Source: Alphaproteobacteria bacterium (GTDB lineage: Bacteria > Pseudomonadota > Alphaproteobacteria > Rs-D84). Taken from it: DNA of 64,000 nucleotides. The translations under genes and the position numbers were made by a program. Positions 1-64,000 of the stretch are shown here, piece after piece (the stretch's first letter is position 1; each line of letters starts with the position of its first letter). The stretch spans positions 3,886-67,885 of the forward strand of contig JAVBUT010000006.1 of the NCBI GenBank assembly GCA_031555055.1, written 5' to 3'. The notes under the pieces are model-generated. The model worked only from the letters and a program-made list of their open reading frames with translations, did not search any database and was not told where the DNA came from.

Positions 1-2654
1 ATCTTCATCCCCAAACCGTATTCGGCATTATCTTCGAATAACGAATTCGACCAAGCCGGCCCGCGGCCCGCCGAATCCGTGGTCCATGGCGTCGTCGGCA
101 GATTCGCGCCATAGATCGAAGAACATCCTGTCGCGTTTGCAACAACCATGCGGTCACCGAACAAATGCGACAGCATTTTTATATAAGGCGTTTCGCCGCA
201 CCCCGCGCACGCGCCCGGGAATTCGAAATAGTGCGGCAATAATTCCAAGTGTTTCGGAATGTTCAGATTCAATTTTTCGCGCGGAAATTCCGGCAACTTT
301 ACCGCGGCGTCAAACGCGGCCTGCTGGGTCGGGACATCCGTCGCCGGAACCAGCGACAGCGCTTTGACCGGGCAATTCTTTACGCAAACATAACATCCCG
401 TGCAATCCGCCGGCGATATGTTCAAAGTGAAATCCAAATCCGGCCCCAATTCAGGCGTCTTCATCGGTACGAATTTGATTCCTGATTCCTGATTCCTGAT
501 TTCTTTATTCACAACATTCTGGCGTATCGCCGCATGCGGGCACAGCATCGAACACTTGCCGCATTGAATGCATTTTTCCAAATCGACGGTCGCGACTTTT
601 TCGGATATTGCACGCTTTTCATATTTCGCAGTGCCGACAGGATATTGCCCGTATGTGATTTCCGATTTGTCTGCAAACACACTTACCGGCAACTTGTCGC
701 CACGGCCTGCGGCGATTTCGCCCAGCGTTCTTGCGATCGCGCTTGGCGCGTCCGCCGTCATCGCCGGGATAAAATCAGGCGCAAAGTTTGACGGCGACGT
801 CGGCAATTCGTACCGGTGTAAATATTCCGCCGCACGATCAACCGCGTTCCAGTTTGCCTGGACGACATCCATCCCTTTTTTGCTGTATGTTTTTTCAATA
901 GCAGCCTTGGCGTCGTTCGCGGCGATTTTCGGATCGATAACCTGGGTCAGATTAAAAAAGTTCAGCATGATAAACGTGTTGATACGGTTGCCTAATCCCA
1001 ACTCGGACGCTGCACGATTCGCGTCCAAGAAATATACATTCGCGCGCAGACGTATCAGATGTTCCTGGACCGATTTAGGCAGATTCGCAAACGCGACATC
1101 CGGCGCCATCGACGTATTGATCATGACCGTACCATTCGGCGTCAGTGCGTCGAATACATCGAATCGCTGGGCAATCATAAAGTTCGATACGGAAATAAAA
1201 TCAGCGGATTCGACCAGATACTGCGCCTGGATCGGACGATCCCAAAAGCGCAGGTGCGACGCGGTCAGACCGCCGGACTTTTTGCTGTCGTAAACCGCAT
1301 AAGACTGGGGATACAGATCGGTATTGTCGCCGATGATTTTAACAATATTTTTTACCGCGCCGACCGTGCCGTCAGACCCGATACCGTACATCAGCATTGC
1401 GCGCGGATTGCCCGCGGACGGTTCGATACGGAATGCCGGATCGGTTTCCAGCGACAGGTTTGTCAGATCATCTTCTATACCGACGGTAAAGTTATGGCGC
1501 AGTGTTCCCATGATTAGATTTTCAGCAACCGCCTTGACATCACGCGGTTTGAATTCTTTGGACCCCAGACCATATCGACCGCCAAAAATTTCAATTCCGC
1601 AACCAACAACTGTTTTTACATCCATATACAATGGCTCGCCGATTGCGCCAGGTTCTTTGGTACGATCCAGAACGGCAATTCGCTTTGCAGATTTCGGCAA
1701 CGCGGCCAAGAACGCTTCGGTTGGGAACGGCCGGTACAAATGAACCTTGACCAGACCGATACCTTTTGGCAAATGCGGCAGTGTTTCTTCGATCGTTTCG
1801 CATGCCGATCCCATGCATACGATTATGTTTTCGGCCGCAGCATCACCGACATAGTCAACCAGGTTATATTCGCGCCCGGTCAGTTTTGCGAATTCGTCCA
1901 TGACCGTCTGAACAATTTTCGGGGTGGCATCGTACAGCGCATTGGCGGCTTCGCGTCCTTGGAAATATACGTCCGGATTCTGTGCGGTACCGCGTACAGT
2001 CGGCGATTCCGGCGTCATTCCGCGCGCGCGGTATTTCAGCAGTTCGGAATCCGGAATCAACGCGCGCAAAGTTTCGTCCGAAACACGTGTCAGACGCGAT
2101 TCTTCGTGGCTGGTGCGGAAACCGTCAAAGAAATGCAAAAACGGAACGCGCGATCGCAGCGTTGCCGCATGCGCGATCGCGGCCATGTCGCCCGCCTGTT
2201 GCACGTTGTGCGAAGACAGCAATGCAAACCCGGTCTGGCGCACGGACATAACGTCGGAATGGTCGCCGAATATCGACAGCGCGTGTGTTGCCAGTGCGCG
2301 CGCAGCAACATGCATAACGAACGGCGTCTGTTCGCCCGCGATTTTATACATGTTCGGAATCATCAATAACAATCCCTGGGACGCCGTAAAAGTCGTGGAC
2401 ATCGATCCCATCTGCAACGCGCCGTGCATTGCGCCGGCGGCGCCGGCTTCGGATTGCATTTCGATGATCGACGGAATTGCGCCCCAGATGTTTTTTTTGT
2501 GCTGGAACGCCCATTCATCGGCCAGCTCGCCCATGGTTGAAGACGGCGTTATCGGATATATCGCGGCGAATTCACTGCAGCGGTACGCAACATCCGCCGC
2601 GGCCCAGTTCCCATCCGTGATAATTCCCCTGATTTGTTCTGTTACTTTTGACAT
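1..2654 (-). CDS. nifJ: pyruvate:ferredoxin (flavodoxin) oxidoreductase, N-terminal ~884 codons; 3' end lies beyond the left edge
   Basis: Minus-strand frame is open from ATG at 2654 to base 1. It is absent from the ORF track because no stop lies in the window. My translation starts MSKVTEQIRGIITDGNWAAADVAYRCSEFAAIYPITPSSTMGE..EMQSEAGAAGAMHGAL..TTFTASQGLLLMIPNMYKIAGE..FFDGFRTSHE. It contains EKCIQCGKCSMLCPH (4Fe-4S) around 534-578 and PAWSNSLFEDNAEYGLGM at the edge. These are hallmark PFOR motifs. Confidence 0.93.
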   Translation of the reverse strand, partial: MSKVTEQIRGIITDGNWAAADVAYRCSEFAAIYPITPSSTMGELADEWAFQHKKNIWGAIPSIIEMQSEAGAAGAMHGALQMGSMSTTFTASQGLLLMIPNMYKIAGEQTPFVMHVAARALATHALSIFGDHSDVMSVRQTGFALLSSHNVQQAGDMAAIAHAATLRSRVPFLHFFDGFRTSHEESRLTRVSDETLRALIPDSELLKYRARGMTPESPTVRGTAQNPDVYFQGREAANALYDATPKIVQTVMDEFAKLTGREYNLVDYVGDAAAENIIVCMGSACETIEETLPHLPKGIGLVKVHLYRPFPTEAFLAALPKSAKRIAVLDRTKEPGAIGEPLYMDVKTVVGCGIEIFGGRYGLGSKEFKPRDVKAVAENLIMGTLRHNFTVGIEDDLTNLSLETDPAFRIEPSAGNPRAMLMYGIGSDGTVGAVKNIVKIIGDNTDLYPQSYAVYDSKKSGGLTASHLRFWDRPIQAQYLVESADFISVSNFMIAQRFDVFDALTPNGTVMINTSMAPDVAFANLPKSVQEHLIRLRANVYFLDANRAASELGLGNRINTFIMLNFFNLTQVIDPKIAANDAKAAIEKTYSKKGMDVVQANWNAVDRAAEYLHRYELPTSPSNFAPDFIPAMTADAPSAIARTLGEIAAGRGDKLPVSVFADKSEITYGQYPVGTAKYEKRAISEKVATVDLEKCIQCGKCSMLCPHAAIRQNVVNKEIRNQESGIKFVPMKTPELGPDLDFTLNISPADCTGCYVCVKNCPVKALSLVPATDVPTQQAAFDAAVKLPEFPREKLNLNIPKHLELLPHYFEFPGACAGCGETPYIKMLSHLFGDRMVVANATGCSSIYGANLPTTPWTTDSAGRGPAWSNSLFEDNAEYGLGMK
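481..503. repeat. three heptamer units (CTGATTC/GAATCAG family) inside the nifJ CDS
   Basis: CCTGATTCCTGATTCCTGATTTC translates in frame on the minus strand as ..KEIRNQESGI... 3 x 7 nt keeps the frame. Confidence 0.8.
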
Positions 2655-2809
2655 GTCGATTTTCCTTATCTTTCTTATCTTTATAGGGGGTCAAGCCATC
2701 CCCGTCGCGCGATACCGGCGCCGATACCCATCCGCATGCGATAAATTTAATTTCGCACAAGGCCAATATTACCGATTTCCACCCCCCAAGGCAAGAATTA
2801 ATAAAATTA

Positions 2810-2838
2810 TTGACAAATTATTAATATAGTATTATTAT
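2810..2838 (+). promoter_or_regulatory. near-consensus promoter (TTGACA-N17-TATTAT) of the ClpP-like gene
   Basis: ATTATTGACAAATTATTAATATAGTATTATTATAAT read directly. Confidence 0.55.
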
Positions 2839-2858
2839 AATACAAAAAGAGGATAAAA

Positions 2859-3569
2859 ATGTTAAATTTTAATAACTCATCAGAAAACGCAGCTGTCAGC
2901 AACGGCAACAAGCCTGACACATGTTTTAATTATGTGGTTGATAATAACGTGTTTTTGTTTGATACAATTTATCCGGCAACAACAACTGCTGTTATCGGCG
3001 AAATGGCCAGATTGATTAAGATCGCAGCCACCCCGCAGAATAATTATTCCCAGGGCGAAGATAAAAATAGCAAGCCACAACCTGGTTTCGTTACACCAGT
3101 TTCCCCTTTTGATCAAAATGTAAATCTTAAATTGATTGATATAACTATCAATTCTACTGGCGGCAACACATATCAGCATCTGGCGTTTGCTCACCTGATT
3201 AATCTGGCTAAACACAATAATATTATTGTTCGCACCAATGTAACAGGTTTAGCGGCCAGCTGCGCCAGCCTGATTGCAATCCAAGGAACGCCAGAATATA
3301 GAATTATGAATGAGTATTCGCAACATATGGTTCATTTTGGCAAAGCATCACCAGCAGTAACGAAAGATTCAGAAATAGAAAAATCAATAAAAGAAATAAA
3401 AAAACATAAGAATCTTATAAGACAACCATATTTACAGCACACAAAGATCACACAGAAAGAGCTTTCGAAATTAATGAAAGACGAAATGGGGTTTTTGACC
3501 GCCCAGGAATGCCTGCGGTTGGGCTTTTGTGATTATGTTTTGACCAGCAACGGTTATCTGGAAAGATAA
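2859..3569 (+). CDS. divergent ClpP/S14-family serine protease paralog (AT-rich orphan gene)
   Basis: 236-aa ORF. INSTGGNTYQHLAFAHLI aligns to ClpP INSPGG..aIyD. VTGLAASCASLIAIQG aligns to GqAASMGafLLaaG (Ser position kept). QHMVHFG aligns to the imiHQP His region. FLTAQECLRLGFCDYVL aligns to the ClpP C-terminal eA..yGLiD.vl. Own TTGACA-N17-TATTAT promoter and AGAGGA RBS. Confidence 0.6.
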   Translation: MLNFNNSSENAAVSNGNKPDTCFNYVVDNNVFLFDTIYPATTTAVIGEMARLIKIAATPQNNYSQGEDKNSKPQPGFVTPVSPFDQNVNLKLIDITINSTGGNTYQHLAFAHLINLAKHNNIIVRTNVTGLAASCASLIAIQGTPEYRIMNEYSQHMVHFGKASPAVTKDSEIEKSIKEIKKHKNLIRQPYLQHTKITQKELSKLMKDEMGFLTAQECLRLGFCDYVLTSNGYLER

Positions 3570-3583
3570 CATCCGGAATATGC

Positions 3584-3606
3584 AGGGGCGAATATGATTC
3601 GCCCCT
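3584..3606. repeat. REP hairpin AGGGGCGAATATGATTCGCCCCT, also terminator-like (T-run follows)
   Basis: Perfect stem. Lies between the convergent ClpP-like and RAYT genes. Confidence 0.8.
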
Positions 3607-3613
3607 TTATTTT

Positions 3614-4204
3614 TTATTCAAGCCGTTCGTTAAACTCTTCAATTTGTTTTTGGTATAATACATCCGCATCCCAAGTTTGCGGATTCGTAAATATATACCC
3701 GCGGATATTTTCATAATCCGCCGTATCACGAATGATGTGTTCATAATAATTCCGTTGCCAGATCGAATGTCCGACTTGTTTTGATACCCCCGCCTTGAAC
3801 CCACGGATTACTGAACTTAAAGACCTGGAGTATCCATAAGCCTTGGGTGTAGGGGCAGGTATCACCTGCCCTGTCGGTTGCTGTGCAACCGATATGATCG
3901 GGCGGATGATATCCGCCCCTACGTTCACAGGCTCTATTAATTCGATAATAAAATGTATATGATTGGGCATCACTATAAACTCATGAATCTTCACCTGGTT
4001 ATCACAATATTTCGGTATATCGATTAACTTTTGGCGGACAATCTCGCCATATTTGTTCAATTGCATTTCGCCGTTAATAATTCGGCCGAATATACATTTT
4101 TTATCCAATGTGCAAATGGTTATAAAATACAAATCCGGTGACGAATAATCGTAACCGGATAAACGAATTGATCGACGATGGTGAACGGTTTTATCATATG
4201 GCAT
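3614..4204 (-). CDS. REP-associated tyrosine transposase (RAYT, IS200/IS605 Y1 family)
   Basis: N-terminus HHRRSIRLSGYDYSSPDLYFITICT. HUH motif in MPNHIHFIIEL. Catalytic Tyr region WQRNYYEHIIRD. Flanked on both sides by REP hairpins (3584-3606, 4229-4250). Confidence 0.85.
   Translation of the reverse strand: MPYDKTVHHRRSIRLSGYDYSSPDLYFITICTLDKKCIFGRIINGEMQLNKYGEIVRQKLIDIPKYCDNQVKIHEFIVMPNHIHFIIELIEPVNVGADIIRPIISVAQQPTGQVIPAPTPKAYGYSRSLSSVIRGFKAGVSKQVGHSIWQRNYYEHIIRDTADYENIRGYIFTNPQTWDADVLYQKQIEEFNERLE
3849..3922. repeat. inverted REP doublet inside the RAYT ORF
   Basis: GTAGGGGCAGGTATCACCTGCCC and GGGCGGATGATATCCGCCCCTAC flank a CGGTTGC-TGT-GCAACCG hairpin. Translated as ..NVGADIIRPIISVAQQPTGQVIPAPTP.. 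between the HUH and Tyr motifs. Confidence 0.8.
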
Positions 4205-4228
4205 GACGGGATTATATCACACAATATT

Positions 4229-4250
4229 GGGCGCGTTTCGGACTGCGCCC
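4229..4250. repeat. REP hairpin GGGCGCGTTTCGGACTGCGCCC
   Basis: The same variant recurs at 37841-37866 (opposite orientation) and 38014-38039. Confidence 0.8.
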
Positions 4251-4260
4251 ATACACGATT

Positions 4261-5724
4261 TTACTTTTTCTTGGTATCTTTTTTATCGTCTTTCTTTTCT
4301 TCTTTCTTGGGCGAATTTACATTCGCCCCTATGTCTTCTTTTTTATCTGTCGCGGAATCGTCTTTGGTGATTGGTTTTTTCTCGGCCATTTTTGCCATGG
4401 CGCGAACCATATCCATACCGCGTTGCAACTGATAATCCAATGCTTCTTTTTCTTCATCGGTCAATTTGGACCAGTCTTCATCATCGCTGTCCTTGTCTTT
4501 TTTCTTGTCGTCGCTGTCTTCGTTTTTCAGCGCGTTTTTAAATGTCGCTTCGGAATATGCGCTGTGCTTTTTCTCCAGCACTTCGACCTTGGACTGTAAT
4601 ACTTCGACGTCCGGCGTTATGCCTTCGCCCTGGATCGATTTGCCCGACGGAGTATAATATCGCGCGATTGTGATATGTATCGCGGTGCCATCCCCCAGCG
4701 GTTTTTGCTGTTGCACACTGCCCTTGCCGAAACTTTGCGATCCCATGACGATTCCGCGGTTGTTATCTTGGATCGCGCCGGCGACGATTTCAGACGCGGA
4801 TGCGGACCCATGATTGATCAGAACGACCACGGGTTTGCCATGCGCCAGATCGCCCGGCGTCGCGAACACACGATCAACGTCGTTTTTGTTTTTTCCGCGC
4901 GTCGATACGATTTCGCCACTGTCCAGAAAAGCGTCGGACACATCGATCGCCGCGGTCAGATACCCGCCCGGGTTATTTCGCACATCAACGACATAGCCGA
5001 TGACTTTCTTTTTTTCCAGCGCGTTTATCGCGTCGCGGATTTCTTTGGTTGTTGTCGCGCCGAAATCGGAAATGCGGATATAGCCGATTTTGCCGGCCCC
5101 AGACGAATCTTTGTCTGCATCTGGATCGCCTTTTTCCTCATACTTTACGGATTTGACTTTGATGATCGCGCGTTTCAGCGTCAGCGTGCGTGGCTCTTTC
5201 CCTTCGGTTATGACGGTCAGTTTCACTTTGGTTCCCGGCCGGCCCTTCATTTTCTTGACCGCCTGGTTCAGTGTCAGATCGAAAACCGGTTCGTCATCGA
5301 TATGCGTGATATAGTCGCCGGCCTTGATCCCAGCCTTTTCAGCCGGCGTATCGTCGATGGGCGAAATGACTTTCACGGCGCCCTGGTCACTGGTTATCTG
5401 AATCCCCAGCCCGCCGAATTCGCCGGTGGATTTATCGTTAAAGTCCTTGAAATCATCGGCCGGCAGATACGAAGAATGCGGGTCCAGTGCGCCCAGCATA
5501 CCGTTCATCGCCGCTTCCAGCATCTTTTTTTCGTCGGCTTCTTCGACAAAGCTGTCACGGGCGGTTTCAAACACCAGTGCCAGTTTTTTCAGTTCTTCGT
5601 AAATTTGGGCGTCGGTCAGATGCACGACCGGCTCTTCTTTTTTCTTTTTGTCAGGCGCGGCGAACCCAGCCATCGGCAAGGCCATCGCCAAAATCATCAA
5701 TATAACAAATATCTTTTTGAACAT
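4261..5724 (-). CDS. ctpA: carboxy-terminal processing protease (S41) with Lys/Asp-rich C-terminal tail
   Basis: Signal peptide MFKKIFVILMILAMALPMAGFA, starting at internal ATG 5724 with GGAAGG RBS. PDZ-like GIKAGDYITHIDDEPV. S41 Ser region INHGSASASEIVAGAIQD and SFGKGSVQ. Confidence 0.9.
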   Translation of the reverse strand: MFKKIFVILMILAMALPMAGFAAPDKKKKEEPVVHLTDAQIYEELKKLALVFETARDSFVEEADEKKMLEAAMNGMLGALDPHSSYLPADDFKDFNDKSTGEFGGLGIQITSDQGAVKVISPIDDTPAEKAGIKAGDYITHIDDEPVFDLTLNQAVKKMKGRPGTKVKLTVITEGKEPRTLTLKRAIIKVKSVKYEEKGDPDADKDSSGAGKIGYIRISDFGATTTKEIRDAINALEKKKVIGYVVDVRNNPGGYLTAAIDVSDAFLDSGEIVSTRGKNKNDVDRVFATPGDLAHGKPVVVLINHGSASASEIVAGAIQDNNRGIVMGSQSFGKGSVQQQKPLGDGTAIHITIARYYTPSGKSIQGEGITPDVEVLQSKVEVLEKKHSAYSEATFKNALKNEDSDDKKKDKDSDDEDWSKLTDEEKEALDYQLQRGMDMVRAMAKMAEKKPITKDDSATDKKEDIGANVNSPKKEEKKDDKKDTKKK

Positions 5725-5818
5725 ACTTTTCCCTTCCGTGTTTAAAACATCCAACCCGTTCAGCATAATCAATAATATAAATATTCGCAATTAAAAAATC
5801 CAGCATTTGCCGGATATT

Positions 5819-6754
5819 TTAATTGCCATATTGCCGTATAGTCTCTATCTGTAAATCACGTAACAATACAGGCAATGGTTTGATATTCCCACGTACATTA
5901 GAAATTTTAACAGGACAATATCGGTCAAATCCTATCATAATTCCTGCCGTGCCATCTGGACAATATTCCAAGCGTGTGATTCTTTTACGATATTCGCCAC
6001 ACTCTATATAATCTTTTAGATTAAGTATTTCTTTTCGACACGCCAGTCCGTTTTCGTTCGCACGTCCGGAATCTTGCAAAACCTCATTCACGCGACATTT
6101 ATAGATACCTATTCTATCCGGTATGCCATAATTGTTATATGTTATTTCTTGACCTATACCGATCGCCAGACGTTCAGCCAGTTTCAGCCTAGCATCATAC
6201 CCAGACATGGTAAAATTAACATCATTTGACAGTTTGCGGCGCTGGATTTCATTTACAATCAATATGCCATTTGACACACAATTGTTCGTAAATTTATTTA
6301 TACTAATATCGACACGAACGTTCGGAAATTTTTCAATATCTTTCATAAAGTTTGAAAATTCTGGTTTTTGTGCAATTGTCCCATTAGTTTTCAATGTAAT
6401 AAAAATACAATTTTTTTCCGCCGCACTAAATATTCTATTAAAATAATTCGGCTTTTTTTCATAGATTGTTAACGCTTCGCCACCGGACAAACAAATAGAA
6501 TTCGCAAAAATCATTTCTGTGGGAATATTGTTAATAGTATCGATCACATGCTTTACCTTGATATAATCCCGAGATTTATCCGGGCCAAATGCGCCGCCAC
6601 AATGTTTACATTTAAGATTGCAGAATTCCGTCAGTGTGAAATGCGCACTCCACACAGCACGTGCAAAGAATGTAGCAATTTCAAATTCATTTATTTTCCC
6701 AGACCCAGAATCGGAATCCGTTTTTATATTTCCTACAAACAAATCATCATGCAT
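5819..6754 (-). CDS. radical SAM protein, unknown subfamily (orphan, AT-rich)
   Basis: CNLKCKHC (CxxxCxxC) after FTLTEF. SGGEALT (GGE motif). ITLKTNGT. Extra C-terminal Cys residues. Paralogous to 10671-11630. Confidence 0.8.
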   Translation of the reverse strand: MHDDLFVGNIKTDSDSGSGKINEFEIATFFARAVWSAHFTLTEFCNLKCKHCGGAFGPDKSRDYIKVKHVIDTINNIPTEMIFANSICLSGGEALTIYEKKPNYFNRIFSAAEKNCIFITLKTNGTIAQKPEFSNFMKDIEKFPNVRVDISINKFTNNCVSNGILIVNEIQRRKLSNDVNFTMSGYDARLKLAERLAIGIGQEITYNNYGIPDRIGIYKCRVNEVLQDSGRANENGLACRKEILNLKDYIECGEYRKRITRLEYCPDGTAGIMIGFDRYCPVKISNVRGNIKPLPVLLRDLQIETIRQYGN

Positions 6755-6878
6755 ATAAACAATACCTTTTTTACAGCACGACTATGCTAATACACATCTT
6801 TATTTTGTCAAGCACAATAATATAAATTCTAAGATGAAAAAATCCAGTATTGATACCCGTCCAGAAAGCCAGGGAAAA

Positions 6879-7949
6879 TCACGGTTCTTTGAACAACCTT
6901 GCTGGATCGACGACTTTGCTGCCGCGGCGAACTTCCAGATACATTTCCGACTTGTCCGGATTCATGCGACCGACCGGTTCGCCAGCCAGAACTTCCTGGG
7001 CGATCATTACGTCTATTTCGCCCATATTTGTCATCACGGTATTGTATCCGTTCTTGTGCGACATGATTACCACACGGCCAAATCCCTTGAAACTGTCTGC
7101 GAATTTTACGACCCCGTCGGCCGGCGCCACGACCAGTGCGTCACCACGCGCGCGTATACGCCATCCGTCCGATTCCAGCCCCAGCGCGGTTTTCTCGCCA
7201 AAATGAACGACCAGACGCCCCTTGACCGGCGGATTCAGTTTTCGTGTAGAGAATTTAGGATCATCCGACATTTCCGAACTGCCGACGCCCGCGGACAGTT
7301 CCGAGATATTCTTTGCACGATCGGACAGTTCGCGCAATTTTTTCTGAACCGCATATTGTTGGTTTTTCAAAGTTTCATTCTGGGCCGATCGGCGGCGCAA
7401 CAGTTTGTCCAAATCTTTTTTCTCGGTCGCGTATTTTTTCGCGGTCCGGTCCAGCTTTTCTTTTTCGATCGCGCGTTTTTCGATTACTTGTTCCAGCTCT
7501 TTGATTTTCTTTGTAGCGTCCTGGATTTCCTCATCAAATTTTTGCGACGCACCCGACAGCACCGCAGATGTCAGAACATAATCGCGCATGTTTTCGGAAT
7601 CAAAGCTGGGGTGGCTGGAAATAAACAGGATTGTCGCGGCACTGTCGGCAATCCGTTCCCGGTTTTGGTTCAACGAAGACACCAGTCGGTCGCGCTGTTT
7701 GTCCAGCTCTGCAATTTTTTGGGCAACATCGCCGCGTTCAACTTCCAGATCACTGACTTTGTCCGCGGTACGAACCAGATCGTTTTTTGTGCGCTCTACA
7801 TCGCGTTCCGATGTTTTTACTTTTTCCTCTATTATCTTGCTTTGCTGTTCGGTTTTTTTTATCTGGGACTGGATCTGCGCCAGCTCGCTTGGTGCAGCAA
7901 CTGCTGTACCAATGAACAAAGACATAAAAACAAGCAAAACTTTTTTCAT
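6879..7949 (-). CDS. EnvC-like murein hydrolase activator (coiled coil plus degenerate LytM/M23 domain)
   Basis: True start MKKVLLVFMSLFIGTAVA at 7949, overlapping the upstream stop as TAATG. Long coiled coil. C-terminal LytM fold GFGRVVIMSHKNGYNTVMTNMGE, with MYLEVRRG where active M23 enzymes carry the HxH metal ligands. Confidence 0.8.
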   Translation of the reverse strand: MKKVLLVFMSLFIGTAVAAPSELAQIQSQIKKTEQQSKIIEEKVKTSERDVERTKNDLVRTADKVSDLEVERGDVAQKIAELDKQRDRLVSSLNQNRERIADSAATILFISSHPSFDSENMRDYVLTSAVLSGASQKFDEEIQDATKKIKELEQVIEKRAIEKEKLDRTAKKYATEKKDLDKLLRRRSAQNETLKNQQYAVQKKLRELSDRAKNISELSAGVGSSEMSDDPKFSTRKLNPPVKGRLVVHFGEKTALGLESDGWRIRARGDALVVAPADGVVKFADSFKGFGRVVIMSHKNGYNTVMTNMGEIDVMIAQEVLAGEPVGRMNPDKSEMYLEVRRGSKVVDPARLFKEP

Positions 7950-9148
7950 TATAATTTCATATCCAGTATTTTTTTTAACGGTATCAGAATAAATCCGAAC
8001 ATCAATAACGCGATCAGCAATGTCCATTCTATTCCGAACCCGTCCAGCAACGGCTTCATCAGGATCATTATACCACCTGTAAAGAAAGTATTGTACATCT
8101 GATTTATGGACAGCACCGTTCCGCGTTCTTTGGATTCTATGCGATGATGTATAAAAGTGTTGAACACCAGTCCGCACATTTTCTGGGTGGCCGGGATTAT
8201 CGCGACAATAGCCAGCATTAAATATATCATCCACATATTCTGCGTATTCAATATGGCCAGCATTATCGCAGTACCGATAATAATCACGCCAACACATCCG
8301 TACATAATTTTTTTCGTTCCGAAAATTTCATATATCTTGTGCGCATATTTAGAAAAGACAATGCGCGAAAACTGATTGATGCCGACGAATATCCCAAACA
8401 GCGCGGCCGCGACGCCGACCATTTCCATTGTCGGTTGCAACATCCAGAATAGAACCAGCGTAAATGATCCAAATATTGCCGGAAACATCATGAACCATTT
8501 TATTTCCGGATGTCGAACTGTCGTTTTCACAATGCCCGCGATGTCTTTCAGCGGGCTGGATTCCGGCGCGATCTTTCTTCTGACCTCGTGCAATTCCGGT
8601 AACATCAGACAGCATACAATCGCGCACAGCGCCGCCATGGCTTCGATCGCGATAACCCAGTCGCCAATCAGCGCATACAGCGATCCGCCGACCAACACGG
8701 CGATAAAGCTGGCGGTCTGGCCATATGTATTCATGCTGCCGTATTCTTTTAAAAAGTTTTTTTCGCGGCCCATTCGTTTCATCAGATCATACGCGTATGA
8801 TTCCTTGGTCCCGCTGAACAGCGCCATAGCCAGCCCCAAGCCCATTTCGCACGCCGCGATTTCCCAGAATCCGTACGCGAAAAACAGTCCGGCGTATGAC
8901 AGAAAATATATCACGCTGCCGATCAGCAGAACTTTTTTTCGACTGAACGTGTCGGACAGATACCCGGACGGAATTTCAAAAAAGAACGACGCGATACGGA
9001 ACATCCCCTGGATCAGGAAAAAGTCGCCGACTGTGATTCCCCTGGTCTGATACAGTATAACTATGATCGGGACGACCACTAAAAAATATATAAAAAACTC
9101 ACTCCACTTTAACAGTGTCAGCGCGGTTTCATTCGATACGGTTTTCAT
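7949..9148 (-). CDS. MFS transporter
   Basis: 399 aa with about 12 hydrophobic segments. MFS motif-A-like GYLSDTFSRKKVLLIG. Confidence 0.8.
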   Translation of the reverse strand: MKTVSNETALTLLKWSEFFIYFLVVVPIIVILYQTRGITVGDFFLIQGMFRIASFFFEIPSGYLSDTFSRKKVLLIGSVIYFLSYAGLFFAYGFWEIAACEMGLGLAMALFSGTKESYAYDLMKRMGREKNFLKEYGSMNTYGQTASFIAVLVGGSLYALIGDWVIAIEAMAALCAIVCCLMLPELHEVRRKIAPESSPLKDIAGIVKTTVRHPEIKWFMMFPAIFGSFTLVLFWMLQPTMEMVGVAAALFGIFVGINQFSRIVFSKYAHKIYEIFGTKKIMYGCVGVIIIGTAIMLAILNTQNMWMIYLMLAIVAIIPATQKMCGLVFNTFIHHRIESKERGTVLSINQMYNTFFTGGIMILMKPLLDGFGIEWTLLIALLMFGFILIPLKKILDMKL

Positions 9149-9183
9149 TTTAAAAGTCTTTTTAAAAGAACGATGCAGATGGT

Positions 9184-9238
9184 GGTGGCGTTGATGGCGC
9201 AGTGTATAAATGTTACATAAGCCATCGGCCCCGCCGCC
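9184..9238. repeat. GTGTA-loop hairpin element, copy 1 (just 3' of tyrS)
   Basis: Variable GC stem around the conserved apex CAGTGTATAAATGTTACATAAGCCA. Confidence 0.6.
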
Positions 9239-9263
9239 AGTATGCGTCGTTATATTTAATTTT

Positions 9264-10484
9264 TTACTTCACATTAACTTTCAGGTAAGTCTTCTTACCC
9301 TTTTTCAGCATCAGTGAAATGCCGGGCTGGACCAGGACGACTTGGTTCACATCGGTGACTTTTTGATCGTCAATGTTCAGACCGCCCTGTTCTATCATGC
9401 GTCTGGCTTCGGATTTAGAGGTAAACAACCCGACCGCCACAACGAAATCGACAACGTTCGGCATGGTGCCCGGCGCATCGTAATCCACAGCCGGCGCATT
9501 CGCAGAGTCACCGCCAGAAAACAGCGCAGTCACGGCGTCAAACACTTCATCGGCCAGCTGTTCGCCATGGATCAGCTTGGTTATTTCGTATGCCATTTTC
9601 TTTTTCGCGCTGACAATATCCGTTTCGATCATAGCGATGATTTCCCACATCGGAATATCTGTAAACAGCGCCAGCAGCGTTTTTGTGTTTTCGTCCGGCA
9701 TATTGTAAAAGTACTGAAAGAAATCAAACGGCGTTGTCTTGTCGCGCGCAACCCACAGCGTTCCCTTTTCGGTCTTGCCCATTTTTTTGCCATCGACCGT
9801 CATCAGCAGTGGCGCGGTCAGACCGTATATTTCGGCTTTGTCATTGCCCGCCTCTATATTCATTTTTCTGAACAGTTCGGTGCCAGCGACAATATTGCCC
9901 CACTGGTCGCTGCCCCCGATTTGCAGAACGCAATCCTTTTCACGATTCAAATGCACAAAGTCATACGCCTGCATCGGCATGTATCCCATTTCCAAAAAGG
10001 TCAGTCCGCCTGTTTCGCGGCGGCGCGCGTATGCTTCGGACGCCAGCATAGTGTTCACGTTAAAGTGCGTGCATACCAGTCGCATGAAATCAACATACGT
10101 AAATTTGTTTATCCAATCGGCGTTGTCGACAAACTCTGTTTCTGGCAGAACAAACCGTTTCGCCAAGGTTTTTACTTCGGACAGATTATGCCTGACCTGA
10201 TCCTTGGTCAGCATTTTGCGCATATCGGATTTTCCGGTCGGATCGCCGACCAACGCGGTCGCGCCACCGATCAGAACGATCGCGTGATGTCCGGCGTTCT
10301 GCAAATGCCGCGCCATGCGCAGCGCGAAAAAGTGCCCGATGTGCAGACTGTCCGCAGTCGGATCAATCCCGACATAAAACGTTATTTTTTTGTCGCCATT
10401 CAGAATTTTTTTAATCGCGTCCGGGTGCGTCATGTCTTTGACAAAGCCGCGTTCGGATAACATATCGAAAAGTTTTTGTGTCAT
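9264..10484 (-). CDS. tyrS: tyrosyl-tRNA synthetase
   Basis: HIGH motif (ADSLHIGH), KMSKS-type KMGKT, C-terminal S4-like domain. Confidence 0.95.
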   Translation of the reverse strand: MTQKLFDMLSERGFVKDMTHPDAIKKILNGDKKITFYVGIDPTADSLHIGHFFALRMARHLQNAGHHAIVLIGGATALVGDPTGKSDMRKMLTKDQVRHNLSEVKTLAKRFVLPETEFVDNADWINKFTYVDFMRLVCTHFNVNTMLASEAYARRRETGGLTFLEMGYMPMQAYDFVHLNREKDCVLQIGGSDQWGNIVAGTELFRKMNIEAGNDKAEIYGLTAPLLMTVDGKKMGKTEKGTLWVARDKTTPFDFFQYFYNMPDENTKTLLALFTDIPMWEIIAMIETDIVSAKKKMAYEITKLIHGEQLADEVFDAVTALFSGGDSANAPAVDYDAPGTMPNVVDFVVAVGLFTSKSEARRMIEQGGLNIDDQKVTDVNQVVLVQPGISLMLKKGKKTYLKVNVK

Positions 10485-10670
10485 AGCATTTTTCCTTATG
10501 CCTTGAATAATAGCAAAATTCCGGTGAATTTGCCATAAATTAATCTGTAAAGTTTTTTTGGGGTGTGTTAAATTAGGCTGACGGACAGCCGTACGGATTA
10601 TAATGAAAAAATCCCGATACTTTCAACATACCAGGATTTTAAACGTTTCTTGCATAAAAGTCAAAAAAAA

Positions 10671-11630
10671 TTATCGGCCCTGGCGCACCAGTTCGGTGTA
10701 TTCCGCAACCAGCTGGTTCAGCATGTCCGTGCGCAACGTCGCCCAATCCTTGTATTGCTCGCCGATTTTGTACGGTACCATTGCACAATTTTTACCCTGA
10801 TCTGCTTCCAGCCCGATCATGCCGTTTGGATGAACAATCAACCACAAGAATTTATCTTCAAAAACAGTTTCCAATTCGCGCGAGCTTTTTATAGGACCGA
10901 TCTGGTAAACTGATCCGCCGCGCAAATCCGCACTGACCGCCAGGTCCCCAACTTCAAACTTTGTTATTCCACCGGCGTGTCTGGGGTTGCTGGCACCAAT
11001 CTTTTTATTGAATATGATCTTGTCGCAAACCAGGTTGGTGCTTTGCGCGAACGACATCAAATACAGATGTATGTTGTTTGCCAGTTTTTTGTCATTGCTG
11101 ATTCGTGTTGCGATTTCATTAAAGCAATCGACACTTTCTTTTGGATGTATTACATCATCAACGGATATGTCTATTTGCAACGGTCGGTCGCCAGATGGAT
11201 TTTTACGCCCGTCGGCGTCACGCAAAACAGACGACAGCATATTGTAAACCTGTTCGGATTTAAAATTGGATTTTGCCCAAAAGCCGTTTGTCTTTAACGC
11301 CACAAAAAGCCCGTTTTCTATACCCGTGCGCAGCACGACTTCCAGTTCGTTCAACGGCATCATCAACGGTTCGCCCCCGCTGCAGCATATTACTTTTGCA
11401 TACCCCGGAACATTGTTGAAATAATTTATAAAGTGCACTGCGTCCGCGGCGGGGATATGATCAATCGGACGTTTTGGCGAAGCCTGCATATAACACAACG
11501 GGCACGCCAAGTTGCATCTGTATGTCATATAAAAGTGTAATCCCATCTTGTCCCATGCATTATAAAACGCATAGGTCATTCTTTCTTTAAAGCTGTTTAT
11601 ATCTGCACGCTGTTTGTCGGTCAATGACAT
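10671..11630 (-). CDS. radical SAM protein, paralog of 5819-6754
   Basis: YRCNLACPLCYM (CxxxCxxC), CSGGEPLM, VALKTNGF, IDISVDDV. Same motif order as the other copy. Confidence 0.8.
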   Translation of the reverse strand: MSLTDKQRADINSFKERMTYAFYNAWDKMGLHFYMTYRCNLACPLCYMQASPKRPIDHIPAADAVHFINYFNNVPGYAKVICCSGGEPLMMPLNELEVVLRTGIENGLFVALKTNGFWAKSNFKSEQVYNMLSSVLRDADGRKNPSGDRPLQIDISVDDVIHPKESVDCFNEIATRISNDKKLANNIHLYLMSFAQSTNLVCDKIIFNKKIGASNPRHAGGITKFEVGDLAVSADLRGGSVYQIGPIKSSRELETVFEDKFLWLIVHPNGMIGLEADQGKNCAMVPYKIGEQYKDWATLRTDMLNQLVAEYTELVRQGR

Positions 11631-11728
11631 CTCGCATCCTGGGTTTACTGCACAAACAGTAACACAATAATTATATTTGTCAATTGATAATAATAAAAAA
11701 AATCCCGCATTTTTATGGGGATAAATAA

Positions 11729-12115
11729 TTATTTTGTGTATCTTGCCAATGTTTTTAAGTTAAAGATTTTCGAAAATGTTGGTGATACACTGTGGCTGAC
11801 CAGCACGTCGCGCACCGCCCTGTTGAAACGTTTACGGTCCAAACTGCCACACAGCATCCCATCCAGACGCCCCAGTAACTTTATAATGTTCAGACTGTTT
11901 GATATATCATAACACACGGCCAGATTATTGCCGAAACCATACGCCAAATCTTTCCCAGATTTATCTTCGTGCACGACAAAGGCTGCGCCGGCGATTATGC
12001 CGGATTCATAAGCATTTGGCAAAAGCACGCTTTTTGTAAGCCCGCCATTTTTTAAAACAACTTTGATTTTGCCACCTTCATATTGCAAAACACTGCATAT
12101 TGTGTATTTTTTCAT
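11729..12115 (-). CDS. hypothetical 128-aa cytoplasmic protein upstream of the radical SAM gene
   Basis: Intact ORF on the same strand as the downstream rSAM gene. No signal peptide and no motif I recognise. Confidence 0.5.
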   Translation of the reverse strand: MKKYTICSVLQYEGGKIKVVLKNGGLTKSVLLPNAYESGIIAGAAFVVHEDKSGKDLAYGFGNNLAVCYDISNSLNIIKLLGRLDGMLCGSLDRKRFNRAVRDVLVSHSVSPTFSKIFNLKTLARYTK

Positions 12116-12186
12116 CGGGGCACTTTTTATAATTTTATCTGCAGATTACCATAGCGCCAATTTATTCTTTTGTCCATAAAAAATTA

Positions 12187-12213
12187 AACAGCCCAGATCG
12201 GGCTGTTTTTTTT
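12187..12213 (-). terminator. intrinsic terminator downstream of tsf (bidirectional-looking)
   Basis: ACAGCCCAGATCGGGCTGT hairpin with T8 on plus and UUAAUUUUUU on minus. Confidence 0.6.
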
Positions 12214-12247
12214 AAAAAAAACTGGGGTACAAAATAACGGTGTAGTT

Positions 12248-12306
12248 GGCGTGGTTTGGGGTGGCGTAGTGTATTAGAGATACATGAGCCACCCCAAACT
12301 GCGCCG
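12248..12306. repeat. GTGTA-loop hairpin element, copy 2 (just 3' of tsf)
   Basis: GTTTGGGGTGGC / GCCACCCCAAAC stem around TAGTGTATTAGAGATACATGAGCCA. Confidence 0.6.
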
Positions 12307-12326
12307 AATGCGCCGTTATATTTATT

Positions 12327-13196
12327 TTATTTCAGCATTTTGGCGACTTCGTCGGCCAAATTATCATCTTTCTTTTCGATGCCTTCGCCCAACAGATAAT
12401 ATGCAAAGCCCGCCAGTGTTCCATTCGCTTCCGCGATGACCTGTTTCACGGTCTTGGACGCGTCCATGACGAACGGCTGTTCTTCCAACACGGATTCGCC
12501 ATAGTATTTTTTAATACGGCCCGCAACCATGTTTTCGGCAACATTTTCCGGCTTGCCGGCTGTAACGCCAGATTCGATAAATACTTTCTTTTCGCGTTCG
12601 ACGGCATTTGCGTCAACGTCCGCAATTGTCATGAATTCCGGCTTGTTCGCAGCAATGTGCATTGCGACTTTCGGACCGATTTCCGCAATTTTCGGATCAT
12701 TTCCATTGATCGCAACCGCAACCCCGATCTGGCCCATACCCGGGACCAAGGCATTATGAACGTATGTAAAGATATTGTCGCCCGAAACCTTTGCAATACG
12801 ACGCAGGTTCATATTTTCGCCGATTGTAGAAATCGTCGCAGCGATATCGTCGCGTGTCGCGTCCATTGTTTTTTCGAAATCACCGGCCAGTTCGATCGCC
12901 TTGTTTGCAACATCCGCAACCAATTTTTGGAATCTTTCGTTTTTCGCAACAAAGTCCGTTTCCGCATTCAGTTCAACGACACAGCCCATCCCATCGCATT
13001 TAACAACAGTGACCAAGCCCGATGCCGCGACGCGTCCGGCCTTGGACGCTGCTTTGACAATACCTTTTTGGCGCAGCCAATCTGCCGCCGCCTGGATATC
13101 GCCATCATTTTCGACCAGCGCTTTTTTAACATCGCCCATTCCGGCGCCTGTCATTTCGCGCAAGGTCTGAATCATTTTGATTGTTACTTCTGCCAT
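12327..13196 (-). CDS. tsf: elongation factor Ts
   Basis: MAEVTIKMIQTLREMTGAGMGDVKKALVE (UBA-like N-terminus) from ATG 13196 with AAGGAGAAA RBS. The longer track ORF is a 5' extension. Confidence 0.95.
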   Translation of the reverse strand: MAEVTIKMIQTLREMTGAGMGDVKKALVENDGDIQAAADWLRQKGIVKAASKAGRVAASGLVTVVKCDGMGCVVELNAETDFVAKNERFQKLVADVANKAIELAGDFEKTMDATRDDIAATISTIGENMNLRRIAKVSGDNIFTYVHNALVPGMGQIGVAVAINGNDPKIAEIGPKVAMHIAANKPEFMTIADVDANAVEREKKVFIESGVTAGKPENVAENMVAGRIKKYYGESVLEEQPFVMDASKTVKQVIAEANGTLAGFAYYLLGEGIEKKDDNLADEVAKMLK

Positions 13197-13271
13197 TGTT
13201 TTTCTCCTTATTAACTCCCCGCCATGGGCGGGGTGGATTTTTTGCAATGCTGTTATCGCATTCAAAAAAAG

Positions 13272-13356
13272 ACGGGGAGGGTTTCTTAAATTAATACGCT
13301 GTGTGAAACGGAACCCTCCCCGCCTCGCTTCGCTTTGCGCCCCTCCGTTGGAGGGG
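13272..13356. repeat. GGGGAGGG/CCCTCCCC long hairpin plus CCCCTCC-GTT-GGAGGGG hairpin, 3' of rpsB
   Basis: Same CCCCTCC-N3-GGAGGGG unit as in the clpP-clpX spacer. Confidence 0.6.
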
Positions 13357-13361
13357 AATTT

Positions 13362-14213
13362 TTATTCCGCCAGTTTTTCGGCCAGCTTTTCGCGGCGAAC
13401 TTCGCGCGCTTCACTGGTTTTGGATTTTGTTTTGGCTTCTTTTTCGATGATTTTTTCTTCGAATTCTTCGGCCGCATCGGTCTTCATGTTCGATTCGACC
13501 TTTTTACCGGCAACACCGCCCAAGCGCTTTTCAATACCGGACAAGATCGCGTCAACGAACAAGTCACAGTACAACTGGATCGCGCGTGACGCGTCGTCGT
13601 TGCCCGGAACCGGATAGTCAACGATGTCCGGATTCGCGTTTGTGTCACAGATCGCGATTGTCGGGATGTCCAGATTTTTCGCTTCGTTCACAGCGTTCAT
13701 TTCGCGCGGCATATCGATGATGATGACCGCCTGGGGCGTTCCGTGCATATCCATGATGCCGCCGAAAATATCGCGCAGTTTTTCAATTTCTTTGGTCATG
13801 ACGCCGACTTCTTTCTTGGTCAGACCCAATTTTTCAGCGTTTGCAACATCGGCTTCCATCTTTTTCAGACGGCGGATAGACTGGGATACAGTCGTCCAGT
13901 TTGTCATCATTCCGCCCAACCAACGGTTGTTAACATAAAATTGTCCGCAACGTTCGGCAGCGTCTTTGACGATGTCTTTGGCCTGGTGCTTGGTCGCGAC
14001 GAACAATACTTTACCACCGGCGGCCGCGATCGCTTCCAGCGCAACCAGCGAACGGTGCAACAACGGTGCGGTCTTGTTCAGATTGATGATGTGAATTTTG
14101 TCTTTGACGCCGTATACGTACGATGTCATCAGCGGGTTCCAACGACGGGTGTGGTGTCCGAAATGGACGCCGGCTTCCATCAGTTGCTTCATGGTAAATT
14201 TAGGCAATGCCAT
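13362..14213 (-). CDS. rpsB: 30S ribosomal protein S2 with charged C-terminal tail
   Basis: MKQLMEAGVHFGHHTRRWNPLM, conserved S2 core, immediately upstream of tsf. Confidence 0.95.
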   Translation of the reverse strand: MALPKFTMKQLMEAGVHFGHHTRRWNPLMTSYVYGVKDKIHIINLNKTAPLLHRSLVALEAIAAAGGKVLFVATKHQAKDIVKDAAERCGQFYVNNRWLGGMMTNWTTVSQSIRRLKKMEADVANAEKLGLTKKEVGVMTKEIEKLRDIFGGIMDMHGTPQAVIIIDMPREMNAVNEAKNLDIPTIAICDTNANPDIVDYPVPGNDDASRAIQLYCDLFVDAILSGIEKRLGGVAGKKVESNMKTDAAEEFEEKIIEKEAKTKSKTSEAREVRREKLAEKLAE

Positions 14214-14242
14214 AGTTTTGCTCCTGTTTTAGGACGCAAAAT

Positions 14243-14275
14243 AAATCAGAAATCAGAAATCGGAAATCAGAAATC
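14243..14275. repeat. heptamer array (AAATCAG)n in the rpsB 5' leader region
   Basis: AAATCAGAAATCAGAAATCGGAAATCAGAAATC, bracketed by ACGCAAAA/TTTTGCGT. Confidence 0.8.
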
Positions 14276-14429
14276 TTTTGCGTTTATGTTGTTATCCTCG
14301 TTATTTGCGGAAATACCCGGATGCCGGGACATAAACTTTGCAAATAACTGTGTTATTCGCGTACTTTTTACAGTCGCGTGGCACGATCATAGAACAATTT
14401 CCACGGAAAATCAAGCAAAAAAGGAAAAA

Positions 14430-15041
14430 TCAGTCCGAATAATTGCACGTCGAACCATATCTGTAATAACCATCGTTATTTTCAAAGGTATAGGTTGACG
14501 GCATAAAGCATGCGGTCTGGGGCATCAAACCTTCGGATACGGGCACAGGGACTGTTTCTCCGCATCTTTGGATACCATCCTTGTCGGTAAAACAAAGACA
14601 CCGGTTGCATACCGGTCCACCGGTATTCTGGACTTCCCACCAGTATCCAGCATGACATCTGTAATCATATATGCTGATACATTCGCATGTAATTGGATTC
14701 TGGTACGAGTATTCTATACGGTCATAATGCTTGGCGGGTTTTGGTGTCCAATTCCCCTCCAGCGTCAGGCATGGTCCACAAGGCTCAATCGGGCCGGAAC
14801 CACATCCCCTGGACGACGGGACACACACGCATTCCCCATTGCAATCCATCGCAACACATTCATCGGAACCGGATGCCGACATGCATTCCGAATCTGACCA
14901 TATCGCTACACCGCCACCGGAACTGCACGCCCCCCCAGGCGTAATTCCCAAGAACGCGCATGATACCGCATGTGCACCGCCGGTGACACAAAACGCGCAA
15001 CACAGCGCAACAAACATGAAAATCTTTTGGATAATTGGCAT
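14430..15041 (-). CDS. small cysteine-rich secreted protein
   Basis: Signal peptide MPIIQKIFMFVALCCAFCVTGGAHA. Many Cys. CECISIYDYRCHAGYWW...CNRC. Paralog of 15197-15787. Confidence 0.7.
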   Translation of the reverse strand: MPIIQKIFMFVALCCAFCVTGGAHAVSCAFLGITPGGACSSGGGVAIWSDSECMSASGSDECVAMDCNGECVCVPSSRGCGSGPIEPCGPCLTLEGNWTPKPAKHYDRIEYSYQNPITCECISIYDYRCHAGYWWEVQNTGGPVCNRCLCFTDKDGIQRCGETVPVPVSEGLMPQTACFMPSTYTFENNDGYYRYGSTCNYSD

Positions 15042-15139
15042 AAATTTCTCTCAAAAACTATATTCAGCCAGTGTATCTTTTTGGCATAACTTTGTCAAAC
15101 TCGAATTAATTAAAAACACAGATATCCTTCCTAATATTG

Positions 15140-15169
15140 TTGACAGGGTCATTATAAATTATCTATAAT
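15140..15169 (+). promoter_or_regulatory. promoter (TTGACA-N18-TATAAT) of 15197-15787
   Basis: TTGTTGACAGGGTCATTATAAATTATCTATAAT. Confidence 0.5.
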
Positions 15170-15196
15170 CAAAATATAGATTCCGGCCTTTAGGAT

Positions 15197-15787
15197 ATGT
15201 TTCATAAAAAAACTCTTTTATTGTTCTTTTGCGCGCTGATTGCGATCGGCACCACCACGGATGCGAATGCGGCGCTATGCTCTTACTATGGTTTATTACA
15301 GGGGTCTGATTGCACATTTTTTGTGGACAATCGCGTGGAAAATCAATGTTTTGGCATGGATTGCCGTTATGAAAATTGCAATGGCCAGTGCACATGTGTG
15401 GAAACCAGTAACAGTTGCGGCGGTTTTTTGTGTCCCGAATGCCCACGGGTATATGGCTGGCAGTCGGTTCCATCCATGCATTTTGATCGAAATGAACTTA
15501 ACGTACTCCAGGATATAGTTACATGCGAATGCACATACGAATATGAATACAGATGTCACGCTGGTTATTATCACAACGGCTCTTATGACTTTTTAATACA
15601 GCCCGGTTGCGTGCAATGCCCAAGCATGACCGATGTCAACAATTTCGTACGTTATGGGAATTCCACACCTGTTATTCTTCGCAACACCTCGCAATCCGTA
15701 TTGGATTGCTATATGTCCAGCACGTATAATTTCAAGGACACCCCTGGGACCTATCACTTTACCAATAACTGTAACGCAACACCATAA
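15197..15787 (+). CDS. small cysteine-rich secreted protein (divergent paralog)
   Basis: Signal peptide MFHKKTLLLFFCALIAIGTTTDANA. CECTYEYEYRCHAGYYH...CVQCPS. C-terminal CYMSSTYNFKD matches CFMPSTYTFEN of the neighbour. Confidence 0.7.
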   Translation: MFHKKTLLLFFCALIAIGTTTDANAALCSYYGLLQGSDCTFFVDNRVENQCFGMDCRYENCNGQCTCVETSNSCGGFLCPECPRVYGWQSVPSMHFDRNELNVLQDIVTCECTYEYEYRCHAGYYHNGSYDFLIQPGCVQCPSMTDVNNFVRYGNSTPVILRNTSQSVLDCYMSSTYNFKDTPGTYHFTNNCNATP

Positions 15788-15791
15788 AAGT

Positions 15792-15811
15792 GCCCCACTG
15801 GGGCGTTTTTT
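15792..15811 (+). terminator. intrinsic terminator of 15197-15787
   Basis: GCCCCACTGGGGC hairpin plus T-run. Confidence 0.6.
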
Positions 15812-15859
15812 ATGGCCGGAACCTTTAAATCCGGTCATTATTTTTCCTTTTAATATTAC

Positions 15860-15887
15860 TTGACAAATTATTTTTATGTATTATATT
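15860..15887 (+). promoter_or_regulatory. promoter-like TTGACA-N16-TATATT upstream of or overlapping the S8 autotransporter start
   Basis: ACTTGACAAATTATTTTTATGTATTATATT. If used, the mRNA would be nearly leaderless at ATG 15894. Confidence 0.4.
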
Positions 15888-15893
15888 TTCAGC

Positions 15894-17759
15894 ATGAGAA
15901 TGGTATCCAAGATTTTAATCGGGATTTTATGCGCGACCGTGTCATTGGCGCCCTGCTTTGCCGCGGATAAAAAATGCAATAATCGAGCATACCGGCAAAA
16001 CAATCCATCCAAATGTAAAACTGCTGAAAAAGCCGACGATTTATGGACGATCGCGCTGGTCGGCGGCGCGGCTGTTGCCGGCGCCGGGATTGCTTTGGCC
16101 GCAATGTCCGCCGGCGGCAACGACGGTTCCACAACCGGTTCCGCACCGGGATCAACTGGAAAAAGAATCCTGGTGCCGACAATGAAAATCTATGACACCG
16201 TCGGATATACGGACCCGAACTTGCTGGCGACGGCAATGTCCGCGACCGAATATGGCAAAAATCTGGAACACTATAACGAAATCCGACTGGCATATTCGCT
16301 GGCACGCGGCTTTACCGGAAAAAATTCTACCATTGCAGTTTTGGATACCGGCGACTACAGCTGGCATGGGACCGCGGTCGCAAATATCGCCGGCAACGCG
16401 ATTGCACCAAACGCCACAATAAATTCTTATAAAATCGTAAATGACAACGGCGACTTTTTATCATACGCCAAAATCGGCGAAATTATCGAATCGGAAAAAA
16501 ACGCGAAGATATTTAATTCCAGCTGGGGCATAACGACATACAACAATATCAGCGCCGCCAGCGTAAAAAGCCGCACGCAATTAGTGAATCTTACCAGCGC
16601 GAACTTTATAGATAATATAACGAGCGCCGCCACCGCACGCGATGCGATATTCGTATGGTCTGCCGGCAACGACGGAACCAAACAGAGCAACGCGTTGAGC
16701 GCTATGGGAAAAATCATTCCGGAATTGTCCGGTCATTTTATAAACGTTGTCGCATGGGATACAGCAACAGGCGAATTGGCCGAATACAGCAACGCCTGTG
16801 GCGTGACCCAGTTGTACTGTATAACCGCCCCCGGGTCCGATGTAAACATTGGCAGATTCGAAGTCAGCGGAACCAGCTTTGCCGCGCCGATGGTCGCCGG
16901 CGCCGTCGCCGTTATATCCGAAGCATTTCCATACATGACCGCGAATGAAATCACACAGTTGATATTCACAACCGCGCGCGATCTGGGGGCGGACGGAAAT
17001 GATGAAATTTACGGCTGGGGCATGCTGGACCTGGAACGCGCGACGCGCCCGGTGGGCGCCGCACTGGTACCATTGGGCGATGGCATGACGCCGCTGCGCA
17101 TGGCCAGCGCCAGCGGAACCATGGCGCGAAAATTGAAATCTGCAAATCTGCAGTTTGCATTTTTTGACAGCTTTGGCCGCGCGTTTACCGCGAACCTGAA
17201 CGACAATATTTCATTCACAGAACGCGGCCGCGGATTCGATCGTCTGCGTGCGGACGATCCGCGTGTCACATTCGCAGCGGGCAATTTCGAATTCGGATTT
17301 TCAAATGAAAACCTGCTGGTGGGCGACGGATTTTTACAAACGGATCAGAACAATCTGATCAGCTTTGTCGGATTGAAAAACGAATTCAATATCGGTGAAA
17401 TTAGCTTTTTCCAAAACGCGCGCGTCGGATTTTCCGCGCCGCGCGCGGCGTCCGAATCGTTTATATCCGGACTGTCGAACATATACAGCGCGTCTGCGAA
17501 ATTCGGCGCTGCCTGGCATGATTGGACACTTTCGATTTCAACACCGGAAACGATTATCGGTGGCGCCATGAATATGAATCTGCCGTACGCGCGCGCGGCA
17601 AATGGCGACATATTGTTTGCGAATTACGCCATTGATTTGGCGGAACGCCCGGCGCTGGAATATTCTATAAAGTACAAATTTTTGACCACATCGTTCATCG
17701 ACAATCCATTAACGCGCGACGAATTTTTCATAATGGCCAAGACAAAAATCGCATTTTAA
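15894..17759 (+). CDS. S8 (subtilisin-family) peptidase with autotransporter-like C-terminal beta-barrel
   Basis: AVLDTGD (Asp), SWHGTAVANIAG (His), SAGNDG (Asn), SGTSFAAPMVAG (Ser). The C-terminal about 250 aa are beta-strand-like and end in Phe (KTKIAF). Start uncertain (15876, 15894 or 15900). Confidence 0.8.
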   Translation: MRMVSKILIGILCATVSLAPCFAADKKCNNRAYRQNNPSKCKTAEKADDLWTIALVGGAAVAGAGIALAAMSAGGNDGSTTGSAPGSTGKRILVPTMKIYDTVGYTDPNLLATAMSATEYGKNLEHYNEIRLAYSLARGFTGKNSTIAVLDTGDYSWHGTAVANIAGNAIAPNATINSYKIVNDNGDFLSYAKIGEIIESEKNAKIFNSSWGITTYNNISAASVKSRTQLVNLTSANFIDNITSAATARDAIFVWSAGNDGTKQSNALSAMGKIIPELSGHFINVVAWDTATGELAEYSNACGVTQLYCITAPGSDVNIGRFEVSGTSFAAPMVAGAVAVISEAFPYMTANEITQLIFTTARDLGADGNDEIYGWGMLDLERATRPVGAALVPLGDGMTPLRMASASGTMARKLKSANLQFAFFDSFGRAFTANLNDNISFTERGRGFDRLRADDPRVTFAAGNFEFGFSNENLLVGDGFLQTDQNNLISFVGLKNEFNIGEISFFQNARVGFSAPRAASESFISGLSNIYSASAKFGAAWHDWTLSISTPETIIGGAMNMNLPYARAANGDILFANYAIDLAERPALEYSIKYKFLTTSFIDNPLTRDEFFIMAKTKIAF

Positions 17760-17787
17760 AAAACGCCCAGACGGGGCGTTTTTTTTA
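17758..17787. terminator. bidirectional terminator hairpin; left copy of the duplicated flank of the XRE/leader module
   Basis: AAAAAACGCCCAGACGGGGCGTTTTTTTT. Confidence 0.65.
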
Positions 17788-17979
17788 ATTTCTCATCTGT
17801 TTTAATGCGTTATTGAACAGTGTTGTCAGGATTTCTTTTGGGATCGGTCTCGCGCCAATTTCATATTCGAAAATATGACATCGCGCAACACCCAGTATTT
17901 TACTTAATGCAGTGTGTCCCATTCCGTGTTTTCGTGCGGCAGCTTTCAGGCATCTGCCAACGCGTCTGTGTTTATTCAT
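17785..17979 (-). CDS. mini XRE-family HTH protein (64 aa), copy A
   Basis: VGRCLKAAARKHGMGHTALSKILGVARCHIFEYEIGARPIP is an HTH_3-like pattern. Paralog of 30448-30660. Confidence 0.75.
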   Translation of the reverse strand: MNKHRRVGRCLKAAARKHGMGHTALSKILGVARCHIFEYEIGARPIPKEILTTLFNNALKQMRN

Positions 17980-17996
17980 GCCTTTCCCTTTTTTGT

Positions 17997-18162
17997 AAAA
18001 AAATTACCGCCGTGATGAAGGGCGGTTGGGAGTTAAGACCTATACGAGTATAGTTCGCATATTCGGGCAAGCCCTTATTTTGCAACCTCCCAACCATGCG
18101 GTTTACACATTTGGGCATTCTCGTCGAGGGTCTTATACCTCACATCGGCAATCATCCGATGC
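17997..18162 (-). ncRNA. conserved structured leader or sRNA with intrinsic terminator, copy A (ends approximate)
   Basis: About 75 percent identical by eye to 30274-30429, with compensatory changes in stems. Ends in ACCGCCC-loop-GGCGGT plus a U-run directly before the RBS of the XRE gene. Confidence 0.55.
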
Positions 18163-18168
18163 AGGTAT

Positions 18169-18197
18169 ATTGTATATCATAATTTTTACAATTTCTA
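18169..18197 (-). promoter_or_regulatory. putative promoter of leader RNA copy A (TAGAAA-N17-TACAAT)
   Basis: The sequence block TAGAAATTgTAAAAATTATGATATACAAT is conserved with copy B. Confidence 0.45.
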
Positions 18198-18262
18198 TGT
18201 TTTTTATTTACTACAAAATACCGAATGCTGGTTATTCGAAACACAAATTATGGAACAGATTT

Positions 18263-18289
18263 AAAAAACGCCCCGACGGGGCGTTTTTT
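18263..18289. terminator. bidirectional terminator hairpin; right copy of the duplicated flank
   Basis: AAAAAACGCCCCGACGGGGCGTTTTTT, one mismatch from 17758-17787. Confidence 0.65.
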
Positions 18290-18299
18290 AAATCGAAAA

Positions 18300-19043
18300 T
18301 TATCGCAGATAAAAAGTTATTGTCGATACCACGCGGACTTTTTTATTGATCGCTTGTTTTTCATTGTTTGACCACTGGTCGATCGGATCGCGCGATTCGA
18401 TTGTGAATACACCCTGGTTCGCGCTTTGTATTTTCCCAAGTCTGGCGTCAGCGTCCTTGGCAAACTGGCGGCCTGCGTCGGTTGCGTTTTTGGTCGCTTC
18501 TTCGATCATCTTTATTTTTATATCATTCAGACCGTCGAACAAATACATAGGACCGGAATAGTCTTCGGTGATCGTGACGCCCTGGCGCACCAGTTCGCCC
18601 ATGCGGCGCGAAACCGAATCGACCAGCTGTACATTCGGAGAACGAACCATAACACCGGTTTCGATAACGTATCTGTCGGTGTTTTTTTGCAGTTTTTCCG
18701 CGTCAGAATATCCGGCGCTTTTATCGCGCACCTGGATTCTGCGATTCTGGATTTCCGCATCTGTAAAACCCGATTCGCGCAGGAATACTTTTATTTTCTC
18801 GATATCGGAATCCACGCCCTTTTGCACAACGGCCAGATCGGACCCTACACGGGTGATATTAATGTTCCATACCGCCATGTCCGCGACAACGTCCATCTCG
18901 GCCAGTCCTTTGACCGTAACCGTTCTTTTCGCCAGCGACTGGTAAACACCGTTGCCGATAAAATACCCGCCCAGCGCGACGCCCGCCGCCAATATGAACA
19001 TGACCGCCGCCATGCCGAATTTAACATTTTTGAATATTTTCAT
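18300..19043 (-). CDS. SIMPL/DUF541-like periplasmic protein
   Basis: N-terminal TM or signal anchor, then RTVTVKGLAEMDVVADMAVWNINI, the typical start of the SIMPL fold. Call from memory of the family only. Confidence 0.55.
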   Translation of the reverse strand: MKIFKNVKFGMAAVMFILAAGVALGGYFIGNGVYQSLAKRTVTVKGLAEMDVVADMAVWNINITRVGSDLAVVQKGVDSDIEKIKVFLRESGFTDAEIQNRRIQVRDKSAGYSDAEKLQKNTDRYVIETGVMVRSPNVQLVDSVSRRMGELVRQGVTITEDYSGPMYLFDGLNDIKIKMIEEATKNATDAGRQFAKDADARLGKIQSANQGVFTIESRDPIDQWSNNEKQAINKKVRVVSTITFYLR

Positions 19044-19088
19044 CCGATCCCCCCGTTTTTTTAATACACTCTTATTATTATCCGATTT

Positions 19089-19943
19089 TTATTTCAAGTC
19101 AAACGAAGTTATGTAATTGAAAGATATCCCCAGGATCATATTGCTGCCGTACACATCTGCTTCGCGGGATTTAGCCAGACGATACTGGACATATGGGCCC
19201 AAAGTGAAACTGCCCCACAGGTTGGTATCCAGGCGCAAAACCGCAGACAGATCGCGTTCCAAATCCGTGCCGACATAATTCGAATAAGATAAATATTCGC
19301 GGTAATATCCGTTGGTGGATAATTTGACGCCTTCCCTTATTTCGTATTCCAGGCGCCATCCCAGTTCCGCCGCCAGCTTGTTAACCACGTTGTCAGAATA
19401 CGTGAAATCATATTCGTATACTGCGGACACATGCAGGTCTTTGACGATATCGTGATCGAATACAGCCAGACCGGTGTTTGCGCGCGCGATGTTTTGGCGT
19501 GGCGCATCACCGTTCGCAGTAAATTCCGTTTCATACTGGCCGCGTCCGGTCGGACCGAACTTAAACCCGGACGATTCCCAGCATGCGTACGACAGATCAC
19601 TGGAAAGCAAAATCTTGTCCGCATTTTCATTCGATGTGGCCACATCGTTATAAGGCTGCAGCTTTGTACGGCCGTATTCCATAAACACGCTGTTGTCCCA
19701 ATCCAGTCGTCCATGCTGGTATTCCAGCGCGACATCGGTCACGCCTTTGATAAATTCCTGGTTTGCCGCGGTCAGTGCAGCAATCGGCGAATCGGAATAT
19801 TCGGCCGCGTTCTGGACACTGGTCTGGGACAAGTCCAGCCCGATACGGCGAATATTCAGAACCAGTCCGGATGTTTGTGATTCTTCGGCGAACGCGCAAA
19901 CCGGCATTGCCATCGCGATTGCGATCAGTGATATTTTTTTCAA
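19089..19943 (-). CDS. putative outer-membrane beta-barrel protein
   Basis: Signal peptide MKKISLIAIAMAMPVCAFA. Alternating-hydrophobicity strands. Aromatic-rich C-terminus. Confidence 0.55.
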   Translation of the reverse strand: MKKISLIAIAMAMPVCAFAEESQTSGLVLNIRRIGLDLSQTSVQNAAEYSDSPIAALTAANQEFIKGVTDVALEYQHGRLDWDNSVFMEYGRTKLQPYNDVATSNENADKILLSSDLSYACWESSGFKFGPTGRGQYETEFTANGDAPRQNIARANTGLAVFDHDIVKDLHVSAVYEYDFTYSDNVVNKLAAELGWRLEYEIREGVKLSTNGYYREYLSYSNYVGTDLERDLSAVLRLDTNLWGSFTLGPYVQYRLAKSREADVYGSNMILGISFNYITSFDLK

Positions 19944-20210
19944 CTTTCAATCCTTATGTTACGGGGGGATGATAAAAGACACCGCGCAATCGCGTCAAGA
20001 AAATTATCCTATGAAAAATATTTTTATGGAAATTTTTAAAATAATGTTGCCATAATATGAATATAATCAGGTTGTGTTCGCATATTTTCTGTGTAAACCT
20101 CGTATCGTATGGCTGGAGTGACCAAGAATAAGACACATTCGTGCCCAATATTGGCGATCACTGCTTAGAATCCGTGATACAAAATCTCCAGCCACCTTTT
20201 ATAAGTTTAA

Positions 20211-20243
20211 TCATCAAGGGGCGCATCTCGCGCCCCTTGATGA
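20211..20243 (-). terminator. REP-like hairpin or terminator 3' of 20247-20864
   Basis: TCATCAAGGGGCGCATCTCGCGCCCCTTGATGA, a perfect 13-bp stem. Confidence 0.5.
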
Positions 20244-20246
20244 TTG

Positions 20247-20864
20247 TTATTTTGAAACCCTTAGAAACCCATCCGTATCGGATACGCGCCAGCCGGCGCC
20301 GCGCACAGCGTTTATGAATGCCGCGCGACTGCTGGCCGGAATACCAATGGTCAGCGTCAAACCAGAGATTCTCTTTATTTCCGGTTTTATATTTTCATTT
20401 CGCAACGCGCGATTCAGTTCGACCAGGTCACGCAGACCGCCGGCCAGATCAATGACCACAACAGACCGGTCGACGGAAACACTTTCCCCCAGCCAGTTTT
20501 CGACATCGTTATCCGCCATCCATTTTTTAGCAGCCACCGCATCAATCGTCATCTTTATATTCGCAGAGTATGTTGTCGCGGACAAGCGTTCGCCATCGAT
20601 CGTCGTCGCCGATACTAAATTGGCCAGCGTCGCATCATTTGTGTTTTTCATCAGATCGCGAAAGTCCGCGCTGTTTGCATACGGCGACAAAGTTTCGGTC
20701 ACAATCTGCCGGCGCGCCTCGACGAACGCCATCGTTTTTGCAGTTGCCGCAGTGTCGCTTGTGACATTGACCGCCGCGGAACCGGTCAGGTCCGCCGCGC
20801 TTGCCGCAGAAATAAAAAACGAAAAACTAAAAATGAAAAATAACTTTAATATCTTTTTTTGCAC
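20247..20864 (-). CDS. secreted hypothetical protein
   Basis: Signal peptide MQKKILKLFFIFSFSFFISAASA. No recognisable motif. Confidence 0.55.
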   Translation of the reverse strand: MQKKILKLFFIFSFSFFISAASAADLTGSAAVNVTSDTAATAKTMAFVEARRQIVTETLSPYANSADFRDLMKNTNDATLANLVSATTIDGERLSATTYSANIKMTIDAVAAKKWMADNDVENWLGESVSVDRSVVVIDLAGGLRDLVELNRALRNENIKPEIKRISGLTLTIGIPASSRAAFINAVRGAGWRVSDTDGFLRVSK

Positions 20865-20912
20865 AATTAATACCTTTGACCTTTATTATAAGGAATGAAA
20901 AAGTGAAAACAA

Positions 20913-22433
20913 TTAAAACTTTGCGTTAAAGCCGACGCGGATTCCCAACGATTTATAGAAAGAATTCACTTCGCCGGATGTGCTGCATACCCATCCCGGA
21001 CATTCCGTCTCTATATTTTTGATATTGATTGCGGTTTGGTTTCCGGTATCCGGGTCCAGCATGTCGGCTTCGGTGAATCCATTGTCCAGCCATTCTTCCA
21101 GGATTGTGTCGTACACACCCATATAGAAGCCTTCGTTCAGATACGTTTTCGCGTCCGCATCGCTGACGCTGTAGTAATTGTATGTCATGCCCACCGTCAG
21201 CATTATGCTGTTCGTTATCGCGGTTGACCAATTTCCGGACAAACCAAAGTTTATTGCGGAACCGATACCTGCGGAATCTTCGATGCTTTTCGGGTGTTGC
21301 CAATCAAAGCGGTACGGCTGATCACCGATTGCCTCGTATCCGGGCAACCCCAGTTCAACGCGTGCACCCACGGAATTGTTCTGGTTAATATCATAAACCA
21401 TATCCAATGCCAAATAAGGACCAGACCACGTCACTTCATACGAATGGCTGGTACCGGGCTGTTGAAAATAATAAGTATCGCCGGTGTCAATGCTTTCGGC
21501 GTCATTGCCGACCGTCATTTCATCAGTTATGGAATCACGCCAAATTATCTGCTGAACCGTTGTACCGTTTGGCCCAGGATAGTTTACAATGATAGCCGGA
21601 TCGCATTGCATTTCATCGCTGTCGGGAACGCTGAAACACGCGGACGTCGCAAACGACAACCCGTAATTCTTATCCGTCTTTAATTTATAATTAAAGTGCC
21701 GGTAACCGATCGACGGTGTGATTCTGGTATTGCCCAGCTTGAAAAAATCCGTCAATCCAAATCCGACGTTAAAGCCGAACATGCTGCCGCCGCCGGTTGT
21801 CCCAACAGACAGCGCCTGGCCGAATTCGTTTCCGATCACGGTGTCGGTGGCTTCATCGATCCATTGCGTTATAAAGTATCCGCCGTTGGTTATGTCATCA
21901 TCGACCATGTATGATTCCGCGCCTTGGAATCCGAATTTCACCCCGGCGTCCACCTGCATTTTGGTATTTCCACCGAACACGTAGCCTGCGCCGATGTCAA
22001 AGACATTCCAAGCGATATTGTCATAGTGCAATATGCTGCCGGATTGGTTCATATCGAATTGCCATTGGGCGGTTTCATACGAATAACCACCGTTCAGATA
22101 AAAGCCCGACTGGGTTCCGGAATTCGGCTGTTTCTGCTGACCTTGCTGTTGCTGGCCACGCTGTTGGGGCTGACCCTGCTGCTGTTGCTGGTACGGCGAA
22201 TATCTTGAATAGTCAGAATCCGTATAGTTTCCGGCACGCGGCTGGGCTGTTGCGGGCTGGGCGTATCTTTGTGGCGTGTATCCGGTTTGAGAATATCCGG
22301 TCCGAACGTATCCTGGCTGGGCATAGGTATTCTGCGGCGACTGGTACCCACCGGTATAATAAGTTCCGGCCGCGTCGGCATAACCAATTCCGCCCAGTGC
22401 GCACAATACAGCAAACAAAGATATTTTCTTCAT
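20913..22433 (-). CDS. outer-membrane beta-barrel protein with Tyr/Gln/Pro-rich N-terminal low-complexity region
   Basis: Signal peptide. QQQQQGQPQQRGQQQQGQQKQ tract. C-terminal beta strands ending GIRVGFNAKF (terminal Phe). Confidence 0.7.
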   Translation of the reverse strand: MKKISLFAVLCALGGIGYADAAGTYYTGGYQSPQNTYAQPGYVRTGYSQTGYTPQRYAQPATAQPRAGNYTDSDYSRYSPYQQQQQGQPQQRGQQQQGQQKQPNSGTQSGFYLNGGYSYETAQWQFDMNQSGSILHYDNIAWNVFDIGAGYVFGGNTKMQVDAGVKFGFQGAESYMVDDDITNGGYFITQWIDEATDTVIGNEFGQALSVGTTGGGSMFGFNVGFGLTDFFKLGNTRITPSIGYRHFNYKLKTDKNYGLSFATSACFSVPDSDEMQCDPAIIVNYPGPNGTTVQQIIWRDSITDEMTVGNDAESIDTGDTYYFQQPGTSHSYEVTWSGPYLALDMVYDINQNNSVGARVELGLPGYEAIGDQPYRFDWQHPKSIEDSAGIGSAINFGLSGNWSTAITNSIMLTVGMTYNYYSVSDADAKTYLNEGFYMGVYDTILEEWLDNGFTEADMLDPDTGNQTAINIKNIETECPGWVCSTSGEVNSFYKSLGIRVGFNAKF

Positions 22434-22558
22434 ATTAAAATCCTACATTCTATCCGTCTTATTTTAACATAAAATCGATTTAAAAAAAAGCTCTTAAGTA
22501 CTGGACACTATTCACTATTCGCTATACACTATTCGCTGGTACGGGGTTATGGCGGAAT

Positions 22559-22892
22559 CGCCAATTTTCACCGAAGCGAAGCAAGGGCTGAAAATTGAGC
22601 GTCACGGCGTAGCGCAGCGAAGACGGATGGTAGACACATTTTTATTGCGAGTATGGCGGAATTGGTAGACGCGCTGCCTTGAGGTGGCAGTGGAGCAATC
22701 CATAGGAGTTCGAGTCTCCTTACTCGCACCATATTTATTCATACATCTATGTTATCGGGATTTTATCCATCGCCGTCATACCGGCGAACGCCGGTAACCA
22801 GCAGTATGAAATTTAGTTTTAATAATACTGGACCCCGGCCTACGCCGGGGCGCTCAATTTTCAGCCCTCGCTACGCTCGGTGAAAATTGGCG
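22559..22892. mobile_element. insert bounded by inverted 42/43-nt hairpin repeats and carrying the intact tRNA-Leu
   Basis: CGCCAATTTTCACCGAAGCGAAGCAAGGGCTGAAAATTGAGCG (22559-22601) matches the reverse complement of 22851-22892 with 1 indel and 2 mismatches. Each arm is itself a CAATTTTCA/TGAAAATTG hairpin. Confidence 0.5.
22647..22731 (+). tRNA. tRNA-Leu (anticodon GAG), class II with long variable arm, encoded CCA
   Basis: Hand fold: GCGAGTA/TACTCGC acceptor, GCG-GAATTGGTAGA-CGC D arm, CTGCC-TTGAGGT-GGCAG anticodon arm, AGGAG-TTCGAGT-CTCCT T arm, then A-CCA. Confidence 0.93.
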
Positions 22893-23008
22893 ACTGGTAG
22901 ACGCGCAGGCTTGAGGTGCTTGTGAAGAAATTCGTATGGGTCCGAGTCCCATTAACCCCACCAGGCTTCGCCCGACCATTGACTATTGACTAATATCTAA
23001 CTTTCCCC

Positions 23009-23038
23009 TTGCCCCGAAATTCCGAAATTTGCTAACAT
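23009..23038 (+). promoter_or_regulatory. putative promoter (TTGCCC-N18-TAACAT) shared with the paralog at 43423-43452
   Basis: The block TTTCCCCTTGCCCCG..A.TT....AATTTTGCTAACAT...CC.AAGGA-ATGAGAAA is conserved upstream of both genes. Confidence 0.5.
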
Positions 23039-23050
23039 AAGCCCTAAGGA

Positions 23051-26000
23051 ATGAGAAAACTTAAGGCTCTTTTATTTGTATGCCTTGTCCCGCTTGCTTT
23101 GCACGCGGCTGTTGCCGATGATGCACTGGACGCGGCGCGCGCCGCAAAACGCGGCGTTACGAACACAATCGCCACCAGCGCAACCACAGGTCGCGGACAA
23201 TCTGGAAATTCAGATATTCTGACATCGCCGACGGCGACCCGTGTGCCCGCCGGATCACCACAAAAAACCGATACCCCCCAGGCCCGCGTAATCGCACCAC
23301 GCGACAATGCCGTCACTGCCGAACAATCCAGGTCCGCCACGACCCAAGCCGTCGCGCCACGCACACCCGGCAATGTCCAGCAACGCGCCGCAACCACCAC
23401 ACAAAAAGTTATCGACCAATCCAGAACCGCTGTCGCGCGGACCACGGCTGGCGCACCCGCCACCACCGCGCGCACTGCGACGACGGCCCCGAATGCATCG
23501 CGCGCGGCCGCAACCAATGCCGGGCGCAGTGCAACCGCACCGGTCGGACGCGCGCGCAACGCAACGTCATCGCATGTCGCACGCAGTGCGCTGGACGCCG
23601 AAGCGATCGCAAAAGTCGGTCAAAAAGATTTCAAAAAATGCCGTGAAGTTTATTACCAGTGCATGGACGAATTCTGTGCGAACAAAGACACCCAGTTAAA
23701 GCGCTGTGCCTGTTCTGCCAAGGTTCATAATTTCGACGGAATTAAACAACAAATGTCCCAGGTCGAAGACAAAATGCTGGACTTTAACGAGCGCCTGCTG
23801 ACCGTCAGTATGGAAAAAGAAGACGCCACGGCAATATCGATTGCTACAACCGGCGAACTGGCGTTCCAGACAGATGACAAATCCACGTCGAAAAAAATCC
23901 TGGATGAAATAACTAAAAAACTTAAATCCGAAACCGCAGAAACCGACATGTCGCGCAATCTGTCGGCGATATCGCTGTCTTTGGATACGGATTCTGCATT
24001 CGACACAATTGATTCCATGCTGGGGGCCGGCACGACGGTCAAGGAAGGAACCGCGCTGTACGCGGCCGCCCTGCCCGTTTGTCGCGAAATGGCGGCCGAG
24101 GTATGCGACGCGGACGCCTTGGCAATCGCGCAAAGCGGATACCAGATGGCGATTGAACAGGACTGCAACACGGTTTCAAAAACATACGAAACCATGCGCA
24201 ACACCGCCTTGGAAAAGGTCCGCGAAGGCAGTGCGCTGTTGGAAATGTCACGACTGGACATTCACCAGAAACGCAATTCCGACGACATCCTGACGTGCAA
24301 GAAAAAGATGCTGGACATGATGTCCGACGTGTCCGTTTGCGGCACAGACCTGGGCAAGTGTCTGGACACGACCGGCAAATATATCGATCCTTCGACGGGC
24401 GAAGCATTCCTGACCGTCAACCTGGCGGATTTGGACAAACTGATCACACGCCCCGCCAGCGACCAGAAATGGATATCCGTACCGGGCAACGAAAAATTCG
24501 TCACATTTATGAATTCGAAAAAGAAATATCTGGAACCGGCGATGGAAAATTGCCAAGACATATCGGACCAGGTATGGACAATGTTTTTGGAAGACGCGCT
24601 GGCCCAGATTAAAATCGCCCAGTCGCGTAAACTGGAAGATATGCGCCAAAGCTGTACCAGTCTGACCACCCAGTGCCTGTCCGACACGGCGAAATCCATA
24701 TCTGAATTCGATGCGCGCGCGCTGTCTATTTTCGGGGTAAGCGCGGACAAAACCGTGAACGAAATGTGCACCAGTGTAAAGTCCGCCTGCACCGCGCTGT
24801 TACAAACCACCAGCACCGAGGCAGACTGGGTCGGCGGCATGTCCGAAATCCAAACCGACAAAACATACGACACAATCGTCCAGACTTGCCGCGAAGTCGG
24901 CAAGGCGTGTATCATCCAGACATGCAAATCGGTATCCGGTAACTTTGGCCTGTGCGAAAGCATTGACAAGTCCGTCAACAGAAAATCCATCATCAACCGC
25001 ACGTCATGCTGGAACGAAGTGGTCCAGTGTGTCCAGTCCGCTGGCGCCACATCCATCGCCAGTGTCATGAAACGACACGCCAAGGCCGCAGACGCATCCG
25101 GCGGCGGAAACTTTTATGTCGAAAACTATGGCAAATTACCGGTCCGCGTCCAAGACCCGTTGCCTGTTCAGTGTAATCCAAAGACCGTAACAAATTCCGA
25201 CGGCACCACGACGCCCGGCCAGAATTGCGTTTACGACATCTGCGCTGATTGCGGACAACCGTACAAGCCTACATGCGAAGTATGCCGTCTGGCCGAAAGC
25301 ATTTGGGGCAACTGCGAATTCAAACCGACCGAACAATTAAGCGCCGGCGGATATAACAGGATTAAAAAGACTGTCAAAGATCGTGAAACGTTGTTGTCAT
25401 GGTTTGACACGAACACCGGCACCACCACCAACACCGACAGTTGTCGCGACACATCGTGTCCCGCAGGCAGCTTCCTTAACGCGCCCGGCGGCTATTGCGT
25501 CCCCAGTGACCAGATGTCTTCGGACCTGCTTGAATGCGTACAGGAAAAACAGTTCGACGTATCGACAACATTGACGCCCAGCTTTACAAACTGCTGTACA
25601 TCTGGGATATATGACGTTTATGGAAATTGCTGTATCGGTGGCAACGTTACGATTCCCGGAATGTTCCAGAATAACGCGACCAGCTATTACATCACCCCAA
25701 GCACCATCACCCCCCCGGCCAGTTCTTTGGATGTGTGCACGCAATCTTCTGGCACCGATGCGAAATTGACGGCTGGATTCCGTCTGATGTCGGATCAGAC
25801 ATACATACGTGCCGGCATGAATTTCCTGGTCTGTGTTGGTGGCACACTGCGCGGAACCAATCCGACGACCGCGTTCCCGTCCGGACAGACCGTCGAATGC
25901 GATGGTGGCAAGTTTATGATGATAAACAATAATGACGGAACATATGCAACACCGCATTACGCGACCAAGGTTGACGGGACACCCGACCCGACCCAGTATC

Positions 26001-26194
26001 CGACTTCCCCGGCCAATTATTATAACCTGAATTCCCAGGATACGCCGCAGACGGCATGCATATTGAATCTTTCGTCCAAGATATGGGCGACCAAGGGTGG
26101 CAACCCGAACACCAGCAATCCCGCTTGCATTAAAACCGGGGTCGCTCCTGATTTCTACCCAACGGCATTTAATAAAAAGTTCATCGGATATTAA
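23051..26194 (+). CDS. giant cysteine-rich secreted protein, family member P1 (1047 aa)
   Basis: Signal peptide MRKLKALLFVCLVPLALHA. Arg/Ala/Thr-rich low-complexity spacer. CREVYYQCMDEFCANKDTQLKRCACS signature. Long region with paired Cys. Cys-rich C-terminal third. Confidence 0.85.
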   Translation: MRKLKALLFVCLVPLALHAAVADDALDAARAAKRGVTNTIATSATTGRGQSGNSDILTSPTATRVPAGSPQKTDTPQARVIAPRDNAVTAEQSRSATTQAVAPRTPGNVQQRAATTTQKVIDQSRTAVARTTAGAPATTARTATTAPNASRAAATNAGRSATAPVGRARNATSSHVARSALDAEAIAKVGQKDFKKCREVYYQCMDEFCANKDTQLKRCACSAKVHNFDGIKQQMSQVEDKMLDFNERLLTVSMEKEDATAISIATTGELAFQTDDKSTSKKILDEITKKLKSETAETDMSRNLSAISLSLDTDSAFDTIDSMLGAGTTVKEGTALYAAALPVCREMAAEVCDADALAIAQSGYQMAIEQDCNTVSKTYETMRNTALEKVREGSALLEMSRLDIHQKRNSDDILTCKKKMLDMMSDVSVCGTDLGKCLDTTGKYIDPSTGEAFLTVNLADLDKLITRPASDQKWISVPGNEKFVTFMNSKKKYLEPAMENCQDISDQVWTMFLEDALAQIKIAQSRKLEDMRQSCTSLTTQCLSDTAKSISEFDARALSIFGVSADKTVNEMCTSVKSACTALLQTTSTEADWVGGMSEIQTDKTYDTIVQTCREVGKACIIQTCKSVSGNFGLCESIDKSVNRKSIINRTSCWNEVVQCVQSAGATSIASVMKRHAKAADASGGGNFYVENYGKLPVRVQDPLPVQCNPKTVTNSDGTTTPGQNCVYDICADCGQPYKPTCEVCRLAESIWGNCEFKPTEQLSAGGYNRIKKTVKDRETLLSWFDTNTGTTTNTDSCRDTSCPAGSFLNAPGGYCVPSDQMSSDLLECVQEKQFDVSTTLTPSFTNCCTSGIYDVYGNCCIGGNVTIPGMFQNNATSYYITPSTITPPASSLDVCTQSSGTDAKLTAGFRLMSDQTYIRAGMNFLVCVGGTLRGTNPTTAFPSGQTVECDGGKFMMINNNDGTYATPHYATKVDGTPDPTQYPTSPANYYNLNSQDTPQTACILNLSSKIWATKGGNPNTSNPACIKTGVAPDFYPTAFNKKFIGY

Positions 26195-26221
26195 TTTTAC
26201 GAAACAGCCGCCGATATAATT

Positions 26222-26240
26222 GGGCGAATATGATTCGCCC
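26222..26240. repeat. REP hairpin GGGCGAATATGATTCGCCC between the P1 and pth 3' ends
   Basis: Same variant as 3584-3606 and 40670-40692. Confidence 0.8.
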
Positions 26241-26258
26241 CCTATGCTTTATCGCATT

Positions 26259-26783
26259 TCAGCATGCCAGTTTTATATTATCTATTACTGTGGAAATTTT
26301 TCCCAGCTCTTCTTTGGAAAATTTACCCAGGACCCAATCGGACGGGTCCATTTGGGACCCTATGTCACGCGGATGCCCGATGCCAATTCGCAGACGGAAA
26401 TATTCGTTCCCGACATTCGCATCGATCGATTTGATCCCGTTGTGACCGCCGGAACCGCCACCGACTTTTTCGCGCGCATCGCCCGGCTTGATATCCATAT
26501 CGTCATGGATCACGATTAAGTTTTCCAACGGGATTTTATAAAACGTCATCAGTTCACGCACAGGAATACCGCTGTTGTTCATAAAAGTTTGAGGTTTAGC
26601 AACGATGATTTTCCGGCCATCGCCAGTGACATTTGCCACCAGCGCATTTTTTTCTTTTTTCCAAACAACATTCGGACCGGCCAAAAAATCCACCGCCATA
26701 AATCCGGCATTGTGCCGTGTCATCACGTACTTGTCGCCCGGATTGCCCAGGCCGACGATCAATACAGGTTTATTTTCTTGCAT
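26259..26783 (-). CDS. pth: peptidyl-tRNA hydrolase
   Basis: LIVGLGNPGDKYVMTRHNAGF and GGHNGIKS motifs. Confidence 0.95.
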   Translation of the reverse strand: MQENKPVLIVGLGNPGDKYVMTRHNAGFMAVDFLAGPNVVWKKEKNALVANVTGDGRKIIVAKPQTFMNNSGIPVRELMTFYKIPLENLIVIHDDMDIKPGDAREKVGGGSGGHNGIKSIDANVGNEYFRLRIGIGHPRDIGSQMDPSDWVLGKFSKEELGKISTVIDNIKLAC

Positions 26784-26832
26784 GACGCACCTTTAATTTC
26801 TACTATAATAATACCACACAAAGGAGAAAAAT

Positions 26833-27384
26833 ATGAAATTAAAAACAGCGGGTCTTTTGACCATCATCAGCGTACTGGGCGTCAGCGGCGCTGCACATGC
26901 CGAAGATACGATTGCTTTTTACGTCGGCGGCAACCTGGGGTTGGGCGGCGCGACGCTTTTCGCCGAACACGACACCGAAAGCGCCGGCGCAATCAGCTAT
27001 GGCGCGATGTTCGGTGTGGATATCCCGCTGGTCCGTATCGAAGCGGAATACAATTATTTGGACAATGATAATTTTAACACCAATCTGGCCATGGCGAACG
27101 TTTATCTAAAGTTGCCTTCGGTGGTTGTTCACCCGTACATCGGCGCGGGCGCCGGCGTTTCGTTTGACGGCAAAATGCACGTGACACACCACACGCACTT
27201 GAACGCGGAAACCGCACCGGCGTTCCAAGGCATGATGGGAATAACGTTCGATATCCCGGTCGCACCGTTAAAGGTTGATGTCGAAGGACGTCTGCTGTAC
27301 ATACCGGATGCTTTTGAAATCTTTAACTCCAGCTCTGATTTGTTGCAATACGAAGCACGCGTAAAGCTGAGATTAATGTTTTAA
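26833..27384 (+). CDS. small outer-membrane beta-barrel protein (OmpA-like 8-strand / OMP_b-brl type)
   Basis: Signal peptide ending AHA. YVGGNLG and YIGAGAGV strands. C-terminal ARVKLRLMF. Confidence 0.75.
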   Translation: MKLKTAGLLTIISVLGVSGAAHAEDTIAFYVGGNLGLGGATLFAEHDTESAGAISYGAMFGVDIPLVRIEAEYNYLDNDNFNTNLAMANVYLKLPSVVVHPYIGAGAGVSFDGKMHVTHHTHLNAETAPAFQGMMGITFDIPVAPLKVDVEGRLLYIPDAFEIFNSSSDLLQYEARVKLRLMF

Positions 27385-27386
27385 AA

Positions 27387-30176
27387 ATGATCACACTGAT
27401 TGACGGAAACTCTTTATTGTTTCGGGCCTATTACGGCATGCGCACCCGTCTGACACGCGCGGACGGGGCGCCGACCGGCGCGGCTTTTGCGTTTATGACG
27501 ATGCTGTTGCCGACGCTGGCCGCGGCCCGGCCCGACGATATTTTCGTATGCGTGTTCGACAGTTCGCGCATTACTTTCCGCCAGGATATTTATCCAGAGT
27601 ACAAGGCCCACCGCCCTCCTCTGCCAGATGACCTGATTGCCCAAATCGAACTGACCCGGGATGCGGCGCGTGCGACCGGCATGCCGGTCTTGTGCGTCCC
27701 AGGGGTCGAGGCAGACGACGTCATCGCAACATTGGCCCGACAATACTGTGCCACCACGGACAGTGTTCGCATTATCACCAGTGACAAAGACCTGATGCAA
27801 TTGGTATCGGACTGTATATATCTGTACGACGGGATGAAGGAAGTCGAAGTACGCGCCCCCGGCGTGTTCGAAAAATTTGGCGTCCGCCCTGACCAGGTTA
27901 TAGATGTCCAGTCGCTGATGGGCGATGCGTCCGACAATGTTCCCGGCGTGCCGGGTATCGGCCCGAAAAAAGCGGCCGAGCTGATCAACCAATTCGGATC
28001 GCTGGACGCGCTGTATAAAAACCTGGACGGCGTTCAATCCGACCGCGTGCGCCAGTTGTTGATCGACAATATGGAACAGGCATACGTTTCCCAAAAATTG
28101 GTCACGTTGAAAGACGATGTCGATCTGGACGGCTTGAAACTTTGCCCGTTTGTATTTGATAAAAAATCCGCACTGGAATTCGTAAGACACCAGATAGAGA
28201 GCAATGCCCTGGCCGCGCGAATCGAAAAATTGTTTCCCAACGACCAGGCCACACCCGCGCCAACCCAGGCCCCAGAATGCTTTATCCCGCCGGAATTTTT
28301 GCCGGCTGATGACGAAGTTGCCAGACCAACGCCAATCACGACCGCGCCGATTAATTTCACATTTGAAACAATCACAACGATCGGACAGTTGGAACAATTC
28401 CTGGGCACGGTAAAAAATATCCTGGCATTGGATACAGAAACAACCGGACTGGACCAGATGGCGGACCGCATTGTCGGAATATCACTGGCCGCGGATTCTT
28501 TGCACGGCATTTACATTCCGATTCGGCACAAGAAACATTCCGACGATCTGTTTGATACGGAATCATCTGTACCGGAACAACTATCATTGGATACCGTCCG
28601 CGAAAAATTGTGGCCGTATCTGACCAATCCAGATATTGTAAAAGTCGGACACAATCTGAAATATGATCTGCACATTCTGGCGAACGAAGGCTGGGACGTC
28701 TATGCGATTGCGCCGTTTGACGACACAATGCTGCAATCATACGTTCTGCATGGAACGCTGCACTCGCACAGCTTGGACGAATTGGCAAGAACATATCTGG
28801 GCCATGAAAACATCACGTTCGCGTCGCTGTTCCCGCCAAAGACAAAAAGCGCAGACATGCGGTTCGACTATCTGGATATTGCGGCCGCCGCGCCATATGC
28901 GGCCGAAGACGCAACCGTGTGCTTTGCATTGTATGAACTGTTCACGCCCCAGCTGGATTTGAACGAGAAATTAAAAAAGCTGTACGAAAACTGTGACCGG
29001 CCGCTGATGCCGATATTGTTGCGCATGGAACGGACGGGCGTCTTGGTTGACCGCGCGCGCCTGGGCCAGCTGTCAATGACGTTCCACGCGACCCTATCTC
29101 GACTGGAATCCGAAATTTGGAATCTGGCCGGGCACGAGTTTAATATCGCCAGCCCGAAACAATTAGCCACGATTTTATTCGAAGAATTAAAATTGCCGGC
29201 GAATAAAAAGATGTCTACCGACGCGGATGCGCTGGCGGAACTGTCGGAACACCACCCGATTATCGAAAAAGTATTGGAATGGCGGTCAATCGCAAAGCTG
29301 GCTGGGACTTACGCGGACGCATTGCCGCGACAAATCGCATCCGACGGACGTATTCACACCACTTATCTACAGACCAGCACCAATACAGGCCGTCTGTCTT
29401 CGCGCGATCCGAACCTGCAGAACATACCGATCAAGACTGAATTGGGGACGGAAATACGCAAGTGTTTTATCGCGCCCGCCGGCCGCGTTCTGATTTCGGC
29501 CGACTATTCCCAGATTCAATTGCGATTGCTGGCGGATGTTGCGAATGTTAAGACTTTCAAGGAAACATTCCTGTCGAACAAGGACATCCATGAACAAACC
29601 GCACGCCAGATATTCAATATTCCGGATTCGACCATCGTGCCAAAGGATTCACGCCGCGCGGCAAAAACCGTGAACTTTTCAATCATATATGGAATATCTT
29701 CGTTCGGCCTGGCCGCGCAACTGAACGTCCCACGGTCCGAAGCCCAAGGGATAATCAACGCATACATGTCCGGATTGCCGGAAATAAAAATATATATGGA
29801 TCACATCAAAGACTTTGCGATGTCGCATTCGTGCGTATATACCCCATGGGGCCGCCGCATTGAATTGCCGGATGTGAATAATCCGCGATTGCGATCTTAT
29901 GCAATGCGCGCCGCGGTCAACGCCCCGATCCAAGGATTCGAAGCCGACCTGATGCGATTCGCCATGGTAAAGATCAACGAGAATCTGGGGATCAGCGATC
30001 AGGAATCAGATGGTCTGAAAATGATCATGCAGGTACACGATGAAATCGTATTTGAATGTCCGGCCGAAACAGCGGAACATTGGGCGAAAAAAATAAAATT
30101 CGAAATGGAAAATGTCGCAAAATTATCTGTGCCGCTGCTGGCGGAATACAATATTGATACGTCTTGGGATAAATAG
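27387..30176 (+). CDS. polA: DNA polymerase I
   Basis: 5'-3' exonuclease N-terminus (LIDGNSLLFRAYY, GVPGIGPKKA), 3'-5' exonuclease (LDTETTGLD), polymerase motifs (DYSQIQLRLLA, RRAAKTVNFSIIYG, QVHDE). Confidence 0.97.
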   Translation: MITLIDGNSLLFRAYYGMRTRLTRADGAPTGAAFAFMTMLLPTLAAARPDDIFVCVFDSSRITFRQDIYPEYKAHRPPLPDDLIAQIELTRDAARATGMPVLCVPGVEADDVIATLARQYCATTDSVRIITSDKDLMQLVSDCIYLYDGMKEVEVRAPGVFEKFGVRPDQVIDVQSLMGDASDNVPGVPGIGPKKAAELINQFGSLDALYKNLDGVQSDRVRQLLIDNMEQAYVSQKLVTLKDDVDLDGLKLCPFVFDKKSALEFVRHQIESNALAARIEKLFPNDQATPAPTQAPECFIPPEFLPADDEVARPTPITTAPINFTFETITTIGQLEQFLGTVKNILALDTETTGLDQMADRIVGISLAADSLHGIYIPIRHKKHSDDLFDTESSVPEQLSLDTVREKLWPYLTNPDIVKVGHNLKYDLHILANEGWDVYAIAPFDDTMLQSYVLHGTLHSHSLDELARTYLGHENITFASLFPPKTKSADMRFDYLDIAAAAPYAAEDATVCFALYELFTPQLDLNEKLKKLYENCDRPLMPILLRMERTGVLVDRARLGQLSMTFHATLSRLESEIWNLAGHEFNIASPKQLATILFEELKLPANKKMSTDADALAELSEHHPIIEKVLEWRSIAKLAGTYADALPRQIASDGRIHTTYLQTSTNTGRLSSRDPNLQNIPIKTELGTEIRKCFIAPAGRVLISADYSQIQLRLLADVANVKTFKETFLSNKDIHEQTARQIFNIPDSTIVPKDSRRAAKTVNFSIIYGISSFGLAAQLNVPRSEAQGIINAYMSGLPEIKIYMDHIKDFAMSHSCVYTPWGRRIELPDVNNPRLRSYAMRAAVNAPIQGFEADLMRFAMVKINENLGISDQESDGLKMIMQVHDEIVFECPAETAEHWAKKIKFEMENVAKLSVPLLAEYNIDTSWDK

Positions 30177-30238
30177 AGTATTCCGGCGATGGGTAATTCG
30201 ACCTTGTCCCACCTTTTCAATATGTTTAATTTTATCCC

Positions 30239-30267
30239 TAGAAATTTTGAAAAATATGATATACAAT
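30239..30267 (+). promoter_or_regulatory. putative promoter of leader RNA copy B (TAGAAA-N17-TACAAT)
   Basis: Same conserved block as copy A (TAGAAATTTTGAAAAATATGATATACAAT). Confidence 0.45.
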
Positions 30268-30273
30268 GCGTGT

Positions 30274-30429
30274 GCACCGGATGATTACCGGTGTGAGGTG
30301 TTAGAACCTCTACAGGCAAACCCAACCAATGGTTGGGAGGCTGGTGGAATAAGGCTTTGCCGAATACACCGCACTATGCTTGTATAGTTCTAAACTCCCA
30401 ACCGCCCCTCATCATGGCGGTGTTTTTTT
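30274..30429 (+). ncRNA. conserved structured leader or sRNA with intrinsic terminator, copy B (ends approximate)
   Basis: Hairpins CACCGG-AUGAUUA-CCGGUG and GAGG-N8-CCUC. GGUUGGGAG is complementary to the downstream CUCCCAACC, which overlaps the 5' arm of the terminator ACCGCCCCUCAUCAUGGCGGU plus U7. AAAGGAGAG RBS and ATG follow at 30448. Confidence 0.55.
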
Positions 30430-30447
30430 AACAAAGGAGAGAAAAAA

Positions 30448-30660
30448 ATGCAAACCACAACAAATGGCAACAAACGTATCGGCGAATGCCTAAAAGACGC
30501 ACGCCGAACACTGGGCGTATCACGAATCGATCTGGCACGGCGCCTGCACTGCAGTAAAAAGGACATACTGAAATATGAAAACGGGGTGACGCGCATCCCG
30601 CTGGATTTTATAACCGACTTTTTTTGCGCCGGCATACGATCAGAGATAAAACCTAAATAA
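30448..30660 (+). CDS. mini XRE-family HTH protein (70 aa), copy B
   Basis: IGECLKDARRTLGVSRIDLARRLHCSKKDILKYENGVTRIP is an HTH_3 pattern. Confidence 0.75.
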   Translation: MQTTTNGNKRIGECLKDARRTLGVSRIDLARRLHCSKKDILKYENGVTRIPLDFITDFFCAGIRSEIKPK

Positions 30661-30688
30661 AAAATCCCGCAATCGCGGGATTTTTTTT
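30661..30688. terminator. bidirectional terminator AAAATCCCGCAATCGCGGGATTTTTTTT
   Basis: Between the convergent XRE copy B and dsbA-like genes. Closely related to the 33002/34061 hairpins. Confidence 0.65.
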
Positions 30689-30705
30689 AATCGAAACCAA
30701 AGCAA

Positions 30706-31524
30706 TTATTTCAGTGCCTTGATAATCTGATCGTACGGTATCGCACCTGGGAAAGCCTGGTCGCCGATGATCAGGAACGGTGTGCCGCCAATTTGAAAGC
30801 GTTCCGCCAAATCACGAACCTGGGCCAATTCACGCGCGACAACTTCGCCGTTCATGTCTTTTTCCAGACGTGTTGTGTCCAAGCCGGCTTCTTTTGCGAT
30901 TTTCATAACGTTCGCAGTCAGCTTTGCCGGGGCTTTGGCCTGGTCTTTCATATCGTCCTGGGTGTAATATTCGCCAGCCATCAAAGCGTGATCCAATGCG
31001 ACCGCTTTGTCATTGCCCTGCAATTTCGCAGCGATAACCGCACGTGCCGGAACATCGGACAATACGCCGTGTATGCTGAAGTTCTTCAGAACAACGCGAA
31101 CGTCGTCACGATCAGCCAATACGCGTTCCAATTCGCCATGTACGCGACGGCAGTATCCGCAAGAATAAGCGCTGAACAAGAATATTGTCTTTTCTGCGTT
31201 TTCTTTGCCCAGAACCGGCGCATCGGCAATCATTTTATCCATGTTTGCACGAACGTATTTGCGAACTTCCTTGCTGGCTTCGTTTTGTTTTTGTTCCTGC
31301 ATTCCTGTTGCCATTTCCTGCAGAATACCAGGGTTAACAGATGTCAGATAGTATGGCGTAACCAAACGGCATACGGAACCTGCAATCAAGATAACCGCCA
31401 GAACTTTGATTGAATTTTTTGCAAAGTGTGTCCCAGCTGATGGTTTGCCGCTTTGCTTGAACAGCAATCCGCCGCACAAGTATAACGCAACAGCCAATAC
31501 CAGAACCAGTATTGTCCAAGTCAT
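30706..31524 (-). CDS. DsbA-family thiol:disulfide oxidoreductase with N-terminal membrane anchor
   Basis: FSAYSCGYCRRVH (CxxC in a thioredoxin fold), N-terminal TM helix, C-terminal GTPFLIIGDQAFPGA. Confidence 0.8.
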   Translation of the reverse strand: MTWTILVLVLAVALYLCGGLLFKQSGKPSAGTHFAKNSIKVLAVILIAGSVCRLVTPYYLTSVNPGILQEMATGMQEQKQNEASKEVRKYVRANMDKMIADAPVLGKENAEKTIFLFSAYSCGYCRRVHGELERVLADRDDVRVVLKNFSIHGVLSDVPARAVIAAKLQGNDKAVALDHALMAGEYYTQDDMKDQAKAPAKLTANVMKIAKEAGLDTTRLEKDMNGEVVARELAQVRDLAERFQIGGTPFLIIGDQAFPGAIPYDQIIKALK

Positions 31525-31592
31525 AGTTTTCTCCTTTTGTGTTGAACGGACCTGATCGTATCAAATTTAGAAAAAAGCGCAAGTAAAAAATA

Positions 31593-31738
31593 GGAATCAG
31601 TTATTAGGAATCAGGAATCAGGAATTAGTAGGGGCGCATATTTGCGCCCTCTTTATTTTTGACTGGATTGCCACGTCGCTGACGCTCCTCGCAAAGACGG
31701 ATTTGTGCTTAATCGCTGATTCCTATCGACTGATTCCT
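31593..31738. repeat. composite element: GGAATCA heptamers, GTAG-REP, TGACTGGATTGC...GACGGATTTGT unit, inverted CTGATTCC
   Basis: Read directly. The REP plus TTTATTTTTGACTGGATTGC unit recurs at 43267-43345. Confidence 0.75.
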
Positions 31739-32980
31739 TTACAACATCTGGCGCGCCACCGGCAGAGTGATTCCGTGCTGTTCGCACGCACGTTCCAAAA
31801 ACTTTTTCAGCACATCCAGCGTCAGCGGTAATTTATGCAGCCTGTTTAAATACGGCGCGGCGCATTCGTCGCAAACGGCGCGTCCGGTCTTTGGCGACAG
31901 ATAATTCAAGCTATCTTTCTTGCCGCACCCGGAACAGCGCGACATATCCAAAGCATATCCCAAATCCGCCAGAAAATTTATTTCCCACGAAAGATACAGA
32001 TTTTTTTTATCATCCTGACTCTGTCGCGTCTCCCCCTGCTTGCGGGGGGAGTGGTCGCAAAGCGACCGAGGGGGGTGATTATCAATAACTTCTTTGGGAT
32101 AAAAATTCTGCAATGGTGGGATTTCATTTTCATGCGTTAAATAATAGTAAATATTATCCAGAACATTTTGCAAGTCCCTGATCACAGCGTCATTCCAAAA
32201 ACGAATTGTGCGATATCCGGAATCCTGCAAGAATTTATCGCGCACAGCATCGTGATAAATTTGTTGTTGTTCTCCATGATGTTCACCATCTAATTCAACG
32301 ATTAATTTTGTTTTTCTGTTTACAAAATCCGCAATATAGTTTCCGATCGGCATCTGTTTTACAAAATCAAACCCGCCGTTTGATCCGCTTAAATTTTTCC
32401 ACAGAATCGCTTCGTGTTTTGTTAGGTTTTTCCGTAATGATTTTGCAAAGACTTGTGCCTGGGGCGCACAACGGTTCACCCCCCTCGCCCACTCTGTGGG
32501 CGCTCCCCCCGCAAGCGGGGTGAGACGTGCTTTTGGTCCAAGCATATCAAACACTCCGTCGCATCTCCCCCCGCTTGCGGGGGGAGTGGTCGCAAAGCGA
32601 CCGAGGGGGGTGACAGCCAAACTGTGCAGTAAATTTTTCGTGCGTATAAACAGTGTCTCGTACTTTTCGCGTTCCGGCAATAATGCCGCGATCAGTGCGA
32701 ACATCGAATTCATTATCCCCAGCGTCCGCGGGTCAGACATCAGCGGCGCAGCCATGTTTTTTTCCGCTTCCCAGTGAAACGCCCCCAGTTGCGAATCCAG
32801 TCGCGCGTTCCATGACACGCCACCCACCTGGCCCACCAGCGGTTTGTTTTTCCGGGCAACTTGGGCACCCGTCAGCATGCCGGTCATGACGCCATAATCA
32901 TGTGTAAAAATCACGCCGATCGAATCGCGTTCGCCGAACGGCCGCAAAGCAATCAAAATTCCCGTCGATTCCAGTTTCAT
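31739..32980 (-). CDS. recO: DNA repair protein RecO carrying a 199-codon in-frame insertion
   Basis: N-terminal OB fold MKLESTGILIALRPFGERD. C-terminal Zn finger MSRCSGCG...YLSPKTGRAVCDEC. The two halves are separated by 32018-32614 (see the mobile_element feature). Confidence 0.8.
   Translation of the reverse strand: MKLESTGILIALRPFGERDSIGVIFTHDYGVMTGMLTGAQVARKNKPLVGQVGGVSWNARLDSQLGAFHWEAEKNMAAPLMSDPRTLGIMNSMFALIAALLPEREKYETLFIRTKNLLHSLAVTPLGRFATTPPASGGRCDGVFDMLGPKARLTPLAGGAPTEWARGVNRCAPQAQVFAKSLRKNLTKHEAILWKNLSGSNGGFDFVKQMPIGNYIADFVNRKTKLIVELDGEHHGEQQQIYHDAVRDKFLQDSGYRTIRFWNDAVIRDLQNVLDNIYYYLTHENEIPPLQNFYPKEVIDNHPPRSLCDHSPRKQGETRQSQDDKKNLYLSWEINFLADLGYALDMSRCSGCGKKDSLNYLSPKTGRAVCDECAAPYLNRLHKLPLTLDVLKKFLERACEQHGITLPVARQML
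32018..32614 (-). mobile_element. DUF559 (Vsr-like endonuclease fold) module flanked by GC-rich palindromic elements, translated in frame inside recO
   Basis: Core LRKNLTKHEAILWKNL...GNYIADFVNRKTKLIVELDGEHHGEQQQIYHDAVRDKFLQDSGYRTIRFWNDAV is the DUF559 pattern. It is bounded by copies of TCxCCCCGCTTGCGGGGGGAG-hairpin-GAGGGGGGTGA at 32019-32082, 32476-32527 (inverted) and 32556-32614. Length 597 bp, or 199 codons. Confidence 0.65.
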
Positions 32981-33001
32981 AGGATAAAGTATACAGCAAA
33001 T

Positions 33002-33030
33002 AAAAAAATCCCGCAACGCGGGATTTTTTT
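33002..33030. terminator. AAAAAAATCCCGCAACGCGGGATTTTTTT hairpin, copy 1 (3' of the orphan gene, upstream of recO)
   Basis: The 29-bp core is identical to 34061-34090. Confidence 0.7.
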
Positions 33031-33973
33031 ATTTAATTTTACCACTGTGTATTATTTTTGCAAATGCGCATTTTTTATGAACATTGGCGATATTCATATC
33101 CTGTAATAATTTACAATTTATACAATCGCCTAAAAATTGCTTATTGTCATTTTCACTTAACGATTTACCAAATGATATTTGTTCAGATTTTAGGCCTCTT
33201 TTACCACCATGTTCTAAGTTCCATCGCACAACTGCAGGTTCGATATATTCCGGATCAGAAACCGACATTCTGCAGAAAAATTCTTTCAATGTAAAATTTT
33301 TTATTTTCACCGCACCATTTTTTTCTGAAACCATTCCTGATTTACGCAAAGACTCAGCCAAACGATCTGCAGAACTTTCAGCCTTATAGCAATAGCATGT
33401 TAATAATGCATATATTGCGGCCGCACGATCCATTGATACACGTTCTGTAATTTTTGTTGGTGACAATTTGCCCCAGCTAAAAATCTTTGCATTAAAGTCG
33501 CGTTTCGCATCGTTTTCAGTTTTACCAACACCACGAAAATCTATATCATTATTACCATTAGCTTCGCATACAAAGATTTTGTTTTGTGATAGGCTGCCGT
33601 CCTTAAATTCAAACTCATAAGCCTGATACAGCATTTTTTTATTTTTTGCCTGCGCATCATAAGTCTCTTGCGGCGCCAGATAGGCCCGTTTATAACTATT
33701 TGACGAAGATTTTATAACTATATACTTGTATTGAATATTATTAATAACAACTGCTTCTAAATTACCTGCGCGATTTTCTGCACTCCACCAGCCAGACATA
33801 ATAACACGAGAGCCAGCTGGTATAACTATTTTTCTTAATTTATCGCCACAATGACAATCATTATCAAAAAAATACTTAACATTATCCGGGATAACTAAAA
33901 CCCCATCACTTGTCAAATCATCATCCCATACGCGTAAACTAGTGCTGCCGCCACCATCTTTATCTATGTGCAT
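33029..33973 (-). CDS. hypothetical 314-aa protein, AT-rich orphan cassette gene
   Basis: Intact ORF with TTGACT-N16-TACAAT promoter and AAGGAT RBS. The N-terminus (VLVIPDNVKYF...LRKIVIPAGSRVI) is faintly like BspA-type LRR units. No signal peptide. Confidence 0.6.
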   Translation of the reverse strand: MHIDKDGGGSTSLRVWDDDLTSDGVLVIPDNVKYFFDNDCHCGDKLRKIVIPAGSRVIMSGWWSAENRAGNLEAVVINNIQYKYIVIKSSSNSYKRAYLAPQETYDAQAKNKKMLYQAYEFEFKDGSLSQNKIFVCEANGNNDIDFRGVGKTENDAKRDFNAKIFSWGKLSPTKITERVSMDRAAAIYALLTCYCYKAESSADRLAESLRKSGMVSEKNGAVKIKNFTLKEFFCRMSVSDPEYIEPAVVRWNLEHGGKRGLKSEQISFGKSLSENDNKQFLGDCINCKLLQDMNIANVHKKCAFAKIIHSGKIK

Positions 33974-34008
33974 TTTCTAAATCCTTATTTATGGAACTAA
34001 TTTAGTCG

Positions 34009-34036
34009 AATTGTATTATGTTTTTGACAAAAGTCA
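34009..34036 (-). promoter_or_regulatory. promoter of 33029-33973 (TTGACT-N16-TACAAT)
   Basis: Read on the minus strand. The -35 box lies inside the palindrome TTGACAAAAGTCAA. Confidence 0.5.
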
Positions 34037-34060
34037 AATATTAGTACTATTAATAAATTA

Positions 34061-34090
34061 CAAAAAAATCCCGCAACGCGGGATTTTTTT
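34061..34090. terminator. AAAAAAATCCCGCAACGCGGGATTTTTTT hairpin, copy 2 (3' of rplI)
   Basis: Identical core. Direct repeat bracketing 33029-33973 and its promoter. Confidence 0.7.
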
Positions 34091-34105
34091 TAAACACCCA
34101 GAATA

Positions 34106-34753
34106 TTATTCTGCGGACTCTTCTGCAACCTCGGCCTTTTTGGCGCGCGGTTTGCGTGCCGGTTTGGCTTCGGTTGTTTCTTCGGAAACTTCGGCAGTTT
34201 CTTCGGATTTTTCAGCTTTCGCTTCTGCTTCTGGGGCTTCTACTTCCTCAATCTTTTTGGTGCCGAATGTCAGAACCTTGCCGGCGACCAATGCGTCGAT
34301 TTCATCCTGGGTCTGGGCGACATAGACCTTGATCGGAACGATAACGTCCGCGTGCAGCGCGACACGTGTATCAAACGCACCGACGGATTTGATCGGACTG
34401 CCCAGCAATACCTGGGCGGATTCAACTTCGACCTTGGCGATTTCAGTCAGCATACGCGCAATGTCGCGGGATGATACAGAACCGTACAGGTGTCCGGTAT
34501 CGCCAGCCTGGCGGATCATGTGCAGTTTTGCGTTTTTGATCGCGTCCACTTTGCCGGTCGCTGTATTTTTGGCGGCTTCTTGACGCGCCTGCAGTTCGGC
34601 CTTTTTCGATTCGAACAGCGCGACATTGGCAGTTGACCAGCGCATAGCCTTGTTATTCGGCAACAAATAGTTGCGCGCAAAGCCTGTTTTTACTTCGACG
34701 GTGTCGCCGATATTGCCCAGGCGGTTAATTTTTTCTGTCAGTATTACTTTCAT
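34106..34753 (-). CDS. rplI: 50S ribosomal protein L9 with acidic C-terminal extension
   Basis: MKVILTEKINRLGNIGDTVEVKTGFARNYLLP. Confidence 0.93.
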   Translation of the reverse strand: MKVILTEKINRLGNIGDTVEVKTGFARNYLLPNNKAMRWSTANVALFESKKAELQARQEAAKNTATGKVDAIKNAKLHMIRQAGDTGHLYGSVSSRDIARMLTEIAKVEVESAQVLLGSPIKSVGAFDTRVALHADVIVPIKVYVAQTQDEIDALVAGKVLTFGTKKIEEVEAPEAEAKAEKSEETAEVSEETTEAKPARKPRAKKAEVAEESAE

Positions 34754-34771
34754 TTTATCTGTCCTCTTTTA

Positions 34772-34901
34772 ATTTCTGATTCATGATTTCTGATTTATGA
34801 TTTTTATCAGAAATACAACATCCAGAGTTAGAGTGACTTCCATTTATCTAATTACAAACTTCCAACCTAAATCAGAAATCAGAAATCAGAAATCAGAAAT
34901 C
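34772..34901. repeat. inverted heptamer arrays (TTTCTGA.. / ..AAATCAG x4.5) filling the rpsR-rplI spacer
   Basis: ATTTCTGATTCATGATTTCTGATTTATGATTT on the left and AAATCAGAAATCAGAAATCAGAAATCAGAAATCA on the right, abutting the rpsR stop. Confidence 0.8.
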
Positions 34902-35127
34902 AACCCAAATTGTTGCGTACAAACGGTACCAATCCCAAATGACGTGCGCGTTTGATGGCCACGGCCAGCGCGCGCTGATCTTTTTGGGAAACGCCGGAAA
35001 TGCGGGACGGTATGATTTTACCGCGTTCGGTAACATAGTGCCCCAACGTCTTGACGTCTTTATAGTCGATTGCTTTGCCCTTTAACGGGTTTGATTTTTT
35101 GCGATAGATCGCGGCTCTTACTGCCAT
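34900..35127 (-). CDS. rpsR: 30S ribosomal protein S18
   Basis: [47 protein letters not shown]. Confidence 0.95.
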
Positions 35128-35465
35128 TATTCAACCTCTTCTGTATTTTTCTTCATCATAATAGAAGGAGTTGTTGCCAATTCTTCTACACGTACATTCA
35201 AGAAACGAATTACGTCTTCGTCGATACGCAGACGGCGTTCGAATTCCGTAACCGCACTGCCCGGCATATCAACGTTCAGCATGACATAGTGCGCCTTGCG
35301 ATTTTTACGAATGATATAGGCCAGGTTTTTCAATCCCCAGAATTCTGTGGATTTAACAGAGCCTTTCAACTCTTTGATGATGTCGGTGTATTTTGCCGCT
35401 TTTTCTTTGACCTGCGGTTCGGTCAGGTCCTGGCGAAAAACCAGAACGCTTTCATAGAATGCCAT
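35127..35465 (-). CDS. rpsF: 30S ribosomal protein S6
   Basis: [21 protein letters not shown]...[19 protein letters not shown]. Confidence 0.95.
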
Positions 35466-35556
35466 TTTATTTCCTATGGTTTAATCAGCCAACGACCCCA
35501 TGTCTTTGGCAGGAACAGGCGTATTATGAACATTTTTCCGACAATTGCAAGGAAAA

Positions 35557-35661
35557 AGGTGTAGGTGAAGGTGGTGGGGTGACTGGTTATTTATAAATAT
35601 ACTAACAAATGCGGCTGGCTGGTCAAATCACCCTCACCTACACCTTCACCTTCAACTACAC
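35557..35661. repeat. inverted hexamer or short-repeat arms (GTAGGTGAAGGTGGTGGGGTGA ... TCACCCTCACCTACACCTTCACC)
   Basis: Located in the rpsF / motA-like divergent region. Confidence 0.7.
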
Positions 35662-35721
35662 TTTTCCCTATTGACTTAATCTATGTATTTTTATTACCAT
35701 TTTCTTGGTAAGAGAGACAAT

Positions 35722-36504
35722 ATGAATAACCAGTTTCACAGAAATCTTAACAGAATGGCGGTGTTTACGGCGTTTTTGGCCGTTTTGGTAATACTGTTTC
35801 ATGGTGAATTTCTGCGGATTGCGATGACGAACATATGGCTGAACGGCATAATTATCGGCGCAACCATATTCGGAATTGGGCTGTGCTTTGTTGATATTTT
35901 TCGTCTGTTGCCGGAATACAAATGGCTGAAGACATACTTTAAAAATGGCCAAAAAGCCGACTTGCCCCCGCGTTTGTTGAAACCAGTCGCCATGATTCTG
36001 ATGGGTGACAAAATGGGTAAGCCTGTATCGCCGACCACCATGGCCAGCTTTTTGGATATGATTTTATTACGATTCGAAGACCAGCGCGAATCCGTCAGAT
36101 ACATCACAAACACACTGATATTTTTGGGATTGCTGGGAACGTTTTGGGGTCTGATACATACCGTCGGCGGATTTGCCGAATTGGTCAGTGGGCTGAACTT
36201 TGACGACGCGAATATTATGAATGCACTCCAGGCTGGTGTATCGAAACCATTGGCCGGAATGGGCACGGCGTTTACTTGTTCACTGTTCGGTTTGGCTGGG
36301 TCTTTGATCGTCGGGTTTTTGGGATGGCAAGTCCAACTGGCCCAGAATGCGATATTCCGCGAACTGGAAGACAATCTGGCCGCGCGCGCCAGAATTATGG
36401 ACATTGCGGCCGAACCGGTTGACCTGAACACAGCGACCAAGGATTTGTACCAGGCTGTACAGAAATTGGAAAAAACAGTTTCAAAAATAACATTTAACAA
36501 ATAA
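35722..36504 (+). CDS. MotA/TolQ/ExbB-family proton-channel protein
   Basis: Start at internal ATG 35722. TM helices plus LGLLGTFWGL...GMGTAFTCSLFGLAGSL, the family signature. Confidence 0.75.
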   Translation: MNNQFHRNLNRMAVFTAFLAVLVILFHGEFLRIAMTNIWLNGIIIGATIFGIGLCFVDIFRLLPEYKWLKTYFKNGQKADLPPRLLKPVAMILMGDKMGKPVSPTTMASFLDMILLRFEDQRESVRYITNTLIFLGLLGTFWGLIHTVGGFAELVSGLNFDDANIMNALQAGVSKPLAGMGTAFTCSLFGLAGSLIVGFLGWQVQLAQNAIFRELEDNLAARARIMDIAAEPVDLNTATKDLYQAVQKLEKTVSKITFNK

Positions 36505-36611
36505 CATTTAACAACTGGTCCGAGAAATGAAAGAAAATATTGTAACAATAAAAACAACAAAAAACAGTCTTGAAAAAAATTGTTAAATGTTAATTAGAGG
36601 GGGAGAGAAAA

Positions 36612-37808
36612 ATGCTAAATATCAGATTTCGTGAAAAGACCAATACTTGGCCAGGGTTTGTGGATTTGTTTTCCAACCTGGTCATCATACTGATTTTTCT
36701 GTTGATTGTATTTGTTTTCCTGTGGACAACCACCAGCGTGTTTAACAAAAACACCGGCATGAAAACTGTCGCAGAACTAAAGAAAACAACGGCGGAACAG
36801 GAACAGACAATCGCCCAGATGTCCGCAGACGAACAGGAAGCGAAACGGTTGCTGATTCTGGCGCGTGGCGAACTGGAAAATCTGGACGCGCAGCGTGTGG
36901 CGCTGGCTGACCAGACCGCCGCCCTCGAAGCGCAAAAAAAACAGCTGGAAAGCGAAGTCGGCCTGCTGTCGAACGATGTCGCGGCACTGGATAACGAATT
37001 GAACCAGACAGACCAGGCGGTCACAGAACTGGTTAATGCTTATGAAGCAAAGATCGCAGAAATGCAGGCATCCGGCCAAGACATGTCGGCCGAAATTGAA
37101 AATCTGCGCGCCCAATTGACCGCGGCTGTTTTATCTGCGGAACAAAACGCAAATCTGGATGCGGAACGCCGCCAGATGCAGGCGGATATGGAAGCCCAGC
37201 GTCAATCGCTATCGCAACAATTGGCAGAGCTGCAAACTGCATTGGACGCAGCGGATGCGCGCGCATCGGCCCAAGAAATTCAATATGTGGAAATGTCAAC
37301 ACGCCTGAACCGCGCGCTGGCGGATAAAATTGCAGAATTAAACAAGGTCAGCGCATACCAGTCCGAATTTTACAAGGCGATTAAAATGGCACTGGGGGAT
37401 CGCACATCGATTCGCCAAGAAGGCGACAGATTTATCGTATCCAGCGACATCCTGTTCGCCAGCGGCGAATACACTTTGTCTGCCGAAGGTAAAAATCAAT
37501 TGCACCTGATCGCAAACGTTATACGTGATCTGGAAAACAAAATCCCAACCGATGTGAATTGGATTATCCGCGTTGACGGCCATACCGACAAAAAGCCTGT
37601 GGTACCTGGAAACCGCGCGTATAAAAATAATATCCAGCTGTCATTGCTGCGCGCGACGGCGGTCGCGAATGAATTGGCGCGCGACGGCGTGTCCCAGCGC
37701 CGACTGGTCCCGTCGGGCTTTGGCGAACTGCATCCGATTGAATTGGGCAACGATCCGGTTTCATTGCAAAAGAACCGCCGCATAGAATTGCAATTAACAA
37801 ACAGATAG
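36612..37808 (+). CDS. MotB-like protein: N-terminal TM with conserved Asp, ~200-aa coiled coil, C-terminal OmpA peptidoglycan-binding domain
   Basis: WPGFVDLFSNLVIILIFLL (Asp before the TM). Long heptad-like Q/E/A-rich region. RVDGHTDKKP...NIQLSLLRATAVANEL...NRRIELQL. Confidence 0.8.
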   Translation: MLNIRFREKTNTWPGFVDLFSNLVIILIFLLIVFVFLWTTTSVFNKNTGMKTVAELKKTTAEQEQTIAQMSADEQEAKRLLILARGELENLDAQRVALADQTAALEAQKKQLESEVGLLSNDVAALDNELNQTDQAVTELVNAYEAKIAEMQASGQDMSAEIENLRAQLTAAVLSAEQNANLDAERRQMQADMEAQRQSLSQQLAELQTALDAADARASAQEIQYVEMSTRLNRALADKIAELNKVSAYQSEFYKAIKMALGDRTSIRQEGDRFIVSSDILFASGEYTLSAEGKNQLHLIANVIRDLENKIPTDVNWIIRVDGHTDKKPVVPGNRAYKNNIQLSLLRATAVANELARDGVSQRRLVPSGFGELHPIELGNDPVSLQKNRRIELQLTNR

Positions 37809-38074
37809 GAATCAGAATTTTAGGAATCAGGAATCAGTAGGGGCGCAGTCCGAAACGCGCCCCTACGCACCGTCGCGTCTCACCCCGCTTGCGGGGGGAG
37901 TCCGTCCGCAGGACGGGAGGGGGGTGATATACGATTTGCGCCCCTACGATTTATGTTTACAAGAAAAAAGGGCGCAAATATGCGCCCCTACAAATTTCGG
38001 TTCACGAGAACAAGGGCGCGTTTCGGACTGCGCCCCTACTGATTCCTGATTCCTAATTCCTGATTCCTGATTCC
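37808..38074. repeat. composite BIME-like element: GGAATCA heptamers, four REP units, a GC-rich double-hairpin element, inverted CTGATTCC heptamers
   Basis: REP units at 37837-37866, about 37937-37947 (half unit), 37970-37991 and 38014-38039. TCACCCCGCTTGCGGGGGGAG..GAGGGGGGTGA element at 37871-37930. Heptamer arms at 37808-37836 and 38040-38074. Confidence 0.8.
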
Positions 38075-38076
38075 TT

Positions 38077-38106
38077 AAAAAAACCGGCGAACGCCGGTTT
38101 TTTTTA
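38077..38106. terminator. bidirectional terminator between the motB-like and P2 3' ends
   Basis: AAAAAAACCGGCGAACGCCGGTTTTTTTTT. Confidence 0.7.
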
Positions 38107-40620
38107 CATCTTTATGTCTTCACATTTTGGTTCGGATACTTTGGTTTCACATGATGTGTTGCGGCTGTTGTGGAACCATGAACTGCTGCCTGTGGTTTTG
38201 CAATCTTCGGTCATTGTCGTCGTACAGACATGACAGTTGCGATCCGCGCGATTGAATATCGCGGTCGTTTCCTTGGTCATGCCGCCGCCTTCCAACTTTC
38301 CGCCACCCAAATATCCGGTATTGCTGAACTTTACACCGCCGGCTTTTAAGACACCTGCCCCGCCACGTGTCAAATCCGCCAGCGTCAATCCCGCGCCGAC
38401 ATCGTATGAAATCGCATACGGCGGTGTCAGCGGCGTATCAAGGCTGACATTGCCCAATCCGGCGACACTGCTGCCTTCGGCAATTTTCTGACACATGTAC
38501 TGCGCCAGGTCCGCGGACGCGTCTTTGGTCGCGTCTGCAACGGCGGCGGTAAATTTCGCGTTATAGTTATCGTTCGCCTTGCGCAGTGCGCTTGCAGCGA
38601 TCTGGACCTTGACCGAGTTCAATATGTTCGGATAACGTGCAGTCGTGCTTTTCGCCTTGCCCGTGATTTGCGACATATCGCGGCCGTTTATACAGTATTG
38701 GATTTCCTGGTCCTGTTCGATCATCTTGATCGTACGGTTGATTGACCCGGCGATATGGTTCAGCTCTTCGGATATCGACGACATGATTCCGTCAAAGTTC
38801 GCGACGCCAGCGTTCCGGTTCCGCACCTGTTCCAGATAATCCTGGACACCGATTTCACCCGGTCCCAACTTTACGACTTTATTGTTAACCCGTTCGGTTA
38901 TTTTGCCGGTTTCATCGCCCATTTTGACACTGCCGAATGAAATCATTCCGGTCACGCGATAGACATTGCCGTCTTTTTGCGCACGCAAAGAATTTGTTCC
39001 AATAACATCGTCTTTGGCGAACATGGTGTCACAGTTCGTGGTACCGCCACAGACTTCGGCCATTTTGCGATCGACGGCCGCCTGGCACGCATCGGCCAAG
39101 GAATTATCGATATTCAGATACAGTCCGGTCAGCATAGTGTCCAGATCAGACATCGCGAATTTCGGATTATTTTTCCGACACACGACCAGTTTATCCAGCG
39201 GGCAAATTTCGCGGATATATCTGTAATCCATACCGATACAGTTTGTAAAATCGGTTCCACAACGATCGGGTGATGTAAAGCATTCTTTGACCTCGGCCGT
39301 GCAAGCGTCGACACGCTGGGCCGCCAGTTTATCGGTTACATATGTCCATATATTTGGTTCCATACGTTCACAGCGGTCAATTTCAACCTTGCAGAAACTG
39401 CGCGCCATATTCGGATACGCCAAGCACGCATCCATGGTTGCGACACCTTTGCCTTCGATATCGACCTTGCACGAATTCAATACGCATTCCGAAACCGTCG
39501 TCAGACATCCTTGGCGCATTTTCGATTCGGCGGTTTGTTCCGCGACTTTTATCGTCGGCGCGGCTTCACGCAGAAACGCCGGATAAACCATATCGCGCAC
39601 AACGACACAACTGTTTAAAACGTTTTCGCAAATCGTGCGTTTCGCATCTAACATTTCCAAAGTAGAATCTGTTATGTCATACACCGACACATGCGCAACC
39701 TTGGTTTTCGCAGTAGATTTCGCCGTTAAATTTTGCATATTTTCCGACGCGATGCTTGAAACGCATTTCGACCAGTCGGCCCCGCACGCGTCGTTTCCTT
39801 GCATACATTCGCGGAATTTGACCATACACTGCCCCAGGTCGTATTGGTTCGCGGCCTTGAAACTGGCGTCCAGCGCGCCACGGACCGCAGCGTTCGCTTC
39901 GGCCAATTCCAGATCAGCCGCCGCTTTTTCTTTTGTGACAAAGTTCTCGAACGTTTTGCAGTCCGACTTTATCTGGGTCGAATACATCTGGGTCAGGAAC
40001 GACATTTCCTTTGTGCAAGAATCCGGCAATTGGCCGCGGCACAAAGTGTTCGCAGAGTTATACAGCGCGGCGCCTTTTTTGGTCGCAATAGAATCAATTA
40101 TGTCTTCGGAAAATTCTTCTTCGTACGGCGTTTCAAACAGCGCCATCAAGTCTGCACGCTTTTTCGCCTTGTCTTCTGCCGCGGTTACGGATGTGGATTT
40201 TATAATATTCCCAGCGGCGTCATAGTTGCGCATTCCGCCGAATATAATATCTTCACGACCACCGGCCTGGATACGTTCTACTTCGATGGTTCTGATATTT
40301 TCCGCATTGGCTTTTTGTGTTTCTATATCGGCCAGTTGTTTTAAAAACTTTTCATTTTCATCACTGCACGCGCATGATCCGCCGGCAGCATTATCAACAA
40401 TGCAAAACTGGTCCATGCATCCGTAATATTTGTCATAGCATTCCTGGGTGAACAATCCCGTCGGCGCAACCTTGGCACGGACATTTGTGCCGGATTGCAC
40501 AACCGATTGGCTTTTTGTTGCGGCCGTTCGCACAGACGACGATGGCGCCGGCGCCGCGAACACTGGCAAAATGAAAAATGAAAAATGAAAAATGAAAAAT
40601 GATGTTAAAATTTTTCTCAT
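38104..40620 (-). CDS. giant cysteine-rich secreted protein, family member P2
   Basis: True start MRKILTSFFIFHFSFFILPVFA at 40620. The track ORF adds MVGADIICPK.. read through a REP. Signature CYDKYYGCMDQFCIVDNAAGGSCACS. C-terminus NCHVC...CEDIKM. Confidence 0.85.
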   Translation of the reverse strand: MRKILTSFFIFHFSFFILPVFAAPAPSSSVRTAATKSQSVVQSGTNVRAKVAPTGLFTQECYDKYYGCMDQFCIVDNAAGGSCACSDENEKFLKQLADIETQKANAENIRTIEVERIQAGGREDIIFGGMRNYDAAGNIIKSTSVTAAEDKAKKRADLMALFETPYEEEFSEDIIDSIATKKGAALYNSANTLCRGQLPDSCTKEMSFLTQMYSTQIKSDCKTFENFVTKEKAAADLELAEANAAVRGALDASFKAANQYDLGQCMVKFRECMQGNDACGADWSKCVSSIASENMQNLTAKSTAKTKVAHVSVYDITDSTLEMLDAKRTICENVLNSCVVVRDMVYPAFLREAAPTIKVAEQTAESKMRQGCLTTVSECVLNSCKVDIEGKGVATMDACLAYPNMARSFCKVEIDRCERMEPNIWTYVTDKLAAQRVDACTAEVKECFTSPDRCGTDFTNCIGMDYRYIREICPLDKLVVCRKNNPKFAMSDLDTMLTGLYLNIDNSLADACQAAVDRKMAEVCGGTTNCDTMFAKDDVIGTNSLRAQKDGNVYRVTGMISFGSVKMGDETGKITERVNNKVVKLGPGEIGVQDYLEQVRNRNAGVANFDGIMSSISEELNHIAGSINRTIKMIEQDQEIQYCINGRDMSQITGKAKSTTARYPNILNSVKVQIAASALRKANDNYNAKFTAAVADATKDASADLAQYMCQKIAEGSSVAGLGNVSLDTPLTPPYAISYDVGAGLTLADLTRGGAGVLKAGGVKFSNTGYLGGGKLEGGGMTKETTAIFNRADRNCHVCTTTMTEDCKTTGSSSWFHNSRNTSCETKVSEPKCEDIKM
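40568..40601. repeat. heptanucleotide tandem repeat (AAAAATG x4 plus a partial unit) inside the signal-peptide codons of P2
   Basis: Minus-strand TTTTTCA units encode ..SFFIFHFSFFIL... The unit length is not a multiple of 3. Confidence 0.85.
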
Positions 40621-40639
40621 GCTCTCTCTCTTTACTTTT

Positions 40640-40692
40640 GGGCAGATGATATCTGCCCCTACCATACTTGGGCGAATATGATTCGCCCCTAC
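40640..40692. repeat. REP doublet in the P3-P2 intergenic spacer
   Basis: GGGCAGATGATATCTGCCCCTAC and GGGCGAATATGATTCGCCCCTAC. Confidence 0.8.
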
Positions 40693-50610: not shown

Positions 50611-51212
50611 ATTATTTCCTTTACCGGTTTATACGATTTTCTATAGTGTTCATTTATACCATATTTTTCGATTGCCTGCAAATGCGACGCAGTGGGGTAT
50701 CCGGCATTTTTATCCCATCCGTATTGCGGAAACTGACGCGCCAGATCGGACATTATTTTATCGCGCGTAACCTTGGCCACAATGGACGCCGCCGCGATTG
50801 AAATTGATTTCGCGTCACCTTTTACGATTGCACGGCCAACAACATCTGTCGGTAATCGGTTCCCGTCGACCAAAACGAATTCCGGATGCGTTTCCAACGA
50901 ATCGATCGCGCGTTTCATCGCACACATCGATGCCCATAAGATATTCAGTTCGTCAATCTCGGCCGGGCTGCATTGTCCGATCCCGACGATACAGTTTTCC
51001 ATAATCCATTCGTACGCCGCGTCACGCTGGCGCGCGGTCATCTTTTTCGAATCGGTGATTATCAAAGTTTTTGGAACACAAGGAATTCCCGCCTGCGCGG
51101 GAATTATAACCGCGGCGGCGACAACCGGTCCGCACAATGGTCCGCGTCCGGCCTCGTCCACACCGGCAACGACGCGCGCACCGCATTCAATTTCAAAAGA
51201 AAAATCTGGCAT
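50592..51212 (-). CDS. rnhB: ribonuclease HII
   Basis: AGVDEAGRGPLCGPVVAAAV, DSKKMT, AAASIVAKVTRD. Confidence 0.93.
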   Translation of the reverse strand: MPDFSFEIECGARVVAGVDEAGRGPLCGPVVAAAVIIPAQAGIPCVPKTLIITDSKKMTARQRDAAYEWIMENCIVGIGQCSPAEIDELNILWASMCAMKRAIDSLETHPEFVLVDGNRLPTDVVGRAIVKGDAKSISIAAASIVAKVTRDKIMSDLARQFPQYGWDKNAGYPTASHLQAIEKYGINEHYRKSYKPVKEIICKSEQ

Positions 51213-51264
51213 TCTCTATTTTTCCATGATTGCTGGGTCAATTTAAATTATATGAGATGGATAA

Positions 51265-51318
51265 CGCCGGTGGCGATAGCGAAGTGTACAAATGCTACAT
51301 GAGTCATCGCCACCGGCG
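51265..51318. repeat. GTGTA-loop hairpin element, copy 3 (just 3' of slt)
   Basis: CGCCGGTGGCGAT / ATCGCCACCGGCG stem around AAGTGTACAAATGCTACATGAGTCA. Confidence 0.6.
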
Positions 51319-51335
51319 CTAGACATCCATAGAAT

Positions 51336-53057
51336 TTAAATTGAAAGTCTGTCTGCAACCTGTTGACGCACATAGTCGTCTTCGTTGTTATACAGCGGCC
51401 ACTTGCCATCGGCCAGGTCTTCCATCGACGTCAACGGCTGGTTCAGTTTTGCGCGATACAGCCACAGGTTTGACATTACGCGCTTGATATAATTTCTGGT
51501 TTCGTATGCCGGAAAGCTCTCGATATACAACAGCGGGTCCGATGTGTCAAAGGCCTTTTCAAACTTGGTCATCATGCCCATTCCGGCATTATAAGACGCC
51601 AACATTTTGATTATATTGTTGCCGATACAGGGTTGCGCCAACAGATCAACGATATGCTGTTGTCCCAGGAACATGTTATGTTCCGGATTCGACATATCGA
51701 TGTCGGACATTTTCATTTTCGCTGCGCGTGCTACAATTTTAGCAGTGCCCGGCATCAACTGCATCAGGCCGTTCGCGCCGGCGCCGGATTTCGCGGTTGT
51801 TTTGAATCCGCTTTCCTGTTTGGTGATCGCGAACAACAACGCGCGGTCGATCGACCACCCCCCCAGTGGCTCCCAATCCGGCAACGGATATTGCGCCGAA
51901 TAAATGATGTCTTTATCGATTTCCAGAATTCCGCGGTCGCGCACGACGTCGGCGACCTGCATTGAAACGCGCGGCAGACCATGCGTCGTCGCAACAGAGT
52001 TCACCGCGTGCAATGTGCGGTCAGACGCTTTGGATGTTATCATCAGTTTCAGATATTCTTCGGCACGCGCTTTTCGGTTTATTTGCAGCAGCGCCAGCGA
52101 GATTTTTCCGTATTTATCTTTTTGCAATTCTTCAATATCTTCATCATCGTATTCTTGTTCGAAAAATTCGTACGACGGCCGATCCCCCAGCATTGTCGCC
52201 GACAGCGCGCCGTAAAAAGCCATCGGATGCGCGGCGCCTGTTTTCCAATATTTTTTCGCTTCGGCATTTTCGTCATTGGCGTACGCGGCGCGACCGGCCC
52301 AGAATGCGGCTTCGGTCTTTCGCGCGTCGTTGATCTGCCCCAGCTTTAAAATTTCGCTGAAATATTTTTTCGATTCCTTGAACTTGCCCTCTTTGTAATA
52401 CAGCAAACCCATGGTCCACAACCCGTATTCCGAATCGGCGTCGGATGCCACAAAGCCCCATTTTTTCGCCAGCTCGTACTCTCCATTAGTATAATACACG
52501 AACGACAGGCGTCCGGCCAGACGACCGTAATCAGCCTCGGTCAGTTTCTTTTTAAAGGAAGTTTCTTCTAGCAGATTCCGCGCGGTTTTCGTACTGCCGG
52601 TGCGGATTGCTTTTTTGAATTTTGTGATTTTTTTATCGGTGTCGCCGGTGTATTTTTTCTGGGTCCAGGTCTCGGACTGGGCGGTTTCGATCGACTTTCC
52701 GTTTATCGGGGTTGGGACTTTTGGTGATTTCACCGCGACTTTTTTAATCTTGGCCAGGTTTGCCATGCGTTCGGCCCCCGGCATGGTGTTGTATTTGTTC
52801 ATCCATGCGACGACTTCGGTTCCCTTGGTGCGGTATGTTTTCGAAGTATATCTTTGATACAGCACCTCGTTCATCAGCAGCGGGTCGGATATTTTTTTAT
52901 CCAGTTTCATCGCCGCATCGATTTTTTCGCGCGACTGCAGATCAAATATCTGTGCATACGTGCCAGCGTCTTCTTCGGACAATATTACCGGCAATTCAGA
53001 TGCCGAAACCGACACCGACACCGACATGAACATCAAAAATGTTATAATTTTTCTCAT
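51336..53057 (-). CDS. slt: soluble lytic murein transglycosylase (Slt70-like)
   Basis: Start MRKIITFLMFMSVSVSVSA at 53057. Superhelical N-terminal repeats. Catalytic domain AITKQESGF...GLMQLMP...YNAG. Confidence 0.85.
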   Translation of the reverse strand: MRKIITFLMFMSVSVSVSASELPVILSEEDAGTYAQIFDLQSREKIDAAMKLDKKISDPLLMNEVLYQRYTSKTYRTKGTEVVAWMNKYNTMPGAERMANLAKIKKVAVKSPKVPTPINGKSIETAQSETWTQKKYTGDTDKKITKFKKAIRTGSTKTARNLLEETSFKKKLTEADYGRLAGRLSFVYYTNGEYELAKKWGFVASDADSEYGLWTMGLLYYKEGKFKESKKYFSEILKLGQINDARKTEAAFWAGRAAYANDENAEAKKYWKTGAAHPMAFYGALSATMLGDRPSYEFFEQEYDDEDIEELQKDKYGKISLALLQINRKARAEEYLKLMITSKASDRTLHAVNSVATTHGLPRVSMQVADVVRDRGILEIDKDIIYSAQYPLPDWEPLGGWSIDRALLFAITKQESGFKTTAKSGAGANGLMQLMPGTAKIVARAAKMKMSDIDMSNPEHNMFLGQQHIVDLLAQPCIGNNIIKMLASYNAGMGMMTKFEKAFDTSDPLLYIESFPAYETRNYIKRVMSNLWLYRAKLNQPLTSMEDLADGKWPLYNNEDDYVRQQVADRLSI

Positions 53058-53059
53058 AT

Positions 53060-53566
53060 TTAAAACAGCGTAGTTTTGTTTTTCGGCAAATCGCATACAA
53101 ATGCGCCATCGTCCGCTTCGGGTATTTGGTTAATTATTTTCTTAAAGTCTGATATTTTTGAAAACTTACGATATACGGACACAAACCGCACGAACGCAAT
53201 CGGGTCCAGATTCAATAAAGAATCCGACACCATCTGTCCGACCAGTTCCGAACTGACCGTGTCGTCAACCGTTTCTGTTTCCAGACGACGGTGGATAGAT
53301 GTGACCAGTTTTTCAACCTGCTCTTCCTTGACGTCCCGGTTGCGGCAAGCGACCAGTATGCTGCGTTTCAGCTTTTCACGATCGAATTGTTCCAGTTTGC
53401 CGTTATTTTTCCGCACGGTCAGGTCGCGCATTTGGACACGTTCGACAGTTGTGAACTTTGCGCCACAGTCATTACAGACACGGCGACGGCGAATAGTCGC
53501 GTCTTCGGTATCAGGTCTGGAATCCTTGACCTGGCTTTCGCTGGAATTGCAATACGGGCATCTCAT
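53060..53566 (-). CDS. nrdR: transcriptional repressor NrdR
   Basis: MRCPYCNSSESQVKDSR...RRRRVCNDCGAKFTTVE plus an ATP-cone. Confidence 0.95.
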   Translation of the reverse strand: MRCPYCNSSESQVKDSRPDTEDATIRRRRVCNDCGAKFTTVERVQMRDLTVRKNNGKLEQFDREKLKRSILVACRNRDVKEEQVEKLVTSIHRRLETETVDDTVSSELVGQMVSDSLLNLDPIAFVRFVSVYRKFSKISDFKKIINQIPEADDGAFVCDLPKNKTTLF

Positions 53567-53613
53567 ATCCCGAAAAGCATAGAAAATTTTGAACCAATGG
53601 GCAAGAAAAAAAA

Positions 53614-53689
53614 GGAATCAGGAATTAGGAATCAGGAATCAGTAGGGGCGCGTGGAAACGCGCCCTGGGCGAATTCCCATTCGCCCCTA
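53614..53689. repeat. GGAATCA heptamers plus two REPs in the nrdR/ccrM divergent region
   Basis: GTAGGGGCGCGTGGAAACGCGCCCT and GGGCGAATTCCCATTCGCCCCTAT. Confidence 0.75.
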
Positions 53690-53794
53690 TCTATCCACTT
53701 TCCCCCTTTTTCATAAAAATCAAGACATTTATTTAATGGCGCGGCGGCCGGATACGCTTTTTTCACACCCTGATTTATGATAAAATACATGGCT

Positions 53795-53816
53795 GTAGGG
53801 GCGCATATTTGCGCCC
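53795..53816. repeat. REP GTAGGGGCGCATATTTGCGCCC immediately upstream of ccrM
   Basis: Identical to the REP at 31628-31649. It creates the spurious N-terminal extension MIKYMAVGAHICAQ. Confidence 0.8.
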
Positions 53817-53827
53817 AAAGAGAGAGA

Positions 53828-54928
53828 ATGCAAAAATATCTGAATAAAATCTTGGCCGGCGATTGTATTGAACGTATGCGCGAACTGCCGGATGCGTCGG
53901 TTGACGCTGTTTTTGCTGATTCCCCATATAATTTGCAACTTGGGGACAAAACGCTGTATCGCCCAGAAGACCAGACCGCTGCACGCGCAGTGCGCGATTC
54001 TTGGGATTCTTTCGCGTCCAACGCCGAATATGATAATTTCAGTCGCGAATGGATGGCCGAATGCAAGCGTGTGCTGAAACCGGACGGCGCAATGTGGATC
54101 ATCGGCAGTTATCATAATATATTCCGCCTGGGGGCGATTATGCAGGACCTGGGGTTTTGGATTTTGAACGATATTGTTTGGGTAAAAACGAATCCTATGC
54201 CGAATTTCCGCGGGACACGGTTTACAAATGCGCACGAAACACTGATTTGGGCGACGCCGAAAAAAACCGGCAAATATACTTTCAATTACGAAACGATGAA
54301 AAAAATCAACGGTGGCAAGCAGATGCGATCCGATTGGGACATCGACATATGCCTGGGCCGGGAACGGATCAAGGGCAATTCCGGCAAATCATTGCACAAT
54401 ACGCAAAAACCGCTGGACCTGTTGCATCGCGTGATTTTGGCTTCGACCAAGCCTGGCGACATAATACTGGACCCGTTTATGGGATCGGGCACGACGGCCG
54501 CAGCCGCCAAAGAACTGGGCCGCAATTTCATCGGATTCGAACGTGATGAATCGTACGTCGCCGCCGCGCGCGCGCGCGTTGATTCTGTGATTCCGGTTGA
54601 TCTGACGGGCATTGAAGTCGCCGCACCAAAACGTGATGAAATCCGCGTTTCGTTTGCAGAATTGATTGACGGCGGCCTGCTCTATCCGGGCCAGACATTG
54701 GTCAGTCCGCGCGGCGAACGCGTCATGATCACGCGCGACGCCCAGCTGACGCATACATTGCACGGCAAGGCGTCGATCCATGTCATGGCTGCAAAACTGC
54801 AGCGCAGTGTCAGCTTTAACGGCTGGGATTATTGGTCGGCGGAAAAAAAAGATGGGAATCTGGTCCCGATCGATGAACTGCGCAAATACGTCCGCAGCGT
54901 GAAACAAGACATCAAAAAAGCGGCATAA
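53828..54928 (+). CDS. ccrM: CcrM-type (beta-class) N6-adenine DNA methyltransferase
   Basis: Start MQKYLNKILAGDCIERM at 53828 (upstream residues are read through a REP). DSPYNL (motif IV) precedes DPFMGSGTTAAAA (motif I). About 80-aa C-terminal domain, as in CcrM. Confidence 0.9.
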   Translation: MQKYLNKILAGDCIERMRELPDASVDAVFADSPYNLQLGDKTLYRPEDQTAARAVRDSWDSFASNAEYDNFSREWMAECKRVLKPDGAMWIIGSYHNIFRLGAIMQDLGFWILNDIVWVKTNPMPNFRGTRFTNAHETLIWATPKKTGKYTFNYETMKKINGGKQMRSDWDIDICLGRERIKGNSGKSLHNTQKPLDLLHRVILASTKPGDIILDPFMGSGTTAAAAKELGRNFIGFERDESYVAAARARVDSVIPVDLTGIEVAAPKRDEIRVSFAELIDGGLLYPGQTLVSPRGERVMITRDAQLTHTLHGKASIHVMAAKLQRSVSFNGWDYWSAEKKDGNLVPIDELRKYVRSVKQDIKKAA

Positions 54929-54934
54929 GCTTTT

Positions 54935-55669
54935 TTAGTTAAAAAAAGAAAATATATACGGTGCAACGTCATCGGTCATCGCAAAATCCGCACATGCACC
55001 AGGACAGTCCTTTCCACAGTTGCTAAGTGTTCCAATAATCGGTGCCAATATCCAGTAACCGTTTGTCGCATCTATTTTTCTTTTTGCACGGCACCAACAA
55101 TACCCCCCACCCCAGCTATATGTTGGCGTACCTATGCGTGTCTCTGGATCGTCCATCTGATTTTTAGTACTGCACATTGCCTGGATATAATAGTACGGAT
55201 AAACATTTGCCTGTCTCAGCCTTTCCTCTAGATCGGTCGAAATTGTCACCGAAGTTATAGTATAGTTCGGATGCAATGCATTAAATTCTGACGAGTATGT
55301 ATAAATCTCTGAATAATCATCTATGGCCAATTGCAAATACGGATCACCATCGGATAAAGACACCAAAGAATCAATCGTACCGATCACAGCATTCGTGTCG
55401 ACAACCTGTTGCGACGCCAGCGCATTGTCGCAATATCTGACCGCCGGTAATTCCGAATTCAGCTCTTGATTAACAACATCGACCGTGCACAACAGATACT
55501 TCATATTGGCGGCCTGGGTTTGCAAAGGATTGGCAATATTTATATTTACCGAATGCTTTTGATTTATGTAATCGTGAATGTATTTAACATTGGCGATCTG
55601 CGCGGCAATCACGTCCGACGAAACACAAAGCACTCCAAAAAACACTGATAAACAAAACCTTGTCATCAT
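54935..55669 (-). CDS. secreted protein with CWCRAKRK motif, paralog A
   Basis: Signal peptide. N-terminal QIANVKYIHDYINQKHSVNINIANPLQTQAANMKYLLC. C-terminal GGGYCWCRAKRK...CGKDCPGAC. Confidence 0.7.
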   Translation of the reverse strand: MMTRFCLSVFFGVLCVSSDVIAAQIANVKYIHDYINQKHSVNINIANPLQTQAANMKYLLCTVDVVNQELNSELPAVRYCDNALASQQVVDTNAVIGTIDSLVSLSDGDPYLQLAIDDYSEIYTYSSEFNALHPNYTITSVTISTDLEERLRQANVYPYYYIQAMCSTKNQMDDPETRIGTPTYSWGGGYCWCRAKRKIDATNGYWILAPIIGTLSNCGKDCPGACADFAMTDDVAPYIFSFFN

Positions 55670-55693
55670 TGTTGTTCATCCTTTTTAAAACCG

Positions 55694-56443
55694 TTATGGA
55701 TTAATCCATGGTTCGAAAACCGCAATCATAAAATCCTGATTCGTTGTCACAGCGTTTACGCATACCGTACCGCAATTTTTTGCACACGCCGTGGAATCAG
55801 GTGCATTAAGATTGTACGAATATATCCAATCACTGTTCTGGGCGTTTGCTTTTCTTTTTGCCCTGCACCAACAAAATGTTCCTTGGCCAAAAGACTCCGA
55901 AAGACCCGGTTCCCCATAGCTTCCAAACTCATTGGTGCATATTGATTGTACATAATAGCCGGGATATATACCAGCGAACTCCAAGTCCTCTTCTTTCACC
56001 GGATCAATTGTTACCGTCTGGGATAAATAGGTCGGATGCAATGCGTTAAATTCTGACGAATACGTATAAACACCCGGATAATCTGCCAACGCCAAGTGCA
56101 AATACGGATCACCACTGCCGGACAACGATACCAAAGAATCAATCGCGCCAACCACTGCGGTCGTATCAACAGCCTGTTGCAACGCCAGCGCATGGTCGCA
56201 ATATCTGACTGTCGGTGGCGCACCATTCAGTTCTTGGTTCACAAGATCAACCATGCACAACAGGTATTTCATATTGGCGGCCTGGGTTTGCAAAGGATTG
56301 GCGATATTTATATTTACCGAATGCTTTTGATTTATGTAATCGTGAATGTATTTAACATTTGCGATCTGTCCGGCGCCCGCGTTTATCGAAACACAAAGCA
56401 CCCCGCAAACAATCAACAGGCAAACTATTCTTGGCATTGTCAT
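55694..56443 (-). CDS. secreted protein with CWCRAKRK motif, paralog B
   Basis: Same N-terminal block, nearly identical at the DNA level. GTFCWCRAKRK...CAKNCGTVC. Confidence 0.7.
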   Translation of the reverse strand: MTMPRIVCLLIVCGVLCVSINAGAGQIANVKYIHDYINQKHSVNINIANPLQTQAANMKYLLCMVDLVNQELNGAPPTVRYCDHALALQQAVDTTAVVGAIDSLVSLSGSGDPYLHLALADYPGVYTYSSEFNALHPTYLSQTVTIDPVKEEDLEFAGIYPGYYVQSICTNEFGSYGEPGLSESFGQGTFCWCRAKRKANAQNSDWIYSYNLNAPDSTACAKNCGTVCVNAVTTNQDFMIAVFEPWINP

Positions 56444-56452
56444 CTAAACCTT

Positions 56453-57436
56453 TTAAGGTGTCGGCAAAGTCGGCGTCGGCACATTCAAAATTCCAACCAT
56501 TGAGTAAGTACCGGCAGTTGTCAAAACAGCGTTTGCTGGGGTCGGACCCGTTTCTCCCTGGGGGCCTTGCGAACCAGTGGCGCCTGTTTCACCTTGGATG
56601 CCCTGGATACCTTGCTCGCCCTGTTCACCCCTTTCACCTTGGATACCTTGTTCACCCGGGATACCTTGCGGACCGACAGCACCAGTGTCACCTTTTGGAC
56701 CCGCGGGACCTGTTGCACCAGCAGGACCAACTTCACCCTGGGGGCCGGTCAAACCAATCGGCCCGATCGGTCCAACTGGTCCTATTTCACCTTGTGGACC
56801 CTGGGGACCTACCTCACCTTGTTCACCCCTTTCTCCTTGGATACCTTGCTCGCCTGGGATACCTTGCGGACCGACAGCGCCTGTTTCACCCTGGGGGCCG
56901 GCTATACCTATACCCTGGGGACCAGCCGGTCCAGTAGCACCATCCAAACCAGCAGGACCAATTTCACCCTGGGGACCCGCTGGACCGGTCAGACCAATAG
57001 GGCCCTGGGGGCCAACAGGACCAATTTCGCCCTGGGGACCCGCTGGACCGACAGTATCAGAGACCATACCTTCGACTTCACTTTTCGTATAAACATCGGC
57101 GATATTCGCTTTGTTTGTATCCATTACATCTATACGGTTATCCAGCCGGCCTTCAACATTATCGACCCGCGTATTCGTCGCGTATTGTGACAAGTCCGCG
57201 CCTGTACCGCCTGTGGTGGAAATTCCTTTGCCACGCGAATTCAAAAACGATGTTGTGCTTAACCTGTTGGTTGCACTTGCGACATACGCCCCTGTGGGTT
57301 TTGGCACTGTACTGATCGTCACAGATTGTACTTTTGGCATGGGTATAGACCCACGAACTGTTGGTGTCGCACCAATCGCGTCCAGCGCAAAGAATATCGT
57401 AATTAGCACCGCAGTACTGCCTGATATTTTTCTCAT
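56453..57436 (-). CDS. collagen-like triple-helix repeat protein (secreted)
   Basis: Signal peptide. Tail-fibre-like N-terminal region ([18 protein letters not shown]). About 56 Gly-X-Y triplets ([29 protein letters not shown]...). Short C-terminal non-collagen segment. Confidence 0.85.
56543..57049. repeat. Gly-X-Y coding repeat region with a long internal duplication
   Basis: [24 protein letters not shown] occurs twice. All alternative-frame ORFs here are artefacts of the repeat. Confidence 0.85.
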
Positions 57437-57467
57437 GATTCTCTCTCCTTGTTTCTCTCATATGGCG

Positions 57468-58205
57468 TTAGAATTTCAGTCTGGCGCCGACCATCAAGCT
57501 GTTTGTCCAAATATTGCTGACATCGTTTATAAAGATATCGCCGGTAACGCCACGCGAATGGCTTTGTCCGCCGGTATACATAAGGCGATATTGAATATGT
57601 ATGGAAAAATTATTGCTTATGTCTTGTTCCAGACCTGCGATCAGTTGGGTTGCGAATGTTGTTTCCGTCTGACTGTCGTTACCATCGTTTGTAAACACCG
57701 GCCCGGCGTCTGTCACCTCTACAAACGCCAGCCCCAGCCCCGCGCCGCCATAAATGCTGGTCGCGCCCCATCTGGCAAGCGTATAAATCGCATTCACAGT
57801 CAAGTATTGCGACGACAGCGAAAACGTCGCGCCGGAATCATGGTCATCAAACGTTCCTGTTTCCCCATAGTTTAATTCGGCACGCCATTTTGGCGCAAAG
57901 CGGTATCCCAAAGACATGTCAAAGCCAATTTGCGGAACAAGTGAAAAAGACTCTGTCTCGCTGTCAAACGGATCGCTGGCCAATGAATATTGATTGCTGA
58001 AACTGGCCATGTTATAGGCAAACCGTATCCCCAGGTAAAAATCATAAAGATTTTTTATACTGTTTTCTGAAATAAATTTTGCATTTTGATAATCAGGATA
58101 ATACGGCTCGTCCGCCCCATATGCCACATCCACCGGATACGCGACCGCACCTGTAACAGAAACCGATATCACCATCGCGACGATCGACAACGTTGTTTTT
58201 TTCAT
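57468..58205 (-). CDS. outer-membrane beta-barrel protein (first gene of the collagen-like operon)
   Basis: Signal peptide MKKTTLSIVAMVISVSVTGAVA. Beta strands. C-terminal MVGARLKF. Confidence 0.75.
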   Translation of the reverse strand: MKKTTLSIVAMVISVSVTGAVAYPVDVAYGADEPYYPDYQNAKFISENSIKNLYDFYLGIRFAYNMASFSNQYSLASDPFDSETESFSLVPQIGFDMSLGYRFAPKWRAELNYGETGTFDDHDSGATFSLSSQYLTVNAIYTLARWGATSIYGGAGLGLAFVEVTDAGPVFTNDGNDSQTETTFATQLIAGLEQDISNNFSIHIQYRLMYTGGQSHSRGVTGDIFINDVSNIWTNSLMVGARLKF

Positions 58206-58499
58206 AAACGCCCCCTTTATTGGCTTGATAAAAAATCACCAAACGATTCGTTTTTATAACAATACATGCGGCCCATTGCCACATATCAAAACTTGAACCG
58301 TTTTTTATTTATATTCAGTCGCAACAAGAAATCCGTTTTGGATTTCGCCTTGCGTTTTTTAAACCGGGCGCATATTTCAGTGAAAACGATTTATACAGTT
58401 TTCAAATTTCGCCCTGTGTAATACGTATGGTATTTTATCATAATTTTTCATCATGGCCTAGCATTTTATTCCCACAAAAAATCCAGGAAATAAAAAAAA

Positions 58500-58568
58500 G
58501 GGCGTATGCAATACGTCCCCACAAATTCGATTCACGAAAAAAAAGGGCGAATAATAATTCGCCCCTAC
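58500..58568. repeat. REP pair with the conserved linker AAATTCGATTCACGAAAAAAAA
   Basis: GGGCGTATGCAATACGTCCCC and GGGCGAATAATAATTCGCCCCTAC. The linker resembles 37992-38013. Confidence 0.75.
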
Positions 58569-58574
58569 GATTGA

Positions 58575-59987
58575 TTAATGAGTCGTCATCTTGTCCAACG
58601 TTTTCTTGTTGATTTTGACCGGATATTCGCGCATCAAATAAGAATTATAGTCATCCATGATTTCACGGTTGGCCATCTTTTCCAATTCCGCGCGCAATGC
58701 CTTTTGTTTGGCGGCATCGGCTTTTGGTGCGATTTCCTTTTTGACGCTTAAGACATAAAACGCATCACTGGACGGCACGATCGTACTTGTGCCAATAGTG
58801 TTCGCAAAGGCCGCGACCAAGACATCATTCGGCGCACCGGACGCACGCGATACCGTCGCGGACTTCGCCGACTTTAAGACTGTTCCCGCCTTTAAATCAA
58901 CCAGCAGTTCATTCGCACGAACATACGCGTGTTTTTTCTGTTCTTCGCGTTTCCAGCCCGCAACCAATTTGTCTTTGACAGAATTAAATTCCGCCGTATG
59001 GGCCGCATTTATATTATCGACGCGCAAAATCACAAAGCCCTGTTTGGTTTCGATGATTTCGGATTCCATGCCCGCGTCCATATTGAATATCTTGGACAAG
59101 ATCACATCGTTGATAATCGTATCAACCGGACGGTTGTCGCGCGCGAACGCCGGTAAAGACACGAATTTTGCCTTTAACCGATCGGCTGTTTTAGCCATGG
59201 ATTCGCCTGCGATTATATCATCTTCGATCTGTTGCGCTTTTTTATATCCGGCGTCATAAGTATCCGGCGCATCCATTTTTGCCGGCACCAGAACATACGA
59301 TACGGTCCGTGTTTCGGCGACGGTTTTCGGATTCTTTGCATAGAATTCTTTCAGCTGTGCCTCGGTCGGATTACCAGCCTTGAAATCTTCGAATTTGACA
59401 GTCGAATATTCGATCGCACGTTCGCCATACCGGGCATTGTACGCCGCATTAACCGTAAAATTCGGTACAGTTACCGGCATCGACATCGCCCCCAATGTAT
59501 AGCCGCGCAATATCGTTCCGCGCAGATATTCCGCAAACTGGTTTTCTGTAAATCCGGATTGGGATAAAATATAGCCGAAACGGAAAGGAGAAAATTCGCC
59601 GCCTTCGGAAAACTCCGGAAAAGTTTTGATTTCCGCGGCGACGCGTTTATCCGTCACCACAAAGCCCATGTCGTGCGCATGATTTCTGATCATGACGTCA
59701 TTGATCATGTCGGACAATACCTTGCCGTAAAATTGGTTTGCGAACACAGGATCGGTATAGACCTGTTTTTGTTGTTCACGCGACAGTTTCGCCAGCGCGC
59801 GGGATTTTTCCACTGTGAATTCCTTGACCCCGATTTCGGTACCGCCGACCGTTGCGACAACGCTGTCGCGACGCCCGCCGCTGAATATCCAGTCGGCAAC
59901 GCCCCATCCGACGAACGAAAAGATCAGCACGCCCATCAGAATTTTGGCGACCGGCTTGTTTGACACATCACGTAAATATTCTAGCAT
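58575..59987 (-). CDS. ppiD: PpiD/SurA-like periplasmic chaperone (parvulin-type PPIase D)
   Basis: Start MLEYLRDVSNKPVAKILMGVLIFSFVGWG at 59987 with AAAGGTGGA RBS. N-terminal TM plus SurA-N-like domain. Divergent from tpiA. Confidence 0.8.
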   Translation of the reverse strand: MLEYLRDVSNKPVAKILMGVLIFSFVGWGVADWIFSGGRRDSVVATVGGTEIGVKEFTVEKSRALAKLSREQQKQVYTDPVFANQFYGKVLSDMINDVMIRNHAHDMGFVVTDKRVAAEIKTFPEFSEGGEFSPFRFGYILSQSGFTENQFAEYLRGTILRGYTLGAMSMPVTVPNFTVNAAYNARYGERAIEYSTVKFEDFKAGNPTEAQLKEFYAKNPKTVAETRTVSYVLVPAKMDAPDTYDAGYKKAQQIEDDIIAGESMAKTADRLKAKFVSLPAFARDNRPVDTIINDVILSKIFNMDAGMESEIIETKQGFVILRVDNINAAHTAEFNSVKDKLVAGWKREEQKKHAYVRANELLVDLKAGTVLKSAKSATVSRASGAPNDVLVAAFANTIGTSTIVPSSDAFYVLSVKKEIAPKADAAKQKALRAELEKMANREIMDDYNSYLMREYPVKINKKTLDKMTTH

Positions 59988-60035
59988 TTTTCCACCTTTT
60001 GAGATAACATAGCACTTCAAACAGGAGAAAATCAA

Positions 60036-60758
60036 ATGAAAATTATTGCTGGGAATTGGAAAATGAACGGAACTGTTGGGGCCTTGCGGGATATGTATGC
60101 GGGCATGTCGGAAATTCAGACAAATAATAATGTTATTATATGCGTACCTTTTACATTGCTGAACATCCAAGGATCCAACGGTATTGAAAAGCCGACTAAT
60201 TTATCTATTGGCGCCCAAGACGTCAGCGCACACAACAATGGCGCATTTACCGGTGAAATTTCTGCACAAATGATCGCAAACACGCATGCGAAATACGTGG
60301 TCGTCGGTCATTCCGAACGCCGCCAATATCACAGCGAAACAAACGATATCGTCCGCGAAAAAGCGACCCGCGCACTAGAAAACGGCCTGACCCCGATTAT
60401 CTGCATCGGCGAATTAATGGAAGAAAAACAGGCCGGCAAGACATTTGATGTCATCGAATGCCAATTACGTAATTCTGTCCCGGCGAACCAATCCGGAATA
60501 ATCATCGCGTACGAGCCGCGCTGGGCCATCGGCGCAGGATTAACCCCGACGGAAAAAGAAATCGCAGACGCGCACGCGCTGATCGCGAAAACACTGGAAT
60601 CTATGGGCTTGGCGAATACCCCGATATTGTACGGTGCATCGGTCAAAGGATCAAACGCGGCGGAAATAATGTCGATTCCGAACGTCGACGGGGTGCTGGT
60701 TGGCGGCGCGTCCTTGAAACCGGACGATTTTATACCTATAATAGAAAGCGTAAAATAA
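60036..60758 (+). CDS. tpiA: triosephosphate isomerase
   Basis: IAGNWKMNG, VVGHSERR, IAYEPRWAIGAG, GGASLK. Confidence 0.95.
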   Translation: MKIIAGNWKMNGTVGALRDMYAGMSEIQTNNNVIICVPFTLLNIQGSNGIEKPTNLSIGAQDVSAHNNGAFTGEISAQMIANTHAKYVVVGHSERRQYHSETNDIVREKATRALENGLTPIICIGELMEEKQAGKTFDVIECQLRNSVPANQSGIIIAYEPRWAIGAGLTPTEKEIADAHALIAKTLESMGLANTPILYGASVKGSNAAEIMSIPNVDGVLVGGASLKPDDFIPIIESVK

Positions 60759-60875
60759 AGATATGCTATAAATATCAGCTTGTCCCCCTTGTTAAAGGGG
60801 GATAGAAATTGTTACGAGCATCGCGAGTTACAATTTCTTGGGGGATTATTGTTTAATGATAAAGTGAGTTTTATT

Positions 60876-61430
60876 ATGGAAAAAGACAAAACAAAAGAAA
60901 CCGATATTGAACAAGTAACTCTGGACACAGCAGACCAATCACCAGCGTCCCAGCCCGTTCGCAATGGGGGTGATGAAAACGTATCAATCGAAAGGTTGAA
61001 TTTTCAAATCGCGGACCTGAATGACAAGTATTTACGCATGGCCGCAGAATTGGAAAACACACGCCGCCGCGCCGCGATTGACGCGGATAATACCGCCCGC
61101 GCCCGTGCGATGTCGATTGCCGGAAACTTCCTGCCGCTGATGGATGCGATTGACGCGGCGCTGAAACTGGCGCCGGATGACGCGGGAATCAACGCGATGG
61201 CGCGCGCAATGGAATCCGCAATGGCCAAGACCGGAATTGTCAAAATCGAAACCGTTGGTCATCAGTTAAATCCACAATTTCATAATGCCGTCCAGGTTGT
61301 CGAACAACCCAAATCGGACGAACCCTGTGCAATCAAGCCAATTCCAAACACCATCGTCGGTGAATTACAGGCCGGCTATATGTTCGGCGACGTGGTCCTG
61401 CGCCCGGCAATGGTTGTCGTTGGAAAATAA
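60876..61430 (+). CDS. grpE: nucleotide exchange factor GrpE
   Basis: Start MEKDKTKE at 60876. YLRMAAELENTRRR. C-terminal beta domain VVEQ...GYMFGDVVLRPAMVVV. Confidence 0.9.
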   Translation: MEKDKTKETDIEQVTLDTADQSPASQPVRNGGDENVSIERLNFQIADLNDKYLRMAAELENTRRRAAIDADNTARARAMSIAGNFLPLMDAIDAALKLAPDDAGINAMARAMESAMAKTGIVKIETVGHQLNPQFHNAVQVVEQPKSDEPCAIKPIPNTIVGELQAGYMFGDVVLRPAMVVVGK

Positions 61431-61438
61431 AAAAGTAT

Positions 61439-61746
61439 GGGCGAATTCTTGCGCCCTTTGTTTCATGAATCGTAAATCGTAGGGGCGCGTGGAAACGCGC
61501 CCTTTGTTTCATGAATCGAAAATCGTAGGGGCGTGTGGAAACGCGCCCTTTGTTTCATGAATCGAAAATCGTAGGGGCGTGTGGAAACGCACCCAGGACA
61601 CATCCACCTTTGTTAAAACTTCGGTGGGCGCGTTTCCACGCGCCCCTACACTCTGTCGCGTCTCACCCCGCTTGCGGGGGGAGTGGTCGCAAAGCGACCG
61701 AGGGGGGTGATATACGATTTGCACCCCTATGATTTACGACTTACGA
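61439..61746. repeat. REP array: three tandem 46-bp units, an inverted REP and a GC-rich double-hairpin element
   Basis: CCCTTTGTTTCATGAATCG[TA]AAATCGTAGGGGCG[CT]GTGGAAACGCG repeats at 61454, 61500 and 61546. Inverted GGGCGCGTTTCCACGCGCCCCTAC at about 61626-61649. Double-hairpin element at 61651-61713. Confidence 0.85.
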
Positions 61747-61825
61747 TAAAATGACGCGAAAACCGCACACCTATGCCCACCCCCATCCGTCCCCAAAAAA
61801 AATTTCAATTTTGTGCGTTTTATAA

Positions 61826-61853
61826 TTGACAAATAATATTTTTGTATTATAAT
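61826..61853 (+). promoter_or_regulatory. near-consensus promoter (TTGACA-N16-TATAAT) of 61880-62284
   Basis: TATAATTGACAAATAATATTTTTGTATTATAAT read directly. Confidence 0.55.
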
Positions 61854-61879
61854 ATCGCTATATAACAAAAAGAAAAAAC

Positions 61880-62284
61880 ATGGAACAAAATATAATTGTA
61901 AAATATGCCGCGGAAATCGCCGGCTATGTCGACGAACGATCTGTCTTGATAAAAAACGGTTTTGACGGATTGGAAACATACTTTTTATATTCAGATTTGA
62001 ACAGAATGTTTTCCGCAGAAAGCTCGATGGTTTTGTTTGTCGCACGCAAAATAACCGATAATCAAAAGCCAATTTTTTTCGGAAAATATCTGATCGATTT
62101 CAGCAGACCGGACAAGAAATATGCAGATATACCGCCATACGTTGCGGAACATTTTTGGAACCAAGCCAAACAATCTGTTGATGATTCAAAGGCATCGGAC
62201 AACGCGCAAAATTTTTTCCAATCCAAAATGCGCAGCGATAACATGTGCGCCACCAATACTTATTTCACCCGATCAAGCCGATAA
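61880..62284 (+). CDS. hypothetical 134-aa protein (AT-rich orphan)
   Basis: Intact ORF behind a consensus promoter, followed by a bidirectional terminator. No recognisable motif. Confidence 0.45.
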   Translation: MEQNIIVKYAAEIAGYVDERSVLIKNGFDGLETYFLYSDLNRMFSAESSMVLFVARKITDNQKPIFFGKYLIDFSRPDKKYADIPPYVAEHFWNQAKQSVDDSKASDNAQNFFQSKMRSDNMCATNTYFTRSSR

Positions 62285-62309
62285 AAAATCCGCCACTGGC
62301 GGATTTTTT
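62283..62309. terminator. bidirectional terminator between 61880-62284 and the autotransporter-like gene
   Basis: AAAAAATCCGCCACTGGCGGATTTTTT. Confidence 0.7.
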
Positions 62310-64000
62310 ATATCCCCAAACGATGCGACAGCTTGAACATAAATATCGATTCGTCGCCGAACGCATTCGTATTATTTGGATTTACGCGATATATGAATCC
62401 AACCGCACCATCCGTCCATGGTCCGAATTTATGACGGTATGCACCACTGAAACGAAGCTCGCGATTATTCGGCGCCAATGCCAAATCCGCAACATGGGCG
62501 TCCGCAATATTTAAATCAAATTTACCGTCAATATCTTCGACAATTTCATAATCCGCATGCGCGTACTGCATGCGACCCGATGTCACAGCCAGCGGCTGGG
62601 CAACTGCAAAAGACCAATTTCCAAATTCGACAGCCGCACTGAATGCGTTTGATTCAACGTCTGTCATCCCCAGTATTACATCCCCGGTTGCGTCCGCCGC
62701 CGTGCGTGCGAACGTTGCACGCAAAGACACCGCGACATCGGCAATCGGGCGGAATTTCGCAACAGTGTCAACATACGTGGTGTCCGCCGGCCCCATACCC
62801 AACAGGCCCCCTGTCTGTGCCCCCAGTATCGTGCCACTTTCCGTTGCGGTTCCGATCGACGCGGTCAGTCCAATTTTTTCACCACCCCATGTCGCGCCAC
62901 CTTCGGCACCACTAATCCGCCCCAATGTCATCGGCGTGTACTGGCTGGTTATCGTGGGATCATTCTCCAGCAGTGATTCATCCGTGACCGTGCCGGAAAA
63001 CGCACGCGCGCCAAAGGACCATTTACCGAAATTATGTTTCACATCCGCAGACACCGCATTCGACGCCAATCCCAATATAGGATTTACCGTTGCGTCAAAA
63101 CGATTCGCGCCGTCGGTAAAGTGACGCTGGTATCCCGCCCGCACGTCTGTGTCGCCGACACTGTATCCGAATCGCATGTTGTCCAGTCCGCCAAGATTAT
63201 CAGCATACGGTTTTTCACTGAACGACATTTCCAACGACATGTTTCCAAATTCTGATTTTTGGTTTCTGGCTTCTGATTTTCTGACATTAAATTCGCCCAG
63301 CACGTCACCCATGTACAGTCCGCGCGCGTCGGACGCCGCAGCCGCAAATTCGTTTTTCCAAACGCGTGGCAAAGTCAAACTGCCGTCGGCGCTGGTCAGC
63401 ACATCAAAGAACGGCGCACTGATCGATGCGACCTGGGGGCTGAACACGCCGGACGAACGCCATATGGTGTTCGACGCCTTGCGCCAGTATGCGTTGCCGT
63501 TACCGGATACGATGTCATTGCCGTTGTAATAGTAAATCTTGCTGCCGGGCTTGGTCGCGTTTTCCAAATTGATCATTCCGTATCCAAATACTTCTGCGAA
63601 AACATCCAGATAGTTTTCACCGTCAGTCACGCGATCCTGGTATTCCGTCGGCAACGAATATCTGTCTTTTAGAAACTGGATCAGACTTTCCTGGCGCGCG
63701 GCGGCGGTTGATCCCGCCCAAGCGTTCCCTGTACGCGGATCAGTCCCCAACATATAGCCGTCCGAAGTCAGCGCCATCAGCGCAAATGTCTGGGCGTTTG
63801 TCATATTGAACGCACCTTTTAGCGCGGCAAACGCACCGGCCGCCGCTGCTGTGGCTTCGGCGCCACTATTCCCGGCCGCCGCAAAGCACCATGGATCAAT
63901 CCCGGCCGCGCCGCGTCCCGCAGTCCGTCCGCATGCGCGCGACGCATACACAACATCGTCCGCCGTGCTGGGCGTGCCCTGGTCGTCAACATGATACCCC
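62308..64000 (-). CDS. autotransporter-like protein related to the S8 peptidase at 15894-17759; 5' end beyond the right edge
   Basis: The frame stays open upstream of the track start to base 64000 (GYHVDDQGTPSTADDVV...). AAAGNSG aligns with SAGNDG. SGAEATAAAAGAFAALKGAFNMTNAQ aligns with SGTSFAAPMVAGAVAVISEAFPYMTANE. Beta-rich C-terminal half. Confidence 0.7.
   Translation of the reverse strand, partial: GYHVDDQGTPSTADDVVYASRACGRTAGRGAAGIDPWCFAAAGNSGAEATAAAAGAFAALKGAFNMTNAQTFALMALTSDGYMLGTDPRTGNAWAGSTAAARQESLIQFLKDRYSLPTEYQDRVTDGENYLDVFAEVFGYGMINLENATKPGSKIYYYNGNDIVSGNGNAYWRKASNTIWRSSGVFSPQVASISAPFFDVLTSADGSLTLPRVWKNEFAAAASDARGLYMGDVLGEFNVRKSEARNQKSEFGNMSLEMSFSEKPYADNLGGLDNMRFGYSVGDTDVRAGYQRHFTDGANRFDATVNPILGLASNAVSADVKHNFGKWSFGARAFSGTVTDESLLENDPTITSQYTPMTLGRISGAEGGATWGGEKIGLTASIGTATESGTILGAQTGGLLGMGPADTTYVDTVAKFRPIADVAVSLRATFARTAADATGDVILGMTDVESNAFSAAVEFGNWSFAVAQPLAVTSGRMQYAHADYEIVEDIDGKFDLNIADAHVADLALAPNNRELRFSGAYRHKFGPWTDGAVGFIYRVNPNNTNAFGDESIFMFKLSHRLGI

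Follow-up and report, generated by a model that had tools for sequence, protein, structure and literature searches.

A putative modular surface fibre with separately encoded stalk and head proteins in gut-associated Alphaproteobacteria

Genes for an outer-membrane beta-barrel, a collagen-like stalk protein and two paralogous head proteins were found in one cluster in the window, i.e., the whole stretch of 64,000 nucleotides of DNA that was analysed. The conserved core of this system is a two-gene cassette of a stalk and a head, and collagen is one of several stalk fillings. As judged from sequences and gene order, the cassette of a stalk plus a separate head appears to recur in many related gut bacteria and seems not to have been described before. 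[quoted passage not shown]

The putative operon and the stalk/head cassette

The cluster comprises gene 1, encoding the barrel of 245 aa (57468–58205), gene 2, encoding the collagen-like stalk of the 'A' type of 327 aa (56453–57436), gene 3, encoding the head protein CW1 of 249 aa (55694–56443), and gene 4, encoding its paralog CW2 of 244 aa (54935–55669), all on the minus strand. The tight spacing described in the first-pass annotation was reproduced from the list of open reading frames (ORFs) of the window, with gaps of 31, 9 and 24 nt. A 370-nt intergenic region separates the barrel gene from the upstream ppiD-like gene, which is closed by a terminator-like hairpin (58566–58543; 10 pairs, then a T-run). 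The region starts just past this hairpin and, according to the hairpin and gap analysis, represents a leader with a putative promoter region 5' of the barrel gene (58206–58575, minus strand). On the strand of the four genes, no strong terminator-like site was detected in the genes or the gaps separating them (at most 5 stem pairs), and an Rfam scan of the operon and leader gave no match. The sequence AAGG is located 6–9 nt ahead of the start codon of CW1, and the convergent gene ccrM begins 6 nt beyond CW2. Signal-peptide-like N-termini, judged by eye, are present in all four proteins. The spacing of the genes, together with their conservation in relatives, is the reason for regarding them as a four-gene operon.

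The cassette consists of genes for two types of proteins. A proteins start with a signal peptide and end in a conserved C-terminal motif; the part in between is very variable and may be absent or consist of tail-fibre-like repeats or collagen. They can be fibres of 750 aa. B proteins contain a conserved mature N-terminal module of ~85 aa, referred to as the N-module, followed by a highly variable C-terminal domain. The A-B cassette was defined as an A gene ending in AGxYxxxGxLxVPxPxLP and directly followed by a gene with the N-module as the mature N-terminus. With the A-tail profile, the motif AGxYxxxGxLxVPTPxLP was found at the C-terminus of 39 ORFs, 0–8 residues from the stop codon; an A gene is almost always followed directly by a gene for a B protein, and in 35 of these 39 cases the next gene opens with an N-module. 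In the window, the tail is located at the C-terminus of the stalk protein, and CW1, with an N-module from residue 26 onwards, is encoded 9 nt further downstream. About one third of the N-module genes are not preceded by an A gene.

Two tandem cassettes of a collagen-containing A gene and a B gene were found in L021, and three A-B pairs in L001/L014, where alike tails pair with alike N-modules; a precomputed DUF445 label on one A protein of L001 was absent from every scan run here and was disregarded. In the close relative L003, the locus is syntenic and has the same arrangement of collagen, CWCR and ccrM genes, with one CWCR gene at the position of CW2. The loci L047 and L003, which come from one sample and have no DNA-level overlap, may represent one locus. 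Members of the family were seen in uncultured Alphaproteobacteria from termite, mouse and human-type gut metagenomes. Literature searches on collagen-like fibres of Alphaproteobacteria and on RF32 gut genomes yielded no relevant papers.

The reading of the two proteins as stalk and head is supported by the MAG protein P0062 (MDR0449193.1), in which a C-terminal CWCR domain is fused to collagen and fibre repeats; its contiguous repeat '...SGNYHDLNNLPAIPSVAGLATEAYVDVAI' resembles an A tail followed by a B N-terminus. No natural A-B fusion was found among the 152 retrieved proteins, in which long N-terminal extensions are mis-called starts. The first-pass annotation had proposed an arrangement of anchor, stalk and head in linked genes. 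The linkage was observed in relatives, both between barrel and collagen genes (three of three other genomes) and between the stalk tail and the N-module, and the stalk and head parts of the proposal are supported by this adjacency and by P0062; the barrel is a putative anchor, and the surface is the proposed location. Of the two observations that the annotation had named as refuting, scattered genes in relatives and a match of the CWCR proteins to a characterised unrelated family, neither was made.

The stalk protein, its tail and the barrel

The stalk protein was expected to have a tail-fibre-like N-terminal segment and about 56 Gly-X-Y triplets, and both features were recovered. A regex scan of the triple-helix region (56540–57049, minus strand; PF01391, E 3e-27) revealed 56 triplets in two runs, of 16 (56906–57049) and 40 (56540–56899), with one interruption. 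The region contains one internal duplication of 129 nt and would be ~48 nm long if fully helical. The phage tail-fibre family phrog_6320 matches residues 79–255, including the pre-collagen residues 79–130. The N-terminal domain (residues ~24–129; 57050–57367, minus strand), homologous to the proteins encoded after the barrel homologs, is composed of an Arg/Ser/Thr-rich motif segment, a linker rich in Gly and a coiled segment resembling tail fibres. Searched against a small local database, it matched proteins of L047 (E 2e-36), L050 (E 1e-8) and L048 (E 1e-5); the ortholog fragment of L047 is 50% identical over residues 1–130. A word-index search with the N-terminal 129 residues gave no match, and the homologs of this domain were reached only via the neighbours of barrel homologs.

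Known classes of collagen-like and trimeric adhesins were rejected for these proteins. The scores of the NCBIfam models NF038330, NF038329 and NF046116 (Scl1/Scl2/Lcl) were 128, 122 and 122 bits, far below the curated cut-offs of 400, 325 and 500, and the matches are restricted to the Gly-X-Y region. A nap of the BclA type was rejected, with PF01391 as the sole Pfam match of the stalk and ~26 residues after the collagen; so was a trimeric autotransporter adhesin, as Pfam detected no YadA_anchor in any of the four proteins.

The C-terminal tail of the stalk (26 residues; 56456–56533, minus strand) is neck-like and is the proposed docking site of the heads. When the tails of the window and of L003 were left out of the profile, the stalk protein still ranked first among the ORFs of the window, at a weak E-value of 0.014. 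The tail profile A7 matched residues 34–57 of the BppL proteins of phages TP901-1 (E 4e-4) and Tuc2009 (E 1e-3), a short similarity (24 residues) of modest significance (E 4e-4 at best). In TP901-1 BppL, a linker (residues 31–39) is followed by a beta-prism neck (40–63) and an exchangeable head (64–163); in phages, the matched region is trimeric, and heads are exchanged at this junction (PMC3893620). The Pfam family BppL_N (PF18338) was detected in two relatives at 19.7–21 bits, below the cut-off of 25.8, and was not detected by Pfam in the stalk protein of the window alone. Judging by these matches, the ends of the A stalks appear closest to phage receptor-binding proteins, not to BclA. Of the two likenesses suggested earlier, to phage fibres and to BclA, the BppL neck match (E 4e-4) points to the former; a BclA_C/C1q-like head is lacking. 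A full phage RBP of the BppL type was rejected for the stalk protein: the polypeptide stops 0–8 residues past the neck, housekeeping genes flank the operon, and IMG/VR yielded no relatives.

Gene 1 encodes a predicted OmpA/Omp25-like small outer-membrane beta-barrel, probably 8-stranded, in agreement with the initial description of a 245-aa barrel ending in RLKF: the match to PF13505 (OMP_b-brl) scores 54.7 bits at a cut-off of 28.7 (E 1.8e-14), and PF01389 is also matched (E 4e-5). A search of PDB sequences with the barrel profile gave nothing significant, the best real outer-membrane protein being OprH (E 0.14), and the AF2 model built from four sequences was too poor to use (pLDDT 35). Three homologs, P0154, P0155 and P0156, with 65, 49 and 42% identity, were found. 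In all three of these non-self cases the gene directly 3' of the barrel gene encodes a collagen-like protein whose N-terminal domain is homologous to that of the stalk, and in the three related genomes the barrel gene is first in the cluster, preceded by intergenic gaps of ~130 to 540 nt. The barrel lies outside the universal core, because A proteins with a similar N-terminal motif were also found without an adjoining barrel. We infer that it acts as an anchor or partner of the stalk N-terminal domain.

The absence of a barrel beside most A-B cassettes is a point in favour of the possibility that the A and B proteins are linked but periplasmic or otherwise internal to the envelope, or that the barrel is a porin-like neighbour with no role in a fibre. 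So are the export signals, which are of the Sec type only, and the lack of an outer-membrane translocon in the operon. A point against the surface fibre is that the barrel looks 8-stranded and too small to export anything, so that it would not account for the passage across the outer membrane. Yet a helix of ~48 nm, as estimated from its 56 triplets, would exceed the width of the periplasm, and a bystander role of the barrel is at odds with its adjacency to the collagen gene in every homolog context down to 42% identity, always in first position. We consider an internal location or a bystander barrel unlikely and retain the surface fibre as the preferred reading.

The putative adaptor module and the head domains

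Genes 3 and 4 had been described as paralogs of ~245 aa with a near-identical N-terminal block, and this description was confirmed: CW1 and CW2 share 98% amino-acid identity over residues 26–66 and 42% after residue 112, as expected if both heads fit one stalk. The block is a widespread putative adaptor domain, the N-module, and not part of the head. In CW1 it occupies residues 26–105 (56129–56368, minus strand), and in CW2 it is located at ~55361–55600 (minus strand). The CW1 module contains three helix-cap repeats, IANVKYIH, AANMKYLL and AVDTTAVV, and the AF2 model, with pLDDT of 85–96, is composed of three [bridge + helix] units. Repeats 1 and 2 align with each other (hhalign E 8e-6), and the third repeat is a prediction of the structural model. 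A pair of cysteines, Cys63 and Cys82 in CW1, covaries in the family (41/110/1). Within the window, the sequence AN[VM]KY is found in CW1 and CW2 only.

The N-module is present in 139 of the 152 proteins analysed and starts within the first 40 residues, just past the signal peptide, in 133 of the 139. These proteins range from 80 to 1981 aa and differ widely in their C-terminal domains. Searches with the N-module profile yielded 328 cluster representatives (clusters at 50% identity) at E <= 1e-3, and comparisons of the N-module with Pfam, PDB sequences and PDB/BFVD folds gave no match.

The CWCR domain of CW1 (residues ~118–249; 55697–56092, minus strand) contains six cysteines and the sequence CWCRAKRK; that of CW2 is located at ~54938–55324 (minus strand). 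The unusual motif [FY]CWCRAKRK in a Cys-containing C-terminal part was thus found as first noticed, with CWCRAKRK in both paralogs. Within the window, CWCR occurs once in each paralog and once in a plus-strand frame (57359–57370), in a spurious ORF over the collagen gene. The AF2 model of the CW1 domain comprises a 3-stranded sheet and C-terminal helices, with pLDDT of ~58–94 in the core and <50 in the loop 179–185. Proteins of unrelated architectures contain the domain at the C-terminus, and it also occurs as tandem repeats. No characterised family was matched in Pfam, NCBIfam, PDB sequences or the Foldseek comparisons with PDB and BFVD: the A3 profile had zero matches to PDB sequences at E <= 10, and the CW1 model gave nothing below E 0.07 in Foldseek, with TM below 0.25. 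Matches of the paralogs to DUF3316 and US22 of Pfam and to ArlH and GldH of NCBIfam were far under the cut-offs and were discarded as noise.

The head types found in the N-module family are typical extracellular domains. LRR/WGDG heads were identified in 81 of the 139 N-module proteins, and further types include Ephrin_rec_like Cys-rich repeats, PKD domains and Listeria-Bacteroides repeats. The combination of a constant N-terminal domain and very variable C-terminal domains is also the hallmark of polymorphic toxin systems, and B proteins could be secreted polymorphic effectors or toxins in which the N-module serves in trafficking and the A protein acts as a carrier or chaperone and not as a structural stalk. 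Some giant CWC-repeat proteins, which end in an endonuclease-I-like domain, point in the same direction, but these giant proteins lack the N-module. Moreover, the C-terminal domains of the family are adhesin-like (LRR, PKD, Cys-rich repeats, collagen fusions), the B genes are not followed by a small immunity-like gene (in the window, CW2 is succeeded at 6 nt by the convergent ccrM), and A fibres of 750 aa are hard to reconcile with a chaperone role. An effector function is improbable, and the B proteins are treated below as fibre heads.

Phage-like features, the proposed fibre and known systems

The similarity to phage proteins admits another interpretation, a remnant of a prophage or tailocin, with the collagen protein as a tail fibre and the paralogs as chaperones or tip proteins, all cytoplasmic. 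Among the matches of the collagen protein are many PHROG tail-fibre families, its tail motif resembles the neck of a phage RBP, and a fibre gene ahead of a tip or chaperone gene is a typical phage order. The PHROG matches, however, are mostly to the collagen repeats. Signal peptides were found on all four proteins and on essentially all A and B relatives, with the conserved modules starting right past the predicted cleavage site. No other phage genes were seen near the operon in the ORF list of the window; its flanks are the housekeeping genes ccrM, nrdR, lytic transglycosylase, ppiD and tpiA, and the locus is syntenic in a relative. Among IMG/VR viral contigs, the N-module pattern was not found and the strict tail pattern gave two chance matches. 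A phage remnant is thus very improbable. The chance adjacency of four unrelated envelope genes, already contradicted by the comparative data, can be practically discounted, since both adjacencies recur in many independent contigs, the gaps are 9–31 nt with AAGG before the start of CW1, and P0062 joins stalk and head in one protein.

In the surface fibre that we propose, the stalk would trimerise via the collagen helix and the neck, and a single head protein would be bound by the neck tails through its N-module. With its three helix-cap repeats, this module may form a pseudo-trimer within one chain that adapts a threefold stalk to a monomeric head; such a cap would resemble gp38 on the tip of the gp37 fibre. 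The stalk N-terminal domain would associate with the co-encoded barrel and so keep the fibre at the outer membrane. The heads may be adhesins or ligand-binding tips, and the two paralogs would provide two specificities on one stalk type. The surface location, the docking, the stoichiometry and the anchor role of the barrel are all inferred from the present data.

A broader and more tentative scenario is that gut-associated Alphaproteobacteria domesticated parts of phage RBPs into a modular Sec-dependent fibre with a trimeric stem and neck, extended by ~48 nm of collagen, a dedicated barrel and a monomeric head attached via an undescribed pseudo-threefold adaptor, where heads (CWCR, LRR, Cys-rich repeats and others) are swapped as whole genes. 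If the fibre model is correct, it adds the N-module adaptor and the CWCR head, two new protein domains with no matches in Pfam, PDB or fold searches, and a new design of adhesive fibre, in which an RBP-like stem and neck and the head come from separate, translationally coupled genes. The family is large, with 328 cluster representatives, and the members seen here come from gut bacteria; the operon products are candidates for attachment to hosts, protists or other microbes. The fibre would also represent a natural system for trimer-to-monomer symmetry adaptation and possibly a plug-and-play scaffold for protein engineering, with a collagen stalk and exchangeable heads.

The head-stalk-anchor design is shared with the trimeric autotransporters YadA and BadA of Gram-negative bacteria, including Alphaproteobacteria. 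Trimeric autotransporters are single polypeptides with an N-terminal head and a C-terminal translocator of four strands per chain, whereas in the present system the polarity is reversed, the barrel is a separate protein and YadA_anchor is absent. Similar to the BclA nap, Streptococcus Scl1/2 and Legionella Lcl, a collagen stalk would project a globular domain from the surface. In those proteins head and stalk form one polypeptide with other anchors (exosporium basal layer, LPXTG, T2SS-secreted); the operon, by contrast, encodes head and stalk separately and no BclA_C/C1q-like head.

The order of a fibre gene followed by an adhesin gene is that of gp37/gp38 in T-even phages (T2, S16), in which the monomeric adhesin gp38 sits on a trimeric fibre via a conserved N-terminal attachment domain and has a variable receptor-binding part (PMC12032242). 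This is an analogy only: CW1 and CW2 showed no sequence or fold similarity to gp38 in the PHROG scan, PDB sequences and Foldseek, and, unlike gp38, they lack a polyglycine sandwich and are cellular and Sec-exported. To BppL of TP901-1 and Tuc2009, the A proteins show the short similarity described above, between their terminal helix, linker and neck motif and residues 34–57. They differ from BppL in their Sec signals and chromosomal location, and neither the BppL heads nor the BppU/Dit partners have homologs here; the polypeptide ends with the neck, and a separate gene encodes the head together with an adaptor domain of its own.

Four-gene cluster and its surroundings

The cluster lies on the minus strand and comprises genes for a barrel (58205–57468, 245 aa), a collagen-like stalk (57436–56453, 327 aa) and two head paralogs, CW1 (56443–55694, 249 aa) and CW2 (55669–54935, 244 aa); the tight spacing described in the first-pass annotation was reproduced in the ORF list, with gaps of 31, 9 and 24 nt. 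The first protein, read there as an outer-membrane barrel with the C-terminal end RLKF, is indeed matched by OMP_b-brl in Pfam (PF13505, E 1.8e-14), and its sequence looks like that of an 8-stranded barrel. The estimate of about 56 Gly-X-Y triplets in the second protein agrees with a count of 16 + 40 and with the collagen repeat PF01391 (E 3e-27). The collagen gene also contains a 129-nt internal duplication (56583–56711 and 56781–56909, 80% identity), and long spurious ORFs cross it on the plus strand (56359–57190) because of the Gly-X-Y periodicity. CW1 and CW2 are paralogs, as claimed, with the motif CWCRAKRK in both and almost identical N-terminal blocks.

The upstream ppiD-like gene is closed by a terminator-like hairpin, and a 370-nt intergenic region lies 5' of the barrel gene; within the cluster, on its own strand, no strong terminator-like site was found. 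Only 6 nt separate the end of CW2 from that of a convergent gene for a CcrM-like N6-adenine methyltransferase (53777–54928, plus strand). The flanking genes, nrdR, lytic transglycosylase, ccrM, ppiD and tpiA, have housekeeping functions and mark an alphaproteobacterial chromosome, not a mobile element. Rfam matched the window only at a tRNA gene (22647–22728, plus strand).

Modules of the head proteins

Residues 26–66 of CW1 and CW2 are 98% identical, the Cys-rich C-terminal CWCR domains 42%, and synonymous differences are fewer in the N-terminal block (5/40 codons versus 20/54); two different heads on a common stalk should look like this. In the close relative L003 (ccrM 87% identical), the collagen end is followed by one CWCR gene and convergent ccrM, so the two heads of the window are a recent duplication. 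The ccrM homolog of L003 encodes N6_N4_Mtase and RAMA domains.

A word-index search with the paralogs found only five relatives, in two of which similarity was limited to the first ~100 residues and the C-termini differed; an exhaustive profile search gave 328 cluster representatives (E <= 1e-3). The domain survey covered 152 proteins retrieved by these searches. The N-module, the conserved block of the head proteins, was present in 139 of them, starting within the first 40 residues, right behind the signal peptide, in 133. Proteins with the N-module range from 80 to 1981 aa; a WGDG/leucine-rich-repeat head follows it in 81, and Ephrin_rec_like Cys-rich repeats, PKD-like or other domains were found in others. 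The CWCR domain is a module independent of the N-module: it lies at the C-terminal end of proteins without the latter, and 3–5 copies of it stand in tandem in proteins as long as 6218 aa. Two representatives, P0053 (4750 aa) and P0122 (6218 aa), contain BspA-like LRR blocks bearing a '(D/N)WGDG' module, Listeria-Bacteroides repeats, 4–5 tandem CWC domains and a C-terminal end judged by eye to be endonuclease-I-like.

The paralogs are two-domain proteins built from two undescribed modules. Neither module matched Pfam, NCBIfam, PDB sequences or, with an AF2 model (mean pLDDT 78; 85–96 in the N-module part), PDB and BFVD folds; the match to a characterised unrelated family that would have counted against the initial reading was thus not found. 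In the model, the N-module consists of three successive units, each a short bridge and a helix, starting at I27-A28-N29, A55-A56-N57 and A91-V92-D93. Homology between repeats 1 and 2 is supported by hhalign (E 8e-6), and repeat 3 is assigned to the set by predicted structure only. Cys63 and Cys82 (CW1; window 56255–56257 and 56198–56200) occur together in 41 of the 152 proteins, are both absent from 110 and are mixed in one; this agrees with a disulfide and with the predicted fold, and suggests that the disulfide of the putative adaptor domain is lineage-specific.

Linkage of stalk, head and barrel in relatives

Loci were obtained from GTDB genomes and metagenomes; the sources are 'Alphaproteobacteria bacterium' MAGs from termite guts, one MAG from the gut of a wild mouse, and gut-type assemblies in ENA. 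The direct upstream neighbour of the N-module gene is usually a gene for a secreted 'A' protein of 66–753 aa, with the extreme C-terminus ...QT(M/L)AGxYTVSGxLxVPTPPLP; a tail of this kind, given over 22 residues, is also the C-terminal end of the window's collagen protein. The middle of A proteins varies freely, being represented by 'QYPSAKAV' tail-fibre-like repeats, by collagen or by nothing, in which case the mature length is about 45 residues. A profile of the tail found 39 ORFs in all fetched DNA, each with the motif 0–8 residues before the stop codon, and an N-module gene is directly next after 35 of them. The profile built without the window and its close relative placed the window's stalk first among the window's own ORFs, with a weak E of 0.014 (2,249 ORFs). 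Stalk and head form a conserved two-gene cassette; L021 contains two tandem cassettes with collagen, and three pairs are present in L001/L014, like tails being paired with like N-modules.

In L021, a termite-gut contig, a small secreted Cys-containing protein of 90–102 aa is encoded before each collagen-like gene (206–514 and 3661–3933), in the position taken by the barrel in the window. L010 (1377–2222, minus) and L011 (8841–9869, minus) encode, divergently from the adjoining N-module genes, secreted fibre proteins that have 'KATTLAGYGITDAYTK' repeats and contain Cys at the C-terminal end; this type is also present in L048 and L050, downstream of collagen genes.

Against all PDB sequences, the tail profile matched residues 34–57 of BppL, the receptor-binding protein (RBP) of lactococcal phages TP901-1 and Tuc2009 (E 4e-4 and 1e-3), and two relatives gave sub-threshold Pfam BppL_N matches at the same place. 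TP901-1 BppL consists of a three-helix stem (17–30), a linker (31–39), an interlaced trimeric beta-prism neck (40–63) and a head (64–163) (PMC3893620); BppL heads are exchangeable at the neck/head junction, in nature and in chimeras (PMC3893620, review). The minimal A protein, with an IASxxYV helix, VDT, QTxAGxYTVSGxLxV and PTPPLP, has its tail matching the linker/neck region and so resembles a stem and neck without a head. In the MAG protein P0062 (MDR0449193.1, 'collagen-like protein [Rickettsiales bacterium]'), one chain joins collagen and fibre repeats to a CWCR domain at the C-terminal end, and the repeat '...SGNYHDLNNLPAIPSVAGLATEAYVDVAI' reads as an A tail running into the N-terminus of a head protein; this architecture and repeat support a possible head-to-tail docking in the split version.

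Three non-self homologs of the barrel were found (65, 49 and 42% identity), each encoded first in its cluster; a collagen-like gene comes next, after 28, 48 or 0 nt, and the N-terminal domain of its product is homologous to that of the window's stalk (L047, 50% identity over residues 1–130, E 2e-36; L050, E 1e-8; L048, E 1e-5). The expectation that these genes would be linked in relatives, not scattered, was thus borne out for both pairs. The collagen protein of L048 and L050 has a different end, ...ETGEY(T/R)E, and the genes after it code for other fibre proteins instead of N-module proteins; most stalk–head cassettes have no adjoining barrel. Two separable linkages follow, barrel with stalk N-domain and stalk tail with N-module, and the window's stalk protein has a part in both. 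The L050 cluster (8001–12765; GCA_031554955.1, JAVBUW010000001.1), a different fibre cluster headed by the same barrel type, includes a collagen protein whose repeats read 'LSAYEIAVANGFVGTE.EWLETLKG', a fibre protein of 361 aa that likewise ends '...YTE', a fibre-like protein of 154 aa and a Gly-rich protein of 336 aa.

Proposed fibre and known systems

From the observed domain architecture, two conserved adjacencies, fusion protein and RBP-neck similarity, an entirely inferential model of a physical fibre can be drawn. The stalk would trimerise, and its collagen helix (168 residues x 0.286 nm, ~48 nm) would exceed what a periplasm can hold; the stalk N-terminal domain and the barrel would keep the fibre at the outer membrane. 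A periplasmic location, or a barrel that is a bystander, may nevertheless apply. In the fibre model, three neck tails would bind the N-module of one head protein; this module, with its three helix-cap repeats, is suggested to act as a single-chain pseudo-trimer fitting the threefold stalk to a monomeric head, and the heads would serve as ligand-binding tips. A polymorphic-toxin system fits the pattern in part, with its conserved N-terminus and variable C-terminus, but the heads are adhesin-like and immunity genes are absent. The locus is unlikely to be the remnant of a prophage or tailocin, in view of signal peptides throughout (judged by eye in the window's proteins), the housekeeping flanks, its synteny in a relative and an IMG/VR scan without relatives.

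In a limited open-access literature search no description of the cassette, the N-module or the CWCR domain was found. The proposed attachment of a monomeric head to a threefold stalk via an N-terminal module would resemble that of gp38, a monomeric protein whose N-terminal domain attaches to the gp37 fibre (PMC12032242). The system also resembles collagen-like bacterial surface fibres, phage RBPs with exchangeable heads, and fibres with a separate adhesin, but each of these differs from it in composition and in a defining feature.
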